Source: Pseudomonas sp.
Lineage (GTDB): Bacteria; Pseudomonadota; Gammaproteobacteria; Pseudomonadales; Pseudomonadaceae
Reading direction: 5' to 3'
Length of the DNA: 64,000 nt
NCBI RefSeq assembly: GCF_035554175.1
Contig: NZ_DATMIV010000018.1
Location: 84,076-148,075 of the forward strand
Position 1 is the stretch's first letter. Every line of letters begins with the position of its first letter. Both the position numbers and the translations under genes were made by a program. This document shows positions 1-64,000 of the stretch, piece by piece. The notes beneath the pieces were generated by a model, which was not told where the DNA came from, ran no database searches, and was given only the letters and a program-made list of their open reading frames with translations.

Positions 1-614
1 AGCGCAAACAACGCGCCCGCCGCTTCCGCCGGGACCAGCGCGTCCAGCCCGCCGAACAGATGAAACTGCGGGCCGCGAAACGCCTGCAACGCCTGGCGCG
101 TGTCCAGCTGCGCAAGCAGTTCCAGCCCCCCCATCAGCATTGCTGGTGCGGTTGTCGGTGCGCCCCCCAGCAGCAAGCGCGACAAGCCACGGGGGTCTGG
201 CGAACCTTGCGCGCACAACAAAGCGAAGCGTTTGAGCGTTATCTGCGGGTCGGCCTGGCAACCGGCCAGAAACCCGTCGAATGTTTTGCCGGGCATCGCT
301 TCCGGCCATTGCTCATGGGCGACAAACGAAGGATTGCTCGCCAGCGTCAGCAAGCCGCAGCAAGCCTCGTCACGACGCGCAGCCAATTCGCACGCGAGCA
401 TGCCGCCCAGCGACCAGCCCCCCAGCCACGCCTCTTGAGGAAGGCGTGCGTCGAGTTCATCGAGCCAGTCCTGCAGGTCAGCGGAATCCAGCTCCGGCAG
501 CGGCTCGATCTCGACATGCAGATGTTGGTCGAGGCCACGCAATGCCGCCGCCAGCGGCTCCATCGGCGACACGCCAAGGCCCCAGCCGGGCAGCAGGATC
601 AGGCGATTACGCAT
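1..614 (-). CDS. bioH: pimeloyl-ACP methyl ester esterase BioH (C-terminus runs off the window)
   Basis: Manual minus-strand translation from ATG 614-612 gives [21 protein letters not shown]... with a GWSLGG nucleophile motif. It overlaps the bioF stop by 8 nt and fits bioB-F-H order. Confidence 0.85.
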
Positions 615-1785
615 AATCGGGCTCCAACGACAATCGGGCGAAACAATCCGCCAGCCCTTCCAGCAACCGTTGCACCTGCGCCTCGCTGTGCGCGGCAGTC
701 AGGGTTACGCGCAGTCGAGCGCTGCCCGCCGCAACGGTCGGCGGGCGGATTGCAGTGACCATCAAGCCACGCTCGCGCAACATCTGCGAGAACCGCACCG
801 CGCGCCCGGCATCGCCGATCAGGATCGGCTGGATCGGCGTGAAACTGTCCATCAGCTCCAACCCGATCTGCTCGGCGCCGTTGCGGAACTGACGGACCAG
901 CGCCTGCAAATGTTCACGGCGCCAATGTTCGCTGCGCAGCAGTTCAAGACTTTTGAGCGTCGCGCAGGCCAGCGCCGGTGGTTGGCTGGTGGTGTAGATG
1001 TACGGGCGAGCAAACTGAATCAGGCTTTCGATCAACTCTTCGCTGCCAGCCACAAACGCGCCGGCAGTGCCGAAGGCTTTGCCAAGGGTGCCGACCAGCA
1101 CCGGCACGTCCTCCTGGCTCAAGCCGAAATGCTCGACAATGCCGCCACCGTTGGCACCCAATGGGCCAAAGCCATGAGCATCATCGACCATCAGCCAAGC
1201 GCCTTTGGCCTTGGCCTCCCGGGCCAGCGCCGGCAAGTTGGCAATGTCGCCGTCCATGCTGAACACGCCGTCGGTGACCACCAGCGTATTGCCGGTGGCT
1301 TTCTCCAGACGCTTGGCCAAACTGTCGGCGTCGTTGTGCAAATAACGATTGAAACGCGCGCCGGACAACAGACCCGCGTCCAGCAAGGAAGCGTGATTGA
1401 GCCGGTCTTCGAGCACCGTATCGCCCTGCCCGACCAGCGCCGTAACCGCGCCGAGGTTGGCCATGTAGCCGGTGGTGAACAACAGCGCACGCGGACGTCC
1501 TGTGAGATCGGCGAGTGCTTCTTCCAGTGCGTGATGTGCGCTGCTATGGCCGATGACCAGATGCGACGCGCCACCGCCCACGCCCCAGCGCTCAGCGCCG
1601 GCGCGCCAGGCGTCGATCACCTGCGGGTGGTTGGCCAGCCCCAGATAGTCGTTGTTGCAAAACGCGAGCAACGGCTGACCGTCGACCACTACTTCCGGGC
1701 CTTGCGGCGATGCGAGCAGCGGGCGCTGGCGATAGAGGTTGTCGGCACGGCGGGCAGCAAGGCGTGCGGCGAGATCGAAAGACAT
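607..1785 (-). CDS. bioF: 8-amino-7-oxononanoate synthase
   Basis: 392-aa ORF with PLP aminotransferase class II pattern ([26 protein letters not shown]), lying between bioB and bioH. Confidence 0.95.
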
Positions 1786-1826
1786 GCAGGCCTCGTTCGA
1801 ATGATGTTATCAGAGTGGAACCGCCC

Positions 1827-1919
1827 CCTGTGGGAGCGAGCCTGCTCGCGAATGGGCGTCACATCCAACATAGATGTTGGCGGACAAACCGCTTTCGCGA
1901 GCAGGCTCGCTCCCACAGG
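1827..1919. repeat. REPIN, family A (inverted pair of GTGGGAGCGAGCCTGCTCGCGAA)
   Basis: Arms at 1827-1852 and 1894-1919 are reverse complements; located in the bioB/bioF gap. Confidence 0.9.
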
Positions 1920-1954
1920 GGTTTTGCATTCCTTCAGAGCAATCCGCGCAGTTT

Positions 1955-3010
1955 TTACACCGCAGCGTTATAGAACTGCTCGCTGGTCTTCTGCTCCACC
2001 AGCGCCTGCTCGATCGCCGCTTGGTGAACCTCATCGGCATGTTCTTCGCGAGCTTCCGGCTGGATACCGAGGCGTGCGAACAGCTGCATATCCTTGTCCG
2101 CCTGCGGGTTGGCGGTGGTGAGCAATTTGTCGCCGTAGAAAATCGAGTTAGCGCCAGCGAAAAACGCCAGAGCCTGCATTTGTTCATTCATTGCCTCACG
2201 ACCGGCAGACAGGCGCACGTGGGATTGCGGCATGAGGATGCGCGCCACGGCCAGCATGCGGATGAAGTCGAACGGATCAATGTCTTCGGCGTTTTCCAGC
2301 GGCGTACCGGCGACTTTTACCAGCATGTTGATCGGTACCGATTCCGGATGCTCGGGCAGGTTGGCCAACTGGATCAGCAGGTTGGCGCGGTCGTCGAGCG
2401 ATTCGCCCATGCCGAGAATGCCGCCGGAGCAGATTTTCATCCCCGACTCGCGCACATAGGCCAGCGTCTGCAGGCGCTCGCTGTAAGTGCGGGTGGTGAT
2501 GATGCTGCCGTAGAACTCCGGCGAGGTGTCGAGGTTGTGGTTGTAGTAATCGAGGCCGGCCTTGGCCAGCGCTTCGGTCTGCTCCTGATCGAGACGCCCG
2601 AGGGTCATGCAGGTTTCCAGGCCCAGGGCCTTCACACCTTCAACCATCTTCAACACGTAGGGCATGTCTTTGGCCGAGGGATGTTTCCACGCCGCGCCCA
2701 TGCAGAATCGCGTCGAACCGATGGCTTTGGCGCGGGCCGCTTCTTCGAGGACCTTCTGCACTTCCATCAGTTTTTCTTTTTCCAGGCCAGTGTTGTAGTG
2801 CCCGGACTGCGGGCAGTACTTGCAGTCTTCCGGACAGGCGCCGGTCTTGATCGACAACAGCGTCGAAACCTGCACGCGGTTGGCGTTGAAATGTGCGCGG
2901 TGCACCGTTTGCGCCTGGAACAGCAAGTCGTTGAATGGCTGTACGAAGAGTGCCTTGACTTCAGCCAGAGACCAATCGTGACGCAGGGTGGCAGTGGTGC
3001 TCGCGCTCAT
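1955..3010 (-). CDS. bioB: biotin synthase
   Basis: Radical-SAM motif [11 protein letters not shown]. Start moved to ATG 3010 ([15 protein letters not shown]), preceded by AAGGAA. Confidence 0.95.
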
Positions 3011-3100
3011 GGGCAATTCCTTGGTTATGCTTGGCTGGCGCCGGGGAAACGGAATACCCACAGGCGCTACACGGATGTTCGGCATATTTAAGGAAGAGTG

Positions 3101-3835
3101 ATGCGCTGTCAACCACGATACCAGGGACAGGTTTACATCTGTTTAAAAAACGTACAGACATGTTTGCTGTGCGATGAGCCCGCAACAGCAGAAATGCCAA
3201 TCTGCGAGGGCTGTGAGACCGATTTGCCTTGGCTCGGTAGCCATTGCCAGACCTGCGCGTTGCCGTTGCCGGCGAATGGCCTGACGTGCGGCGAGTGCCT
3301 GCTAGAGCCGCCGGCGTTCGAACAGGTCGCCGTGCCCTGGGTTTACGGGTTCCCGGTGGACAGTCTGATTACCCGCTTTAAACACAACGCGAAATGGCCG
3401 TTTGGTCACCTGCTCGCCGACGTTCTCGGCCAATACCTGCAGCATCGCTTCGAGGAAGATCTGCCCCGACCCGACGTATTGTTGCCGGTGCCACTGGCGA
3501 ATAAACGTCTACGACGACGGGGCTTCAATCAGGCCGCGATGCTCGCGCGCTGGTTGAGTGTTGCGCTGGATTTGCCGTGTGAAGAGCAGATCCTGCGGCG
3601 AATCAAGGACACCGATGCGCAGCAGGATCTGGATGCCAAGGCGCGCAAACGCAATCTACGCAATGCCTTCACCCTGGCGGCGGATGCACAGGTCAAAGGT
3701 CGGTATCTGGCATTGGTGGATGATGTGCTGACCACGGGAGCGACGGCCCGGGCATTGGCCCGCCTGTTGATGGATGCGGGCGCGGCAAGGGTCGACGTCT
3801 ACTGCCTCGCCCGTACGCCAAAACCCGGCACCTGA
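3101..3835 (+). CDS. ComF-family phosphoribosyltransferase-like protein
   Basis: N-terminal Cys-rich CLLC..CEGC..C..C and C-terminal PRT motif [14 protein letters not shown] 3101 follows AAGGAAG. Confidence 0.8.
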
Positions 3836-3930
3836 GCTCAACACACTCCTACAGGTTGTGTGTTCGGCTTGACTCATGCGTTGCAAGTGGCCAACTTTCA
3901 TTTCATCGCCCAAGCCAAAAGCGTTCTGAT

Positions 3931-4695
3931 ATGTCTCTGCCCTCTCTGCTCTCCCAGCACATCGTCCGCCGCCCGCAGCGCATCGCGTTGTTGCAGCACA
4001 TTGCCGAGCAGGGTTCGATCACCCGTGCGGCGAAGAGCGCAGGGCTCAGTTACAAGGCGGCGTGGGATGCGATTGATGAGCTGAACAACCTGGCGCAGAA
4101 ACCCTTGGTCGAGCGCGTGGTGGGCGGCAAGGGTGGCGGTGGCGCCAGATTGTCCAGCGAGGGCGAGCGAGTGCTGCGCCTGTATCAGAAATTGCAGGCA
4201 TTGCAGGCGCAGGTGCTGGAAGCGGCGGAAGACGCCAGCGATCTCGATCTGCTCGGGCGCCTGATGCTCAGGACCAGTGCGCGCAATCAGCTGCATGGCA
4301 CGGTTGTGGCAATTGAAGCGCAAGGTCGCAACGATCTGATCCGCCTCAAACTGGCGCAAGGCATTGGTCTTGATGCGCAGATCACCCACGACAGCACCGT
4401 GCATCTGGAGCTGCAACCCGGCACTGAAGTCGTGGCATTGATCAAGGCCGGTTGGCTCGACCTGCTTGGCACCGACCAGCCTGCAACGCCCGGTCTTAAT
4501 CTTCTCAACGGCACCATCGAAGCCATTCTTCACGCCGACGACGGTCCCAGCGAAGTGCGCATTTCCCTGCTCAACGGCCACACCCTCTGCGCTCTGGCGC
4601 AAGCGCTGCACTTGCGCAGCCAAAACCTGGGTGTCGGCAAGCCGGTTCAGGTGCAATGCGCGCCGTCCAACGTGCTGATCGGCACGCCGCTCTGA
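3931..4695 (+). CDS. modE: molybdate-responsive transcriptional regulator ModE (HTH plus TOBE/Mop domains)
   Basis: GSITRAAKSAGLSYKAAWDAIDELNNL matches the ModE N-terminal signature, and the C-terminal half looks like a TOBE repeat. Start set at MSLPSLL. Confidence 0.75.
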   Translation: MSLPSLLSQHIVRRPQRIALLQHIAEQGSITRAAKSAGLSYKAAWDAIDELNNLAQKPLVERVVGGKGGGGARLSSEGERVLRLYQKLQALQAQVLEAAEDASDLDLLGRLMLRTSARNQLHGTVVAIEAQGRNDLIRLKLAQGIGLDAQITHDSTVHLELQPGTEVVALIKAGWLDLLGTDQPATPGLNLLNGTIEAILHADDGPSEVRISLLNGHTLCALAQALHLRSQNLGVGKPVQVQCAPSNVLIGTPL

Positions 4696-4713
4696 GTCGC
4701 TCCTGCAACAATA

Positions 4714-4730
4714 GCGTCATCGACCCGCAT
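4714..4730 (+). promoter_or_regulatory. possible Pho box upstream of phoX
   Basis: GCGTCATCGACCCGCAT resembles two 7-nt CTGTCAT-like half sites 11 bp apart. CATAAA lies about 13 bp downstream as a possible -10. Confidence 0.3.
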
Positions 4731-4766
4731 TAAGGTGTTGGCCATAAACCATGCAGGGAGCCTGAT

Positions 4767-6668
4767 GTGAGCCTATTAGAAGAAAACCAATCCACTGACC
4801 TGGAAAAAATGGTCGGCCTCAGCCGTCGCGGCTTCATCAGCGCCGGTGCGTTGTGCGGCGCGGCGATGTTCCTCGGCGGCAATCTGTTGAGCCGCAGCGT
4901 CCTGGCCGCCAGCGTCAGCGCCGGCAACAGCCGCTTGCTCGGTTTCGAGAGCATCCCGGCGGCGACCACCGACGCCATCAGTCTGCCCAAGGGTTATAAG
5001 TCCTCGGTGCTGATCAGTTGGGGCCAGCCGTTGCACAAGAATGGCCCGGCCTTCGACCCGAGCGGCAATGGCACCGCTGCCGCGCAGGAAGTGCAGTTTG
5101 GCGACAACAACGACGGTATGAGCCTGTTCGAGTTTCCCGGCGAGAAAAACCGTGCGTTGATGGCGATCAACAACGAATACACCAACTACCGTTACTTGTA
5201 TCCGCACGGCGGCATGCCACAGTCGGCCGAAGACGTGCGCAAGGCACTGGCCTGCGAAGGCGTGTCGGTGATCGAAGTGCAGCGCAAGCACGGTCAATGG
5301 CAGTTCGTGCAGGGCTCGCGCTACAACCGTCGCATCCACGGCAACTCGCCGCTGCGCATCAGCGGTCCGGCCCGCGGCCACGACTTGATGAAAACCGCCG
5401 CCGACAAGCACGGCAAGAAAGTCCTCGGCACCTTCCAGAACTGCGCCAACGGCAAGACTCCGTGGGGCACCTACCTGACCTGTGAAGAGAACTTCACCGA
5501 CTGCTTCGGCAGCAGCAACGCTCAACAGCCATTCGATGCTGCGCAAAAGCGCTATGGCGTCACGGCTGCCAGCCGCGAGATCAACTGGCACCCGTTCGAC
5601 CCGCGCTTCGACATGGCGAAAAATCCCAACGAGCTCAACCGCCACGGCTGGGTGGTGGAGATCGACCCGTTCGATCCGCAATCGACCCCGGTCAAACGCA
5701 CTGCGCTGGGCCGCTTCAAACATGAAAACGCCGCACTGGCCGAGACCGACGATGGTCGCGCCGTGGTGTACATGGGCGACGACGAGCGTGGCGAGTTCAT
5801 TTACAAATTCGTCAGCCGCGATCGCATCAACCACCGCAACCAAAAGGCCAATCGCGACATTCTCGATCACGGCACTTTGTACGTGGCCAAATTCGATGCC
5901 GGCGACGGCAACCCCGATCATCCGAGGGGTCAGGGCCAGTGGATCGAATTGACCCACGGCAAGAACGGCATCGACGCCAGCAGCGGATTTGCCGATCAGG
6001 GCGAAGTGCTGATCCACGCACGCCTCGCCGCCAGCGTGGTTGGCGCAACACGCATGGACCGCCCGGAATGGATCGTCGTCAGCCCCAAGGACGGCCAGGT
6101 TTATTGCACGTTGACCAACAACGCCAAACGCGGCGAAGACGGGCAACCGGTGGGCGGCCCGAATCCGCGCGAGAAGAACGTCTATGGGCAGATTCTGCGC
6201 TGGCGCACCGACCGCGACGATCACGGTTCGAAGACTTTTGCCTGGGATCTGTTCGTGGTTGCCGGCAACCCGGGCGTGCATGCCGGAACGCCGAAAGGTG
6301 GCTCATCCAACATCACCCCGCAGAACATGTTCAACAGCCCGGATGGCCTGGGTTTCGACAAGGCCGGCCGCCTGTGGATTCTCACTGACGGCGACTCGAG
6401 CAACGCCGGCGACTTTGCCGGGATGGGCAACAACCAGATGCTCTGCGCCGACCCTGCGACCGGTGAGATTCGCCGCTTCATGGTCGGGCCGATTGGTTGC
6501 GAAGTGACCGGGATCAGCTTCTCGCCGGATCAGAAAACCCTGTTCGTCGGGATTCAGCATCCGGGGGAGAACGGGGGGTCGACCTTCCCTGAGCACCTGC
6601 CCAATGGCAAGCCGCGCTCTTCGGTGATGGCGATCACCCGAGAGGATGGCGGAATCGTCGGCGCCTGA
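4767..6668 (+). CDS. phoX: PhoX-family alkaline phosphatase (Tat-exported)
   Basis: Twin-arginine leader SRRGFISAGAL and beta-propeller PhoX/DUF839-type blocks (GKTPWGTYLTCEEN, MDRPEWI, SPDGLGFD, GIQHPGE). GTG start after GGGAG. Confidence 0.85.
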   Translation: MSLLEENQSTDLEKMVGLSRRGFISAGALCGAAMFLGGNLLSRSVLAASVSAGNSRLLGFESIPAATTDAISLPKGYKSSVLISWGQPLHKNGPAFDPSGNGTAAAQEVQFGDNNDGMSLFEFPGEKNRALMAINNEYTNYRYLYPHGGMPQSAEDVRKALACEGVSVIEVQRKHGQWQFVQGSRYNRRIHGNSPLRISGPARGHDLMKTAADKHGKKVLGTFQNCANGKTPWGTYLTCEENFTDCFGSSNAQQPFDAAQKRYGVTAASREINWHPFDPRFDMAKNPNELNRHGWVVEIDPFDPQSTPVKRTALGRFKHENAALAETDDGRAVVYMGDDERGEFIYKFVSRDRINHRNQKANRDILDHGTLYVAKFDAGDGNPDHPRGQGQWIELTHGKNGIDASSGFADQGEVLIHARLAASVVGATRMDRPEWIVVSPKDGQVYCTLTNNAKRGEDGQPVGGPNPREKNVYGQILRWRTDRDDHGSKTFAWDLFVVAGNPGVHAGTPKGGSSNITPQNMFNSPDGLGFDKAGRLWILTDGDSSNAGDFAGMGNNQMLCADPATGEIRRFMVGPIGCEVTGISFSPDQKTLFVGIQHPGENGGSTFPEHLPNGKPRSSVMAITREDGGIVGA

Positions 6669-6677
6669 TAAACCGCT

Positions 6678-6741
6678 TTCGCGAGCAGGCTCGCTCCCAC
6701 AGGGGATCGCATTCCAATGTGGGAGCGAGCCTGCTCGCGAA
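6678..6741. repeat. REPIN, family A
   Basis: Inverted arms at 6678-6703 and 6718-6741. Confidence 0.9.
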
Positions 6742-6833
6742 GAGGCCCGACCAGACACCAACCCCCTCAATGCCTGCCATCTGCGCTACCATGCCGAGCC
6801 GGACGCAGCAGCCTGCTGCGCGCAGGAGTCAGC

Positions 6834-7808
6834 ATGGCCCACCCGTTTGAAACCCTCACCCCCGATCTCGTGCTGGATGCCGTCGAAAGCATCGGTTTCC
6901 TCAGCGATGCGCGCATTCTGGCGCTCAACAGCTACGAAAACCGCGTTTATCAGGTCGGCATCGAAGACGCCGAGCCGCTGATCGCCAAGTTCTATCGTCC
7001 GCAGCGCTGGACCAACGCAGCCATCCTCGAAGAACACCAGTTCACCTTCGAACTGGCCGACATCGACATTCCAGTGGTGGCGCCGCTGATCCACAACGGC
7101 GAAACCCTGCACGAACACGCAAGTTTCCGCTTCACGCTGTTCCCGCGCCGTGGTGGCCGTGCGCCGGAGCCGGGCAATCTCGATCAGCTGTATCGCCTCG
7201 GCCAGTTGCTGGGGCGCATGCATGCGGTGGGCGGTACCAAGCCGTTCGAACATCGCGAAGCGCTAGCCGTGGAGAACTTCGGCCATGCCTCGCTGAACAC
7301 CCTGCTCGAAGGCAACTTCATTCCCAAGAGTCTGCTGCCGGCTTACGAGTCGGTTGCCCGCGACCTGCTCAAACGCGTCGAGGATGTCTACGCCGCCGCG
7401 CCGCACCGGAACATCCGCATGCACGGCGACTGCCATCCAGGCAACATGATGTGCCGCGACGAGATGTTCCACATCGTCGACCTCGATGACTGCCGCATGG
7501 GCCCGGCGGTGCAGGACATCTGGATGATGCTTGCCGGCGATCGGCAAGAGTGTCTTGGACAGCTGTCGGAACTGATGGACGGCTACAACGAATTTCACGA
7601 TTTCGACCCGCGAGAACTGGCGCTGATCGAGCCACTGCGCGCATTGCGCCTGATGCACTACAGCGCCTGGCTGGCGCGGCGCTGGGACGACCCGGCATTC
7701 CCGCACAGTTTTCCGTGGTTCGGCACGGAGCGTTATTGGGGCGATCAGGTGTTGGCGTTGCGCGAGCAACTGGCGGCACTGAATGAAGAACCGCTGAAAC
7801 TCTTCTGA
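6834..7808 (+). CDS. srkA: stress-response serine/threonine kinase SrkA (YihE)
   Basis: MAHPFETLTPD...LNSYENRVYQV and HGDCHPGN catalytic loop. The ORF-track start at 6717 reads through a REP arm, so ATG 6834 after CAGGAG is used. Confidence 0.85.
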   Translation: MAHPFETLTPDLVLDAVESIGFLSDARILALNSYENRVYQVGIEDAEPLIAKFYRPQRWTNAAILEEHQFTFELADIDIPVVAPLIHNGETLHEHASFRFTLFPRRGGRAPEPGNLDQLYRLGQLLGRMHAVGGTKPFEHREALAVENFGHASLNTLLEGNFIPKSLLPAYESVARDLLKRVEDVYAAAPHRNIRMHGDCHPGNMMCRDEMFHIVDLDDCRMGPAVQDIWMMLAGDRQECLGQLSELMDGYNEFHDFDPRELALIEPLRALRLMHYSAWLARRWDDPAFPHSFPWFGTERYWGDQVLALREQLAALNEEPLKLF

Positions 7809-7813
7809 TCAAA

Positions 7814-7894
7814 GATCAAAAGATCGCAGCCTTCGGCAGCTCCTACTTTGGAATGCATATCCCTGTAGGAGCTGCCGAAGGCTGCGATCTTTTT
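7814..7894. repeat. REPIN, family B (inverted pair of CTGTAGGAGCTGCCGAAGGCTGCGATCTTTTGA)
   Basis: Inverted arms at 7814-7846 and 7862-7894. Confidence 0.9.
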
Positions 7895-7968
7895 GCTTTC
7901 TGACACGACACATCTATACAACCTCCTTACAATCCCTTCTTTGTCAGTTGCCTGAGCAAGGATTCTGC

Positions 7969-8856
7969 ATGCAAGCCGCCAACCCGCGCCGCGGGTACAT
8001 TCTGGGCCTGAGCGCCTACATTATCTGGGGCCTGTTCCCGATCTACTTCAAAGCCATCGCCGAAGTGCCGGCAGTCGAAATCATCATTCACCGGGTGCTG
8101 TGGTCGGCGCTGTTCGGGGCGCTGTTGCTGATGGTGTGGAAACACCCGGGCTGGCTGCGTGAGCTGCTGGACAATCCCAAGCGTCTGGCGATTCTCGCGT
8201 TGAGCGGCACGCTGATCGCCGCCAACTGGCTGACCTACGTGTGGTCGGTGAACAACGGACGCGTGCTCGAGGCCAGTCTGGGCTACTACATCAACCCGCT
8301 GGTCAATGTGCTGTTGGGCATGGTGATTCTCGGCGAGCGACTGCGGCGCATGCAGTGGCTGGCGGTCGGGCTGGCCGCGATCGGCGTAGCACAGCAGGTG
8401 TGGCAGGTCGGCAGTTTGCCGTGGGTGTCGCTGGCGCTGGCGCTGACCTTCGGTTTCTACGGCTTGATCCGTAAACAGGCACCGGTCAACGCGTTGCCGG
8501 GGCTGGTGGTGGAAACCTGGATGCTGGTGCCGATCGCCATCGCCTGGCTGCTGTTCAACCAGACTGCCACCAGCGTGCAGCCGCAATTCTGGACCACTTC
8601 CGAAGCCTGGTGGCTGGTGGCCGCCGGCCCGGTGACCCTGGTGCCGCTGGTGTGTTTCAACGCCGCCACACGCCATCTGCCCTACACCACCATCGGATTT
8701 CTGCAATACATCGCGCCGACCCTGGTGCTGCTGCAAGCCGTGCTGCTGTTTGGCGAGCATTTGTCGTCGAGCACATTGGTCGCCTTCATGTTTATCTGGG
8801 CCGGTCTGGCCGTTTACAGCGTCGATGCGTGGATAAGTTTGCGTCGGCGCAGCTGA
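7969..8856 (+). CDS. rarD: EamA/RarD-family transporter
   Basis: Ten-TM DMT protein starting MQAANPRRGYILGLSAYIIWGLFPIYFK. ATG 7969 follows AAGGA. Confidence 0.85.
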   Translation: MQAANPRRGYILGLSAYIIWGLFPIYFKAIAEVPAVEIIIHRVLWSALFGALLLMVWKHPGWLRELLDNPKRLAILALSGTLIAANWLTYVWSVNNGRVLEASLGYYINPLVNVLLGMVILGERLRRMQWLAVGLAAIGVAQQVWQVGSLPWVSLALALTFGFYGLIRKQAPVNALPGLVVETWMLVPIAIAWLLFNQTATSVQPQFWTTSEAWWLVAAGPVTLVPLVCFNAATRHLPYTTIGFLQYIAPTLVLLQAVLLFGEHLSSSTLVAFMFIWAGLAVYSVDAWISLRRRS

Positions 8857-8877
8857 TCAAAAAACGCTCAAACCTCC

Positions 8878-8902
8878 ACAGGCCACGGTTCTCGTGGCCT
8901 GT
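8878..8902 (+). terminator. 10-bp stem-loop downstream of rarD (no U-tract)
   Basis: ACAGGCCACG-gttct-CGTGGCCTGT. Confidence 0.4.
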
Positions 8903-8919
8903 ACCGTTCCTTCCCAAGG

Positions 8920-8928
8920 TTATCCACA
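8920..8928 (+). promoter_or_regulatory. perfect DnaA box TTATCCACA
   Basis: Exact 9-mer in the context GGTTATCCACAGC; non-coding rarD/gcvR gap. Confidence 0.7.
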
Positions 8929-9032
8929 GCGTGATCCCCGCCGTTTGTGCGCAAGTCACTGAAAGTTGGCGATTTTTTGAACAATTGCCGCAAAGCCACG
9001 GCCGATGTGGCGTGGCGCCCTGTCTCTACAGG

Positions 9033-9041
9033 TTATCCACA
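9033..9041 (+). promoter_or_regulatory. perfect DnaA box TTATCCACA
   Basis: Exact 9-mer in the context GGTTATCCACAGG, 113 bp after the previous box and in the same orientation. Confidence 0.7.
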
Positions 9042-9079
9042 GGCAGGTGCACGTTAAACCTGAATAACCTCTCGGGCGT

Positions 9080-9598
9080 TTAATCCTCTGTGCGCAACAC
9101 CAGTTCCACCATCAGATCGTCGGCCAGCGTTTCAAGGCGCGCCTGCAACACATCCAGGGACAGCGTCAGCGGCACCGCCAGAATCGCCTCGGCGTGAAAC
9201 AGTGACTCGCTGCTCATCGGTGCGGGGCGCACCTCAGTCACCAGCCTTTCCAGATTCACGCCCTGCTCGCTCAACAGCCGCGTGATATCCCGGACGATGC
9301 CCGGCCGGTCATTGCCGACCAGCTCCATGGCGATCGGCTTCCAGGTGCAGGATTGCTCGACACCACTCTCGGCGATGAGTACGCGGATGCCATGCGCGGA
9401 CAGGGCCTGTAGAGAATCGACCAGTTCATCGTACGCCTCTGCCGGGACACCCACGCGCAATATCCCGGCGAACTGCCCGGCCATCCGCGACATGCGACTC
9501 TCCAGCCAGTTGCCGCCGTGCTCGGCGATGCATTGGGCAATGCGCTCGACCTGGCCGGGCTTGTCCGGAGCGAAGACGGTGAGTACGAGATGGTCCAT
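9080..9598 (-). CDS. gcvR: glycine cleavage system transcriptional repressor (tandem ACT domains)
   Basis: MDHLVLTVFAPDKPGQVERIA... followed by a second ACT repeat, ELVGNDRPGIVRDITRLL. Confidence 0.8.
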   Translation of the reverse strand: MDHLVLTVFAPDKPGQVERIAQCIAEHGGNWLESRMSRMAGQFAGILRVGVPAEAYDELVDSLQALSAHGIRVLIAESGVEQSCTWKPIAMELVGNDRPGIVRDITRLLSEQGVNLERLVTEVRPAPMSSESLFHAEAILAVPLTLSLDVLQARLETLADDLMVELVLRTED

Positions 9599-9687
9599 GG
9601 CGCAGCCCTCAGTTCATGACTTTTGTTATCGAAGGGCAAGTATAGGCAAGAGGATTGATTCAGATGGGCCAGCCGCTGCGCAGAATC

Positions 9688-9796
9688 TGTGGCCAGGGAG
9701 CTTGCTCTCGCTGGCGGCCGCAGGACGCCCTTGTGCAGTCATTGATATTTTTGCGACTACTGCGCAGCCGAGCGGGAGCAAGCTCCCTCGCCACAA
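9688..9796. repeat. REPIN, family C (inverted pair of GTGGCGAGGGAGCTTGCTCCCGCTGG; left arm slightly diverged)
   Basis: Arms at 9688-9714 and 9768-9796. Confidence 0.85.
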
Positions 9797-10209
9797 CAGC
9801 GCACCGACCAGAAGCTGCGCCAAAGGCAGCCTGAGCAATATTTATGTGTACAACTTTTGATATTTAGCTGGAACAATCCAATGCTTTTTTGAGAACATCC
9901 CGTTCCGCGACGTGACCGCAATGCGTCATGAGGTCGCAGAACGACGTAATTAGTCTGATTTTCACAAGCGCAACTCATCATGTAGTATGCCGCAGCGCGC
10001 ACTACATAACGCTGGATCGATGTCTGCCCAAGGCCCTTCGCAATCCTGAAAGCCCCGTCAGCAAGGCCTCCAAGCCGTTGATTGGTGCCTGGCCCAGCCG
10101 CCAGCAATGGCATGTACTGGTCGGCAGGTTTGTGGTTTAAATGGCCAGAAGCTTCATTGTTAAATTGACGAGCTGAAAAGCGAAATAGCTGAGCAGAGTG
10201 AGGCAAGCA

Positions 10210-12387
10210 ATGACTGAACACGTTCAAGTCGGTGGCCTGCAGGTCGCCAAAGTCCTGTTCGACTTCGTGAACAACGAAGCCATTCCCGGTACCGGCCTCA
10301 CCGCCGAACAATTCTGGGAAGGCGCCGACAAGGTCATTCACGACCTGGCGCCGAAGAACAAAGCCCTACTCGCCAAACGCGATGACTTCCAGGCGCGCAT
10401 CGATGCCTGGCATCAACAGCATGCCGGCCAGGCGCATGACGCCGTGGCCTACAAAGCTTTCCTGCAAGAGATCGGTTATCTGCTGCCAGAAGCCGCTGAT
10501 TTCCAGGCCACGACGCAAAACGTCGATGATGAAATCGCCCGCACCGCCGGCCCGCAACTGGTAGTGCCGGTGATGAACGCGCGCTTCGCGCTCAATGCCT
10601 CGAACGCTCGCTGGGGTTCGTTGTACGACGCCCTCTATGGCACCGACGCGATCAGCGAAGACGGCGGCGCCGAAAAGGGCAAAGGCTACAACAAGGTACG
10701 TGGCGATAAAGTCATCGCCTTCGCCCGTGCCTTTCTTGACGAAGCCGCGCCACTGGCCGCCGGCTCCCACGTCGATTCGACCGGCTACAGGATCGCTGAC
10801 GGCAAACTCGTCGTGACCCTCAAGGGCGGCAGCAACAGCGGCCTGCGCGACGACGCTCAGCTGATCGGTTTCCAGGGCGACGCCACTGCGCCGATTGCAA
10901 TTCTGCTCAAGCACAACGGCCTGCACTTCGAAATCCAGATCGATGCCAGCACCCCGGTCGGCCAGACCGATGCCGCCGGCGTCAAAGACATCCTCATGGA
11001 AGCGGCGCTGACCACGATCATGGACTGCGAAGATTCCGTAGCCGCGGTCGATGCCGACGACAAAGTGGTGATCTACCGCAACTGGCTCGGCCTGATGAAG
11101 GGCGACCTGGCGGAATCCGTGTCCAAGGGCGGCCAGACCTTCACCCGCACCATGAACCCGGATCGCACCTACACCGCGCCCAACGGTGGTGAAGTGACCC
11201 TGCACGGTCGTTCACTGTTGTTCGTGCGCAATGTCGGCCATCTGATGACCATCGACGCGATCCTCGACAGTCAAGGCAATGAGGTCCCGGAAGGCATCCT
11301 CGACGGTCTGGTCACTTGTCTGGCGGCGATGCACAACCTCAACGGCAACACCTCGCGGCGCAACACCCGCACCGGTTCGGTGTACATCGTCAAACCGAAG
11401 ATGCACGGCCCGGAAGAAGCGGCGTTCACCAACGAGCTGTTCGGGCGCATCGAAGACGTGCTGCGTCTGCCGCGCAATACCCTGAAAGTCGGGATCATGG
11501 ACGAGGAGCGCCGCACCACGGTCAACCTCAAGGCCTGCATCAAGGCTGCCAGCGAGCGCGTGGTGTTCATCAACACCGGTTTCCTCGACCGCACCGGCGA
11601 CGAAATCCACACGTCCATGGAAGCCGGCCCGGTGGTGCGCAAGGCTGACATGAAGGCCGAGAAGTGGATCGGCGCCTACGAGAACTGGAACGTCGATATC
11701 GGTTTGAGCACCGGCCTGCAGGGTCGTGCGCAAATCGGTAAAGGCATGTGGGCGATGCCCGACCTGATGGCGGCGATGCTCGAACAGAAAATCGCTCACC
11801 CGCTGGCCGGCGCCAACACTGCATGGGTGCCATCGCCGACAGCCGCTGCGTTGCATGCACTGCATTACCACAAGGTCGACGTGTTCGCCCGCCAGGCCGA
11901 ACTGGCCAAACGTGCGCGCGCCTCGGTGGACGACATCCTGACCATTCCGCTGGCGGTGAACCCGAACTGGACGCCGGAGCAGATCAAGAACGAACTGGAC
12001 AACAACGCCCAGGGCATTCTCGGTTACGTGGTGCGCTGGATCGACCAGGGCGTCGGCTGCTCGAAAGTGCCGGACATCAACGACATCGGCCTGATGGAAG
12101 ATCGTGCGACGCTGCGTATTTCCAGCCAGCACATCGCCAACTGGCTGCGCCACGGTATCGTCACCGAGGAGCAAGTGATGGAAAGCCTCAAGCGCATGGC
12201 GCCGGTGGTCGACCGTCAGAACGCCAACGACCCGCTGTACCGCCCGCTGGCACCGGACTTCGACAGCAACATCGCCTTCCAGGCGGCGGTCGAACTGGTG
12301 ATCGAAGGTACCAGGCAGCCGAACGGCTATACCGAGCCGGTACTGCACCGTCGTCGTCGTGAGTTCAAGGCGGCGAATGGTCTGTAA
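10210..12387 (+). CDS. glcB: malate synthase G
   Basis: 725-aa protein starting [29 protein letters not shown], with full-length malate synthase G-like sequence. Confidence 0.95.
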
Positions 12388-12410
12388 CGTACGTTGATGG
12401 TTGAAATGAA

Positions 12411-12447
12411 AAAGGCCCTGAGCGAAAGATCAGGGCCTTTTTTTTAA
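12411..12447 (+). terminator. Rho-independent terminator of glcB
   Basis: AAAGGCCCTGA-gcgaaaga-TCAGGGCCTTT followed by TTTTTT. Confidence 0.85.
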
Positions 12448-12454
12448 ACGCAAA

Positions 12455-12531
12455 GTCAAAAGATCGCAGCCTTCGGCAGCTCCTACGTGGGATCACCTGT
12501 AGGAGCTGCCGAAAGCTGCGATCTTTTGATC
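12455..12531. repeat. REPIN, family B
   Basis: Inverted arms at 12455-12486 and 12496-12531. Confidence 0.9.
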
Positions 12532-12540
12532 CTCAAATAT

Positions 12541-12987
12541 TCAGGGCTCAATCCCCAATTCGTGTTTGACCAGCCCAAGCAGCTTCTCCGTATCAATCGG
12601 CTTGAGCAGAAAATCCACCACGCTCAAATGCATCGCCGCGATCGCGTCTTTCACGTCGGCATCGCCCGACACGATGATGATCGGCATCGCCGCCCGAACC
12701 GATTCGCGCACGTGCCGGATCAAGTCCAGGCCATCGACATTGCCCATGCGCAGATCGGTAATCACCAGCCCGATCGAAGGCTTCTGCTCAAGCATTTTCA
12801 GCGCCGTTTCACCGCTGGCTGCGGTCATGCAGTGAATGCCGTCGAGCGCGAGAATCTCCGACAGCAGCTCTCGGGCGTCCTTGTCGTCGTCGACGATCAG
12901 GACGCGCTGCGGCGGCAGATCGGGTTCGAGCATTACTGCGCTGAGCGCTTCACGCTCGGCGTCGCTCAGAATATCGTGGTCGGACAT
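12541..12987 (-). CDS. single-domain response regulator (CheY-like receiver)
   Basis: VLIVDDDKDARELL...LVITDLRMGNVDG...IIIVSGD...K receiver signature with no output domain. Start set at MSDHDIL. Confidence 0.85.
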   Translation of the reverse strand: MSDHDILSDAEREALSAVMLEPDLPPQRVLIVDDDKDARELLSEILALDGIHCMTAASGETALKMLEQKPSIGLVITDLRMGNVDGLDLIRHVRESVRAAMPIIIVSGDADVKDAIAAMHLSVVDFLLKPIDTEKLLGLVKHELGIEP

Positions 12988-13236
12988 GGCGCTCTCTAAA
13001 TGTTCAATCAATCTCTGGCAAGTCGTCAGACATCACCGGACAGCGCTTCAATGTGCACTTCGTCGGATTTTTTTCCAAGGGGCTATGACAAGCTTTTCCG
13101 AGCTTTTGCGTAGGGTATTTCCGAAAATCGGCCAATGGTGGCAAAACCTAGACTTACGTCCAATGGGCACCCTGCCCGCCGGGGTCGACCATGGCCGCAA
13201 CGATCCGACCACAACAATTCGAAAAAGACTGCGGTA

Positions 13237-15177
13237 ATGGTTATGAGCAAAGCGGACGCCTACACCCAGGCAGGGAAGACCGCGGTTTTGCAGAACATTC
13301 AGGGCACCCTGCAATTCCTCCAGCGCTTCCCGCCCTTCAATCAGATGGAACACGCCCACCTCGCGTACCTGGTGGAGCAATGTCAGCTGCGTTTTTTTGC
13401 CCAGGGCGAGAGCATCATCAAACCGGCTGACGGCCCGGTCGAACACTTCCATATCGTCAAACAGGGTCGGGTGGTGGGCGAACGCCAGCACATCACCAAA
13501 CCCGGCACCGAGACCACGTTCGAAATCACCACCGGCGAATGCTTTCCGCTGGCCGCACTGCTCGGTGAGCGCGCTACACGCACCGAACATCTGGCGGGCG
13601 AAGACACCTTCTGCCTGCAACTGAACAAACTGGCGTTCATCAAACTGTTCGCCCTTTCCAGCACCTTTCGCGACTTTGCCTTGCGCGGGGTCAGCAGCCT
13701 GCTCGATCAGGTCAATCAGCAAGTGCAGCAGAAAGCCGTGGAAACCCTCGGCACGCAGTACTCGCTGAATACCCGCCTGGGCGAACTGGCGATGCGCCAT
13801 CCGGTGACCTGCAGCGCGGATACACCACTGCGTGAAGCGGTGAAGCTGATGCACGAGCAACAGGTCGGCAGCATCGTCGTGGTGGATGAGCACAAAGCGC
13901 CACTGGGGATTTTCACCCTGCGCGATCTGCGCCACGTAGTCGCCGAAGGCGTCGGTGATTTCAGCGACGCCATCGACCGGCACATGACCCGCGGGCCGTT
14001 CTTTCTGTCACCGGATCACAGCGCCTTCGATGCGGCGATCGCCATGACCGAGCGGCACATCGCGCACGTATGTCTGGTCAAGGATCAGCGCCTGTGCGGC
14101 GTGGTTTCCGAGCGTGATCTGTTCTCCCTGCAACGGGTCGATCTGGTGCATCTGGCCCGAACCATCCGCAGCGCGCAACGGGTCGAACAACTGGTGACCC
14201 TGCGCGGCGAAATCGGCCAGCTTGTTGAACGCATGCTCGCCCACGGCGCGTCCTCGACGCAGATCACCCACATCATCACCCTGCTCAACGATCACACCGT
14301 GTGCCGGGTGATCGAATTGACCCTCGCGGAAAAAGGCGATCCCGGCGTGCCGTTCAGTTGGCTGTGTTTCGGCAGTGAGGGCCGGCGCGAGCAGACACTG
14401 CACACCGATCAGGACAACGGCATTCTCTTCGACGCCCGCGATGCAGCGCATGCCGCCGAGATTCGCGGCAAGCTGCTGCCGATTGCCCAGCAGATCAACC
14501 AGAGCCTGGCGCAGTGCGGCTTCACCCTGTGCAAGGGCAACGTCATGGCCGGCAATCCCGAGCTGTGCCTGTCGCGGGCCGAATGGGCGCGGCGCTTCGC
14601 TGCGTTTATCCGCGAGGCAACGCCGGAGAACCTGCTGGGCTCGAGCATCTATTTCGATCTGCGCGTGGTCTGGGGCGATGAGCAAGGCTGCGAGCAATTG
14701 CGCCGGGGCATTCTCGATCAGGTCGGCGACAACCGATTGTTCCAGCGCATGCTGGCCGAAAACGCGCTACGCAATCGCCCACCGGTGGGACGCTTCCGTG
14801 AGTTCGTGCTGGCGCGCAAGAATGGCGAGAAAGCCACACTTGATCTGAAGATCCAGGGTTTGACGCCGTTCGTGGACGGTGCTCGCTTGCTGGCGCTGGC
14901 CAACGGCATCGACGCCAACAACACCCTCGAACGCTTTCGCCAACTGGTGGATAAGGAAGTCATCGAACCGCTCGATGGCGCGGCTTATGAAGAGGCCTAC
15001 CACTTCATTCAGCAAACGCGGATGCAGCAGCATCAGATCCAGACCCGGGAAAACCAGCCTTACTCCAACCGCGTCGATCCCGACAGCCTCAATCACCTTG
15101 ACCGGCGCATCCTGCGCGAGTCCCTGCGTCAGGCCCAGCGCCTGCAAAGCAGCCTGACGTTGCGGTATCAGCTATGA
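13237..15177 (+). CDS. cNMP-binding / tandem CBS / DUF294 nucleotidyltransferase-domain protein
   Basis: N-terminal cyclic-nucleotide-binding-like fold, a CBS pair (VTCSADTPLREAVKLM, GVVSERDL), then a GlnD-like nucleotidyltransferase block (GSEGRREQTLHTDQDN). Confidence 0.8.
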   Translation: MVMSKADAYTQAGKTAVLQNIQGTLQFLQRFPPFNQMEHAHLAYLVEQCQLRFFAQGESIIKPADGPVEHFHIVKQGRVVGERQHITKPGTETTFEITTGECFPLAALLGERATRTEHLAGEDTFCLQLNKLAFIKLFALSSTFRDFALRGVSSLLDQVNQQVQQKAVETLGTQYSLNTRLGELAMRHPVTCSADTPLREAVKLMHEQQVGSIVVVDEHKAPLGIFTLRDLRHVVAEGVGDFSDAIDRHMTRGPFFLSPDHSAFDAAIAMTERHIAHVCLVKDQRLCGVVSERDLFSLQRVDLVHLARTIRSAQRVEQLVTLRGEIGQLVERMLAHGASSTQITHIITLLNDHTVCRVIELTLAEKGDPGVPFSWLCFGSEGRREQTLHTDQDNGILFDARDAAHAAEIRGKLLPIAQQINQSLAQCGFTLCKGNVMAGNPELCLSRAEWARRFAAFIREATPENLLGSSIYFDLRVVWGDEQGCEQLRRGILDQVGDNRLFQRMLAENALRNRPPVGRFREFVLARKNGEKATLDLKIQGLTPFVDGARLLALANGIDANNTLERFRQLVDKEVIEPLDGAAYEEAYHFIQQTRMQQHQIQTRENQPYSNRVDPDSLNHLDRRILRESLRQAQRLQSSLTLRYQL

Positions 15178-15881
15178 GCCTGTTCTCGTGGCTGCGCCCG
15201 GCCAGCCCGGTGGTGCCGGCAGCTTTTCAGCAGCGTCTGGCGAAATTGCCGGCCATCACCGGGCTGAGCGAATGCAGCCTGCGCGAGCAGCGCTGGGTGG
15301 TGCTGGATCTGGAAACCACTGGCCTGAACCTCAACAAGGATCGCGTGTTGTCGATCGGCGCGGTGGCGATCGAGGATGGCGCGATCGATTTCAGCCAGCA
15401 GTTCGAGCGTACTTTGCAGTGTCGCGAGTTGAAGCTCAGCCCCAGCGTGCTCATTCATGGGTTGGGGCCGAATGCGATTGCCGCTGGCAGTGATCCGGCC
15501 GAGGCGTTGCTGGAACTGTTGGAGTTCGTCGCCGACAGCCCGGTACTGGCGTTCCATGCGCCATTCGATCAGCACATGCTCGGGCGCGCATTGAAGGAAC
15601 ATCTGGGATACAAGCTGCAGCATGTGTTTCTCGATGTGGCGGATATTGCGCCGCTGCTGTGTCCGCAGGCGCAGATTCGCGAGGCGGGCCTGGATGAGTG
15701 GATCGAGTGGTTTCGCCTGGAAGTGTTCGAACGGCATAACGCGAGTGCCGATGCGCTGGCCACGGCGGAACTGGCACTGATTCTGTTCAGCCGGGCGCGG
15801 GCGCAGCAGATTTACAGCCCGTTGCATCTGCAGCAGCGGTTGAGGCAGTGGAAGCGCAGGCAACAAACTCATTCTTTCTAG
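15174..15881 (+). CDS. DEDD-family 3'-5' exonuclease (DnaQ/epsilon-like)
   Basis: ExoI motif VVLDLETTGL, plus AFHAPFDQHML and H..SADA. ATGA start/stop overlap with the upstream gene. Confidence 0.85.
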   Translation: MSLFSWLRPASPVVPAAFQQRLAKLPAITGLSECSLREQRWVVLDLETTGLNLNKDRVLSIGAVAIEDGAIDFSQQFERTLQCRELKLSPSVLIHGLGPNAIAAGSDPAEALLELLEFVADSPVLAFHAPFDQHMLGRALKEHLGYKLQHVFLDVADIAPLLCPQAQIREAGLDEWIEWFRLEVFERHNASADALATAELALILFSRARAQQIYSPLHLQQRLRQWKRRQQTHSF

Positions 15882-15885
15882 CCCC

Positions 15886-15926
15886 CCCTGTAGGAGCTGC
15901 CGCAGCCTGCGGCAGCTCCTACAGGG
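15886..15926. repeat. short perfect hairpin derived from REP family B (likely terminator of the exonuclease gene)
   Basis: CCCTGTAGGAGCTGCCGCAG-cc-TGCGGCAGCTCCTACAGGG, a 19-bp stem 5 nt after the stop. Confidence 0.8.
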
Positions 15927-16032
15927 CATGCGTCCATATCACCTGACCAGTGGCCAATTGCTAACCATTCCCACCTCTGCCAGAATCGCGAACAATTCTC
16001 GTTAGTTAACATTTCCCAATCGGTGATGTCCG

Positions 16033-16551
16033 GTGTCGTCAGTTCCCAACCCTCACAGTGAACTCGTCGGTGCGATGTATCGCGACCATCGCGGTTGGCT
16101 GCTGGCGTGGTTGCGGCGCAATGTGGCGTGTCCGCAGCGCGCCGAGGACTTGAGCCAGGACACCTTTGTGCGCCTGCTCAACCGCGACGAACTGCTGACC
16201 CCGCGCGAGCCACGGGCATTTCTCGTGGCTATCGCCAAAGGCCTGCTGTTCGACTACTTCCGCCGCGCCGCGCTGGAACAGGCTTACCTCACCGAACTGA
16301 TGCTGATCCCCGAAGACGAGCAGCCGTCGGTGGAAGAACAGCAAATGATCCTCGACGATCTGAAAGCCATCGACCGCATGCTCGGCAAACTGTCGACCAA
16401 GGCCCGTGCGGCCTTTCTGTATAACCGCCTCGACGGCCTCAGCCATGCCGAGATTGCCAACAGGCTCGGCGTATCGGTGCCGCGCGTGCGTCAGTATCTG
16501 GCGCAAGGCCTGCGCCAGTGCTACGTCGCGTTATACGGTGAACCGACATGA
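16033..16551 (+). CDS. ECF sigma factor, FecI-like
   Basis: Sigma-2 (DLSQDTFVRLL) and sigma-4 (LSHAEIANRLGVSVPRVRQYL) regions. GTG start as given by the ORF track. Confidence 0.85.
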   Translation: MSSVPNPHSELVGAMYRDHRGWLLAWLRRNVACPQRAEDLSQDTFVRLLNRDELLTPREPRAFLVAIAKGLLFDYFRRAALEQAYLTELMLIPEDEQPSVEEQQMILDDLKAIDRMLGKLSTKARAAFLYNRLDGLSHAEIANRLGVSVPRVRQYLAQGLRQCYVALYGEPT

Positions 16552-17522
16552 GTGCCGCCAGCTCGCGCCCGGTGCCGGCGCATGTGCTGGACGCGGCGAT
16601 CGCCTGGCAATTGACCCTCGATTCCAGCACCGCGCTGGAGCGCGAAGAGTTCGCCAAATGGCACGCGGCAAACGAAGAACACGCCCGCGCCTGGCGTCAG
16701 TTGGGCATGCTCGATCAGCGCTTCAGCGTCGCCAAGGGCCCGGCCCGCAACGCATTGCTGCAATCACGCGAAGGCATTCGCCGGCGCGTGCGCAAGCTGG
16801 GCAGTGGTCTTGCCAGTGTTGTGCTGGTGCTCGGTCTGGGGCTGTTTGTCAGTGAGCGTTATCTGCCGCTCGACTATTGGCTCGCCGACCAGCGCACCGC
16901 CACCGGCGAACAACGCACTGTGCGCCTGCCCGATGGCACCCTGCTCAACCTCAATACCCACAGCGCGGTTGACGTACGCTTCGATGACAAGCGCCGCTTG
17001 ATCGTGTTGCAGGAAGGCGAAATTCTCGTCGAGACCGGGCATGGCGATGCCCGGCCCTTTATCGTCGAAACCCGCGAGGGCAGCATGCGCGCGCTGGGCA
17101 CGCGGTTTCTGGTCAAGCGCGAGGATGACGGCACGCGCCTGAGCGTGTTGCAGTCGGCGGTGGCAGCCCATGCGCAAGATAACCCTGAAGAACAGATTCT
17201 GCGCGAAGGCCAGCAAGTGCTGCTGCGCAGCGACGGACTGGGTTCGATTGTCGCCCTCACCCCCGGCGCCGATGCCTGGACGCGAGGCATGCTGGTGGTG
17301 GACAACGCGCGGCTGAGCGATCTGGTGCATGAGCTCGGGCGTTATCGTCGCGGGCATCTTGGCGTAGCGCCGGAAGTGGCCGACCTGCGCATTACCGGCA
17401 GCTTTCCGTTGCACGACACCGACAAGGCCCTGAGTGCGCTGCTGCCGAGCCTGCCGGTGCAGATCGAGCGGCATACGTCGTATTGGGTCACCGTGGCGAA
17501 GGCTGATATCAAGCCTGAGTAA
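16548..17522 (+). CDS. FecR-family anti-sigma/transmembrane sensor
   Basis: N-terminal AIAWQLTL...W anti-sigma segment, a single TM helix, and a FecR domain. ATGA overlap with the sigma gene. Confidence 0.85.
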   Translation: MSAASSRPVPAHVLDAAIAWQLTLDSSTALEREEFAKWHAANEEHARAWRQLGMLDQRFSVAKGPARNALLQSREGIRRRVRKLGSGLASVVLVLGLGLFVSERYLPLDYWLADQRTATGEQRTVRLPDGTLLNLNTHSAVDVRFDDKRRLIVLQEGEILVETGHGDARPFIVETREGSMRALGTRFLVKREDDGTRLSVLQSAVAAHAQDNPEEQILREGQQVLLRSDGLGSIVALTPGADAWTRGMLVVDNARLSDLVHELGRYRRGHLGVAPEVADLRITGSFPLHDTDKALSALLPSLPVQIERHTSYWVTVAKADIKPE

Positions 17523-17541
17523 GGCGCCGGCAGGAAAAAGT

Positions 17542-17608
17542 CTTCGCGAGCAGGCTCGCTCCCACAGGAAAACGCATTGCAGATGTGGGAGCGAGCCTGC
17601 TCGCGAAG
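17542..17608. repeat. REPIN, family A
   Basis: Inverted arms at 17542-17568 and 17584-17608. Confidence 0.9.
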
Positions 17609-17729
17609 GCGACATCAGCCGCACAACCATTTTCAGCTGAACAAAATAAATTCCATCCCGCCCTATCACTTTTTGATTTTCGTCCGGCACACAGGCAATT
17701 GAGAAATATTTCCATTCAGGAGCCGCCGT

Positions 17730-20156
17730 ATGTCCCGTTCGCCAGACACTTTGTTGCGCCCCAGTCTGCTGGCTTTTGCCATCGCTTTCAGCACGCCGCT
17801 GATCAGCAGTCCGTTGCTCGCCGCTGAGCAAGCGTCCAGCGTGCGTGCCTACAACCTGCCGGCGGCGCCGCTGTCGACCACGCTGAACCAGATCGCCAGC
17901 CAGGGAGGTCTCGCCCTGGCGCTGAATCCGGCACTGGCGGCAGGCAAGACCTCGGCCCCGGTCAACGGCCAGTTCGACACCGTCGGCGCCCTGCGCGCGG
18001 CGTTGCGCGGCAGCGGTCTGCAACTGGAGCAAAGCAGCGCCGGCACTTACACCCTCGTGGCTGTGCCTGAAGGCACGCTGGCCCTGCCGGAAACCTCGGT
18101 CATCGGCGTGGAAAATCTGGAAAGTGCCTGGGGGCCGGTGGAAGGCTATACCGCGACCCGTACTGCCGCCGGTACGAAGACCGACACCGCACTGGTCGAG
18201 GCACCGCGTTCGATTTCCGTTGCAACGCGCCAGCAAATGGACGACCGCAGCGTGCACAGCCTTGATGACGCCGTGCGTTATATGCCGGGCATCACCGCCA
18301 GCAGCTACGGCAGCGACACCCGCGCCGACTGGCTGCGCGTACGCGGTTTCGAGCCGACCCAGTTCCTCGATGGCCTGCCTCTGCCAAAAGGCGTGTACGC
18401 CAACCCGAAACAGGAAACCTGGAACCTCGACCGCCTCGCCCTGCTGCGTGGCCCGGCCTCGTCGGTGTACGGCCAGACGCCGCCGGGCGGTTTGCTCGAC
18501 ATGGTCAGCCGCCGCCCGAGCGCTGAAGCCAGCAGTGAAATCCAGCTGCAATACGGCAGCGACAACCACCGGCAGATCAACTTTGCCAGCACCGGCAAGA
18601 TCGACGAGGCCGGTCAGTTTCTCTATGGCCTCAGCGGCGTGGTGCGCGACAGCGGCACGCAGGTCGACCACGTCGACAACAAGCGCTACAACATCGCGCC
18701 GAGCCTGACCTGGAACATCGATGACGACACCCGTTTCACCCTGCTGACCCAGTTCACCCGCGACGATACCGGCATCACCAGCCAGTTTCTGCCAATCCAG
18801 GGCACCAAAATCAATTCGCCGTTCGGTGATATTTCCCATCACAAGAATCTCGGCGATCCGGATTGGGAATATTACGACCGCACCTACTACGCACTGGGCT
18901 ATGCCTTTGAACATCGGCTGAATGATGTCTGGCAGTTCAAGCAGAACCTGCGCTACACCAAGTCGGATCTGTCGTTTCAGTCGCTGACGCCCGGCTCCTA
19001 CCCGTTCACCACCGTGGATGAGCAAGGCAACGTCGGCCGCACCAGCACCAGCGTCGAAGAAGACATCAGCCAGTTCGCCGTCGACAACAACTTCCAGGCC
19101 GACTTCGCCACTGGCGATATCCGCCACACCTTGCTGCTGGGCCTGGATCACCAGCGCGGTAACACCAACTACACCTCGATTTTTGGTGATGGCCTGCAAA
19201 CCAACGTGATTACCCCGATCTACGGCCAGCCAATCGTCCGTCCGGCGCGTTCTACTGCGTTTTACGACTACAACCAGAAGACCTACCAGACCGGCCTCTA
19301 CGTGCAGGATCAGATGGCCCTGGATCAGTGGCGCCTGACCCTCGGCGGCCGTGAAGACTGGGTGCACACCAGCACCGAATTCTTCAACAAGGGCGATGCC
19401 ACCAATACCCAGCGCGACAAAAAATTCAGCGGCAACGCGGCGCTCAGCTACGTCTTCGACAACGGCTTCGTGCCGTACCTGTCCTACGCCGAGTCTTTCC
19501 AGCCGACCACCGGCGCCGATGTCACCTCGACCGGCTCGCTCAAGCCGACCGAAGGCAAGCAATGGGAACTGGGCATCAAGTATCAGCCGCCGGGCAGCAA
19601 GACCCTGCTGACCGCCGCCGTGTATGACCTGACCCAGAAAAACGTCGCGGTGAACACCTTCGTCAACAACGTTTCGGTAACCAGCCAGACCGGTGAAGTG
19701 AAAGTCAAAGGGCTGGAGCTGGAAGCCGTCTCCGACGTGACCGACAACCTCAAAGTCATCGCCGCCTACACCCTGGCCAAGTCCGAAGTGCAGAAAGGCG
19801 TCGACAAGGGCAACCGCCTGCAACTGATGCCCAACCAGCAAGCTTCGCTGTGGACCGACTACACCTGGCACAGTGGCGTGCTCGACGGTTTCGGCGTCGG
19901 TGCCGGCGTGCGTTATACCGGCAACACCTACGGCGACAAGGCCAACACCTGGCTGGGCAAAGCCGATGCCTATACCGTGTTCGACGCCAGTGTGCATTAT
20001 GATCTGGGCCGTCTGGACAACAGCCTTAAAGGCGCGTCGCTGGCCGTCAACGCGACCAACCTGTTCGACAAGGATTACATTTCCACCTGCGACAGCTTCT
20101 ACTGCTACTACGGCGACCAGCGCAGCGTCGTCGCCAGCGCTACTTACAAGTGGTAA
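17730..20156 (+). CDS. TonB-dependent siderophore receptor with N-terminal signalling (STN) domain, Fiu/Fox-like
   Basis: Signal peptide; STN domain (YNLPAAPLSTTLNQIASQ); plug with a TonB box-like segment; C-terminal ...SATYKW. Sits downstream of the FecIR pair. Confidence 0.9.
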   Translation: MSRSPDTLLRPSLLAFAIAFSTPLISSPLLAAEQASSVRAYNLPAAPLSTTLNQIASQGGLALALNPALAAGKTSAPVNGQFDTVGALRAALRGSGLQLEQSSAGTYTLVAVPEGTLALPETSVIGVENLESAWGPVEGYTATRTAAGTKTDTALVEAPRSISVATRQQMDDRSVHSLDDAVRYMPGITASSYGSDTRADWLRVRGFEPTQFLDGLPLPKGVYANPKQETWNLDRLALLRGPASSVYGQTPPGGLLDMVSRRPSAEASSEIQLQYGSDNHRQINFASTGKIDEAGQFLYGLSGVVRDSGTQVDHVDNKRYNIAPSLTWNIDDDTRFTLLTQFTRDDTGITSQFLPIQGTKINSPFGDISHHKNLGDPDWEYYDRTYYALGYAFEHRLNDVWQFKQNLRYTKSDLSFQSLTPGSYPFTTVDEQGNVGRTSTSVEEDISQFAVDNNFQADFATGDIRHTLLLGLDHQRGNTNYTSIFGDGLQTNVITPIYGQPIVRPARSTAFYDYNQKTYQTGLYVQDQMALDQWRLTLGGREDWVHTSTEFFNKGDATNTQRDKKFSGNAALSYVFDNGFVPYLSYAESFQPTTGADVTSTGSLKPTEGKQWELGIKYQPPGSKTLLTAAVYDLTQKNVAVNTFVNNVSVTSQTGEVKVKGLELEAVSDVTDNLKVIAAYTLAKSEVQKGVDKGNRLQLMPNQQASLWTDYTWHSGVLDGFGVGAGVRYTGNTYGDKANTWLGKADAYTVFDASVHYDLGRLDNSLKGASLAVNATNLFDKDYISTCDSFYCYYGDQRSVVASATYKW

Positions 20157-20230
20157 GCCAGTGAGCTGAAACAGGCCCTGTTACCAGGCCGTCCGCACCG
20201 GGCGGCTTTGGTGTTTTTGAAGGTCATGCA

Positions 20231-21361
20231 ATGAAAAGTAAAACCATCCGCCGCTGGTCGTTCATTCACACCTGGACCAGCCTGATCTGCACGGTGTTTC
20301 TGCTGATGCTGGCATTGACCGGGCTGCCGCTGATTTTCAGCCACGAGATCGACCATTTGCTGGGCAACGCCCCGGAGCTGCGCGAGATGCCGGCCGACAC
20401 GCCGCAACTCAACCTGCAGCAACTGGTCGACGCTGCGCAAAAGCATCGCCCCGGCGAAGTCATGCAGTATTTCGGCTATGACGACGAAGATCCGAACGCG
20501 GCCTTCGCGATCATGGCCAAGACCGCCGATACCGAGCCGAACTCCTCACACACCTTCATGCTCGATGCGCGCACCGGCGAAGCCCTGGAGACTCCTTCGG
20601 CCAATGGCGGCCTGATGCTGTTCATCCTGCGCCTGCACGTCGACATGTTTGCCGGGTTGCCGGGCAAGCTGCTGCTGGCGTTCATGGGGTTGCTGTTTGT
20701 TATGGGGATCGTCTCCGGGACGGTGCTGTATCTGCCATTCATGCGCCGTTTGCAATTCGGCACCGTACGCCAGGACAAATCCACCCGCCTGCGCTGGCTC
20801 GATCTGCACAACCTGATCGGCGTGGTGACCCTGACGTGGTGCCTGGTGGTGGGCGTGACCGGAGTGATCAGCGCCTGCGCCGACCTGCTCATCGCCGCCT
20901 GGCGCAACGACGCGCTGGCCACGTTGATCGCGCCTTATCGCGATGCTCCACCACTGAGCCAACTGGCACCGGCGACCCGTTTGCTCGACATCGCCGAAGA
21001 AGTCGCACCGGGAATGAAGCCGGACTTCATAGCCTTCCCCGGCACGCGTTTTTCCAGCGAGCACCATTACGCGGTGTTCATGAAGGGCGGCACGCATCTG
21101 ACCTCGCATCTGCTGACACCGGTGCTGATCGATGCCACGACTCTGCAAGTGACCGCCGTGGCCGAACGCCCGTGGTACATGGACGCCATGGGCATGTCCC
21201 AGCCGCTGCACTTCGGCGACTACGGCGGCATGCCGATGAAAATCCTCTGGGCCACGCTGGATGTACTGACGATCATTGTGCTGGCCAGCGGTGTGTACCT
21301 GTGGATGGTGCGGCGCAAGGCGGCCAAGCCTGTGCTGGAAACTACGGAGGCCTCGGCATGA
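20231..21361 (+). CDS. PepSY-associated TM-helix protein (FoxB/PiuB-like)
   Basis: Four-TM PepSY_TM pattern (IRRWSFIHTWTSL..., LHFGDYGG). Confidence 0.85.
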   Translation: MKSKTIRRWSFIHTWTSLICTVFLLMLALTGLPLIFSHEIDHLLGNAPELREMPADTPQLNLQQLVDAAQKHRPGEVMQYFGYDDEDPNAAFAIMAKTADTEPNSSHTFMLDARTGEALETPSANGGLMLFILRLHVDMFAGLPGKLLLAFMGLLFVMGIVSGTVLYLPFMRRLQFGTVRQDKSTRLRWLDLHNLIGVVTLTWCLVVGVTGVISACADLLIAAWRNDALATLIAPYRDAPPLSQLAPATRLLDIAEEVAPGMKPDFIAFPGTRFSSEHHYAVFMKGGTHLTSHLLTPVLIDATTLQVTAVAERPWYMDAMGMSQPLHFGDYGGMPMKILWATLDVLTIIVLASGVYLWMVRRKAAKPVLETTEASA

Positions 21362-21537
21362 AACCGCGTCAGTCGAGTTTCTGGAAGGTCTTCAGCACAC
21401 CGATCGTGATCGCCCTGCTCAGTGCGGCGGGGCTGTTTGCGGCATTGCTGGGAGATGGCATCTGGGATGCGTTGAGCTGGGTCGGGCTTGGCGTACCGGC
21501 ATTTCTGGCCATAAGAGGTTTTCTGCCGCGAACCTGA
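21358..21537 (+). CDS. small two-TM membrane protein (59 aa), translationally coupled to the PepSY gene
   Basis: ATGA overlap at 21358-21361. Product MKPRQSSFWKVFSTPIVIALLSAAGLFAALLGDGIWDALSWVGLGVPAFLAIRGFLPRT is hydrophobic. No family assigned. Confidence 0.45.
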   Translation: MKPRQSSFWKVFSTPIVIALLSAAGLFAALLGDGIWDALSWVGLGVPAFLAIRGFLPRT

Positions 21538-21544
21538 GAATCCC

Positions 21545-21635
21545 TTGTGGGAGCGAGCCTGCTCGCGAAAGCGCCCCGACATTCAACATCAGAGTCGACT
21601 GTCACGACGCCTTCGCGAGCAGGCTCGCTCCCACA
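21545..21635. repeat. REPIN, family A
   Basis: Inverted arms at 21545-21569 and 21612-21635. Confidence 0.9.
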
Positions 21636-21700
21636 TGGGTTCTGCGCAGGCCTTGAGCAGGCTATGCTGGCCGATCATTGTCCTGATCGAGACCTTGCCC

Positions 21701-22330
21701 ATGTCCGCCCCCAGCATGACCCTGTACCACAACACCCTGTCGCCCTTCGTGCGCAAAGTCATGGTGCTGCTGCACGAAACCGGTCAGCAGGATCGTGTCG
21801 CGCTGCAGGACTGTGTGCTCAGCCCGGTCAGCCCGAATGCGGCGCTGATCGCTGACAACCCGTTGAGCAAGATTCCCGCCCTGCGCCTGGCCGACGGCAA
21901 TGTCATCCATGACAGCCGCGTCATCCTTGAATACCTCGACCAGCAGCACGTCGGCAATCCGCTGATCCCCCGCGAAGGCGCGGCGCGCTGGCGGCGGCTC
22001 ACCCTGGCGTCGATGGCCGACGGGATCATGGATGCGTCGGTGATGGTGCGTTATGAAACCGCCCTGCGCCCGGTGGAAAAACACTGGGACGAATGGCTCG
22101 ACGCCCAGCGCGACAAGATCCGCCGCGCCCTCGCCGTGCTGGAGAGCGAAGCGATCGCCGAGCTGACCAGCCATTTCGATGTCGCGGCGATCAGCGTGGC
22201 CTGCGCGCTGGGCTACCTGGACCTGCGCTTCCCGGACATGGACTGGCGCACGGCCAATCCGCAACTGGCCAACTGGTATTTCGCAGTGAGTCAGCGGCCT
22301 TCGATGATTGCAACGTTGCCAAAAATCTAA
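21701..22330 (+). CDS. glutathione S-transferase family protein
   Basis: Thioredoxin-like N-domain (LYHNTLSPFVRKV, KIPAL) plus a helical C-domain. Start moved past the REP to ATG 21701. Confidence 0.85.
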   Translation: MSAPSMTLYHNTLSPFVRKVMVLLHETGQQDRVALQDCVLSPVSPNAALIADNPLSKIPALRLADGNVIHDSRVILEYLDQQHVGNPLIPREGAARWRRLTLASMADGIMDASVMVRYETALRPVEKHWDEWLDAQRDKIRRALAVLESEAIAELTSHFDVAAISVACALGYLDLRFPDMDWRTANPQLANWYFAVSQRPSMIATLPKI

Positions 22331-22347
22331 GCCGTCTGCTCTGGCCT

Positions 22348-22421
22348 CTTCGCGAGCAAGCTCGCTCCCACAACATGGGTGCCATACCCGAATCCCTTGT
22401 GGGAGCGAGCTTGCTCGCGAA
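22348..22421. repeat. REPIN, family A (CAAGCTCG variant)
   Basis: Arms at 22348-22373 and 22397-22421. Both arms carry the same A/T variant. Confidence 0.9.
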
Positions 22422-22505
22422 TGTACCAGCTCGGTTCCGGCGGCAGCGCTGCAACAATCAGCGTCAGCAAAACCGCTGCTTCCCTGCGCTCAGCTCTCAA
22501 CCCGC

Positions 22506-23873
22506 TCATCGCATCGCCTCCACATCAAACTCAAGCGGCTTGGCCGATTTTGCGCCAATCCCGTACCAGTCCAGTTTGCGCGTCAGCACCATGAACACCC
22601 CGAGCAGGCCGAACAACATCAGCGAGCCCATCAGCAGCGCGTAATCCTCGGCGCTGAGCAGTCCGTAAAGCAGGCCATACAACGCCGCCAGACCCGCCGA
22701 AAAACTCCAGCCATGCCGCGCACTGCGCAGGACGTGACTGACATAAAAACCGATCAGCAACACGCAGCCGCTGGCCGAGAGCAAATACGCCAGAGCAAAG
22801 CCGATATGCTCCGACAGTGACAACAGCAACAGATAAAAGAACGCCAGCGCGACACCGACCAAGGCGTATTGCACCGGGTGCACCGCCAGACTCTTGAGCA
22901 CTTCGAAAAGGAAGAAACCGGCGAACGTCAGGACGATGAACAGCAGCGCATATTTGATCGCCCGATCGCTTTTCAGGTACTGATCCACTGGATCAATAAA
23001 ACTCACACCGAAGCTGCGGCCATTGAGCGCATCACAGTCACCGGCGACACAGCGCTGCATGGCTTCTTGCAGGTTGGTGGAGAAGAACGAGGTCTGCCAA
23101 TCGGCGCTGAAACCCTGATCGTTGATCTCGCGCTTGGCCGGCAGAAAGTTACCGACGAAGCTGGGGTGCGGCCAGTTGGCGGCGAGGCTGACGCTGCTGG
23201 TCTTGCCCACCGGCACCACACGCAACGAGCCGGTGCCTTGCAAACGCAGGTCAAAACCAAAGGTCAGCTGCGTGGCTTTGCTGGCGTCCAGTGCCGGCAA
23301 GATTACGTGCACGCCCTCGCCGATCCAGGCCACTTCGCTGCCGGGCACGAAGTCCAGCTGCTGGCCGGCGACCTCCAGTTTCAGCGCATTCTCGATGCCA
23401 CGAATGTCGCTGATACCGACGGCCAGGAACGGCGCGTCGAATCGGTAATCGGCGAAATCCTCTGTGATGCCCAACTGCGCCGGTAGCGAAAAATGCCCGT
23501 CGATGCGGTTGTCGGCATGGAACAGCCGCGCCTCGTAAATGCCGCGTTTGCGCAGTTCTGTTTGCACCTGACCATCGAGTTCGAAACGCTCCGGCAGAAA
23601 GTACAAGCGCCCGCGCGTTTCGCTGACTTCCTCGTAGCGCTTGTTGGTTTTCTCATTGGTCTTCCAGGTGCGTACGAGCTTGCGGTACGGCACCACCATC
23701 ACCGGCCCGGTCAGTTGCTGGCTGTAACTGGAACTGCGCGCGATGTCTTCGAGCACCCCGTCGCGCAATTGCTGACGCTCGTCGATGACGCCGTCAATCA
23801 TCAACAGCGGGATCAGCAACAGCAGGATCAGCAAGGCAATCGCGCCGAGCTTGATGGTCAGATTCTTGTTCAT
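22506..23873 (-). CDS. creD: inner-membrane protein CreD
   Basis: 455 aa starting MNKNLTIKLGAIALLILLLLIPL, with a C-terminal multi-TM region; downstream of creBC. Confidence 0.9.
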   Translation of the reverse strand: MNKNLTIKLGAIALLILLLLIPLLMIDGVIDERQQLRDGVLEDIARSSSYSQQLTGPVMVVPYRKLVRTWKTNEKTNKRYEEVSETRGRLYFLPERFELDGQVQTELRKRGIYEARLFHADNRIDGHFSLPAQLGITEDFADYRFDAPFLAVGISDIRGIENALKLEVAGQQLDFVPGSEVAWIGEGVHVILPALDASKATQLTFGFDLRLQGTGSLRVVPVGKTSSVSLAANWPHPSFVGNFLPAKREINDQGFSADWQTSFFSTNLQEAMQRCVAGDCDALNGRSFGVSFIDPVDQYLKSDRAIKYALLFIVLTFAGFFLFEVLKSLAVHPVQYALVGVALAFFYLLLLSLSEHIGFALAYLLSASGCVLLIGFYVSHVLRSARHGWSFSAGLAALYGLLYGLLSAEDYALLMGSLMLFGLLGVFMVLTRKLDWYGIGAKSAKPLEFDVEAMR

Positions 23874-23955
23874 GGGACTCTCCCTGTTTGGATGGGGGGA
23901 GTCTGATGAGTGGGCGTGAGGGTTTTGTGGGGGGAATGTGGAGATTGTGTGGAAA

Positions 23956-24039
23956 GATCAAAAGATCGCAGCCTTCGGCAGCTCCTACAGTTGTACCGTA
24001 TTCCAAATGTAGGAGCTGCCGAAGGCTGCGATCTTTTGG
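23956..24039. repeat. REPIN, family B
   Basis: Inverted arms at 23956-23990 and 24008-24039. Confidence 0.9.
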
Positions 24040-24044
24040 CTATC

Positions 24045-25463
24045 TCAAGGCAGGCGCAATACCACTTCAACCCCGCCCTCGACATTGCCGATGCGCATGG
24101 TCCCGCCATGCAACTTGATCACTTCCTCAACGAAGTTCAGCCCCAGCCCGGTGCTCTTGCGTCCGCTGTCGGGGCGCGGCAGTGAGTAGAAGCGTTCGGT
24201 CAGACGCGGCAGAGCGTAATCGGGGATCGGCGTGGTCTGGTTGAACAGGCGAACCTCGATCTGCTCGCCAACCCGCTCGGCACTCAAGCGCAACAGGCCC
24301 TGCGCCGGAGTGAAATCCAGCGCGTTCTCGAGCAGATTGCCCAGCGCCTGACGGAGCAGAAACGGCTCGCCAATCAGCAGCAGTTCCTCGCCGATCATTT
24401 GCTCGATACGCAGTTGTTTGCGTTCGATCCGCGCCGCCTGCGCCTTCAACAATTGGCCGACCAACATCGCCAGCGGCACTGCCACCCGCTCCTCCAACCC
24501 TTGGCGTTGTTCGACCTGCGCCAGGTTGAGCAGGCGCTCGATCAACTGCTGCATCCGTGCGCTTTCGCTGTCGATGTTGCCGACGAAGCGCAAACGCTGG
24601 AGCGGCGGCATATCACTTTGTAACAACTCCGCCGCACCACGAATCGCCGCCAGCGGACTTTTCAGTTCATGGGTCAGGGTGTGGACGTAGCGTTCGACGT
24701 AGGCCTTGCCTTCGAGCTGCGTGCGCATGTGCTCGACCGCCGTTGCCAGTTGCTCCAGCTCGCCGCCGCGATAATGCGGTACTTCAACGCGCCGGCCTTC
24801 GCTCACCGCTTGGGCATAACCGGTCAAACGATGCAGCGCGCGACTCAGCCACCACGACAGCAACGCACCGAACAACAGACCGAGGCCGACCAGGCCGGCG
24901 CCATAGGCGAGCAGACGCCGCTCGGTGCGATCGACGTAGGGCTGCAGCGAACTGTTGGGCTTGGCCACGGTGACCACGCCGATGATCCTGCCGTTGTCAC
25001 GGATCGGCGCGCCGACGTGCATCACCGAGGAATTAGGATCGTCAGGGTCGCTGCGGCTGGAACGCGCGCCGTATTCGCCGCGCAGGGTCAGATACACGTC
25101 GTTCCAGCGCGAATAATCCTGGCCGACCGCGACGCCGCTGGAGTCGAGCACAACAATGCCCTTGGCGTCGGTGACGTAGATGCGGTGGTTGACCTGGTTC
25201 TTCGGCAAGCCCCAGATCGTCGCTTGCGGCTGGCGTTCGCCATAGGCACGGAGCAACTGCGGCCAGCGGTTCTCGCTGAGGGTGCCGGCCTTGAAATCGT
25301 CGCGCAGGATTTCCGCCATCAGGTTGGCGGTGTCGACCAGTGTTTCTTCAGTCGACTGGCGCACACCGGGGCGGATTTCTTCCATCACCGTGTTGAGCAC
25401 GAAATAACCGGTCAGGCCGACGAACAGCACGTACACCAGAAAAATCCGCAACCCCAACGACAT
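24045..25463 (-). CDS. creC: sensor histidine kinase CreC
   Basis: H-box HELKSPLAAIRGAAELL, plus N and G boxes. Start set at MSLGLRIFLVY, with ATGA overlap onto the creB stop at 25463. Confidence 0.9.
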   Translation of the reverse strand: MSLGLRIFLVYVLFVGLTGYFVLNTVMEEIRPGVRQSTEETLVDTANLMAEILRDDFKAGTLSENRWPQLLRAYGERQPQATIWGLPKNQVNHRIYVTDAKGIVVLDSSGVAVGQDYSRWNDVYLTLRGEYGARSSRSDPDDPNSSVMHVGAPIRDNGRIIGVVTVAKPNSSLQPYVDRTERRLLAYGAGLVGLGLLFGALLSWWLSRALHRLTGYAQAVSEGRRVEVPHYRGGELEQLATAVEHMRTQLEGKAYVERYVHTLTHELKSPLAAIRGAAELLQSDMPPLQRLRFVGNIDSESARMQQLIERLLNLAQVEQRQGLEERVAVPLAMLVGQLLKAQAARIERKQLRIEQMIGEELLLIGEPFLLRQALGNLLENALDFTPAQGLLRLSAERVGEQIEVRLFNQTTPIPDYALPRLTERFYSLPRPDSGRKSTGLGLNFVEEVIKLHGGTMRIGNVEGGVEVVLRLP

Positions 25464-26143
25464 CAGCTGTGCCCCGGGCTGTAGCTGTATCCGAGGCCGC
25501 GGTGGGTCTGGATCGGCTCGGCCTCGGCGCGCACCAGACGCAACTTGGCGCGCACGCTTTTGATGTGGCTGTCGATGCTGCGCTCGTAACCGGCATCGGC
25601 GGCAACGCCCAGCGCATCGAGCAATTGCTCGCGGCTGAACACTCGTTCGGGTTGTTCGAGCAGGCATTGCAACAGGCGGAATTCGTGGCGGGTCAGGCTC
25701 AGCGGCTGGCCGCGATAGCTGATCTGTACGCGTTCGGGATCGATGCGAAACAGCGCAGAGCCTGCTTCCACCGCAGAGCGCGGCGCCATGCGTTTGAGGA
25801 TGGCTTTGACCCGTGCCGCCACTTCCCGGGGGCTGAACGGCTTGACCACGTAATCGTCGGCGCCGATCTCAAGCCCGACCACCCGATCTATTTCAGCGTC
25901 CCGGGCACTGAGAAACAGCACTGGCACTTCAGTGAAGCGCCGCAGTTGCTTGCAGGTTTCGAAGCCACTGATGTCCGGCAGGCCAATGTCGAGAATGATC
26001 AGATCGGCCGGCGTCTGCCGCTGATGCTCCAGCGCCGCCGCGCCGAGGCTCAGCCACGCGGTGGTAAAGCCCTCGCCCTGCAGGGCAAAAATCAGCGTGT
26101 CGGCAATCGCCGCTTCGTCTTCGACAATCAGGATGTGCGGCAT
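25463..26143 (-). CDS. creB: OmpR-family response regulator CreB
   Basis: Receiver (ILIVEDE..DLIILDIGLPD) plus a winged-helix output domain (RGLGYS). Confidence 0.9.
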   Translation of the reverse strand: MPHILIVEDEAAIADTLIFALQGEGFTTAWLSLGAAALEHQRQTPADLIILDIGLPDISGFETCKQLRRFTEVPVLFLSARDAEIDRVVGLEIGADDYVVKPFSPREVAARVKAILKRMAPRSAVEAGSALFRIDPERVQISYRGQPLSLTRHEFRLLQCLLEQPERVFSREQLLDALGVAADAGYERSIDSHIKSVRAKLRLVRAEAEPIQTHRGLGYSYSPGHS

Positions 26144-26212
26144 GGCGTCCGAGCCCGTGGCAGGTGATCCGCGAACGGTGCCCCAAGCCCGGTGTTACGT
26201 CAATCAGACCAC

Positions 26213-26719
26213 TTAGCAGTCAGGCTTGTCGGCGGTATAGCGCCGCGCCGGATTCACCGCAGCGCCGAACTCGCGCAGGGCCTTGGCGCCGATCAACAAC
26301 GGGTAGTTGAAGTGGCTGCGGTCGGTCAGGTTGACCTCGACCGTGCGTTTGACGTTGCCCAGGCACAGTTCCAGATCGACCACCGGGCGCTTGGCGACAT
26401 CGCTGGCATCGCGCTCCTCGTCGTCCTCGTCGGAACGGCTTTTGATCTTGCTGATGCGCGCCACCTTGTGCTCGAAGACCTTGTCGCTGGCGTCCTTGGT
26501 GGCGAGGCGGAAACGCACCCAGTCATCGCCATCGCGGGTGAACGTCTCGATGTCCTTGGCCGACAGCGAGGCGGTCAGCGCGCCGGTGTCCATCTTGGCC
26601 TTGAGCACTTCGCCGCCGATTTCCGGCAGCGCGATGTATTCGTAACGCCCGTACAGCGTCGGCTCGGCGGCCATGACCGGCAGCGCGACGAGGGCAAACA
26701 GAGCAAGGAGGGATTTCAC
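26213..26719 (-). CDS. secreted retropepsin-like protein (family usually annotated ATP-dependent zinc protease, COG4067)
   Basis: Signal peptide MKSLLALFALVALPVMA; KMDTGALTASL aspartic-protease-like motif; LLIGAKAL. GTG start after AAGGAAG. Confidence 0.65.
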   Translation of the reverse strand: MKSLLALFALVALPVMAAEPTLYGRYEYIALPEIGGEVLKAKMDTGALTASLSAKDIETFTRDGDDWVRFRLATKDASDKVFEHKVARISKIKSRSDEDDEERDASDVAKRPVVDLELCLGNVKRTVEVNLTDRSHFNYPLLIGAKALREFGAAVNPARRYTADKPDC

Positions 26720-26792
26720 GTAAGGGGCTTCCTTGGAAGGTTGGGCAACGGCATTTTAGACCGCCACCTTTGAATTCGTTCGGGTGAATCAA

Positions 26793-26868
26793 GATCAAAA
26801 GATCGCAGCCTTCGGCAGCTCCTACAGGGATCGGTGTAGGAGCTGCCGAAGGCTGCGATCTTTTGATC
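26793..26868. repeat. REPIN, family B
   Basis: Inverted arms at 26793-26828 and 26835-26868. Confidence 0.9.
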
Positions 26869-26966
26869 TTACGGTTTGAAAAGTGAAACATTCGTCAGCG
26901 CCGATTTGGCCTGTCGCGCGAAGCTGCTTATCATGGCCCGCCCCCTGCCACTTCAAAGAGTTGCTT

Positions 26967-27854
26967 ATGCGCCGCCTGCTCACCGGCTGTTTCGTCACCC
27001 TGCTGCTGTTGCTCAACACCCTGATCCTGATCGGCCCGTTGATGGTGTTTGCCCTGCTCAAACTGGTCGCCCCCGGGCGCTGGCGCGATCACGCATCGGC
27101 GGCGGTGATGTGGATTGCCGAGACCTGGGCCGAGATCGACAAACTGATCTTCCAGCTGTGCATTCCGACGCAGTGGGACATTCGTGGCGGCGACGATCTG
27201 CGCCGCGACACTTCCTATCTGGTGGTCAGCAACCATCAATCGTGGGTCGACATTCCGGCACTGATCCAGACCCTCAACCGGCGCACGCCGTTCTTCAAGT
27301 TCTTCCTCAAGAAAGAGCTGATCTGGGTGCCGTTCCTGGGTCTGGCGTGGTGGGCGCTGGATTACCCGTTCATGAAGCGCTACACCAAGGCCTTTCTGGC
27401 GAAGAACCCGGAACTGGCGGGCAAGGATCTGGAAATCACCAAAGCCGCTTGTGAGTTGTTCAAGCGTCAGCCGGTGACCGTGGTCAATTACCTCGAAGGC
27501 ACTCGCTATACCTTGGCAAAAAGCACGCAGCAGACGTCACCCTTCAACCACCTGCTCAAGCCCAAGGCCGGCGGCGTCGCGTTTGTGCTGGCGGCGATGG
27601 GCGAACAGCTCGATGCGATGCTCGATGTGACGGTGGTGTATCCGCAGGAAAGGATTCCGGGCTTCTGGGATTTGATCAGCGGCAACGTGCCGCGGGTGAT
27701 TATCGACATCAAGACCCGCGAACTCGACCCGACGCTTTGGCAGGGCGATTACGAGAAAGATCCGGCGTTCCGCCAGCGCCTCCAGAACTGGGTCAACCAG
27801 CTCTGGACCGAGAAGGATCAGCGCATCGCCGAGCTGCGCAACGAGCGTCGCTGA
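26967..27854 (+). CDS. PlsC/YihG-like acyltransferase
   Basis: HX4D motif in VVSNHQSWVDIPAL; N-terminal TM helix. Start set at MRRLLTGCF. Confidence 0.8.
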   Translation: MRRLLTGCFVTLLLLLNTLILIGPLMVFALLKLVAPGRWRDHASAAVMWIAETWAEIDKLIFQLCIPTQWDIRGGDDLRRDTSYLVVSNHQSWVDIPALIQTLNRRTPFFKFFLKKELIWVPFLGLAWWALDYPFMKRYTKAFLAKNPELAGKDLEITKAACELFKRQPVTVVNYLEGTRYTLAKSTQQTSPFNHLLKPKAGGVAFVLAAMGEQLDAMLDVTVVYPQERIPGFWDLISGNVPRVIIDIKTRELDPTLWQGDYEKDPAFRQRLQNWVNQLWTEKDQRIAELRNERR

Positions 27855-27855
27855 T

Positions 27856-28413
27856 TCAACTGCCGGTGCCAGTGCCCCAGATGCTGCCCAGACTGCTCAA
27901 CAGCGAACCGCCGACGCCCTGCTGACCGAGGTATTGCAGCAGCACCGGGGCAAACTGGCCGATCATGCCGCTGTCCATGCCCAATGCGCTGAAGGCATTG
28001 TTCAGGTCGTTGCTGTCTTTGACGTTGCCCAGCGCATTTTCCAGGCCAGCGGACTTGCCGGACGAACCGAGCAACGCCCCGAGCGCCGCCAGATTGCCGC
28101 TGCCACCGGACAACTTGTCGATGCCCGGCACTTCCTTGGCCAGTTGCGAATAGTCGGTGCTGCTCAATTGATTCTTGGCCAGCCCGAGCATCGCACTGGT
28201 GCCGCCAACAGCTTGCTCCGGCGTGACATCCAGCGCACTGAGGGCGCTGAGCAAACCGGCGGTCTCCGAGGTCGGCGCCGCAGCGGCCGCCTTGTCACCA
28301 CCCTGCATACCCGCTACCGCACCGGCCACATCCTTGAGACTGAAACCGGCAAACACCGGCCCGGCGGCCAGGGTCAGGAGTGATGCCAAGGCAAAACCGC
28401 GTGAAATCCTCAT
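27856..28413 (-). CDS. secreted DUF2780-like protein
   Basis: Signal peptide, then a low-complexity Gly/Ala/Ser/Leu-rich body. Family call is from memory. The stop is 1 nt from the convergent acyltransferase stop. Confidence 0.65.
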   Translation of the reverse strand: MRISRGFALASLLTLAAGPVFAGFSLKDVAGAVAGMQGGDKAAAAAPTSETAGLLSALSALDVTPEQAVGGTSAMLGLAKNQLSSTDYSQLAKEVPGIDKLSGGSGNLAALGALLGSSGKSAGLENALGNVKDSNDLNNAFSALGMDSGMIGQFAPVLLQYLGQQGVGGSLLSSLGSIWGTGTGS

Positions 28414-28562
28414 TCAGACATCCTCTTGCGCTGTGGAAACCGCCCGTAGAAGGGCGGCGAAACTGCCGGTTTGACCGGGTATCCGCCGGCATGTTCCGGC
28501 GCGGCGCATCCATTTTCGTCCGGCCTGCGTATATAAAACGTGAAATCCCGGACACCCTCGTG

Positions 28563-29153
28563 ATGAATGGCACAACCGCTGTCGCTGAACTAGCCTGTGA
28601 ACAGTCCGAGCCCAGCCCTCGTCGCCCGACCTTTGCCTGGAGAGTCGTCACTTCCATCGCCGACACCGATCAGCTGCGACAGTTGTTGGCCCAGTGTTCA
28701 CTGGGTGATCGTCGCGCCTTCGAAACGCTCTATCGCAGCGTCGGCCCGCGTCTGCACGGCGTGGCCCTGCGTTTTATGGGCCGCACCGATCTGGCCGAGG
28801 AAGTGCTGCAGGAAAGCTTCGTGCGCATCTGGAACAACGCCTCGCGCTACGAAGCGCATCTGTCGGCGCCGCGGACCTGGATGATCAACATAACCCGCAA
28901 CCAAGCCATCGATCAGTTACGCAAACAGCGCGACCGGCCACTGGGCGATCTCGAGCAGGACGCACTGCCGGACGAAAGTCCTTCTGCGCATGAACAATTG
29001 AGCAGCGCCCGCGCGGCTCAGGCGCTGAACCGTTGTCTGGAAACCCTCGACGGCATGCAGCGCCAGTCGATCAGCGTGGCTTACTTTCAGGGCGTTTTCT
29101 ACGGAACATCCGGTGCCCCAGCGCGTGTGGAATGGCATCACCGCGCGGATTGA
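28563..29153 (+). pseudogene. ECF sigma factor lacking its sigma-4 HTH (internal deletion joins it to anti-sigma remnants)
   Basis: Sigma-2 is intact (DLAEEVLQESFVRIWNNASRY, WMINITRNQAIDQLRK). After ...QRQSISVAYFQG the expected LS..E.A...G.P.GTVKS HTH is replaced by VFYGTSGAPARVEWHHRAD-stop. Confidence 0.6.
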
Positions 29154-29481
29154 GCCGCAAGTCCTACATTTGCCGGAAAAACGACCGTTCTGGAACTGGC
29201 TGCGTATCACGGCCGCGCTGTGTTCAATCGTGGTGCCGGTATTCTTCGGCTCGCTGGACAACCGCGACGATGCCCGCTACACCGCGACCCTGCTGAACGC
29301 CGACGCGCAACCGGCGTTGAAGGTCGAGGCGCATGCGGATTACATGCAAGTAGAGCCTCTGACGCCGGCGGCGGTTGATTCGGATCGCAGCCGACTGGAC
29401 CCGTGCTTTATCAGGGGGCTCTGGCCGCACTCTGACCAAATAATGCATCAAAAATCGGTTTCTTATCGCGAGAGAATATAA
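29113..29481 (+). pseudogene. anti-sigma factor fragment (RskA/ChrR-like middle part only)
   Basis: Begins inside the conserved PQRVWNGITARI segment with no N-terminal zinc/anti-sigma domain. From about 29395 it runs into lower-GC DNA and ends in unrelated sequence. Confidence 0.5.
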
Positions 29482-29485
29482 AAAC

Positions 29486-29501
29486 CTGTCAGATCTGACA
29501 G
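29486..29501. promoter_or_regulatory. perfect 16-bp palindrome CTGTCAGATCTGACAG (CTGT-N8-ACAG)
   Basis: Lies 62 bp upstream of the DUF3757-like ATG. A near-identical copy is at 30572. Confidence 0.5.
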
Positions 29502-29563
29502 TACCCCTAATTGGGCAAGTTCCTCATGCTGGGCATCCCATCCAGACACACAGGAGTGTGCAA

Positions 29564-29905
29564 ATGAGCAAGTCGATCGCAATGGCACTTTTCGTCATCG
29601 GTGCAGCAACCACGAACGCTTATGCGGCCAGTGTCGAAAGTTGCCCCCCGGTGAATACCATCAAATCATCGGCCTATACGGACAGCAGCGTTCCGGAGCC
29701 GGACAACACCGGTTTCCAATACAGATCGAGTTTCAATGGCAAAACATGGACCGGCGTAACGCTGTCAACCCGAGACGACTTTCTGGCACCGAAATATGAG
29801 CTGAAAGCGGAAAGCTTCGACGGTTCGATCTGCACTTATGGCGGGAAAAAAATTGTTGAAAACGGCGAAAATTCCACTCCCTATCTGAAACTTAAAGCCA
29901 ATTGA
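29564..29905 (+). CDS. small secreted protein, DUF3757-like
   Basis: AGGAG-N7-ATG; signal peptide MSKSIAMALFVIGAATTNAYA; mature part has 2 Cys. Family call is from memory. Confidence 0.65.
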   Translation: MSKSIAMALFVIGAATTNAYAASVESCPPVNTIKSSAYTDSSVPEPDNTGFQYRSSFNGKTWTGVTLSTRDDFLAPKYELKAESFDGSICTYGGKKIVENGENSTPYLKLKAN

Positions 29906-29938
29906 TCCTGGCGCCTTCAGGCTTAGATCTCTCATAAG

Positions 29939-29966
29939 AAGGGCGACCCATGGGTCGCCCTTTTTT
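29939..29966 (+). terminator. Rho-independent terminator
   Basis: GGGCGACCCATGGGTCGCCC followed by TTTTTT. Confidence 0.8.
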
Positions 29967-29968
29967 CG

Positions 29969-30172
29969 TTACGCCGCACAGAACAACTTATGCGGATCAA
30001 TCACAAATTTCTTCGGCACACCCGCATCGAACTCGCCATAACCTTCAGGCGCCTGATCGAGGCTGATCATTTGCACGCCCACCACTTCGGCAATGTTGAT
30101 GCGGTCCCACATGATCGCCTGCATCAGTTGGCGGCTGTACTTCATCACCGGAATTTGGGCAGTGTGTTCCAG
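29969..30172 (-). pseudogene. 3' fragment of a second formaldehyde dehydrogenase (fdhA) copy
   Basis: Encodes ...HTAQIPVMKYSRQLMQAIMWDRINIAEVVGVQMISLDQAPEGYGEFDAGVPKKFVIDPHKLFCAA. This is nearly identical to the last ~65 aa of the intact fdhA at 31242, but with many nucleotide differences. Confidence 0.8.
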
Positions 30173-30571
30173 ACAGCACATTCGTTTTCAATAAGTTCAT
30201 TGAGTTAGAAGTGAAGCACGGATCACATGCGTTAAATGCGCGTCCGAAAAAAACAGACGCAATACATATCTCCGCACTTGACGGCAGATCAACGGTTTAA
30301 ATCCAACGGAGATACACAACCATCAAACTGAAAAGGCCGAATATGCAAAACGTTCAAGACATCACCGAAACAGTCACTACCGCTCTGACAGCACTCACCC
30401 AATCCGCAAAACGCCCCCGTGCGCGAGCCCTACCGCAAACACATCATCTGGCTGAAAAAACGTACCGTAGTGAAGCGGAATAACTGGAGGTGACTGCCCT
30501 GCTCCAAGCAATTTCGCTTATTTCCAGACTTCATAACCCCGCCACCGGTCAATCCAAACAAGTCTAAAAGA

Positions 30572-30587
30572 CTGTCAGACCTGACAG
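30572..30587. promoter_or_regulatory. 16-bp near-palindrome CTGTCAGACCTGACAG (CTGT-N8-ACAG)
   Basis: Lies 96 bp upstream of the CSD-like ORF. It shares the TAAAA-NN-CTGTCAGA flank with the copy at 29486. Confidence 0.5.
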
Positions 30588-30683
30588 GTGTTCGAATGTC
30601 GGCGTTGGCATACGCTGTTGGTGTGTCAACGGACTGAAAAAAAGCGAGGTACAACCAACGATCATTCAACGGGAGATACGGAG

Positions 30684-30908
30684 ATGGAAGAGCAGTGCAG
30701 TCCGAGCGATCAACTGTTCGAATCAGATGTCCCGCCGATCATCTTTTGCATCAGCCCGGACGATCCGATCATCAAACACATCAAAGAGGGGCAGAAGGTG
30801 ACCTATGATCTTATGCGTGGTGATAACGGCCAGTTGTATGCCTTCGATATCAGACTGGCTCAAGACGAGGACATAGCCAGACCGGCTCGGTTCTCTGTGC
30901 TTTTGTAA
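30684..30908 (+). CDS. 74-aa protein with only the C-terminal half of a cold-shock domain
   Basis: GGAGA-N5-ATG. IKEGQKVTYDLMRGDNGQLYAFDI aligns to [23 protein letters not shown] of the neighbouring Csp. The RNP1/RNP2 motifs are absent. Confidence 0.45.
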   Translation: MEEQCSPSDQLFESDVPPIIFCISPDDPIIKHIKEGQKVTYDLMRGDNGQLYAFDIRLAQDEDIARPARFSVLL

Positions 30909-30944
30909 TGCGTCACTCAATCAATCGAAGCGGGAAGCACGAAC

Positions 30945-31157
30945 ATGTCAGGCAGAACTACAGGTACCGTTAAATGGTTCAACGATGAAAAAGGTTTTGG
31001 CTTTATTACCCCGCAGGGTGGAGGCGATGATCTTTTCGTTCATTTCAAATCAATCCAGACCGACGGTTTCAAATCGCTCAAAGAGGGGCAGACCGTTTCT
31101 TTTGTCGCTGCAAAAGGAGCGAAAGGAATGGAAGCCAAGGAAGTGCGGTCCGAGTAG
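30945..31157 (+). CDS. CspA-family cold-shock protein
   Basis: 70 aa with [15 protein letters not shown] (RNP1) and DLFVHF (RNP2). Confidence 0.9.
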
Positions 31158-31202
31158 TGAAACGTTGAACGGACTTCCCGGAAGTCTGGAACCAATATGA
31201 AA

Positions 31203-31229
31203 ACGGCGACCCATAGTCGCCGTTTTTTA
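31203..31229 (+). terminator. Rho-independent terminator (related in sequence to the one at 29939)
   Basis: ACGGCGAC-ccata-GTCGCCGT followed by TTTTTT. Confidence 0.8.
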
Positions 31230-31241
31230 TTCCCTCATTGC

Positions 31242-32441
31242 TTACGCCGCACTGAACAACTTATGCGGATCAATCACAAACTTCTTCGGCACACCCGCAT
31301 CGAACTCGCCATAACCTTCCGGCGCCTGATCAAGGCTGATGACCTGCACGCCGACCACTTCGGCGATGTTGATGCGATCCCACATGATCGCCTGCATCAG
31401 CTGGCGGTTGTACTTCATTACCGGGGTCTGGCCGGTGTGGAAGCTGTGGGATTTGGCCCAGCCCAGGCCGAAGCGGATGCTCAGGCTGCCCATTTTTGCG
31501 GCGGCGTCGACGGCACCCGGATCTTCGGTGACGTACAGGCCGGGGATACCGATCTTGCCGGCCACCCGTACCACGCCCATCAACGAGTTGAGCACCGTGG
31601 CCGGGGCTTCGGCCTTGACCCCGTCGTGGCCGTGGCCGCGTGCCTCGAAACCGACGCAGTCCACCGCGCAGTCGACTTCCGGCTCGCCCAGCAGTGCGGC
31701 GATCTGTTCGTGCAGCGGAGTGTCCTTGGACAGGTCGACGGTTTCAAAACCCTGTGCCTTGGCGTGGGCCAGGCGGATGGTGTTGACGTCGCCGATGATC
31801 ACTACGGCCGCACCGAGCAAACGTGCGGATGCCGCAGCGGCCAGACCGACCGGGCCGGCGCCGGCGATGTACACGCTGCTGCCCGGGCCGACGCCGGCCG
31901 TGACCGCGCCGTGATAACCGGTCGGGAGGATGTCGGACAGACAGGTCAGGTCGCGGATTTTCTCCATGGCCTTGTCGCGATCCGGCAGTTTCAGCAGGTT
32001 GAAATCAGCGTACGGCACCAGCACGTACTCGGCCTGACCACCGGTCCAGTCGCCCATGTCGACGTAGCCGTAAGCACCGCCGGCACGGGCCGGGTTGACG
32101 GTCAGGCAGACGCCGGTGTGTTGCTCTTTGCAGGAACGGCAGCGCCCGCAAGCCACGTTGAACGGAACGGATACCAGATCGCCGATCTTCAGGTTTTCGA
32201 CGTCGGAGCCTTTTTCGATCACCTCGCCGGTGATCTCGTGGCCCAGCACCAGACCGGTCTGCGCCGTGGTTCGGCCACGCACCATGTGCTGGTCGGAGCC
32301 GCAGATGTTGGTGGAGACCACACGCAGAATCACACCGTGTTCGATCTTCCTGCCGCGCGGATCCTGCATTTTCGGATAGTCGATTTTCTGTACTTCGACC
32401 TTGCCAGCGCCGAGATACACCACACCACGATTGCCAGACAT
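31242..32441 (-). CDS. fdhA: glutathione-independent formaldehyde dehydrogenase
   Basis: 399-aa zinc-ADH fold (GHEITGEV, CGRCRSC, GAGPVGL) starting MSGNRGVVYLGAGKVEV. Confidence 0.9.
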   Translation of the reverse strand: MSGNRGVVYLGAGKVEVQKIDYPKMQDPRGRKIEHGVILRVVSTNICGSDQHMVRGRTTAQTGLVLGHEITGEVIEKGSDVENLKIGDLVSVPFNVACGRCRSCKEQHTGVCLTVNPARAGGAYGYVDMGDWTGGQAEYVLVPYADFNLLKLPDRDKAMEKIRDLTCLSDILPTGYHGAVTAGVGPGSSVYIAGAGPVGLAAAASARLLGAAVVIIGDVNTIRLAHAKAQGFETVDLSKDTPLHEQIAALLGEPEVDCAVDCVGFEARGHGHDGVKAEAPATVLNSLMGVVRVAGKIGIPGLYVTEDPGAVDAAAKMGSLSIRFGLGWAKSHSFHTGQTPVMKYNRQLMQAIMWDRINIAEVVGVQVISLDQAPEGYGEFDAGVPKKFVIDPHKLFSAA

Positions 32442-32483
32442 GCCATCACCTCTATATTTGTTGTTGGGTAGAGAGTTGATTGA

Positions 32484-32560
32484 GCTTCAAGCGGCAAGCT
32501 ACAAGCCGCAAGAAGTGTGCTGACCGCTTGTTCTTGCGGCTTGGAGCTTGAAGCTTGAAG
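32484..32560. repeat. imperfect long hairpin (GCTTCAAGC...CAAGCCGCAAGAA / TTCTTGCGGCTTG...GCTTGAAGC), possible fourth REP type
   Basis: Inverted arms flank a 16-nt loop in the purU/fdhA gap. Confidence 0.6.
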
Positions 32561-33418
32561 CTAAAGAACAACTGTTCTGTTGGCGTTGAGAAACACTCTT
32601 CGCTCAATGTGATAACCGACGGCCCGCGCCAGCGTCAGGCCTTCGATATCGCGCCCCTTGGCGATCAAATCCTCGGGATAGTGACTGTGATCCACCGCCT
32701 CGACGCCCTGGGCGATGATTGGCCCTTCATCGAGGTCGTTGTTGATGTAATGCGCGGTGGCGCCCACCAGTTTCACGCCCTTGTTGTAGGCCTGGTGATA
32801 GGGCTTGGCGCCTTTGAAGCCCGGCAGCAGCGAGTGATGAATGTTGATCGCCTTGCCGTCGAGCTTGCGGCACAGTTCCGGCGACAGCACCTGCATGTAG
32901 CGGGCGAGGATCACCAGTTCGGCACCGGCCTCTTCGATCACCTGCCAGACCTGACGCTCCTGCGCCGGTTTGTCGTTGGGGTCGAGGGGGAAATGGTAGT
33001 AGGGAATCTGGTGCCAGTCGGCCAGCGGCTTGAGATCCGGATGGTTGGACACCACCGCCGCCACGTCCATCGACAATTGGCCGATGCGCTGGCGGTAAAG
33101 CAAATCGTTGAGGCAGTGATCGGCCTTGGAGACCATGATCACCACTTTCGGCCGGTAGTTCGGCGCGGTCAGCTCGAAGACCATGCCGAACGCCTGCCCG
33201 CGCTCGGCAAGCCCGGCGCGGAAGGATTGTTCGTCGAAGCCGTCGGGCTGGCGAAATTCCACACGAATGAAGAAGCGCCCGGAGAGGCGGTCATCGAACG
33301 AATGGTGTTCGGTGACGTAGCAACCCTGCTCGAACAGAAAACGCGTGACCGCGTCCACCGTGCCGAGGACGCTGGGGCAGTCGGCGGTCAGAATCCATGT
33401 GTCTGGGGCGCGGCTCAT
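32561..33418 (-). CDS. purU: formyltetrahydrofolate deformylase
   Basis: N-terminal ACT domain plus a formyltransferase core (INIHHSLLPGFKGAKPY). Confidence 0.9.
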   Translation of the reverse strand: MSRAPDTWILTADCPSVLGTVDAVTRFLFEQGCYVTEHHSFDDRLSGRFFIRVEFRQPDGFDEQSFRAGLAERGQAFGMVFELTAPNYRPKVVIMVSKADHCLNDLLYRQRIGQLSMDVAAVVSNHPDLKPLADWHQIPYYHFPLDPNDKPAQERQVWQVIEEAGAELVILARYMQVLSPELCRKLDGKAINIHHSLLPGFKGAKPYHQAYNKGVKLVGATAHYINNDLDEGPIIAQGVEAVDHSHYPEDLIAKGRDIEGLTLARAVGYHIERRVFLNANRTVVL

Positions 33419-33461
33419 GGTGCGGTGACTCCTGTTTCAACATCTGTGAGCAGAGTGAACT

Positions 33462-33596
33462 CTGTGGCGAGGGAGCTTGCTCCCGCTCGGCTGCGAAGCA
33501 GTCGTAAAACTTGCCACCGCGCTCGTGCTGAAAGAATGCGGTCGCTGATTTTGGGGTTGCTTCGCAACCTGGCGGGAGCAAGCTTCCTCGCCACAA
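33462..33596. repeat. REPIN, family C (long spacer)
   Basis: Arms at 33462-33490 and 33569-33596. Confidence 0.85.
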
Positions 33597-33612
33597 AAGC
33601 AGTCACCACGGG

Positions 33613-34245
33613 TCAAGCCTGAACGCTGAGGCCGTACTCAGCCGAAGCATCCTGCAACCACAACCACCAGTAATCCGAGAAGCTGCGACGAATCAGCAGT
33701 TCCCAAGTGTCTTCAGCGGTATGGCGAATCATCAACTGCGACTTGGCGAACACCGTGCCCACAGCCTTGCCGACCGGAAAATTGTTCGGGTGCACGTCAT
33801 AGCTGGTCGATTTCATCAGCACCTGACGCACGTTCGGCCCGCTCAGTTCGAGGATCTGCTGGCCGCCGCTGACGTTGACGATTGCAATGTGCAGATCGCC
33901 CAGGGCTTCACGCAGTTTTTGCTCAGCGGCGAATTCCTCGCCACTCGGCACGATCAGCAGCCACTCGTCCGGGCCCATCCATTGCAGGCTGGTTTCGCCT
34001 TTGACGATCACACTGAGGGCGCCGGGCAACTCGATACCGAGCGCCTTGTGCACACCGGCCGCGAAGGCTGCATCGTGGCCATCGCCACGAATGGTCAGAT
34101 GGCCGAGGAGTTTCTTTTCCCGCACGATCACACCGGCGTTCTTGCGGCCCTTGCCGACCAGGCTGGCGAGGTCGGCATGGTGCAGCGACGACTCGGCCTT
34201 GGCGCCAGTGGTGGGGCGTTGCTGGTAAACATTGGCTGTGGTCAT
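33613..34245 (-). CDS. soxG: sarcosine oxidase gamma subunit
   Basis: Start moved to MTTANVYQQRP (ATG 34245) because the ORF-track start reads through a REP. Last gene of soxBDAG. Confidence 0.85.
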   Translation of the reverse strand: MTTANVYQQRPTTGAKAESSLHHADLASLVGKGRKNAGVIVREKKLLGHLTIRGDGHDAAFAAGVHKALGIELPGALSVIVKGETSLQWMGPDEWLLIVPSGEEFAAEQKLREALGDLHIAIVNVSGGQQILELSGPNVRQVLMKSTSYDVHPNNFPVGKAVGTVFAKSQLMIRHTAEDTWELLIRRSFSDYWWLWLQDASAEYGLSVQA

Positions 34246-34293
34246 AAAGCACCTTCTGAATTCTGTTGGATCCTGTGGTAGCTGTGCCGCCGC

Positions 34294-34358
34294 CTTCGCG
34301 AGCAGGCTCGCTCCCACAGGGGAACGCGATCGAATGTGGGAGCGAGCCTGCTCGCGAA
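34294..34358. repeat. REPIN, family A
   Basis: Inverted arms at 34294-34320 and 34335-34358. Confidence 0.9.
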
Positions 34359-34386
34359 TAGCCGCCCGCCCACCACCTCGAGGCCG

Positions 34387-37300
34387 TCAGATGTTCTGCC
34401 GCTCACCCTTCGGATCGAAGAACACCGAAGAAACGATTTCCGCCTCGATCACGCTGCCATCGGCCAGCGGTGCGAACACCCGCTCGCCCATGCGCTTGAG
34501 GCCGCCCTTGACCACGCCCATGGCAAACGAATAACCGAGGGAGTTGTGCGCGTAGCTTGAGGTGACGTGGCCGACCATGGTCATCGGGATCGCCTGCTTG
34601 GTGTTGAACACCAGTTGCGCGCCTTCCGGCAGCCATTTGGTCGGATCGATCGGTTTGAGGCCCACCAGTTGTTTGCGCTGATCTTTCACGCAATCTTCCC
34701 GGTTCATGCCGCGCTGGCCGATCCACGAGAACGGTTTGGTACGACCGACACACCAGCCCATGTTCAGGTCGTCCGGAGTCATCGAGCCGTCGGTGTCCTG
34801 GCCGACGATGATGAAACCCTTTTCGGCCCGCAGCACGTGCATGGTTTCGGTGCCGTACGGCGTCAGGTTGTACTGCTTGCCGGCCTCGACGATTTTCTCC
34901 AGCACACCCATCGCGTAGTCGGCCTGCACGTTGACTTCGTACGACAGCTCACCGGTGAACGAGATACGGAACACCCGCGCCGGCACATCGCCGACCAGAC
35001 CTTCTTTCCAGGTCATGAACGGGAACGCTTCGTTGCTCAGATCGATGTCGGTCACGGCGCTGAGCAGCTTGCGGCTGTTCGGCCCGGACAGGGTCATGGT
35101 CGCCCAGTGGTCGGTGACGGAGGTGAAGTACACCTTCAGCTCCGGCCATTCGGTCTGGTGGTACAGCTCCAGCCACTGCAGTACGCGTGCGGCGCCGCCG
35201 GTGGTGGTGGTCATGACGAAATGGTTGTCCGCCAGGCAGGCCGTCACACCATCGTCGAAGACCATGCCGTCTTCCTTGCACATCAAACCGTAACGGGCCT
35301 TGCCCACGTCGAGCTTGGTCCAGGCGTTGGTGTACACGCGATTGAGGAACTCGCGGGCATCCGGGCCTTGAATGTCGATCTTGCCGAGGGTCGAGGCGTC
35401 GAGCAGGCCGACGCTGTCGCGCACGGCTTTGCATTCACGCTTGACCGCTGCGTGCAGGTCTTCGCCGTTTTTCGGGAAGTACCACGGACGCTTCCACTGA
35501 CCGACGTCTTCGAACTCGGCGCCGTTCTTCACATGCCAGGCATGCAGCGCGGTGTAGCGCACCGGTTCGAAGATGTGCCCACAGTGCCGACCGGCCACGG
35601 CGCCGAACGTCACTGGCGTGTAGTTCGGACGGAACATGGTGGTGCCCATTTGCGGGATGGTCACGTTCAGCGAACGGGCCGCAATGGCCAGACCATTGAC
35701 GTTGCCGAGCTTGCCCTGATCGGTGCCGAAGCCCAGTGCGGTGTAGCGTTTGACGTGCTCGACCGACTCGAAACCTTCGCGGGTCGCCAGTTCGATGCCA
35801 CCGGCGGTGACGTCGTTCTGGAAGTCGACGAATTGCTTCGGTGCACGCGCCGAGTTCTTCTCGTGGGGCACCTGGAACAACGCCAGCGTTGGCTCTTCGA
35901 GACGGCTCAGCGCTTTCGGCAACACGCCTTCGACGGTCTGGAAACCGGCTTCGGCGGCAGCGCGCACGCCACCTTCGAATCCATCAGCCAGAGAATCGCC
36001 GAGCGCGTAGACGCCATTGATACCACCGACGCATACGCGTTTCTGCGGCGCTTCACCCGGCACGAAACCGAGGATGTCTTCACGCCAGACCGGCTTGCCA
36101 CCGAGGTGCGAAGCCAGGTGCACCACCGGGCTGTAACCGCCGGAGCTGGCGACCAGATCGCAGTCCAGCCACTCGCCCGGACTGGTCACGGCGTGTGCCT
36201 TGACGTCAATCGCGGCGACGCGCGCAGCGGTCACGCGCTTGCTGCCGCGGGCCTCGATCACCGCACTGCCGGTGAGGATGCGAATGCCCTTGGCGCGTGC
36301 CTCTTCGACCAATGCACCACGCGGATTGCCGCGGGCGTCGGCGACCGCGACCACTTGCAGGCCGGCGTCGAGCCAATCGAGAGCAACGCGATAGGCGTGA
36401 TCGTTGTTGGTGCTGAGGACAAGCTTCTTGCCCGGCGCGACGCCGTAGCGACGCACGTAAGTCGACACCGCACCGGCGAGCATGTTGCCCGGCACGTCGT
36501 TGTTGCCGTAGACCAGCGGACGCTCATGGGCGCCGGTCGCCAGCACCACGCGCTTGGCGCGGACGCGGTGGATGCGCTGACGCACCTGGCCGATCGGCGC
36601 GCGATCACCGAGGTGATCGGTGAGGCGTTCATGAATGGTCAGGAAGTTGTGGTCGTGGTAACCGTTGACCGTGGCGCGCGGCAACAGCAGCACGTCCGGG
36701 GTGTTCTTCAATTCAGCGATGACGCTGTTGACCCACTCCATCGCCGGTTTGCCGTCGAGGCTTTCACGCGAGTCGAGCAGGCTGCCGCCGAACTCTTCCT
36801 GCTCATCGGCCAGAATCACCCGCGCACCGCTGCGCGCAGCGGCCAGGGCAGCGGCGAGACCGGCCGGGCCGGCGCCGACGATCAGCACGTCGCAGTGCTG
36901 GTTCATGTAGTCGTAGGTATCCGGATCGTTCTCGGTCGGCGAACGGCCGAGACCGGCAGCCTTGCGGATGTATTTCTCGTAGGTCATCCAGAACGATTGC
37001 GGGTACATGAAGGTTTTGTAGTAGAACCCCGGCGGCATCAGCTTGCCGCCGACCTTGCCGAGAATGCCCATCATGTCGTTGTTGACGCTCGGCCAGCCGT
37101 TGGTGCTGGTGGCGACCAGGCCCTGATACAACGCCTGTTGCGTGGCGCGCACGTTGGGAATCTGCGTGGCTTCGGTAGCACCGATCTGCAGCACCGCGTT
37201 CGGCTCTTCGGAGCCAGCGGCGAAGATCCCGCGAGGGCGCGAATACTTGAAGCTGCGGCCGATGATGTCGACGCCGTTGGCGATCAGTGCAGCGGCCAGC

Positions 37301-37404
37301 GAGTCGCCTTCATAGCCTTTGTAGGTCTGGCCGTTGAAGGTGAAGCTCAGCACTTTGTTGCGGTCGATCCGTCCACCGTTGGACAGGCGATTGGTCTGGC
37401 TCAT
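34387..37404 (-). CDS. soxA: sarcosine oxidase alpha subunit
   Basis: 1005 aa starting MSQTNRLSNGGRIDR; NAD/FAD Rossmann motif (VLIVGAGPAGLAAAL) and a C-terminal GcvT-like folate domain. ATGA overlap with soxD. Confidence 0.95.
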   Translation of the reverse strand: MSQTNRLSNGGRIDRNKVLSFTFNGQTYKGYEGDSLAAALIANGVDIIGRSFKYSRPRGIFAAGSEEPNAVLQIGATEATQIPNVRATQQALYQGLVATSTNGWPSVNNDMMGILGKVGGKLMPPGFYYKTFMYPQSFWMTYEKYIRKAAGLGRSPTENDPDTYDYMNQHCDVLIVGAGPAGLAAALAAARSGARVILADEQEEFGGSLLDSRESLDGKPAMEWVNSVIAELKNTPDVLLLPRATVNGYHDHNFLTIHERLTDHLGDRAPIGQVRQRIHRVRAKRVVLATGAHERPLVYGNNDVPGNMLAGAVSTYVRRYGVAPGKKLVLSTNNDHAYRVALDWLDAGLQVVAVADARGNPRGALVEEARAKGIRILTGSAVIEARGSKRVTAARVAAIDVKAHAVTSPGEWLDCDLVASSGGYSPVVHLASHLGGKPVWREDILGFVPGEAPQKRVCVGGINGVYALGDSLADGFEGGVRAAAEAGFQTVEGVLPKALSRLEEPTLALFQVPHEKNSARAPKQFVDFQNDVTAGGIELATREGFESVEHVKRYTALGFGTDQGKLGNVNGLAIAARSLNVTIPQMGTTMFRPNYTPVTFGAVAGRHCGHIFEPVRYTALHAWHVKNGAEFEDVGQWKRPWYFPKNGEDLHAAVKRECKAVRDSVGLLDASTLGKIDIQGPDAREFLNRVYTNAWTKLDVGKARYGLMCKEDGMVFDDGVTACLADNHFVMTTTTGGAARVLQWLELYHQTEWPELKVYFTSVTDHWATMTLSGPNSRKLLSAVTDIDLSNEAFPFMTWKEGLVGDVPARVFRISFTGELSYEVNVQADYAMGVLEKIVEAGKQYNLTPYGTETMHVLRAEKGFIIVGQDTDGSMTPDDLNMGWCVGRTKPFSWIGQRGMNREDCVKDQRKQLVGLKPIDPTKWLPEGAQLVFNTKQAIPMTMVGHVTSSYAHNSLGYSFAMGVVKGGLKRMGERVFAPLADGSVIEAEIVSSVFFDPKGERQNI

Positions 37405-37730
37405 ACCTTCTCTCCCAGCGCCGTCGTGGCTGTTTTCGCAGTGCCAGCCTTGTCGGTGAATTGTGGCTTCTCGCCGATCTTGTAACTCTCGAGAATCTCG
37501 TAGGTCACGGTATCGCGAGTGACGTTGAAATACTGGCGGCAACCGGCAACGTGGTCCCACAACTCGTGGTGCAGACCGCGCGGGTTATCGCGAAAGAACA
37601 TGTAGTCGCCCCACTCTTCATCGGTGCAGGCGTTCGGATCCAGCGGCCGCGGGATGTGCGCCTGACCGGATGCATGGAATTCCTCTTCGGAGCGCAGTTC
37701 GCCGCAGTGAGGACAGAAGATGTGCAACAT
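37401..37730 (-). CDS. soxD: sarcosine oxidase delta subunit
   Basis: 109 aa starting MLHIFCPHCGELRSEEEF, with a zinc-ribbon-like CPHC... Confidence 0.9.
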   Translation of the reverse strand: MLHIFCPHCGELRSEEEFHASGQAHIPRPLDPNACTDEEWGDYMFFRDNPRGLHHELWDHVAGCRQYFNVTRDTVTYEILESYKIGEKPQFTDKAGTAKTATTALGEKV

Positions 37731-37744
37731 GGGTATTTCTCCTG

Positions 37745-38995
37745 TTAGTGGGCGACGGCAGCAGCGCCGTGTTCGTCAATGAGCGCGCCGTTGTGGAAAC
37801 GGTCGATGGAAAACGGGGCGGCCAACGGATGCATTTCACCCTTGGCCAGACTCGCGGCAAACACGTTGCCCGAGCCCGGTGTGGCCTTGAAGCCGCCGGT
37901 GCCCCAACCGCAGTTGAAGAACATGTTCGGCACCGGCGTCTTGGAAATGATCGGGCAGGCGTCCGGCGTGGTGTCGACGATGCCGCCCCACTGGCGGTTC
38001 ATGCGAACGCGGGACAACACCGGGAACATCTCGACGATGGCCTGGATGGTGTGCTCGATCACCGGGTACGAACCACGCTGGCCGTAGCCGTTGTAGCCGT
38101 CGATACCGGCGCCGATCACCAGGTCGCCCTTGTCGGACTGGCTGATGTAGCCGTGTACGGCGTTGGACATGATCACGCTGTCGATAATCGGTTTGATCGG
38201 CTCGGACACCAGCGCTTGCAATGGGTGGGATTCGATCGGCAGGCGGAAACCGGCGAGTTTGGCCATGTGCCCGGAGTTACCGGCAGTGACCACGCCGACG
38301 CGCTTGGCGCCGATGAAACCCTTGTTGGTTTCGACGCCGATGCATACGCCGTTTTCCTTGCGGAAACCGATCACTTCGGTCTGCTGGATCAAGTCCACGC
38401 CGAGGGCGTCAGCGGCACGGGCAAAGCCCCAGGCCACGGCGTCGTGACGGGCCACGCCACCGCGACGCTGCACGGTGGCACCCATCACCGGGTAACGGGT
38501 GTTTTTCGAGCAATCCAGGTACGGAATCTCGTCGGCCACTTGCTTGGCATCGAGCAGCTCGCCATCGACGCCGTTGAGGCGGTTGGCGCTGACCCGACGC
38601 TCGGAATCGCGAATGTCCTGCAGGGTGTGGCACAGGTTGTAGACGCCGCGCTGGGAGAACATCACGTTGTAGTTGAGATCCTGCGACAGGCCTTCCCACA
38701 ATTTCATCGCGTGTTCGTACAGGTGCGCCGACTCGTCCCACAGGTAGTTGGAACGCACGATGGTGGTGTTGCGCGCGGTGTTACCGCCGCCCAGCCAGCC
38801 CTTCTCGACCACGGCGACATTGGTGATGCCGTGCTCCTTGGCCAGATAGTAGGCCGTCGCCAGACCGTGGCCGCCGCCGCCGACGATGACCACGTCGTAG
38901 ACTTTTTTCGGCGTGGGCGTGCGCCACATGCGCTGCCAGTTTTCGTGGTGACTGAGCGAGTGTTTGAACAGGCCGAAGCCGGAATAGCGTTGCAT
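37745..38995 (-). CDS. soxB: sarcosine oxidase beta subunit
   Basis: Start set at [14 protein letters not shown] (ATG 38995 after GGAG). FAD motif [18 protein letters not shown]. Confidence 0.95.
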
Positions 38996-39015
38996 AGTCA
39001 TTACTCCAAAACCGC

Positions 39016-40269
<1,254 letters not shown>

Positions 40270-40440
40270 CGCGTCTCTCCCAGCGGCATCTGTGCGCCAT
40301 TCGTCTCGGTAAGGCACCGGCAATCACGGCAGTGCCCTTTGATGCGATGGTATGACCGGCTTCGAGTGCTCAAATGCCTGCGGACGCCACGCAAAGGTGC
40401 GTTTACGACATGGCTGGAAATGACTGGAGAATGCATTCCC

Positions 40441-40523
40441 CCTGTAGGAGCTGCCGAAGGCTGCGATCTTTTGACTTTGACTTTGAAGATCAAAGGATCG
40501 CAGCCTTCGGCAGCTCCTACAGG
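40441..40523. repeat. REPIN, family B
   Basis: Inverted arms at 40441-40474 and 40488-40523. Confidence 0.9.
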
Positions 40524-40525
40524 GG

Positions 40526-41236
40526 TTATGTGATCAACTGGCGGACGGCGAGCAGCAGGAGGAAATGCATGGGATACAGGGCATACGCCCAGCGCCGCAT
40601 CGGCGGTGGCTGCAGATGTCGCCCATGTCGTAACAAGAACATCCCCAACATCGGCGCAAACAGGCATGTAGCCAGACCGAGAATCGCCACGCTGTTGCCG
40701 AACCGCGCCGAGTCGAGCAACACCTGCCATTGATTCGCCGCCAGACATACCAGCCCCGGCAACAGGCTGAAATACCACGGGCGGCGGAACACCAGCAGCA
40801 GCGCCAACGGCAGCAGCACGCCAGAGAAACCGAACATCAGTCGCTCTGAAAACACCAACGCCACCACTAGTGCGGCCAGTGCGAGCAAACGCGCCACCGA
40901 CGATGAATCCTGCCAGCCCCGCGCCACCAGCAGGCCCAACGCCAGAGTCGGTAGCACGTTCAGGGTGTCCGGATCGGGTATGTACAAGCGATACGGAATT
41001 TCACTGATTGCGCTGAACAGCATCAGCCAGCCCGGATAACGCCATTCCATTTTCCTCGAACCATTGCGCGCCAGGTTCGCCGCCATCGCCAGGCAAAACC
41101 AAGGAAACGCCAGGCGCCCGGGTACATACAGCCAATCGACGGAGAACCCGACGTAGCGCAGGTGATCGAGCACCATGCTCAGCAGCGCCAGCCACTTGAG
41201 CAGATCCAGAGCGCCGTCGCGTTGGCTCAGGTGCAT
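40526..41236 (-). CDS. TraX-family membrane protein
   Basis: Polytopic membrane protein starting MHLSQRDGALDLLKWLALLSMVLDHL. Family call is from memory. Confidence 0.65.
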   Translation of the reverse strand: MHLSQRDGALDLLKWLALLSMVLDHLRYVGFSVDWLYVPGRLAFPWFCLAMAANLARNGSRKMEWRYPGWLMLFSAISEIPYRLYIPDPDTLNVLPTLALGLLVARGWQDSSSVARLLALAALVVALVFSERLMFGFSGVLLPLALLLVFRRPWYFSLLPGLVCLAANQWQVLLDSARFGNSVAILGLATCLFAPMLGMFLLRHGRHLQPPPMRRWAYALYPMHFLLLLAVRQLIT

Positions 41237-41362
41237 AATCGGCCCATAAACTGGTAATTTTCTGCACCCGACATCGCATGTGCTCCCCGGAAGATCTTCG
41301 GTAAAGTGCGCATCCTCATTGACCACGAGCCTTCACAAGAGTCTCGATTACGGAAGCCGGCC

Positions 41363-42403
41363 ATGACCGACAAGAGCCAACAATTCGCCAGCGACAACTA
41401 TTCCGGTATCTGCCCTGAAGCCTGGGCCGCCATGGAACAGGCCAATCACGGCCACCAGCGCGCCTACGGCGACGATGAATGGACCGCCCGCGCGGCCGAT
41501 CATTTCCGCAAATTGTTCGAAACCGACTGCGAAGTGTTCTTCGCCTTCAACGGCACCGCCGCCAACTCGCTGGCCCTGTCGTCGCTGTGCCAGAGTTACC
41601 ACAGCGTGATCTGCTCGGAAACCGCTCATGTCGAAACCGACGAATGCGGCGCTCCGGAATTCTTCTCCAACGGTTCGAAACTGCTGATTGCCGGTACCGA
41701 AAACGGCAAGATCACCCCGCAGTCGATCCGCGAAGTCGCGCTCAAGCGTCAGGACATCCATTACCCGAAACCACGCGTGGTGACCCTGACCCAGGCCACC
41801 GAAGTCGGCAGCGTCTACACCCCGGAAGAAGTCCGAGCGATCAGCGCCACCTGCAAGGAATTGGGCCTGCACCTGCACATGGATGGCGCGCGTTTTTCCA
41901 ACGCCTGCGCATTCCTCGGCTGCTCGCCTGCCGACCTGACCTGGAAGGCCGGCGTCGACGTGCTGTGCTTCGGTGGCACCAAGAACGGCATGGCGGTGGG
42001 TGAGGCGATCCTGTTCTTCAACCACAAACTGGCCGAAGACTTCGATTACCGCTGCAAACAGGCCGGGCAATTGGCCTCGAAGATGCGCTTTCTGTCGGCG
42101 CCGTGGGTCGGCATTCTGGAAAACGACGCCTGGCTCAAATACGCCCGCCACGCCAACCACTGCGCGCAACTGCTGGCCGAACTGGTCAGCGACATCCCTG
42201 GCGTCGAGCTGATGTTCCCGGTGCAGGCCAACGGCGTGTTCCTGCAACTGTCCGAGCCAGCGATCGCCGCGCTGACCGCGAAGAACTGGCGCTTCTACAC
42301 CTTCATCGGCAAGGGCGGCGCACGCTTCATGTGCTCCTGGGACACCGAAGAAGAACGCGTGCGCGAACTGGCGCGCGATATTCGCGAAGTGATGTCGGCC
42401 TGA
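41363..42403 (+). CDS. ltaE: low-specificity L-threonine aldolase
   Basis: MTDKSQQFASDNYSGICPEAW...; PLP fold with FGGTKNG lysine motif. Confidence 0.85.
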   Translation: MTDKSQQFASDNYSGICPEAWAAMEQANHGHQRAYGDDEWTARAADHFRKLFETDCEVFFAFNGTAANSLALSSLCQSYHSVICSETAHVETDECGAPEFFSNGSKLLIAGTENGKITPQSIREVALKRQDIHYPKPRVVTLTQATEVGSVYTPEEVRAISATCKELGLHLHMDGARFSNACAFLGCSPADLTWKAGVDVLCFGGTKNGMAVGEAILFFNHKLAEDFDYRCKQAGQLASKMRFLSAPWVGILENDAWLKYARHANHCAQLLAELVSDIPGVELMFPVQANGVFLQLSEPAIAALTAKNWRFYTFIGKGGARFMCSWDTEEERVRELARDIREVMSA

Positions 42404-42415
42404 TTCCCACCACAT

Positions 42416-42443
42416 TGATCGTTCCCACGCGTGGGAACGATCA
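42416..42443. terminator. perfect 28-bp palindrome between convergent ltaE and gbcB
   Basis: TGATCGTTCCCACG/CGTGGGAACGATCA. No U-tracts, so it is more a REP-like hairpin than a canonical terminator. Confidence 0.5.
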
Positions 42444-42467
42444 GCTGTCGTGCGCGTGAACTCCTTA

Positions 42468-43568
42468 TTAAAACTCGATACGCACATCCCCCTTCGGCAC
42501 GCTGCAGCACGACAAGATAAATCCTTCAGCCTCGTCGTCCTCGGTAATCCCGCCGTTGTGCTCCATCTCCACTTCGCCCCCCAGTTTCAGCACCTTGCAG
42601 GTGCCGCAAATACCCATGCCGCAGGCTTTCGGGATCATCAGGCCGAGCTTGGCGGCTGCCGCGTGGACGGTTTCGCCCGGGCCGACGCGAATGCTTTTGC
42701 CGGAGGCGGTGAATTCAACCTGGTGCAGATCCGCCGCGTCGACTTCCGGAGCATCGGCGGCCTGTTCGGCCTGTTCCACCGCATCGGCGCGGGCCTCGGG
42801 TGGCGTCGCGCCGAAAGATTCTTCGTGGTAGCGCGACATGTCATAGCCGGCCGCTTCCAGCAGACGCTTGACCGCAGTCATGTAAGGCGTCGGGCCGCAG
42901 CAGAACACTTCGCGTTCGAGAAAGTCCGGCACCATCAGTTCGAGCATCTTGTGATTCAGATAACCGCGATAGCCGGCCCAGGGCTCACCGAGGCCGTGCT
43001 TCTCACAGATCAGGTGCAGGCTGAAGTTGTCGATCCGCGACGCCATATGCTCCAGCTCGCGGTGATAAATGATGTCTTTGGGCGAGCGCGCGCTGTGCAC
43101 GAAGGTCATGTCGACGTTGGCATTGGTGTCATAGAACCAGCGCGCCATCGACATGCACGGGGTGATGCCGACGCCGCCGCTGAGATAAAGGACTTTCGGG
43201 CTGGGGAAGTCGATCGCGTTGAACAGCCCGACCGGGCCGTGCACCGCCAGCTCCTGACCTTCATGGAGGGTGTCGTGCAACCAGTTGGAGACCTTGCCGC
43301 CCGGCACGCGCTTGATCGTTACCGAAAAACTGTACGGCACCGACGGCGAGCTGGAGATCGTGTACGAACGCATGATCGGCTGGCCTTCGATTTCCAGCTC
43401 CAGGGTGACGAACTGCCCGGGCTTGAAGAAGAACAGGATCGGCTGGTCGGCCATAAAGCAGAAAGTGCGCACATCCCAGGTTTCCTGGATGACTTTGACG
43501 CAACGGACAATGTGTCGGCCATTGGCCCAGGTCTGGGTGGTGACCGGATTCAGGAAGCTGTTGGACAT
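42468..43568 (-). CDS. gbcB: glycine betaine demethylase reductase component (FNR-like plus plant-type 2Fe-2S)
   Basis: RSYTISS flavin motif, an NAD domain, and C-terminal C..GICGTC...C. Start set at MSNSFLNP after GGAGAA. Divergent from gbcA. Confidence 0.85.
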   Translation of the reverse strand: MSNSFLNPVTTQTWANGRHIVRCVKVIQETWDVRTFCFMADQPILFFFKPGQFVTLELEIEGQPIMRSYTISSSPSVPYSFSVTIKRVPGGKVSNWLHDTLHEGQELAVHGPVGLFNAIDFPSPKVLYLSGGVGITPCMSMARWFYDTNANVDMTFVHSARSPKDIIYHRELEHMASRIDNFSLHLICEKHGLGEPWAGYRGYLNHKMLELMVPDFLEREVFCCGPTPYMTAVKRLLEAAGYDMSRYHEESFGATPPEARADAVEQAEQAADAPEVDAADLHQVEFTASGKSIRVGPGETVHAAAAKLGLMIPKACGMGICGTCKVLKLGGEVEMEHNGGITEDDEAEGFILSCCSVPKGDVRIEF

Positions 43569-43863
43569 GCTGTTCTCCACGGCCGACTGTCGGCCTCATG
43601 TCGGCGATTCTGCGTATAGCGCGAACCGTGCGTTTACCTATCCGCGACATTGACATACTTATCGCGACCAGCCCCCAACCACCGGGCCTTGCGCGTCGGG
43701 AACAGATTGCACCATGTCGCCCATGGATAAGGTTCGGGGCAGCGCCGGCCCCACACTCGCCTCACACAAGACGACTTCTTTACACCTTGCGTAGCAACCG
43801 TTTTGCAGCACACCTGATCAGCCACTTTCGCCGGCCACGCAGAGGGCCATGAGGATTACATCG

Positions 43864-45159
43864 ATGGACGTCACCGCAAAAATCAGCCTGGGCGATCCGC
43901 TGGAACCCGCACGCAAGGCCACCGCGCAAATGCTTCAGGAGCGCGAACGCACCTTTTCGCTGCCGCAGCCGTTCTACAGTGACGAGCGGCTGTTCGATAT
44001 CGACATGCAGGAAATTTTCCAGAAAGAGTGGTTGATCGCTGGCATGACCTGCGAGATCCCGGCCAAGGGCAATTACCTGACCCTGCAGGTCGGCAAGAAT
44101 CCGATCATCGTCATTCGTGGTGCCGAAGGCGTGGTGCATGCGTTCCACAACGTCTGCCGCCACCGTGGTTCGCGCCTGTGCACAAGCGACAAGGGCAAGG
44201 TCGCCAAACTGGTCTGCCACTATCACCAGTGGACGTATGAACTGGACGGGCGCCTGCTGTTCGCCGGCACCGAGATGGGCGCCGACTTCGACATGAATCA
44301 GTACGGCCTGAAACCGGTGAACGTGAAGACTGCCGGCGGCTACATCTTCATCAGCCTGGCCGAGAATCCGCCGGCCATCGATGACTTCCTGTCGACGCTC
44401 AACCATTACATGGAACCGTACGACATGGAGAACACCAAGGTGGCGATCACCACCACCTTGATGGAAAAGGCCAACTGGAAACTGGTGCTGGAAAACAACC
44501 GCGAGTGCTACCACTGCAACGCGTCGCACCCGGAGCTGCTGAAAACCCTGCTGGAATGGGACGACGTCACCGACCCGCGCGCCGATCAGGCGTTCAAGGA
44601 TCACGTCGCCGCCTCCGCCGCCGCCTGGGAAGCCGAGAAGATCCCTTACGCCCACGCCAGTTTCGGCCTGCGCAACCGCATCGTGCGCATGCCGCTGCTC
44701 AAGGGCACTGTGTCGATGACTCTCGATGGCAAACAGGGCTGCGCCAAACTGATGGGCCGGATCAAGAACCCGGATCTGGGTTCGATGCGCATCCTGCACC
44801 TGCCGCACTCGTGGAACCACTGCATGGGCGACCACATCATCGTCTTCACCGTGTGGCCGATCAGCGCCCAGGAAACCATGGTCACTACCAAATGGCTGGT
44901 ACACAAAGACGCGGTGGAAGGCGTCGATTACGACGTCGAGCGCATGCGCCAGGTGTGGGACGCCACCAACGACCAGGATCGCCGGCTGGCCGAAGAAAAC
45001 CAGCGCGGAATCAACTCCACCGCCTACCAGCCGGGGCCTTACTCCAAGACTTACGAGTTTGGCGTGGTCAACTTCGTGGACTGGTACAGCGAGCGGATGC
45101 TGAACAACCTCGGGGCTGAGCCTGCACCTTATCTCAAAGGCGTCCCGGTTCAGGGCTGA
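43864..45159 (+). CDS. gbcA: glycine betaine demethylase Rieske oxygenase component
   Basis: Rieske motif CRHRGSRLC...CHYHQW and mononuclear-iron region ENNRECYHCNASHPE. ATG 43864 follows GAGGA. Confidence 0.9.
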   Translation: MDVTAKISLGDPLEPARKATAQMLQERERTFSLPQPFYSDERLFDIDMQEIFQKEWLIAGMTCEIPAKGNYLTLQVGKNPIIVIRGAEGVVHAFHNVCRHRGSRLCTSDKGKVAKLVCHYHQWTYELDGRLLFAGTEMGADFDMNQYGLKPVNVKTAGGYIFISLAENPPAIDDFLSTLNHYMEPYDMENTKVAITTTLMEKANWKLVLENNRECYHCNASHPELLKTLLEWDDVTDPRADQAFKDHVAASAAAWEAEKIPYAHASFGLRNRIVRMPLLKGTVSMTLDGKQGCAKLMGRIKNPDLGSMRILHLPHSWNHCMGDHIIVFTVWPISAQETMVTTKWLVHKDAVEGVDYDVERMRQVWDATNDQDRRLAEENQRGINSTAYQPGPYSKTYEFGVVNFVDWYSERMLNNLGAEPAPYLKGVPVQG

Positions 45160-45170
45160 TCAAGATCCAG

Positions 45171-45236
45171 GATCGCAGCCTGCGGCAGCTCCTACAGGTG
45201 GAACGCACTCCCTTGTAGGAGCGAGCCTGCTCGCGA
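45171..45236. repeat. chimeric REP pair: family-B-like left arm, family-A-like right arm
   Basis: GATCGCAGCCTGCGGCAGCTCCTACAGG ... TTGTAGGAGCGAGCCTGCTCGCGA. Only the GCTCCTACA/TGTAGGAGC cores are complementary. Confidence 0.7.
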
Positions 45237-45336
45237 TAGCAATCTCACATTCGACACAACCCGCCTGGTTGAACAATTTCTGATCAACCACCCCGGCCCC
45301 CATACCCACCAAGCCCCCCAGCCTTCCGCAAACAAG

Positions 45337-45345
45337 TTATCCACA
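45337..45345 (+). promoter_or_regulatory. perfect DnaA box TTATCCACA (array unit 1)
   Basis: Exact 9-mer. An opposite-orientation one-mismatch box, TGTGGATGA, is at 45373. Confidence 0.7.
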
Positions 45346-45518
45346 TACCCACCCACAGCTAATGGGGGTAACTGTGGATGAGTCTTGAAATATCTTGCTG
45401 ATTCACAAAGAAAAACCGTGACTTATTCGGAATCACGGTTTCAGAAAACGATTGCCTGTTTTTTGATCAGCCAGCTGCAAGCCACGGATTTAACGGTCTG
45501 TAGCGGGCAGCAAACACG

Positions 45519-45527
45519 TTATCCACA
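45519..45527 (+). promoter_or_regulatory. perfect DnaA box TTATCCACA (array unit 2)
   Basis: Exact 9-mer, 182 bp after unit 1. It is followed by two TGTGGAAAA boxes at 45566 and 45586. Confidence 0.7.
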
Positions 45528-45700
45528 GAAGCACCAACAGAGATCGGGGGTAACTCTGGCTTCGCTGTGGAAAAGCGGATCCGGCTGTGGAAAAACGCTC
45601 GCTAATGAGGTGCTCACCGTAGAAAAGCGTCACTTGATCAATAATTGAGCAAATCTCTGTAAACCCCGGTTCATATGTCCTGCAGCCGTTAGCGAACATC

Positions 45701-45709
45701 TTATCCACA
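45701..45709 (+). promoter_or_regulatory. perfect DnaA box TTATCCACA (array unit 3)
   Basis: Exact 9-mer, 182 bp after unit 2. Confidence 0.7.
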
Positions 45710-45850
45710 GAAGCGCCAACAGAGATTGGGGGCAAGTTTTCGCGTTACTCAAAGAAAAAAGCCCTGAAAATCCGTCACTTAAGCTGGCTGTTTTTTGATC
45801 GAAAGCTCGCAGGGCTTGATGGGCGAGGCCTGCAGGGAGGGGCGAACATG

Positions 45851-45859
45851 TTATCCACA
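45851..45859 (+). promoter_or_regulatory. perfect DnaA box TTATCCACA (array unit 4)
   Basis: Exact 9-mer, 150 bp after unit 3. Confidence 0.7.
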
Positions 45860-45910
45860 GCTTCGCCAACAGGGAATGTGCGTAAGCCGCGATATCGCGA
45901 TTGCACATCT

Positions 45911-46006
45911 CGTAGGAGCTGACGAGTGAAACGAGGCTGCGATCTTTTGATTTTTAGAATCAAGGTCAAAAGATCGCAGCCTCGTTTCACTCGTCAGCTC
46001 CTACAG
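45911..46006. repeat. REPIN, family B variant with a compensated internal substitution
   Basis: Arms at 45911-45951 and 45965-46006. GCCGAAGG is replaced by GACGAGTGAAACGAGG in one arm and by its complement in the other. Confidence 0.85.
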
Positions 46007-46021
46007 AGGGTTGGCGGGGTT

Positions 46022-46792
46022 TCAGCGGACTACGCCTTCTTCGATAAGGAGCTTAAGGATCGCTTCAGCACCCGCCTGCGCAGTCACGCCCTTGAGCACT
46101 TGCCCACCGCCGCCACTGGCCTTGGCCGTCGCTGCCTTCATCCGGTCGGCGCCGCTCTTGGCCTTGATCACCTTCAGGCGCTTGGGCCGAGGCTTGGCCG
46201 GCTGCAGTGTGGCGCTGGCCAGAAGCTGGTCTTGCACCACTTCAACGTCATCGGCGGCCAACTCGCCACGCCGCGCCGGGCCATAGGCACTCTGTCGAGG
46301 TTTCGGTGCGGCGTTATCCACAGTTGCCAGAAACGGCAGTTTCACCTTCAATCGCCGCCGCTGGCCACGGGGCAACGCTTGCAGCACCAGCGCCGAACCG
46401 TCATTGATCGACTCGACCTGCGCCAGGCCCACCACCAGTGGCCAGCCCAACCCCTCGGCCAGCAGAAAGGGCAACATCCCCGAGCCTTCGCCGGTTTCCG
46501 CCTGACTGCCGGTCAACACCACCTGCGCCCCGGCGTCGCGCAGATACGTGGTCAGCGCGGGCAAGGCATCGGCCCCCGCTGGTTGTTCCAGCACATGCAG
46601 CTGTTCCAGGCCCATGCCCAGATACGCGCGCAGTGCCGGTTCCGCAACGTCGCCGGCGTGCAGCACTTGCAGGTTTTCCCCAGCCAGTTGCAGACCCAGC
46701 TCCACCGCGCGCGCGTCTTGATCGGCGCGGCGCGGACGACCGGAGGTCGGGTGGGCGCCGATGGAGACGAGGCTGATCACGTTAGTGCTCAT
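46022..46792 (-). CDS. electron transfer flavoprotein beta-subunit-like protein of the dimethylglycine demethylase cluster
   Basis: 256 aa from MSTNVISLVSIGAHPTSGRPRRA (ATG 46792), with an ETF-beta-like fold. Follows the etfA-like gene as in the PAO1 dgc cluster. Confidence 0.85.
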   Translation of the reverse strand: MSTNVISLVSIGAHPTSGRPRRADQDARAVELGLQLAGENLQVLHAGDVAEPALRAYLGMGLEQLHVLEQPAGADALPALTTYLRDAGAQVVLTGSQAETGEGSGMLPFLLAEGLGWPLVVGLAQVESINDGSALVLQALPRGQRRRLKVKLPFLATVDNAAPKPRQSAYGPARRGELAADDVEVVQDQLLASATLQPAKPRPKRLKVIKAKSGADRMKAATAKASGGGGQVLKGVTAQAGAEAILKLLIEEGVVR

Positions 46793-46803
46793 AACTGTTT
46801 TCC

Positions 46804-48024
46804 TTATGCCGCGTCGCGTCGGCCGTCGTTGCGGTAAGCCTCTACCGCTTCGATCAGGGCCTGCAGAATCTCTGCGCTTTCGCCGATCACCGAGAGGTCG
46901 GCGCGTTTGATCATGTCGCAACCCGGATCGAGGTTGATCGCCACCACCTTGTCGCAGGCACCGATGCCTTGCAGGTGCTGAATCGCCCCGGAAATGCCCA
47001 CCGCGACATATACCCGCGCGGTGACCCAGGTGCCGGACGCGCCGACCTGGCGATCGCGAGCCATGAAGCCATCGTCGACCGCCACGCGGGAAGCGCCTTC
47101 GGTGGCGCCCAGTGCGGCGGCAGTCTGGTGGAACAGCGTCCAGTCCTTGACGCCATTGCCGCCGGAGAAAATAAACTCGGCTTCGGCCATCGGGATCGCC
47201 GCCGGGTCGACCGCCACCGCGCCGAGATCTTCGATTCGCGACAGGCTGCGTGCAACGCTTGTGGATAACTCCACCGGCAACGCTTCATGACGGGTTTCGC
47301 TGACCGGTTCGGCGCATTCGGCAGCGGCGAGAATCAAACGCGCCATCGGCCGCGCCAGATCTTGCAGCCCGGCGCCAGCGCGGCCGATGCACTCCTGATC
47401 CTTGACCTGCCACACCCGTGTTGCCGGGCGTTCGCCCAATGCAGCCGCAAAGCGCCGACCCAGTTCGCCGCCACCGCTGCGGCTGTCCGGCAGCAACCAG
47501 TGCCGCGGGTTGAACTGGTTATCCACAGCGCGCAGACCCTGCACCCGTTGTTCCGGTGCATAACCGCTGAATTCTTCGCCTTCGAGCACCAGCAAGCGAT
47601 CAACGCCCGCCGTCGCAAACGCATTTTCCTTATGCTCGCCGAACACCACGGCGAGCACCGCACCGTCCGTGCCGGCCAGCTGATGGGCGAGGCCGAGCAA
47701 GTCGCGATCGTGGCTGCTCAGGCGCCCACCGACCATGTCCGGCACCACGCTGATGTAGAACGCCGGCGTCGGCACCTGATGCAGCGGCAATTGCACTTCA
47801 ACCGCAGCCGAGCGCTTGACCGCCCCGCCCTGCTGCGCGCCGCTGCGGTCGATCCGCTTGAGGCCGTTGGGGCCGATAAAGCCCACACCGTGCGGGTTCT
47901 TGCGGATGACCCCGTTGGGGCCCATCCAGCTGTGTTGCGCCGGTTGCATCGCTGCATGCAGCGGATGCAGACGGTTACGCGCAATCCATTCGGCGCGCGG
48001 GTCGCGGCGGATAATGTCGCTCAT
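46804..48024 (-). CDS. electron transfer flavoprotein alpha-subunit-like protein (long N-terminal extension)
   Basis: C-terminal ETF-alpha FAD domain (IFSGGNG...VYVAVGISGAIQHLQG). ATG 48024 overlaps the dgcB stop (ATGA). Confidence 0.85.
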   Translation of the reverse strand: MSDIIRRDPRAEWIARNRLHPLHAAMQPAQHSWMGPNGVIRKNPHGVGFIGPNGLKRIDRSGAQQGGAVKRSAAVEVQLPLHQVPTPAFYISVVPDMVGGRLSSHDRDLLGLAHQLAGTDGAVLAVVFGEHKENAFATAGVDRLLVLEGEEFSGYAPEQRVQGLRAVDNQFNPRHWLLPDSRSGGGELGRRFAAALGERPATRVWQVKDQECIGRAGAGLQDLARPMARLILAAAECAEPVSETRHEALPVELSTSVARSLSRIEDLGAVAVDPAAIPMAEAEFIFSGGNGVKDWTLFHQTAAALGATEGASRVAVDDGFMARDRQVGASGTWVTARVYVAVGISGAIQHLQGIGACDKVVAINLDPGCDMIKRADLSVIGESAEILQALIEAVEAYRNDGRRDAA

Positions 48025-49973
48025 CAATGCACCTCCGCAGGTTCACGTTTGGCCGGGGTGGCAGGCTTGCTCGGCGCGGCATCTTCGAGCAACGCGTCGG
48101 CCACCAGTTCGGCGATGTCCTTGATCAGCGGACGCGGTTCGACCACACCTTCAAGCATCGCCGTGCACTGTGGACAACCCACCGCCACCAGTTCGGCGCC
48201 GGTCTCGCGGATGTCTTCCATGCGCATGTCGGGGATACGCTGCTTGCCCGGAATATCAGTGATCGGCGCACCGCCGCCACCGCCGCAGCAACGCGAACGG
48301 AAGCCGGAACGCTGCATCTCTTTGACTTCAATGCCGAGCGCGCGCAGCACTTCACGCGGCGCCTCATACTCGCCGTTGTAGCGGCCGAGGTAGCAAGGAT
48401 CGTGATAGGTCACGCTGTTGCCTTTGTGCTGCCCCAGAGCAAGCGCGCCGGCCTGGATGATCTCGGCCATGTAGGTGCTGTGATGCTGCACCAGGTAGTT
48501 GCCGTCGAAGGCACCGTACTCGTTTTTCAGCACATGGAAACTGTGCGGATCGCAGGTGACGATGCGGTTGAAGCTGTACTTGGCCAGGGTCTGGATGTTG
48601 CGCCTGGCGAGCAGCTGGAACGTCGCTTCATCGCCCAGACGCCGCGCCACATCACCGCTGTCGCGCTCTTCGAGGCCGAGCACGGCGAAGTCGATCTTCG
48701 CCGCCTTCAGCACTTTGACGAAGGCGCGCAGGGTGCGCTGGTTGCGCATGTCGAAGGCGCCGTCGCCAACCCAGAACAGCACGTCGGTGGATTTCTTCTC
48801 GCTGAGCAGGTTGAGGTTCAGATCCGCTGCCCAGTTCATCCGCCCGCCCGGAGCGAAACCGCCGGGGTTGTCAGTGGCGATCAGGTTTTCGAGGACTTCG
48901 GCGCCCTTGTTCGGCGTCGCGCCTTTTTCCAGGGTCAGGTGACGGCGCATGTCGACGATCGCATCGACATGCTCGATCATCATCGGGCATTCCTCGACAC
49001 AGGCACGGCAGGTGGTGCACGACCACAGGGTTTCGGCGTCGACCAGACCGTTGACGATCGGCTGATGCGGATTGCCGCCGTGTTCGCCCACAGGTTTGCC
49101 CGGATAGGGGCTGCCGGCAAACTTCGCATCGGTGCCGCCCGCGAGGCCGACGACCATGTCCTGAATCAGTTTTTTCGGATTCAACGGCTGGCCGGCGGCG
49201 AAGGCCGGGCACGCCGCTTCGCACTTGCCGCACTGCACACAGGCGTCGAAACCGAGCAGTTGGTTCCAAGTGAAATCCTTGGGTTTTTCCACGCCCAGCG
49301 GCGCATCGGGATTGTTCAGGTCCAGCGGTTTCAAACCGGTCGAGCGCCCGCCACCAAAACGTTCCGGGCGACGGTGCCAGGCAAGGTGCAGGGCACCGGC
49401 AAAGGCGTGCTTCATCGGCCCGCCCCAGGTCATGCCGAAGAACAGTTCCGACACGCCCCACAGCACGCCGACACCGAGAATCGCTGCGAGCACCCAGCCG
49501 CCGAAGTTTTCCGGGAGGATCCCCGCCACCGGCAAGGTCACCAGGAAAAACGAAGCCGAGAACGCCAGCAGGCTTTTCGGCAGGCGCATCCACGGGCCTT
49601 TCGACAGACGCGCTGGCGGGTTGATGCGGCGCAGGTACATGAAGATCGCGCCGACGAACATCACCGCCGACATCAGCAGCAAGGCGTAGCCGAGGATGCG
49701 GTTGTGCAGGCCAAAACCGTGCACCAGAATGGCCAGCACGATCGACGCCACCGCACCGCCCGCCGTGGCGACGTGGGTATTGGCAATGTATTTGTCCCGC
49801 GCCACCACATGGTGCAAGTCGACCATGTAGCGCTTGGGCATGGCCAGCAGACCGCCGAGCAGATCGACCTTCGCCGCCCGCCCCCGGCGCCACATGTTCA
49901 TCCGCCGCAGCGCGCCAAGGACAGCAAGGCCCAGAGCCGCGAACAACAGGATTGGAAGAAGGGTGTTCAACAT
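48024..49973 (-). CDS. dgcB: dimethylglycine demethylase subunit DgcB (membrane-anchored Fe-S / CCG-domain protein)
   Basis: N-terminal TM helices, two 4Fe-4S motifs (CVQCGKCEAACP, CTTCRACVEECP), and CCG domains. Start set at MLNTLLPILLF (ATG 49973), past the REP. Confidence 0.85.
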   Translation of the reverse strand: MLNTLLPILLFAALGLAVLGALRRMNMWRRGRAAKVDLLGGLLAMPKRYMVDLHHVVARDKYIANTHVATAGGAVASIVLAILVHGFGLHNRILGYALLLMSAVMFVGAIFMYLRRINPPARLSKGPWMRLPKSLLAFSASFFLVTLPVAGILPENFGGWVLAAILGVGVLWGVSELFFGMTWGGPMKHAFAGALHLAWHRRPERFGGGRSTGLKPLDLNNPDAPLGVEKPKDFTWNQLLGFDACVQCGKCEAACPAFAAGQPLNPKKLIQDMVVGLAGGTDAKFAGSPYPGKPVGEHGGNPHQPIVNGLVDAETLWSCTTCRACVEECPMMIEHVDAIVDMRRHLTLEKGATPNKGAEVLENLIATDNPGGFAPGGRMNWAADLNLNLLSEKKSTDVLFWVGDGAFDMRNQRTLRAFVKVLKAAKIDFAVLGLEERDSGDVARRLGDEATFQLLARRNIQTLAKYSFNRIVTCDPHSFHVLKNEYGAFDGNYLVQHHSTYMAEIIQAGALALGQHKGNSVTYHDPCYLGRYNGEYEAPREVLRALGIEVKEMQRSGFRSRCCGGGGGAPITDIPGKQRIPDMRMEDIRETGAELVAVGCPQCTAMLEGVVEPRPLIKDIAELVADALLEDAAPSKPATPAKREPAEVH

Positions 49974-50031
49974 AGGTGTTGCTCCCAAAGACCTCGGGGT
50001 CATTTGTGCGCTGGCAAGAGCAACGCACCTA

Positions 50032-50166
50032 CCTGTGGCGAGGGAGCTTGCTCCCGCTGGAGTGCGAAGCGCTCCCAATACAGTCGCCGGTATATGCCTG
50101 ATACACCGCGACTACAGATTTGGGGCCGCTTCGCAGCCCAGCGGGAGCAAGCTCCCTCGCCACAGG
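50032..50166. repeat. REPIN, family C
   Basis: Arms at 50032-50060 and 50138-50166. Confidence 0.85.
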
Positions 50167-50184
50167 TGATCGTGGTGATGCCGT

Positions 50185-52245
50185 TTAGAAATCCTTGCAC
50201 AGCCGCAAGGCGTCATAGATCGCGGCGTGGGTATTACGCTGCGCCACGCAGTCGCCGATGCGGAACAGCAAGTAGCCGTCGCCCGCCTCGCTCAGCGACG
50301 GTTGCGGCTGGATCGCAAACAGCGCTTCGACGTCGATCTGGCCCTTGTTGCGCGAGCCGTCCTTGAGGGCGTAGTAGATTTCCTCGTCCGGGCGCACGCC
50401 GTTTTCGACGACCACCTGATCGACCACCCGCTCCTCTTTCGCGCCGGTGTATTCGTTCTCCAGCACCGCCACCAGTTTGTCGCCTTCGCGGTAGACCTTC
50501 TCCAGCATCATGTCGCCGGTCATGATCACTTCTTTCGGATACATGCTGCGGTAGTAGGTCGGAAACGACGTGCCGCCGATGGCCACGCCCGGTTTGATGT
50601 CATCGGTGACGATCTCGACCTGGCTGCCCTTGTCGGCAAGGAAGTCGGCCACCGACATCCCGGTGAACTCGCAGATGGTGTCGTAGACCAGCACGTTCTT
50701 GCCCGGCGCAACCTTGCCGTCGAGCACGTCCCAGCTGCTGACCACCAGCCCTTCGGCGGCGCCCCAGTGTTCGTTCTGCTCAAGGTACGGATGTCCACCG
50801 ACCGCCAGCACCACGACATCCGGACGCAGGTCCATGATGGTGTCGGCATCCGCCGCCGTGCCCAGGCGCAGATCGACTTTCAGCCGCGCCAGTTCCAGCT
50901 GGAACCAGCGGGTGATGCCGGCAATCTGATCGCGCTGCGGCGCTTTCGATGCAGTAGTGATCTGCCCGCCGATAAAGTCTTTTTTCTCGAACAGGGTCAC
51001 GTCGTGGCCACGCTCGGCGGCCACGCGTGCCGCTTCCATTCCGGCCGGGCCGGCACCGACGATCACCACCTTGCGTTTCGGCCCGGTGGATTTCTCGATG
51101 ATGTGCGGCACGCCCATGTACTCACGGGAGGTCGCGGCGTTCTGGATGCACAGCACATCCAGGCCCTGGTACTGGCGGTCGATGCAGTAGTTGGCGCCGA
51201 CACACTGCTTGATCTGATCGATCTGGCCCATCTTGATCTTGGCGATCAGGTGCGGGTCAGCGATGTGCGCACGGGTCATGCCGACCATGTCGACGTAACC
51301 GCCCTCGAGAATCCGCGTGGCCTGGTTCGGGTCCTTGATGTTCTGCGCGTGCAGTACCGGCACCTTGACCACTTCCTTGATCCCGGCGGCCAGGTGCAGA
51401 AACGGCTCCGGTGGATAACTCATGTTCGGAATGACGTTGGCCAGGGTGTTGTGGGTATCGCACCCCGAACCGACGACGCCGATGAAATCGAGCATGCCGG
51501 TGTCGTCGTAATACTTGGCGATCTGCTTCATGTCTTCGTGAGACAGACCGTCCGGGTGGAACTCGTCACCGCAGATACGCATGCCCACGCAGAAGTCGTC
51601 ACCGACCTCGGCGCGCACCGCTTTCAAGACTTCCAGACCGAACTTCATCCGGCCTTCGAAGCTGCCGCCCCATTCGTCGGTGCGCTTGTTGACACGCGGG
51701 CTCCAGAACTGGTCGATCATGTGCTGGTGCACGGCCGACAGCTCAACGCCGTCCAGACCACCGGCCTTGGCCCGGCGCGCGGCCTGGGCGTAGTTGCCGA
51801 TCACCCGCCAGATCTCTTCCGGCTCGATGGTCTTGCAGGTGGCGCGGTGCACCGGTTCACGGATGCCCGACGGCGACATCAGGGTTGGCCAGTGGAAACC
51901 GTCCCAGCGCGAGCGGCGGCCCATGTGGGTAATCTGGATCATGATCTTGGCGCCATGCTTGTGCATGGCGTCGGCGAGATTCTGAAAGTGCGGAATGATC
52001 CGGTCGGTCGACAGGTTGACCGAACTCCACCATTGCTGCGGGCTGTCGATGGCGACCACCGACGAACCGCCGCAGATGGCCAGGCCGATGCCGCCCTTGG
52101 CTTTCTCTTCGTAGTATTTGACGTAGCGCTCGGTGGTCATGCCGCCGTCAGTCGCGTAGACCTCGGCGTGCGCGGTGCTGAGCACGCGGTTGCGGATGGT
52201 CAGTTTGCCAATTTGAATTGGCTGGAACATTGCTTCGAAAGCCAT
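50185..52245 (-). CDS. dgcA: dimethylglycine demethylase subunit DgcA (OYE-like FMN domain plus FAD/NAD domain)
   Basis: 686 aa starting MAFEAMFQPIQIGKLTIRNRVLSTAH; a second Rossmann motif, VVIVGAGPAGMEAA. Confidence 0.9.
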   Translation of the reverse strand: MAFEAMFQPIQIGKLTIRNRVLSTAHAEVYATDGGMTTERYVKYYEEKAKGGIGLAICGGSSVVAIDSPQQWWSSVNLSTDRIIPHFQNLADAMHKHGAKIMIQITHMGRRSRWDGFHWPTLMSPSGIREPVHRATCKTIEPEEIWRVIGNYAQAARRAKAGGLDGVELSAVHQHMIDQFWSPRVNKRTDEWGGSFEGRMKFGLEVLKAVRAEVGDDFCVGMRICGDEFHPDGLSHEDMKQIAKYYDDTGMLDFIGVVGSGCDTHNTLANVIPNMSYPPEPFLHLAAGIKEVVKVPVLHAQNIKDPNQATRILEGGYVDMVGMTRAHIADPHLIAKIKMGQIDQIKQCVGANYCIDRQYQGLDVLCIQNAATSREYMGVPHIIEKSTGPKRKVVIVGAGPAGMEAARVAAERGHDVTLFEKKDFIGGQITTASKAPQRDQIAGITRWFQLELARLKVDLRLGTAADADTIMDLRPDVVVLAVGGHPYLEQNEHWGAAEGLVVSSWDVLDGKVAPGKNVLVYDTICEFTGMSVADFLADKGSQVEIVTDDIKPGVAIGGTSFPTYYRSMYPKEVIMTGDMMLEKVYREGDKLVAVLENEYTGAKEERVVDQVVVENGVRPDEEIYYALKDGSRNKGQIDVEALFAIQPQPSLSEAGDGYLLFRIGDCVAQRNTHAAIYDALRLCKDF

Positions 52246-52260
52246 GGCGGGTTCCTCGAC

Positions 52261-52791
52261 TTACAACGGCTTGACGATGAACAGGCCGTCATCGTGGCCC
52301 TCTTCGGAGCCTCCGTAGACTTGTTCGGCCACAGTACGAATCTGGCTGCCACGGGCTTCGAGAATCTGATCCATGGCCCCGGCAAACCAGCCGGTGAACA
52401 TGTAGTCGACCTTGCGCCCGACTTTGCCGTAGACATACACAAATGCGGAGTGCTCAAGCTTGACGCTGGCGGTGCCTTTGTCCAGATCGATGTCCTGAAT
52501 CTTGAACAGGCCCCAGCCGCGCTGCGACAGGCGCTTCATGTAGTGCTCGAACACCGCGATGCCTTCCAGGCCGTGGCATTCGGCTTCCTTTTCGCACCAG
52601 TGCCAGGCGGATTTGTAGCCGGCCTTGTAGAGGATTTCCGCATAGGCTTCGGCGCCCAGCACTTCCTCGATGCCCATGTGGTTGTTGACAAAAAAGTGAC
52701 GCGGCACATAGAGCATTGGCAGGGCGTCGGAGGTCCAGACACCGGTCTCGCTGTCGACTTCGATAGGCAATTGCGGGGCGATCTTGGCCAT
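52261..52791 (-). CDS. conserved protein of the dgc operon (PA5397-like)
   Basis: 176-aa ORF with good coding character, tightly packed between the dipeptidase-like gene and dgcA. Function unknown. Confidence 0.7.
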   Translation of the reverse strand: MAKIAPQLPIEVDSETGVWTSDALPMLYVPRHFFVNNHMGIEEVLGAEAYAEILYKAGYKSAWHWCEKEAECHGLEGIAVFEHYMKRLSQRGWGLFKIQDIDLDKGTASVKLEHSAFVYVYGKVGRKVDYMFTGWFAGAMDQILEARGSQIRTVAEQVYGGSEEGHDDGLFIVKPL

Positions 52792-52869
52792 GGAAACTTA
52801 ACTCCAGAAAATTTTGTGTGTTGCCCCCGGCGCGGATGGCCGGGAGAAAGAATTCAGAAGTGCGGCGGC

Positions 52870-53847
52870 TTATTCGCCCCAGACATCTTTCAGAACGTTC
52901 ACCCAGTTCTCACCCATGATCTTGCGCACCACACGCTCGGAATGGCCGCGCTTGAGCAGGGTTTCGGTGAGGTTGGGGAATTCGCCGACCGTGCGGATGC
53001 CCAGCGGGTTGATGATCTTGCCGAAGCTGGTCAGGCGGCGGGCGTAGCCTTTGTCGTGGGTCAGGTATTCGAAGAAATCCTGGCCGTGACCCTGGGTGAA
53101 ATCGGTGCCGATGCCGATGGCGTCTTCGCCGACGATGTTCATGGTGTATTCGATGGCTTCGGCGTAATCGTCGATGGTCGAATCGATGCCCTTGGCGAGG
53201 AACGGCGCAAACATGGTCACGCCGACGAAACCGCCGTGGTCGGCAATGAACTTCAGTTCCGCGTCAGACTTGTTGCGCGGGTGCTCTTTGAGACCCGACG
53301 GCAGGCAGTGGGAATAGCACACCGGTTTTTTCGACTCGAGGATGACTTCTTCGGAAGTCTTGGAACCGACGTGGGACAGGTCGCACATGACGCCGACGCG
53401 GTTCATCTCGGCAACGATTTCGCGCCCGAAACCCGACAGGCCGCCGTCGCGTTCGTAGCAACCGGTGCCGACCAGATTCTGGGTGTTGTAGCACATCTGC
53501 ACGATACCGACGCCGAGCTGCTTGAACACCTCGACATAGCCGATCTGGTCTTCGAACGCGTGGGCATTCTGGAAGCCGAAGAGAATGCCGGTCTTGCCCT
53601 GCTCCTTGGCGCGACGGATGTCGGCGGTAGTACGCACCGGCATCACCAGGTCGCTGTTTTCGCGGATCAGCTTCTGGCTGGCAGCAATGTTGTTCACGGT
53701 CGCCTGAAAGCCTTCCCACACCGACACAGTGCAGTTGGCTGCCGTCAGACCGCCCTTGCGCATGTCTTCGAACAGCTCGCGGTTCCATTTGGCAATGATC
53801 AGACCGTCGATAACGATGCTGTCGGCGTGTAATTCGGCTGGGCTCAT
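52870..53847 (-). CDS. M19 (renal/membrane) dipeptidase-family protein (PA5396-like)
   Basis: Start set at MSPAELHADSIVIDGL (ATG 53847). Contains LGVGIVQMCYN and CDLSHVG motifs. Confidence 0.85.
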   Translation of the reverse strand: MSPAELHADSIVIDGLIIAKWNRELFEDMRKGGLTAANCTVSVWEGFQATVNNIAASQKLIRENSDLVMPVRTTADIRRAKEQGKTGILFGFQNAHAFEDQIGYVEVFKQLGVGIVQMCYNTQNLVGTGCYERDGGLSGFGREIVAEMNRVGVMCDLSHVGSKTSEEVILESKKPVCYSHCLPSGLKEHPRNKSDAELKFIADHGGFVGVTMFAPFLAKGIDSTIDDYAEAIEYTMNIVGEDAIGIGTDFTQGHGQDFFEYLTHDKGYARRLTSFGKIINPLGIRTVGEFPNLTETLLKRGHSERVVRKIMGENWVNVLKDVWGE

Positions 53848-54078
53848 CAGGCGTCCCCTTATTGGCGATTCATGCGCCGAATCGTCTGCCGGCGCTTTGG
53901 GGCCAGCATATGCCTCGGTGCCGGGGCGACCGGGTGCAAAAACGACAGGGGAATTGCCGAAAGCGTCAATCCGCGACAAAGGGTCGTCGGCCGCCCTCCT
54001 CCGCTGGCTGTTCAAGCCCGCGCGCTTGCGCCAGAATCTGCCGCAGCCTGCACACACCAACGGATTAGAGCGACCCCC

Positions 54079-54480
54079 ATGAAATCAATGTTCCTCGCCC
54101 TGGCACTGATTGCGACCGGCGTCCACGCCGCCGAAGAATCCGAGAACAACCCGTGCGACGCGGTGGAAAACGACATCCAGACCCTGGAATGCTCGACCTA
54201 CAGCCGCACCACCGCCGAAGACCTGCTCAAGGACAACTACGCCAGCCTGACCGAACGCATGCAGGCCGCGTACGGCAAGAACCCGACGCAACTGGCCGAC
54301 ATCACCGCCAAACTGAAAACCGCCCAGCAACAATGGCTGAAAACCCGCGATGCCGATTGCGCGGTGGAAGCGTTTCCTGCGACGGCGGGGAGTAAAGCGT
54401 TCACCATTGCGCAGAATGATTGTGTGGCGCGGATGAGTGACGAGCGGTCGGAGTTTTTGGAGTCGATTGGGCAGGAATAA
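54079..54480 (+). CDS. LprI/DUF1311-family periplasmic protein
   Basis: Signal peptide MKSMFLALALIATGVHA and the QQQWLKTRDADC signature. Confidence 0.7.
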   Translation: MKSMFLALALIATGVHAAEESENNPCDAVENDIQTLECSTYSRTTAEDLLKDNYASLTERMQAAYGKNPTQLADITAKLKTAQQQWLKTRDADCAVEAFPATAGSKAFTIAQNDCVARMSDERSEFLESIGQE

Positions 54481-54498
54481 GATACAAAGGATAAATCA

Positions 54499-54717
54499 AT
54501 GATTCCTCATGAAGTGGTCAGCCAAATGGTTGACGGCGCGACACCGATCCGTGCTTGGCGCGAACATCTCAACCTGACGCAGGAAGAAGTGGCGAAGCGC
54601 ATGGGCATCTCGCAACCGGCGTTTGCCCAGCAGGAAACAGTCGCCAAGCCGCGCAAGGCCACCCGCGAGAAAATTGCCGCCGCGTTCGGCATCACAGCCA
54701 GTCAGCTTGAGCTGTAG
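54499..54717 (+). CDS. XRE-family helix-turn-helix protein (72 aa, antitoxin-like)
   Basis: AAGGA-N8-ATG. HTH segment LTQEEVAKRMGISQPAFAQQE. Confidence 0.75.
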   Translation: MIPHEVVSQMVDGATPIRAWREHLNLTQEEVAKRMGISQPAFAQQETVAKPRKATREKIAAAFGITASQLEL

Positions 54718-54745
54718 GCTGCCCTCTTTATTCAAAGGAATTCCC

Positions 54746-55162
54746 ATGAACATCTGCGGCATTGAAATCAAAGGCAGCGAAGCGATCATCGCCGTGGCGG
54801 CGCTCGACGGTTCGACCTTGAGCCACGTCCCTCTCGCCACGAAGAAGATTGCTCTGGATGACGATGACGAGGCGGCGAACGTGCGGCGGTTCGCGGCGCA
54901 GGTGGCGTCGTTCGTGCGGGAGAACTCGGTGGACCGGATTGCGATCAAGAAGCGCAGCAAGAAGGGTGAGTTTGCCGGTGGGCCGACGACGTTCAAGATC
55001 GAGGGCGTGTTTCAGTTGCTTGATGGTTGTGAGGTGACGCTGTTGTCGCCGCAGACGATCAATGCTCAGGCGAAGAAGCACAATTTCGAGCTGCCGGGGA
55101 CGTTGAACAAGTATCAGCATGAGGCGTACAAGGCGGCGTGTTCGGCGTTGGTGAAGAAGTAA
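54746..55162 (+). CDS. DUF3010-like protein (138 aa)
   Basis: AAGGA-N6-ATG, 28 nt after the HTH gene. Starts MNICGIEIKGSEAIIAVAALDG. Family call is from memory. Confidence 0.65.
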   Translation: MNICGIEIKGSEAIIAVAALDGSTLSHVPLATKKIALDDDDEAANVRRFAAQVASFVRENSVDRIAIKKRSKKGEFAGGPTTFKIEGVFQLLDGCEVTLLSPQTINAQAKKHNFELPGTLNKYQHEAYKAACSALVKK

Positions 55163-55187
55163 CCCTCTCTCAGGCGCCGGAAATTAA

Positions 55188-55279
55188 ATGTGGGAGCGAG
55201 CCTGCTCGCGAATGCAATGTGTCAGGCAACACCATTGTTGAATGACAGACCGCATTCGCGAGCAGGCTCGCTCCCACAT
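55188..55279. repeat. REPIN, family A
   Basis: Arms at 55188-55212 and 55254-55279. Confidence 0.9.
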
Positions 55280-55288
55280 TTGTTTCAT

Positions 55289-56233
55289 TCAGGCCTGCGC
55301 GGTACGCCGATCCTCGCGCGGGCAGCGGGCAAACCTGGCGCGATAGCTGCGCGTAAAATACGACGGTGACTCGAAGCCACAGGCAATGCTGACTTCGAGC
55401 ACGCTCATGTCGGTCTGGCGCAACAGCTGCCGAGCCTTTTCCAGCCTTAACCGCAGATAAAAATTGCTCGGCGTATCGTTCAGGTGCAGCCGGAACAAGC
55501 GCTCCAGCTGCCGCCGCGTCACCTTGATCGACTCCGCCAGCTGCAGCGTGGTCAGCGGCGGTTCGCTGTGCTGTTCCATCTCGCCGATCACCTGCACCAG
55601 TTTCTTGTTGCTGATGCCGTAGCGCGTGGCGACTTCCATGCGCTGGTGGTCTTTGCGCGGGCGGATGCGCCCGAGCACAAACTGCTCGCTGACCTGAATC
55701 GCCAGTTGCGGGCCGTGAGCCTGGGCGATCAGGTCGAGCATCAGATCAATCGACGCCGTGCCACCGGCCGAAGTGATCCGCCGCCGGTCAATCTCGAACA
55801 GCTCCTGGGTGACGCTGAGCTGTGGATAAGACTCCCTGAACGCATCAATCGCCTCCCAGTGCAGAGTCAGGCGATGGCCATCGAGCAGGCCTGCTTCGGC
55901 GAGGACGAAGCTGCCGGTGTCGATGGCGCCGAGGGTCACGCCGTCCTTGTCCAGCCTGCGCAACCAATGCTCCAGTGTCGGCGTGATGAATTTCAGCGGT
56001 TCGAACCCGGCCACCACCAACAACGTCGCGCCTTTCTTCAGCGGCTCCAGCGCCGCATCGGCGTTGACCGACATGCCATTGCTTGCCAGTACCGCGCCGC
56101 CATCGGCGCTGAGCACATGCCAGCGGTACAGCTCGCCGCGAAAGCGGTTGGCCACACGCAGCGGTTCGATGGCGGAGATAAAGCCGATGGCAGAAAACCC
56201 CGGCATCAGCAAAAAGTAGAAATCCTGGGACAT
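55289..56233 (-). CDS. cdhR: AraC-family regulator with GATase1/DJ-1-like sensor domain, CdhR-like (carnitine catabolism)
   Basis: Start set at MSQDFYFLLMPGFSAIGF. C-terminal AraC HTH. Divergent from caiX-cdhCAB, as described for P. aeruginosa. Confidence 0.7.
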   Translation of the reverse strand: MSQDFYFLLMPGFSAIGFISAIEPLRVANRFRGELYRWHVLSADGGAVLASNGMSVNADAALEPLKKGATLLVVAGFEPLKFITPTLEHWLRRLDKDGVTLGAIDTGSFVLAEAGLLDGHRLTLHWEAIDAFRESYPQLSVTQELFEIDRRRITSAGGTASIDLMLDLIAQAHGPQLAIQVSEQFVLGRIRPRKDHQRMEVATRYGISNKKLVQVIGEMEQHSEPPLTTLQLAESIKVTRRQLERLFRLHLNDTPSNFYLRLRLEKARQLLRQTDMSVLEVSIACGFESPSYFTRSYRARFARCPREDRRTAQA

Positions 56234-56424
56234 GGACGCACTCGGTTGGCGGACGCGTGGCTCGTTGATACGCCGATTGTCGGCGCCGTTCAAGCGTGCA
56301 GGTCGCTACAGTGCAAATGCCAGTCGCCGCAGTGCGTTTTCATGGGCGTATAGCTGCGTAACTTTGCATCACCGGCACGCCAGATGCCGGAACTCACAAT
56401 AAACGACCTGCCGAGGAACCCGAC

Positions 56425-57369
56425 ATGAAACGACTGATCAGCAGCTGTGTTCTTGCACTCAGCGGTACCGCTTTCTTCAGCGCCGGCGTCATGGCCGCCG
56501 AACCCGCATCCTGCAAGAACGTACGCATGGGCGTGGTCAACTGGACCGACGTGATCGCCACCAGTGCCATGACTCAGGTCCTGCTCGACGGCCTCGGCTA
56601 CAACACCAAACAGACCAGCGCCTCCCAGCAAATCATCTTCGCCGGGATTCGCGATCAGCGGCTGGACCTGTTCCTCGGCTACTGGAATCCGCTGATGACC
56701 CAGACCATTACCCCGTTCGTCGAGGCCAATCAGGTAAAAGTGCTCGATGCACCAAGCCTGAAAGATGCCCGCGCCACCCTCGCCGTGCCAACGTATCTGG
56801 CCGACAAGGGCCTGAAAACCTTCGCCGACATCGCCAAGTTCGAGAAAGAACTGGGCGGCAAGATCTACGGCATCGAGCCAGGCTCGGGCGCCAACACGCA
56901 GATCAAGGCGATGATCGCCAAGAACCAGTTCGGTCTGGGCAAATTCCAGCTTGTCGAATCGAGCGAGGCCGGCATGCTCGCCGCCGTCGACCGCGCCGTG
57001 CGCCGCAAGGAAGCCGTGGTGTTCTTCGGCTGGGCGCCGCACCCGATGAACGTCAACATCCAGATGACCTATCTGACCGGCAGCGAAGATGCCCTCGGCC
57101 CGAACGAGGGCATGGCCACGGTGTGGACGGTCACTTCACCGAAATACGCCGAGCAGTGCCCGAACATCGGCCGCCTGCTGACCAACCTGACCTTCACCGC
57201 CGAAGCCGAGAGCCGGATGATGCAGCCGCTGCTCGATCACAAGGACGCCTTTGAATCGGCGAAGCAGTGGCTCAAGGATCACCCCGAAGACAAACAGCGC
57301 TGGCTCGAAGGTGTGACGACTTTCGATGGCAAACCGGCGGCTGAAAACCTGCAGTTGACCAGCAAATAA
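56425..57369 (+). CDS. caiX: periplasmic glycine betaine/carnitine-binding protein
   Basis: Signal peptide and OpuAC-type binding protein (VNWTDVIATS, YWNP). First gene of the cdh operon. Confidence 0.75.
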   Translation: MKRLISSCVLALSGTAFFSAGVMAAEPASCKNVRMGVVNWTDVIATSAMTQVLLDGLGYNTKQTSASQQIIFAGIRDQRLDLFLGYWNPLMTQTITPFVEANQVKVLDAPSLKDARATLAVPTYLADKGLKTFADIAKFEKELGGKIYGIEPGSGANTQIKAMIAKNQFGLGKFQLVESSEAGMLAAVDRAVRRKEAVVFFGWAPHPMNVNIQMTYLTGSEDALGPNEGMATVWTVTSPKYAEQCPNIGRLLTNLTFTAEAESRMMQPLLDHKDAFESAKQWLKDHPEDKQRWLEGVTTFDGKPAAENLQLTSK

Positions 57370-57443
57370 CTCACCACGAATTGACGCTTCGCAGCCCCGC
57401 AACGGGCTGCGGACAGACCCATCACGCCTGAAGGAAACGCACC

Positions 57444-58331
57444 ATGAACCACGACGTCATCATCACCTGCGCACTTACCGGTGCTGGCGACACGACCGCC
57501 AAGAGCCCGCATGTGCCGGTCACCCCGAAACAGATCGCCGCCGCAGCGGTGGAAGCCGCCAAGGCCGGCGCCACCGTGGTGCACTGCCATGTGCGCGATC
57601 CGCAGACCGGCAAGTTCAGCCGCGACGTCGCGTTGTACCGCGAAGTCATGGAGCGCATCCGTGAGGCGGACGTCGACATCATCGTCAACCTCACCGCCGG
57701 CATGGGCGGCGACCTGGAAATCGGTGCCGGCGAAAACCCGATGGAGTTTGGCCCGAACACCGACCTGGTCGGGCCGTTGACCCGCCTGGCGCACGTGGAA
57801 GAACTGCTGCCGGAAATCTGCACCCTCGATTGCGGCACGCTGAATTTCGGCGACGGCGACACCATTTACGTCTCCACGCCGGCGCAACTGCGCGCCGGCG
57901 CCAAGCGCATTACCGAGCTGGGCGTGAAAGCCGAGCTGGAGATCTTCGACACCGGGCATCTGTGGTTCGCCAAGCAGATGATCAAGGAAGGCTTGCTCGA
58001 CAACCCGCTGTTCCAGCTGTGCCTGGGTATCCCTTGGGGCGCGCCGGCCGACACCACGACCATGAAGGCCATGGTCGACAACCTGCCGGCCGATGCGGTG
58101 TGGGCCGGATTCGGCATTGGCCGCATGCAGATGCCGATGGCGGCGCAAGCGGTGCTGCTCGGCGGCAACGTGCGGGTCGGGCTGGAGGACAACCTGTGGC
58201 TGGACAAAGGCGTACTCGCGACCAATGGGCAATTGGTTGAGCGTGCCACGGAGATCCTCAGCCGCCTCGGCGCCCGCGTGCTCACACCGGCAGAAGGCCG
58301 CAGGAAAATGGGCCTGACCCAGCGCGGCTGA
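57444..58331 (+). CDS. cdhC: beta-keto acid cleavage enzyme (BKACE), dehydrocarnitine cleavage
   Basis: [17 protein letters not shown]...VVHCHVRDP is typical of BKACE/DUF849 proteins. Confidence 0.8.
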
Positions 58332-58349
58332 CTCCATCACCCACTTCAT

Positions 58350-58438
58350 CTGTAGGAGCTGCCGAAGGCTGCGATCTTTTGACTTTGATTTTCTAAAAGC
58401 AAGATCAAAAGATCGCAGCCTTCGGCAGCTCCTACAGG
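58350..58438. repeat. REPIN, family B
   Basis: Arms at 58350-58382 and 58403-58438, inside the cdhC/cdhA operon gap. Confidence 0.9.
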
Positions 58439-58465
58439 GTTCTTCGAACTCTTCAGGACATCGCC

Positions 58466-59431
58466 ATGCGCTTTATCACCGAAATCAAAACCTTCGCTGC
58501 CCTGGGCAGCGGTGTCATCGGCAGTGGCTGGGTCGCCCGTGCGCTCGCCCATGGCCTCGACGTCGTGGCCTGGGATCCGGCGCCCGGCGCCGAAGCCGCA
58601 CTGCGCCAACGCGTGGCCAATGCCTGGGGCGCGCTGGAGAATAACGGCCTGGCACCGGGCGCCTCCCAGGAGCGTCTGCGCTTTGTTGCGACCATCGAGG
58701 AATGCGTGCGCGATGCCGATTTCATTCAGGAAAGCGCTCCGGAGCGGCTGGAGCTGAAACTCGATCTGCACAGCAAGATCAGCGCAGCCGCCAAGCCAGA
58801 CGCGCTGATTGGCTCAAGCACTTCGGGCCTGTTGCCCAGCGAGTTCTATGAGAGCTCGACGCACCCTGAACGTTGCGTGGTCGGGCATCCGTTCAACCCG
58901 GTGTATCTGTTACCGCTGGTGGAAGTGGTCGGCGGCAAGCACACCGCGCCCGAGGCAGTTCAAGCGGCGATGCAAGTCTACGAATCACTCGGCATGCGCC
59001 CGTTGCATGTGCGCAAGGAAGTGCCGGGGTTCATTGCTGACCGCTTGCTTGAAGCGCTATGGCGTGAGGCGCTGCATCTGGTCAACGACGGCGTGGCGAC
59101 GACCGGCGAGATCGACGATGCGATCCGTTTTGGCGCTGGCCTGCGCTGGTCGTTCATGGGCACGTTCCTGACTTATACCCTAGCCGGCGGCGATGCCGGC
59201 ATGCGCCACTTCATGTCGCAATTCGGCCCGGCGTTGCAGTTGCCGTGGACCTATCTGCCGGCGCCGGAGCTGACCGACAAGTTGATCGATGATGTGGTGG
59301 ATGGCACCACTGAACAGCTTGGCCGCCACAGCATTTCGGCGCTGGAGCGCTACCGTGATGATTGCCTGCTGGCGGTGCTCGAAGCGGTGAAGAGCACGAA
59401 AGAGAAGCACGGGATGAGTTTCAGCGAATAA
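58466..59431 (+). CDS. cdhA: L-carnitine dehydrogenase (3-hydroxyacyl-CoA dehydrogenase family)
   Basis: NAD motif [12 protein letters not shown] and a HAD-family core ([25 protein letters not shown]). Confidence 0.85.
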
Positions 59432-59440
59432 ACGCAGCCC

Positions 59441-59576
59441 CCTGTGGCGAGGGAGCTTGCTCCCGCTCGGCCGCGAAGCGGTCGTAAAACCAGCGAGTGC
59501 GGCCTGGCTGACACACCGCGTCACGAGGTTTCGGGACTGCTGCGCAGTCCAGCGGGAGCAAGCTCCCTCGCCACAA
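59441..59576. repeat. REPIN, family C
   Basis: Arms at 59441-59470 and 59549-59576, inside the cdhA/cdhB gap. Confidence 0.85.
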
Positions 59577-59610
59577 GTGTGTATTTCGCCAGCGACCCAT
59601 GGAGTTCAGC

Positions 59611-60087
59611 ATGCCCCACCTCACCACCTACCAAACCACCATCATCCCCGAATGGGTCGACTACAACGGCCATCTGCGCGATGCCTTCTACCTGTTGATC
59701 TTCAGCTACGCCACCGACGCGCTGATGGACCGTCTCGGCATGGACAGCAGCAACCGCGAAGCCAGCGGCCACTCGCTGTTCACCCTTGAGCTGCACCTCA
59801 ACTACCTGCACGAAGTGAAGCTCGACACCGAAGTCGAAGTACACACGCAGATCATCGGCCACGACAGCAAACGCCTGCACCTCTATCACAACCTGCACAA
59901 GGTCGGCGATGAACAAGCGCTGGCCGGCAACGAACAGATGCTCCTGCACGTCGATCTCGCCGGCCCGCGCTCGGCACCGTTCAGCCCCGATACGCTGCAT
60001 CACCTGCAAGCCATCGTCGCTGATCAAACCGACCTGCCCGCGCCCGCTTACATCGGCCGCGTGATCGCGCTGCCACCTGCCCGGTAA
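59611..60087 (+). CDS. cdhB: hotdog-fold thioesterase (betainyl-CoA thioesterase-like)
   Basis: MPHLTTYQTTIIPEWVDYNGHLRDAFY is a 4HBT-like N-terminus. ATG 59611 follows GGAG. Confidence 0.75.
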   Translation: MPHLTTYQTTIIPEWVDYNGHLRDAFYLLIFSYATDALMDRLGMDSSNREASGHSLFTLELHLNYLHEVKLDTEVEVHTQIIGHDSKRLHLYHNLHKVGDEQALAGNEQMLLHVDLAGPRSAPFSPDTLHHLQAIVADQTDLPAPAYIGRVIALPPAR

Positions 60088-60111
60088 ATCCACTAACGCC
60101 AAGGAGCCGCC

Positions 60112-61275
60112 ATGAACACTGCCGTAGCTGTTGCCGATTTTCGTACTTATCCGTTGATCAGCGCGCTACGCGGCGTGCAGGGTCTGGCGGATCGCGTTGT
60201 CATCGAATGGGCTGACGGTCGTGTCAGCCCGTTTCACCACGTCTGGCTGCGCGACAATTGTCCATGTGATCGCTGCGTCTACAGCGTCACTCGCGAACAG
60301 GTATTCGAGAGCATCGATGCCGCCGAGGATCTGCAACCGCGCGCCACATGCATCGACACCGACGGCTGCCTGCGTATCGACTGGCAGGACGGGCACCTCA
60401 GCCGCTTCGATCCGGGCTGGTTGCGCGCTCACGCCTATGACGACCAATCCCGCGCCGAACGCCTGGCCGGCAAACCGCAGCCACGTTTGTGGCACAGCGA
60501 TCTGCAGTTGCCAGTGTTCCAATACTCAGCGCTGATGAACGACAACGCTGCGCTGCTGCAATGGTTGCTCGCCGTGCGTGATATCGGCCTGACCCAAGTG
60601 CGCGGCGTGCCCACCGAACCGGGCTCGCTGAAGCTCATTGCGCAGAGGATTTCCTTCATCCGCGAAAGCAACTTCGGCGTGCTGTTCAATGTGCAGTCCA
60701 AAGCCGACGCCGACAGCAACGCCTACACCGCCTTCAACCTGCCATTGCACACGGATCTGCCCACTCGCGAGTTGCAACCGGGGCTGCAATTTCTGCATTG
60801 CCTGGTGAACGATGCCGAGGGTGGCGAAAGTATTTTCGTCGACGGGTTTGCGATTGCCGATGCCTTGCGCCGTGAAGACCCGGCATCGTTTCAGGCCCTG
60901 TGTGAAATCCCCGTGGAGTTTCGCAACAAGGATCGGCACAGCGACTATCGCTGCCTGGCGCCGATCATTGCTGTGGATGCGATGGGCCGGGTTGCGGAGA
61001 TTCGCATGGCGAACTTTTTGCGCGGAGCGTTCGAGACGTCGGTGGAACAGATGCCAGGCTTGTATCGAGCCTATCGACGCTTCATCGCGATGACCCGCGA
61101 GCCGAGGTTTCGGCTGGTGCAGCGCCTCAATCCGGGCGAGTTGTGGTGCTTTGACAACCGCCGCACGCTGCATGCGCGCAATGCATTCGACCCGGCGAGC
61201 GGGGCGCGGCATTTTCAGGGCTGCTATGTCGACCGGGATGAGTTGTTGTCGCGCATTTTGGTGTTACAACGCTAG
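60112..61275 (+). CDS. gamma-butyrobetaine dioxygenase (TauD/BBOX family with N-terminal zinc domain)
   Basis: N-terminal H..W..D.CPCDRC zinc motif, an HTD facial-triad element (LPLHTDLP), and a distal RRTLHAR. AAGGAG-N6-ATG. Confidence 0.8.
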   Translation: MNTAVAVADFRTYPLISALRGVQGLADRVVIEWADGRVSPFHHVWLRDNCPCDRCVYSVTREQVFESIDAAEDLQPRATCIDTDGCLRIDWQDGHLSRFDPGWLRAHAYDDQSRAERLAGKPQPRLWHSDLQLPVFQYSALMNDNAALLQWLLAVRDIGLTQVRGVPTEPGSLKLIAQRISFIRESNFGVLFNVQSKADADSNAYTAFNLPLHTDLPTRELQPGLQFLHCLVNDAEGGESIFVDGFAIADALRREDPASFQALCEIPVEFRNKDRHSDYRCLAPIIAVDAMGRVAEIRMANFLRGAFETSVEQMPGLYRAYRRFIAMTREPRFRLVQRLNPGELWCFDNRRTLHARNAFDPASGARHFQGCYVDRDELLSRILVLQR

Positions 61276-61289
61276 ACCGCGTAATCGTT

Positions 61290-61373
61290 CTTCGCGAGCA
61301 GGCTCGCTCCCACATTTAACCGCATGCCCCTGAATGAACGCGGCCGCCTGTGGGAGCGAGCCTGCTCGCGAAA
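61290..61373. repeat. REPIN, family A
   Basis: Arms at 61290-61315 and 61347-61373. Confidence 0.9.
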
Positions 61374-61413
61374 GCGTCAGCGGGAACAACAAATCTCTGA
61401 CTGATTCACCGGC

Positions 61414-61449
61414 AAAAAAAACTCCGATCAAGCCGTGACAGGATCGGAG
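61414..61449 (-). terminator. Rho-independent terminator oriented for minus-strand transcription, with no annotated gene feeding it
   Basis: The minus strand reads CTCCGATC-ctgtcacggctt-GATCGGAG followed by TTTTTTTT. Confidence 0.6.
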
Positions 61450-61664
61450 CTGAGGAGGGTACTGTTGAGGAGCTGCCAAGCGAGGGTGACCAAACCTTCG
61501 TGAAGCGAGCTGGGGCCAGTGTGCCTACTCGCCCATCCAGTCGATTAGCCGAAAACGACCTGTTCATAGTCGTCCCGGCCACCGCGACAAAACGCCCTTG
61601 CCGCGTCCGGACGGGGCCACCAGAATCGAGCCAAGACCTCCGTTGCCACAGAAGGATTTGCGTG

Positions 61665-61928
61665 ATGATGTACGCCGATTTGATTGACCAGGAAGATCTG
61701 TTGGGCCAGCTCAAGGCCTTGGGTATCCAGGTGCCGAGCGGTACCAGCGCCGAACAGGCCTGTGAGTGTGCGGTGCGAGGACTGGATAACGTTCGCGCGT
61801 TCGAACTGCGCAAGATGGTCAAGGACATGTACACCAGCGGCGCCAGCATCCAGCCGGCGGTACGTCAGGCGATCGACAAGCAGTTGTTGCCGGCCCTTGC
61901 GGATTACCAGCAGTCCCACAGCGCCTGA
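61665..61928 (+). CDS. hypothetical 87-aa protein
   Basis: ATG after AAGGA. GC-rich third positions are typical of host genes. No recognisable family. Confidence 0.4.
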   Translation: MMYADLIDQEDLLGQLKALGIQVPSGTSAEQACECAVRGLDNVRAFELRKMVKDMYTSGASIQPAVRQAIDKQLLPALADYQQSHSA

Positions 61929-61933
61929 GAAAA

Positions 61934-62016
61934 GATCAAAAGATCGCGGCCTTCGGCAGCTCCTGCATTTGGAATACATGTCCCCTGTAGGAGCTGCCGA
62001 AGGCTGCGATCTTTTG
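61934..62016. repeat. REPIN, family B (left arm with two substitutions)
   Basis: Arms at 61934-61967 and 61984-62016. Confidence 0.85.
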
Positions 62017-62018
62017 CT

Positions 62019-63122
62019 TTACAGCCTTACGCTGGCAAACGTCGATTCATTGCGCGCCTGGCTCAGCGCCGACATCGGCCCCGACAGCGGCGACATCACG
62101 ATCGCCTGCGGCAGCGGCAGCATCGCCACTTGCTGGGTGGTGTTGGAGCCGACGCGCTCGTCACGCGGCGGGATGCCGAAGTATTCGCGGTAGCACTTGG
62201 AGAAGTGCGGCGTCGAGACGAAACCACACACCGACGCCACTTCGATGATCGACATCGGCGTCTGCTTGAGCAGTTGCCGCGCGCGGATCAGGCGCAGCTT
62301 GAGGTAGTAGCGCGACGGCGAGCAGTGCAGGTACTTCTGGAACAGCCGCTCCAGCTGTCGACGCGACACCGCGACATACACCGCCAGTTCATCGAGGTCG
62401 ATCGGCTCTTCGAGGTTGGCTTCCATCAGCGCGACGATTTCCTGCAGCTTCGGCTGGTTGGTGCCGAGCATGTGCTTGAGCGGCACGCGCTGGTGATCCT
62501 GCTCGTTGCGGATACGTTCGTAGACGAACATTTCCGAGATCGCGGCGGACAGTTCACGGCCGTGATCGCGGCTGATCAGGTGCAGCATCATGTCCAGCGG
62601 CGCGGTACCGCCGGAGCTGGTGAAGCGGTTGCGGTCGAGGGTGAACAGGCGTGTGCTCATGGCCACGCGCGGGAAAGCTTCCTGCATCGCCGCCAGACAT
62701 TCCCAGTGCACGCTGCAATCGAAGCCGTCGAGCAGACCGGCGCAGGCCAACGCCCAGCTGCCGGTGCACACCGCGCCCAGACGCTTGGACTGGCGCGCCT
62801 GACTCTGCAGCCAGGACACGTGTTCACGGGTCACGGTGCGTTGAATGCCGATGCCGCCGCAGACAATCACCGTGTCCAGTGGCGGCGCTTTGTGCATGGA
62901 AGCGTCAGGGGTGATCTGCAGACCGTCACTGGCCCAGACCTGGCCGCCATCGACAGTGAGGGTGCTCCAGCGATACAGCTCGCGACCGGACAATTGGTTG
63001 GCCATGCGCAGCGGCTCAACGGCGGACGCCAGGGAAATCAGCGTGAAATTGTCCAGCAGCAGAAAGCCGATGGATTGAGGCGCACGGTTCTGGGGTTGGG
63101 CCCCGGAGTTGAACGACGTCAT
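62019..63122 (-). CDS. gbdR: AraC-family glycine betaine/dimethylglycine-responsive activator GbdR
   Basis: 367 aa with a GATase1-like domain (IGFLLLDNFTLISLASAVEPLRMAN) and an AraC HTH. Adjacent to sdaB, as in PAO1. Confidence 0.8.
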   Translation of the reverse strand: MTSFNSGAQPQNRAPQSIGFLLLDNFTLISLASAVEPLRMANQLSGRELYRWSTLTVDGGQVWASDGLQITPDASMHKAPPLDTVIVCGGIGIQRTVTREHVSWLQSQARQSKRLGAVCTGSWALACAGLLDGFDCSVHWECLAAMQEAFPRVAMSTRLFTLDRNRFTSSGGTAPLDMMLHLISRDHGRELSAAISEMFVYERIRNEQDHQRVPLKHMLGTNQPKLQEIVALMEANLEEPIDLDELAVYVAVSRRQLERLFQKYLHCSPSRYYLKLRLIRARQLLKQTPMSIIEVASVCGFVSTPHFSKCYREYFGIPPRDERVGSNTTQQVAMLPLPQAIVMSPLSGPMSALSQARNESTFASVRL

Positions 63123-63554
63123 CGCGGTATCTCCTCACACAAAGCGGGTGGTGGCCTCAGGCGGAGGCTCTTGTTATTGCCGGCGTTCTCACACGGGAAG
63201 CAGGCTTTGTTATGACAGAGCAATTGCCATGCCTGAAATTGGATGGCCATTCAATAACTCCTGAAAACGACCTCGCGACCTGTCTATATGAGACCTCGGA
63301 ACACGACATTTCGAAGTGCCATCAAGCGCCGTAACGGCCCTGCCGCGCAGTCTGTGAGCAGATCGGTAGCACTTGTGGGAACTGGCCTGCAGAGGTTTTG
63401 CAAAGAGTGTCACCGCAAGCACGGGCGACGGACGGTCAGGTATCGACTGATAAGTCACGACAGACAATGGCTCTTGTCTGATTGCGACGCGCCAAAAGGT
63501 GGCGTGATTGAACTGAGGTGTTCGTTTGGTGAGCAGTTTTGACTGGTCTTGCGC

Positions 63555-63621
63555 TTTCGCGAGCAGGCTCGCTCCCACATTTGAAATGCATTCACCTGTG
63601 GGAGCGAGCCTGCTCGCGAAG
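63555..63621. repeat. REPIN, family A
   Basis: Arms at 63555-63580 and 63595-63621. Confidence 0.9.
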
Positions 63622-63647
63622 CATTCACCTCGGTGTCACTGACTGAC

Positions 63648-64000
63648 TCAGCATTCAACCGCGCTGACCGCCAGGCCACCGCGCGAAGTTTCTTTATATT
63701 TGTCATGCATATCGGCGCCGGTATCGCGCATGGTGCGGATCACCCGGTCCAGCGAGATAAAGTGCTGACCGTCGCCACGCAGGGCCATTTGCGCGGCGTT
63801 GATGGCTTTCACTGCGGCAATCGCATTGCGTTCGATGCACGGCACTTGCACCAGACCACCGACCGGATCGCAGGTCAGGCCAAGGTTATGTTCCAGGCCA
63901 ATTTCCGCCGCGTTGCACAATTGCTCCGGCGTTGCGCCCAAAATCTCCGCCAGCCCCGCCGCTGCCATGGCGCAGGCCGAACCGACTTCGCCCTGGCAAC
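63648..64000 (-). CDS. sdaB: L-serine dehydratase, C-terminal part (N-terminus beyond the window end)
   Basis: Frame is open to position 64000. ...[20 protein letters not shown]...[27 protein letters not shown] matches the iron-sulfur L-serine ammonia-lyase C-terminus. Confidence 0.85.

Follow-up and report, generated by a model that had tools for sequence, protein, structure and literature searches.

Tandem DnaA-box arrays at conserved intergenic positions in Pseudomonas: a candidate non-origin replication-control locus

Introduction

Why should a gap between two metabolic genes of a Pseudomonas genome hold a regular series of perfect binding words for the replication initiator DnaA? The gap separates gbcA from an etfB-like gene in the window, the whole 64-kb stretch of DNA analyzed here. 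Little is known of how replication initiation is timed in bacteria other than Escherichia coli and Bacillus subtilis, and the E. coli loci datA and DARS are considered peculiar to enteric bacteria. A preliminary description of the window had proposed that the boxes form a selected non-origin cluster comparable to those two loci.

Results

Perfect DnaA boxes are concentrated in the gbcA/etfB gap

The perfect DnaA box TTATCCACA has 10 exact matches in the 64-kb window, compared with an expectation of 0.16 from dinucleotide shuffles, in which the maximum was 1. They start at 8920, 9033, 45337, 45519, 45701, 45851, 46314, and 47519 on the plus strand and at 47260 and 55821 on the minus strand. The preliminary description had put the expectation well under one per 64 kb and had found at least ten copies by eye, seven of them at 45.3–47.6 kb, and both estimates were accurate. 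Those seven, four in the gap and three in etfB and etfA, lie within ~2.2 kb. The gap boxes are all on the plus strand within 523 bp, at the 182/182/150 bp spacing first reported.

Each gap box stands at the head of a conserved 50-nt block (repeat family D2), and the gap consists of four tandem ~180-bp units. Units 1 and 3 share additional TGCCTGTTTTTTGATC / TGGCTGTTTTTTGATC blocks (repeat family D5), which had already been recognized, as had the boxes with one mismatch on the opposite strand, at 45373, 45566, and 45586. Tandem Repeats Finder did not detect the array because its units are too diverged.

The neighboring genes were correctly named at the outset: one is gbcA (NF058607, 809 bits) and the other encodes an ETF beta subunit (NF051844). 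Because they converge, the gap (45160–46021) holds two 3′ ends, and REP hairpins stand at both ends of it. No gene was called in this gap in four related records, its mechanical ORFs had no Pfam match, and Rfam searches at E-value thresholds over the gap returned only spurious miRNA-model matches on a perfect REP-type hairpin, in line with the initial view that it contains no ORF or known small RNA. Neither dnaA, rpmH, nor gidA is among the annotated genes around the array, and no replication or mobility gene lies nearby.

The window holds more of this family than the array, with two further units at 8920 and 9033. These make up a two-unit copy of the module at 8.9 kb, in the gap between rarD and an ACT-domain gene (8857–9079), 36 kb from the gbcA/etfB array. 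Both main gaps lie between convergent 3′ ends.

The conserved unit is a box triad

Around the six intergenic boxes, only two offsets recur: +12 in the same orientation and +26 inverted. In the resulting triad, a perfect box is followed after 3 bp by a weak box pointing the same way and, after another 5 bp, by an inverted box that matches the consensus at 6–7 of 9 positions. The gbcA/etfB units listed below are conserved in a 25-species alignment, and the second locus was aligned across 57 species.

8920..8953, plus strand: second locus unit 1 triad, TTATCCACA -3- TGATCCCCG (6/9) -5- TGTGCGCAA (6/9)
9033..9066, plus strand: second locus unit 2 triad, TTATCCACA -3- AGGTGCACG (4/9) -5- CCTGAATAA (6/9); TTTTTTGAAC lies upstream at 8973
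45337..45370, plus strand: unit 1 triad, TTATCCACA -3- CCACCCACA (6/9) -5- TGGGGGTAA (inverted, 7/9)
45373..45381, minus strand: additional inverted box of unit 1 with one mismatch, TGTGGATGA; moderately conserved in the 25-species alignment
45519..45552, plus strand: unit 2 triad, TTATCCACA -3- GCACCAACA (5/9) -5- CGGGGGTAA (inverted, 6/9)
45566..45594, minus strand: two extra inverted one-mismatch boxes TGTGGAAAA in unit 2, 20 bp apart; the first of them, CTGTGGAAAAcc, shows strong cross-species conservation
45701..45734, plus strand: unit 3 triad, TTATCCACA -3- GCGCCAACA (4/9) -5- TGGGGGCAA (inverted, 6/9)
45851..45884, plus strand: unit 4 triad, TTATCCACA -3- TCGCCAACA (5/9) -5- TGTGCGTAA (inverted, 7/9)

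All six units of the window have spacers of exactly 5 and 3 bp. An inverted box with 6–7/9 matches stands at +26 in 6/6 units, against a background of 0.7% for at least 6/9, and scanning the window for the triad returned exactly the six intergenic units vs. 0.36 expected. Across Pseudomonas, 114 of 115 units have an inverted box at the expected outer-pair spacing. The middle 9-mer is weaker, with 4–6/9 matches in the window and mostly 4/9 across Pseudomonas, where only 17 of 115 units reach 5/9.

The DARS core of E. coli has this box geometry. Read directly from NC_000913, DARS1 is TTATCCACT-5-TGTGGATAA-3-TGTGTATTA, and the DARS2 region contains two triads with the DARS1 spacings, ~316 bp apart in the same orientation; both readings agree with the published core (PMC6868365). 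Like the units described here, DARS is non-coding, lies outside the origin, and has a three-box core with one box opposite to the other two. Its spacers, 5 bp between boxes I and II and 3 bp between boxes II and III, are identical to those of the window units. Read on the minus strand, a window unit is, e.g., TTACCCCCG-5-TGTTGGTGC-3-TGTGGATAA. The extended strong site GTTATCCACAG is also common to E. coli DARS and the window units.

The two systems differ in other respects. In Pseudomonas, the perfect box is an outer one (the box III position) and the middle box is weak, whereas the E. coli box II is consensus and essential (PMC6868365). Because the middle box is thus weak in one system and the strongest and essential in the other, the analogy could be partly coincidental. 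There is also no flank homology or synteny, with gbcA/etfB and rarD/ACT-domain gene surroundings in Pseudomonas vs. bioD-uvrB (DARS1) and mutH (DARS2), and Pseudomonas has 4 + 2 tandem units where E. coli has one core.

A T-tract/GATC motif and a dyad precede the triads

The preliminary description had a single box heading a ~40-nt module. The conserved block stands, but the module is instead a 35-nt box triad with a T-tract/GATC (T6-GATC) motif at a constant distance of 50 nt upstream.

45278-45287: degenerate T-tract, unit 1
45459..45468, plus strand: TTTTTTGATC tract of unit 2, with exactly 50 nt between it and the downstream box
45475..45510, no strand assigned: imperfect dyad/hairpin GCAAGCCACGG...CGGTCTGTAGC, between T-tract and box
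45641-45650: degenerate T-tract, unit 3
45791-45800: T-tract equivalent, unit 4

The dyad recurs at this position in most units, its stem sequence varying from unit to unit, and is only weakly better than shuffles overall (mean z −0.83, with 27% of 70 spacers below −1.5). In the 25-species alignment, the constraint on a conserved block, GCGAACA-NN-TTATCCACAGAAGCGCCAACAG..., exceeds what likeness to a box alone explains. We identified no counterpart of the motif and fixed-spacing dyad in DARS or datA.

Each unit could conceivably encode a small RNA or structured transcript, the DnaA-box-like word being part of its promoter or fold. Such a transcript would fit the T-tract with which units 1 and 3 end, the conserved hairpin AAACCGTGAC...CACGGTTT in unit 1, the dyads with their changing stems, and the potential of the inverted box to pair with the perfect box in plus-strand RNA. 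However, single-unit folds on both strands were not better than shuffles (z −0.9 and −1.2), and for the rarD gap, aligned across 57 species, RNAalifold returned −2 kcal/mol and no consensus structure. No Rfam match reached the gathering score in the 64-kb window, and a promoter scan found no sigma-70-like promoter in either gap. The same 9-mer is, moreover, conserved in coding sequence, where such an RNA is impossible, and we consider this explanation very unlikely.

An A/T-tract with GATC beside DnaA boxes could also mark a cryptic or auxiliary replication origin. The fixed spacing of perfect boxes and T6-GATC tract is compatible with this, and pseudomonads already have a second, non-initiating origin-like region, oriCII (PMC13438810). 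Yet the A/T tract spans only ~10 nt and is separated from the box by 50 nt that include a G+C-rich dyad. Initiation in Pseudomonas aeruginosa needs only oriCI (PMC13438810), and the arrays lie between ordinary metabolic genes. Nor does the window have a clear GC-skew switch: of its eight 8-kb bins, a single one has a positive skew (+0.022), the other seven being negative, and the window overall is at −0.022. We consider a cryptic origin highly unlikely.

The arrays are syntenic across Pseudomonas lineages

We searched other genomes with the pattern T-tract-N50-box. Since this pattern requires one perfect box, counts of that box are biased; the remaining boxes, the boxes in coding sequence, and three loci obtained through EtfA are free of the bias. 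The module turned up in ~100 Pseudomonas species, and nearly all of the ~100 Pseudomonas matches fell in two syntenic gaps, gbcA|etfB and rarD|ACT-domain gene. The former held 3–6 perfect boxes in every spanning locus and the latter two in every locus. Among these pattern-found loci, the gbcA|etfB array is syntenic in ~40 Pseudomonas species, and synteny spans the fluorescens, putida, and syringae lineages. The loci fetched via the EtfA protein carried the array in 3/3 cases (P. orientalis with 4 perfect gap boxes, strain LS1212 with 5, and P. capsici with 4), and boxes inside coding sequence were present there too. The position of the unit in the gbcA/etfB gap, raised as a question in the preliminary description, is conserved by both routes.

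The EtfA homologue search covered relatives at ≥89% identity only, leaving P. aeruginosa outside its reach. These homologues place the window near P. baetica / P. umsongensis.

Synteny bears on whether the units are simply a low-copy repeat family, selfish or neutral, that carries a DnaA box (perhaps the R178 family of P. fluorescens, or what is left of a plasmid or phage origin) and was fixed by tandem duplication, with no present function in replication control. The units are indeed paralogous copies of one module, and some species carry copies in a few additional places: in a third context (loci L050 and L105), which is not convergent, they stand between yigZ and an ABC-F gene, and single units occur elsewhere (L038, L030). 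R178 is a 101-bp family with an internal inverted repeat and 9–28 copies in all three P. fluorescens genomes compared (Silby et al. 2009). A 183-bp "ATR" repeat mentioned beside P. fluorescens in PMC3184786 was also considered and rejected, as it is the Neisseria AT-rich repeat.

The remaining evidence runs against a mobile or neutral repeat. Instead of many copies at unrelated loci with target-site duplications, we found the module almost entirely in two gaps that are syntenic across three lineages. BLASTN in distant mode found no match in plasmids or phages, and a scan of viral contigs gave five A/T-rich chance matches, none with the triad. On reading the units, we noticed no terminal inverted repeats or target duplications, and the surroundings are free of replication and mobility genes. 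Unit-specific differences are retained between species in the 25-species alignment, and the units are therefore old and constrained rather than homogenised. Nor can a repeat family explain the boxes in coding sequence, because those are independent single boxes conserved through rare codons. Overall, this origin for the arrays seems distinctly improbable.

Perfect boxes inside etfB and etfA are conserved at synonymous sites

Three further perfect boxes lie within the genes beside the array, and their conservation was ranked among 1995 9-mer windows.

46314..46322, plus strand: perfect box in the etfB-like coding sequence, sense ACT GTG GAT AAC; perfect in 23/33 species, top 6% of windows
47260..47268, minus strand: perfect box in the etfA-like coding sequence, sense TTA TCC ACA = Leu-Ser-Thr; perfect in 23/26 species, top 1.2%
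47519..47527, plus strand: perfect box in the etfA-like coding sequence, sense GCT GTG GAT AAC; perfect in 24/25 species, top 0.55%

Third codon positions flanking these boxes vary, while the boxes themselves are conserved at synonymous sites (25–33 species). The codons of the TTA-TCC-ACA box account for 0.5% (TTA, Leu), 14.6%, and 3.9% (ACA, Thr) of their families. Conservation through such rare codons points to selection on the DNA word itself, and the boxes are a clear case of a putative protein-binding word prevailing over codon preference (codons used <1–4%). The whole E. coli genome holds 32 perfect boxes, and isolated consensus boxes there are often unbound in vivo (13/32; PMC11317965), so the single etfA and etfB boxes need not be occupied.

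These boxes and the convergent setting of the arrays raise the idea of a local role in transcription. DnaA bound between convergent genes and within etfAB could block or modulate RNA polymerase, insulating gbcA from the dgc-etf operon or coupling glycine-betaine catabolism to the cell cycle. Complexes of E. coli DnaA with its box can terminate transcription in an orientation-dependent manner, which counts for such a roadblock. In P. aeruginosa, DnaA serves as a transcription factor (PMC13438810). Convergent 3′ ends flank the two main loci, all intergenic boxes share one orientation, and unit 1 contains a terminator-like hairpin on the minus strand (45442-45412). However, four to six tandem units with REP hairpins at both gap ends far exceed what a terminator needs, two loci with unrelated flanking genes carry the same module, and the third context is not convergent. 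Furthermore, the etfA boxes stand in both orientations, and a simple roadblock would have no use for the triad geometry. A purely transcriptional function thus appears rather unlikely.

Discussion

The initial comparison with datA and DARS is supported by synteny, synonymous-site conservation, and the DARS-core geometry, and the arrays probably constitute a non-origin DnaA-binding regulatory locus of the DARS or datA type. DnaA would bind the array sites, whose perfect boxes match the consensus also used at Pseudomonas oriC, and the locus would regulate the initiator rather than serve as an origin; it may thereby affect initiation. In such a mechanism, the perfect box would recruit DnaA, a neighboring DnaA would load head-to-tail on the weak middle site, and this second molecule would meet, head-to-head, a DnaA on the inverted box. 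In the E. coli DARS arrangement, ADP is released and ATP-DnaA regenerated. Because the triad has the core geometry of E. coli DARS, recharging of this type is the most specific mechanism that we can propose. A close alternative is a sink of the datA or DnaA-box-cluster type, which would act by titration or stimulated ATP hydrolysis.

In E. coli, datA acts on the DnaA pool, and its stimulation of DnaA-ATP hydrolysis requires an IHF site and certain of its boxes. It resembles the arrays in that several high-affinity DnaA boxes are grouped within ~1 kb outside the origin, at a distance of a few hundred kb from oriC. Our loci lay 0.32–0.60 Mb from record ends in 9 of 12 complete or near-complete records, which would put them ~0.3–0.6 Mb from the origin, assuming that records start at dnaA. 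However, datA lacks the regular tandem units and the triad geometry, and the array has no sequence homology to it. Counting exact matches only, the IHF consensus WATCAANNNNTTR is absent from 45160-46021 and 8857-9079 and has its sole match in the window at 10071. The units differ from DARS, too, in having a T-tract/GATC motif and dyad and no exact IHF consensus.

Clusters of other kinds offer further comparisons. According to the account of Okumura et al. (2012) given in PMC13438810, B. subtilis has several origin-proximal DnaA-box clusters outside oriC, which are thought to restrain initiation by binding DnaA. The window likewise has two clusters, 36 kb apart, but Pseudomonas belongs to another phylum with other sequences, and the B. 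subtilis clusters do not consist of a structured unit repeated in tandem. For B. subtilis, we know of no boxes maintained in coding sequence by synonymous constraint.

The region upstream of gidA, oriCII, is a DnaA-box cluster conserved in Pseudomonadaceae and Halomonadaceae that binds DnaA without initiating (PMC13438810). It shares with the arrays the conservation of a DnaA-box cluster in Pseudomonas. By contrast, oriCII adjoins oriC and is the gidAB-parAB promoter region, whereas the arrays lie between metabolic 3′ ends, far from gidA, and repeat a triad.

Our literature searches found no description of such a locus in Pseudomonas, which agrees with the first reading that no equivalent is on record. 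The arrays are a strong candidate for a replication-control locus so far undescribed in this genus. To our knowledge, Pseudomonas lacks Dam/SeqA-type control, and the array could explain how the DnaA nucleotide cycle is closed there. A conserved DARS-shaped cluster also provides a concrete locus for work in P. putida, P. fluorescens, and P. syringae, and the module can serve as a search pattern for similar loci in other proteobacteria.

Such loci may already be visible among our pattern matches. According to the literature, conservation of the DARS core is limited to the close relatives of E. coli (PMC4245941). We tentatively suggest, as a possibility short of our main conclusion, that true DARS-type sequences exist in Pseudomonas, and apparently also in Stutzerimonas, Thiopseudomonas, Halomonadaceae, and some Comamonadaceae, being arranged in Pseudomonas as tandem arrays on perfect boxes plus rare-codon boxes in neighboring genes. 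If so, the DARS mechanism would extend well beyond the relatives of E. coli, in a new arrangement whose outer box is strong and whose middle box is weak, with the T-tract/GATC motif and dyad as a fixed module. Chance pattern matches in Bacillota, Bacteroidota, archaea, and viral contigs had no triad. The matches from Stutzerimonas, Thiopseudomonas, Cobetia, and Limnohabitans/Comamonadaceae did, with a better middle box than in Pseudomonas (5–6/9). We rejected an origin reading for these matches outside Pseudomonas, whose flanks are ordinary metabolic genes rather than dnaA or gidA.

Perfect DnaA boxes and their gene setting

In the 64-kb window (G+C 61%), the consensus DnaA box TTATCCACA is matched exactly ten times, whereas dinucleotide-preserving shuffles gave a mean of 0.16 and a maximum of one. 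This agrees with the preliminary description, which had counted at least ten copies against an expectation of well under one per 64 kb. Its array of four boxes in one orientation and the three inverted one-mismatch boxes among them were also recovered. The main features are:

8920 and 9033, plus strand: perfect boxes of a second locus, in the gap between rarD and an ACT-domain gene
45183-45240: single REP, directly after gbcA, related to the element at 45912-46004
45337, 45519, 45701 and 45851, plus strand: perfect boxes heading units 1 to 4 of the gbcA-etfB gap, spaced 182/182/150 bp
45373, 45566 and 45586, opposite orientation: one-mismatch boxes
45412-45442, minus strand: terminator-like hairpin within unit 1, GAAACCGTGATTCCGAATAAGTCACGGTTTT then TCTTTG
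45912-46004: REP-type element, a perfect 39-nt inverted repeat with a 15-nt loop and spurious Rfam miRNA-model matches
46314 (plus), 47260 (minus) and 47519 (plus): perfect boxes within etfB or etfA
55821-55829, minus strand: tenth perfect box; the gene around it (55289-56293, minus strand) encodes a GbdR-like regulator of the AraC family

The last gene is probably a paralogue of GbdR, as it scores 340 bits against a GbdR cutoff of 480. The gap itself (45160-46021) separates gbcA (NF058607) from the ETF beta-subunit gene, etfB, beyond which lie the ETF alpha-subunit, dgcB-like and dgcA-like genes. Because gbcA and etfB are convergent, the gap holds two 3′ ends. REP/REPIN-type elements lie at both of its ends, bracketing the array; similar sequences occur at ~1824-1921, 21540-21650, 40435-40521, 58351-58445 and 61925-62020 and produce BLASTN cross-matches with other loci.

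As proposed earlier, the gap contains no credible ORF or known sRNA: no gene is called there in four related records, its mechanical ORFs have no Pfam match, and no Rfam family matches. It is very unlikely that each unit encodes a small RNA, given the missing Rfam match, the lack of a promoter or consensus fold, and the finding that no single unit folds better than shuffled sequence.

Each intergenic unit carries a triad of boxes

A repeat finder matched the four copies in the gap to one another along 50 nt (66-80% identity) and also recovered shared TG(C/G)CTGTTTTTTGATC blocks, in keeping with the degenerate tandem repeat first described. When the boxes at 8920 and 9033 and their surroundings were added to the alignment, a common plan emerged. 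A T-tract/GATC motif, either TTTTTTGATC or degenerate, forms the 5′ part; the box follows it at exactly 50 nt, or 51 nt in unit 1, and an imperfect dyad lies in the interval. The 3′ part comprises TTATCCACAG and about 25 more conserved bases.

Around the six intergenic boxes, we looked for matches to the box in either orientation at each offset between -36 and +60, and only two partners recurred. At +12, in the same orientation, the six boxes had 6, 4, 6, 5, 4 and 5 of 9 matches; at +26, inverted, they had 6, 6, 7, 6, 6 and 7 (background for at least 6/9, 0.7%). The three boxes are therefore separated by spacers of 3 bp and 5 bp. A triad scan of the whole window returned exactly the six intergenic units, with 0.36 expected, and the boxes in coding sequence have neither partner. 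Across 449 distinct box contexts from all fetched loci, the inverted +26 partner was present in 63%, and the only other offsets to stand out were +12 and -58 (18% each). The spacer sequence is strongly conserved, as AAGCGCCAACAG in gbcA arrays and GGCAGGTGCACG in rarD arrays. The middle box is weak in Pseudomonas, mostly 4/9 and reaching 5/9 in just 17 of 115 units.

This geometry resembles that of the E. coli DARS loci, which we read directly from the K-12 sequence. DARS1 reads TTATCCACT-5-TGTGGATAA-3-TGTGTATTA. The rppH-mutH gap, where DARS2 is located, holds two triads in the same orientation 316 bp apart (3136-3170 and 3452-3486 of the fetched E. coli locus, L126): TTATTCACC-5-TGTGGATAG-3-TGTGAAGAA and TTATCCCAG-5-TGTGGATAA-3-GGTGTAAGA. 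These agree with the published arrangement, in which boxes I and II are opposed 5 bp apart and II and III share a direction (PMC6868365); DARS2 is also reported with a double box at 3-bp spacing (PMC11317965). Read on the minus strand, Pseudomonas units are arranged in the same way, as in TTACCCCCG-5-TGTTGGTGC-3-TGTGGATAA, and the paired DARS2-region triads parallel the tandem units on a small scale. However, the place of strength differs, as the perfect box in Pseudomonas is the outer "III" and the middle box is weak.

Distribution among species

A search of GTDB, with each species represented by a single genome, for the pattern TTTTTTGANC-N49-51-TTATCCACAG gave at least 119 stretches, with about 100 from Pseudomonas among the matches listed. 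Conservation of position, which the preliminary description had proposed to check by BLASTN, was evident: BLASTN against the window put nearly all listed Pseudomonas matches in two settings, the rarD-ACT and gbcA-etfB gaps. Among these, the rarD gap always had a pair of perfect boxes spaced about 113 bp, and the gbcA gap had 3-6, most commonly spaced 182/182/161 or 182/182/150. The fluorescens, putida (P. putida, P. taiwanensis, P. pudica) and syringae (P. cichorii, P. viridiflava, P. asturiensis, P. capsici) lineages were represented. Within the genus, the comparison covers fetched loci from species other than P. aeruginosa. Because the search pattern demanded one box per locus, we added loci found through EtfA protein homologues, and the gap again held perfect boxes in P. 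orientalis (4), strain LS1212 (5) and P. capsici (4). The nearest EtfA homologues, with 96-97% identity, come from P. baetica, P. umsongensis and related strains, which assigns the window to the P. fluorescens group.

Across 25 species aligned over the gbcA gap, conservation covers all four boxes with about 45 nt around each, and the hairpin core of unit 1, AAACCGTGACTTA, is one of the best-conserved blocks apart from the boxes. Unit-specific differences (ACTTT, AGATT or GGATT after CAACAG) also persist between species, so the units are old paralogues under constraint, with no homogenisation among copies. In strain LS1212 (L123) and P. capsici (L124), unit 3 has one more perfect box, whose window counterpart is the degenerate TTACTCAAA (45746-45754); boxes are thus gained or lost within units. 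Several species carry an extra opposite-strand perfect box in the stretch aligned to gbcB-gbcA (L007 1139, L021 4201, L035 4866, L060 709, L068 3701, L118 2844), where the window has none, so cluster membership differs between species.

The second locus (8857-9079) lies between convergent rarD and the ACT-domain gene, which adjoins glcB. It holds two perfect boxes, 113 bp apart, and a conserved palindromic block, TTTGTGCGCAA, and is syntenic in 57 species. In their alignment, the box outside the search pattern is invariant at 8 of 9 columns and at least 90% conserved at the ninth, and the palindromic TTTGTGC(G/A)CAA block is strongly conserved. In P. saxonica and a relative (L050 7100-7800; L105 2450-3100), 2-3 perfect boxes form a third array, flanked by an ABC-F ATPase gene on one side and yigZ-TetR genes on the other; its module, TTATCCACAGTCCGGTGCACAGTGGTTGGGGGTAA, is intermediate between the two window types. 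P. asuensis and P. ceruminis have lone units in other places.

Outside the genus, units that combine the T-tract, the 50-nt spacer and a full triad (middle box 5-6/9, inverted box 7-8/9) occur in different gene contexts in Comamonadaceae/Limnohabitans (L084, L056, L120), Cobetia of the Halomonadaceae (L031), Stutzerimonas (L004) and Thiopseudomonas (L036). A beta-proteobacterial example reads TTATCCACA-ggc-TTGGGCACG-ggggg-TGTGGATGG, and a second Stutzerimonas unit, outside the pattern requirement, reads TTATCCACA-gcg-CTCTCCACA-cgcct-GGTGGATAA. These full units suggest that the module predates Pseudomonas or extends beyond it. Control matches in Bacillota, Bacteroidota, archaea, Chloroflexota and viral contigs had no triad.

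A mobile or relic element is quite unlikely, as the positions are syntenic, plasmid and phage homologues are absent, and no mobility genes lie nearby. The units might be the same sequence as the low-copy R178 family, described as 101 bp long with an internal inverted repeat and 9-28 copies per genome, which was never assigned a function (Silby et al.).

Selection on boxes within etfB and etfA

The boxes in etfB and etfA share only the 9-mer with the intergenic module and were not selected by the search pattern. We ranked them among 1995 9-mer windows over both genes, in species at 75-89% nucleotide identity in etfAB:

47519, etfA: perfect in 24 of 25 species, top 0.55% of windows
47260, etfA: perfect in 23 of 26 species, top 1.2%
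46314, etfB: perfect in 23 of 33 species, top 6%

Third codon positions beside these boxes vary. Box 47260 reads TTA-TCC-ACA (Leu-Ser-Thr), codons that make up 0.5% of Leu, 14.6% of Ser and 3.9% of Thr in twelve window genes; boxes 46314 and 47519 use a GCT or ACT codon with GAT. The persistence of such codons throughout the genus points to selection on the DNA word itself. It also counts against an RNA fold, a mobile element or any other explanation tied to an intergenic position. A transcription roadblock agrees with the convergent gene setting, but boxes inside coding sequence, the redundancy of units, the triad and the non-convergent third context do not fit, and we consider it unlikely.

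Proposed function and chromosomal position

The array is real, conserved and under selection, and the best explanation for it is a regulatory locus outside the origin that binds DnaA. DnaA very probably binds there, and we lean towards a role in control of the initiator. Action specifically through DARS-type nucleotide exchange, by analogy with E. coli, is possible but rather doubtful. The conserved spacer sequence, the T6-GATC at exactly 50 nt and the tract-box dyad are features beyond this explanation. The literature searched contained no description of these Pseudomonas loci, in line with the earlier statement that no equivalent was described; genome papers mention TTATCCACA at oriC only. 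A 2026 paper on P. aeruginosa DnaA treats oriCI, oriCII, datA and the B. subtilis clusters and mentions no other Pseudomonas cluster (PMC13438810).

A replication origin is extremely unlikely, as the T-tract is short and 50 nt off the box, and the window has no clear GC-skew switch. Of the 12 records that are complete or nearly so, 9 have the loci at 0.32-0.60 Mb from their ends. Most such records start at dnaA, and where they do, the loci would be 5-10% of the chromosome away from oriC. Because GC skew in the window is slightly negative (-0.022), oriC would lie to its right.
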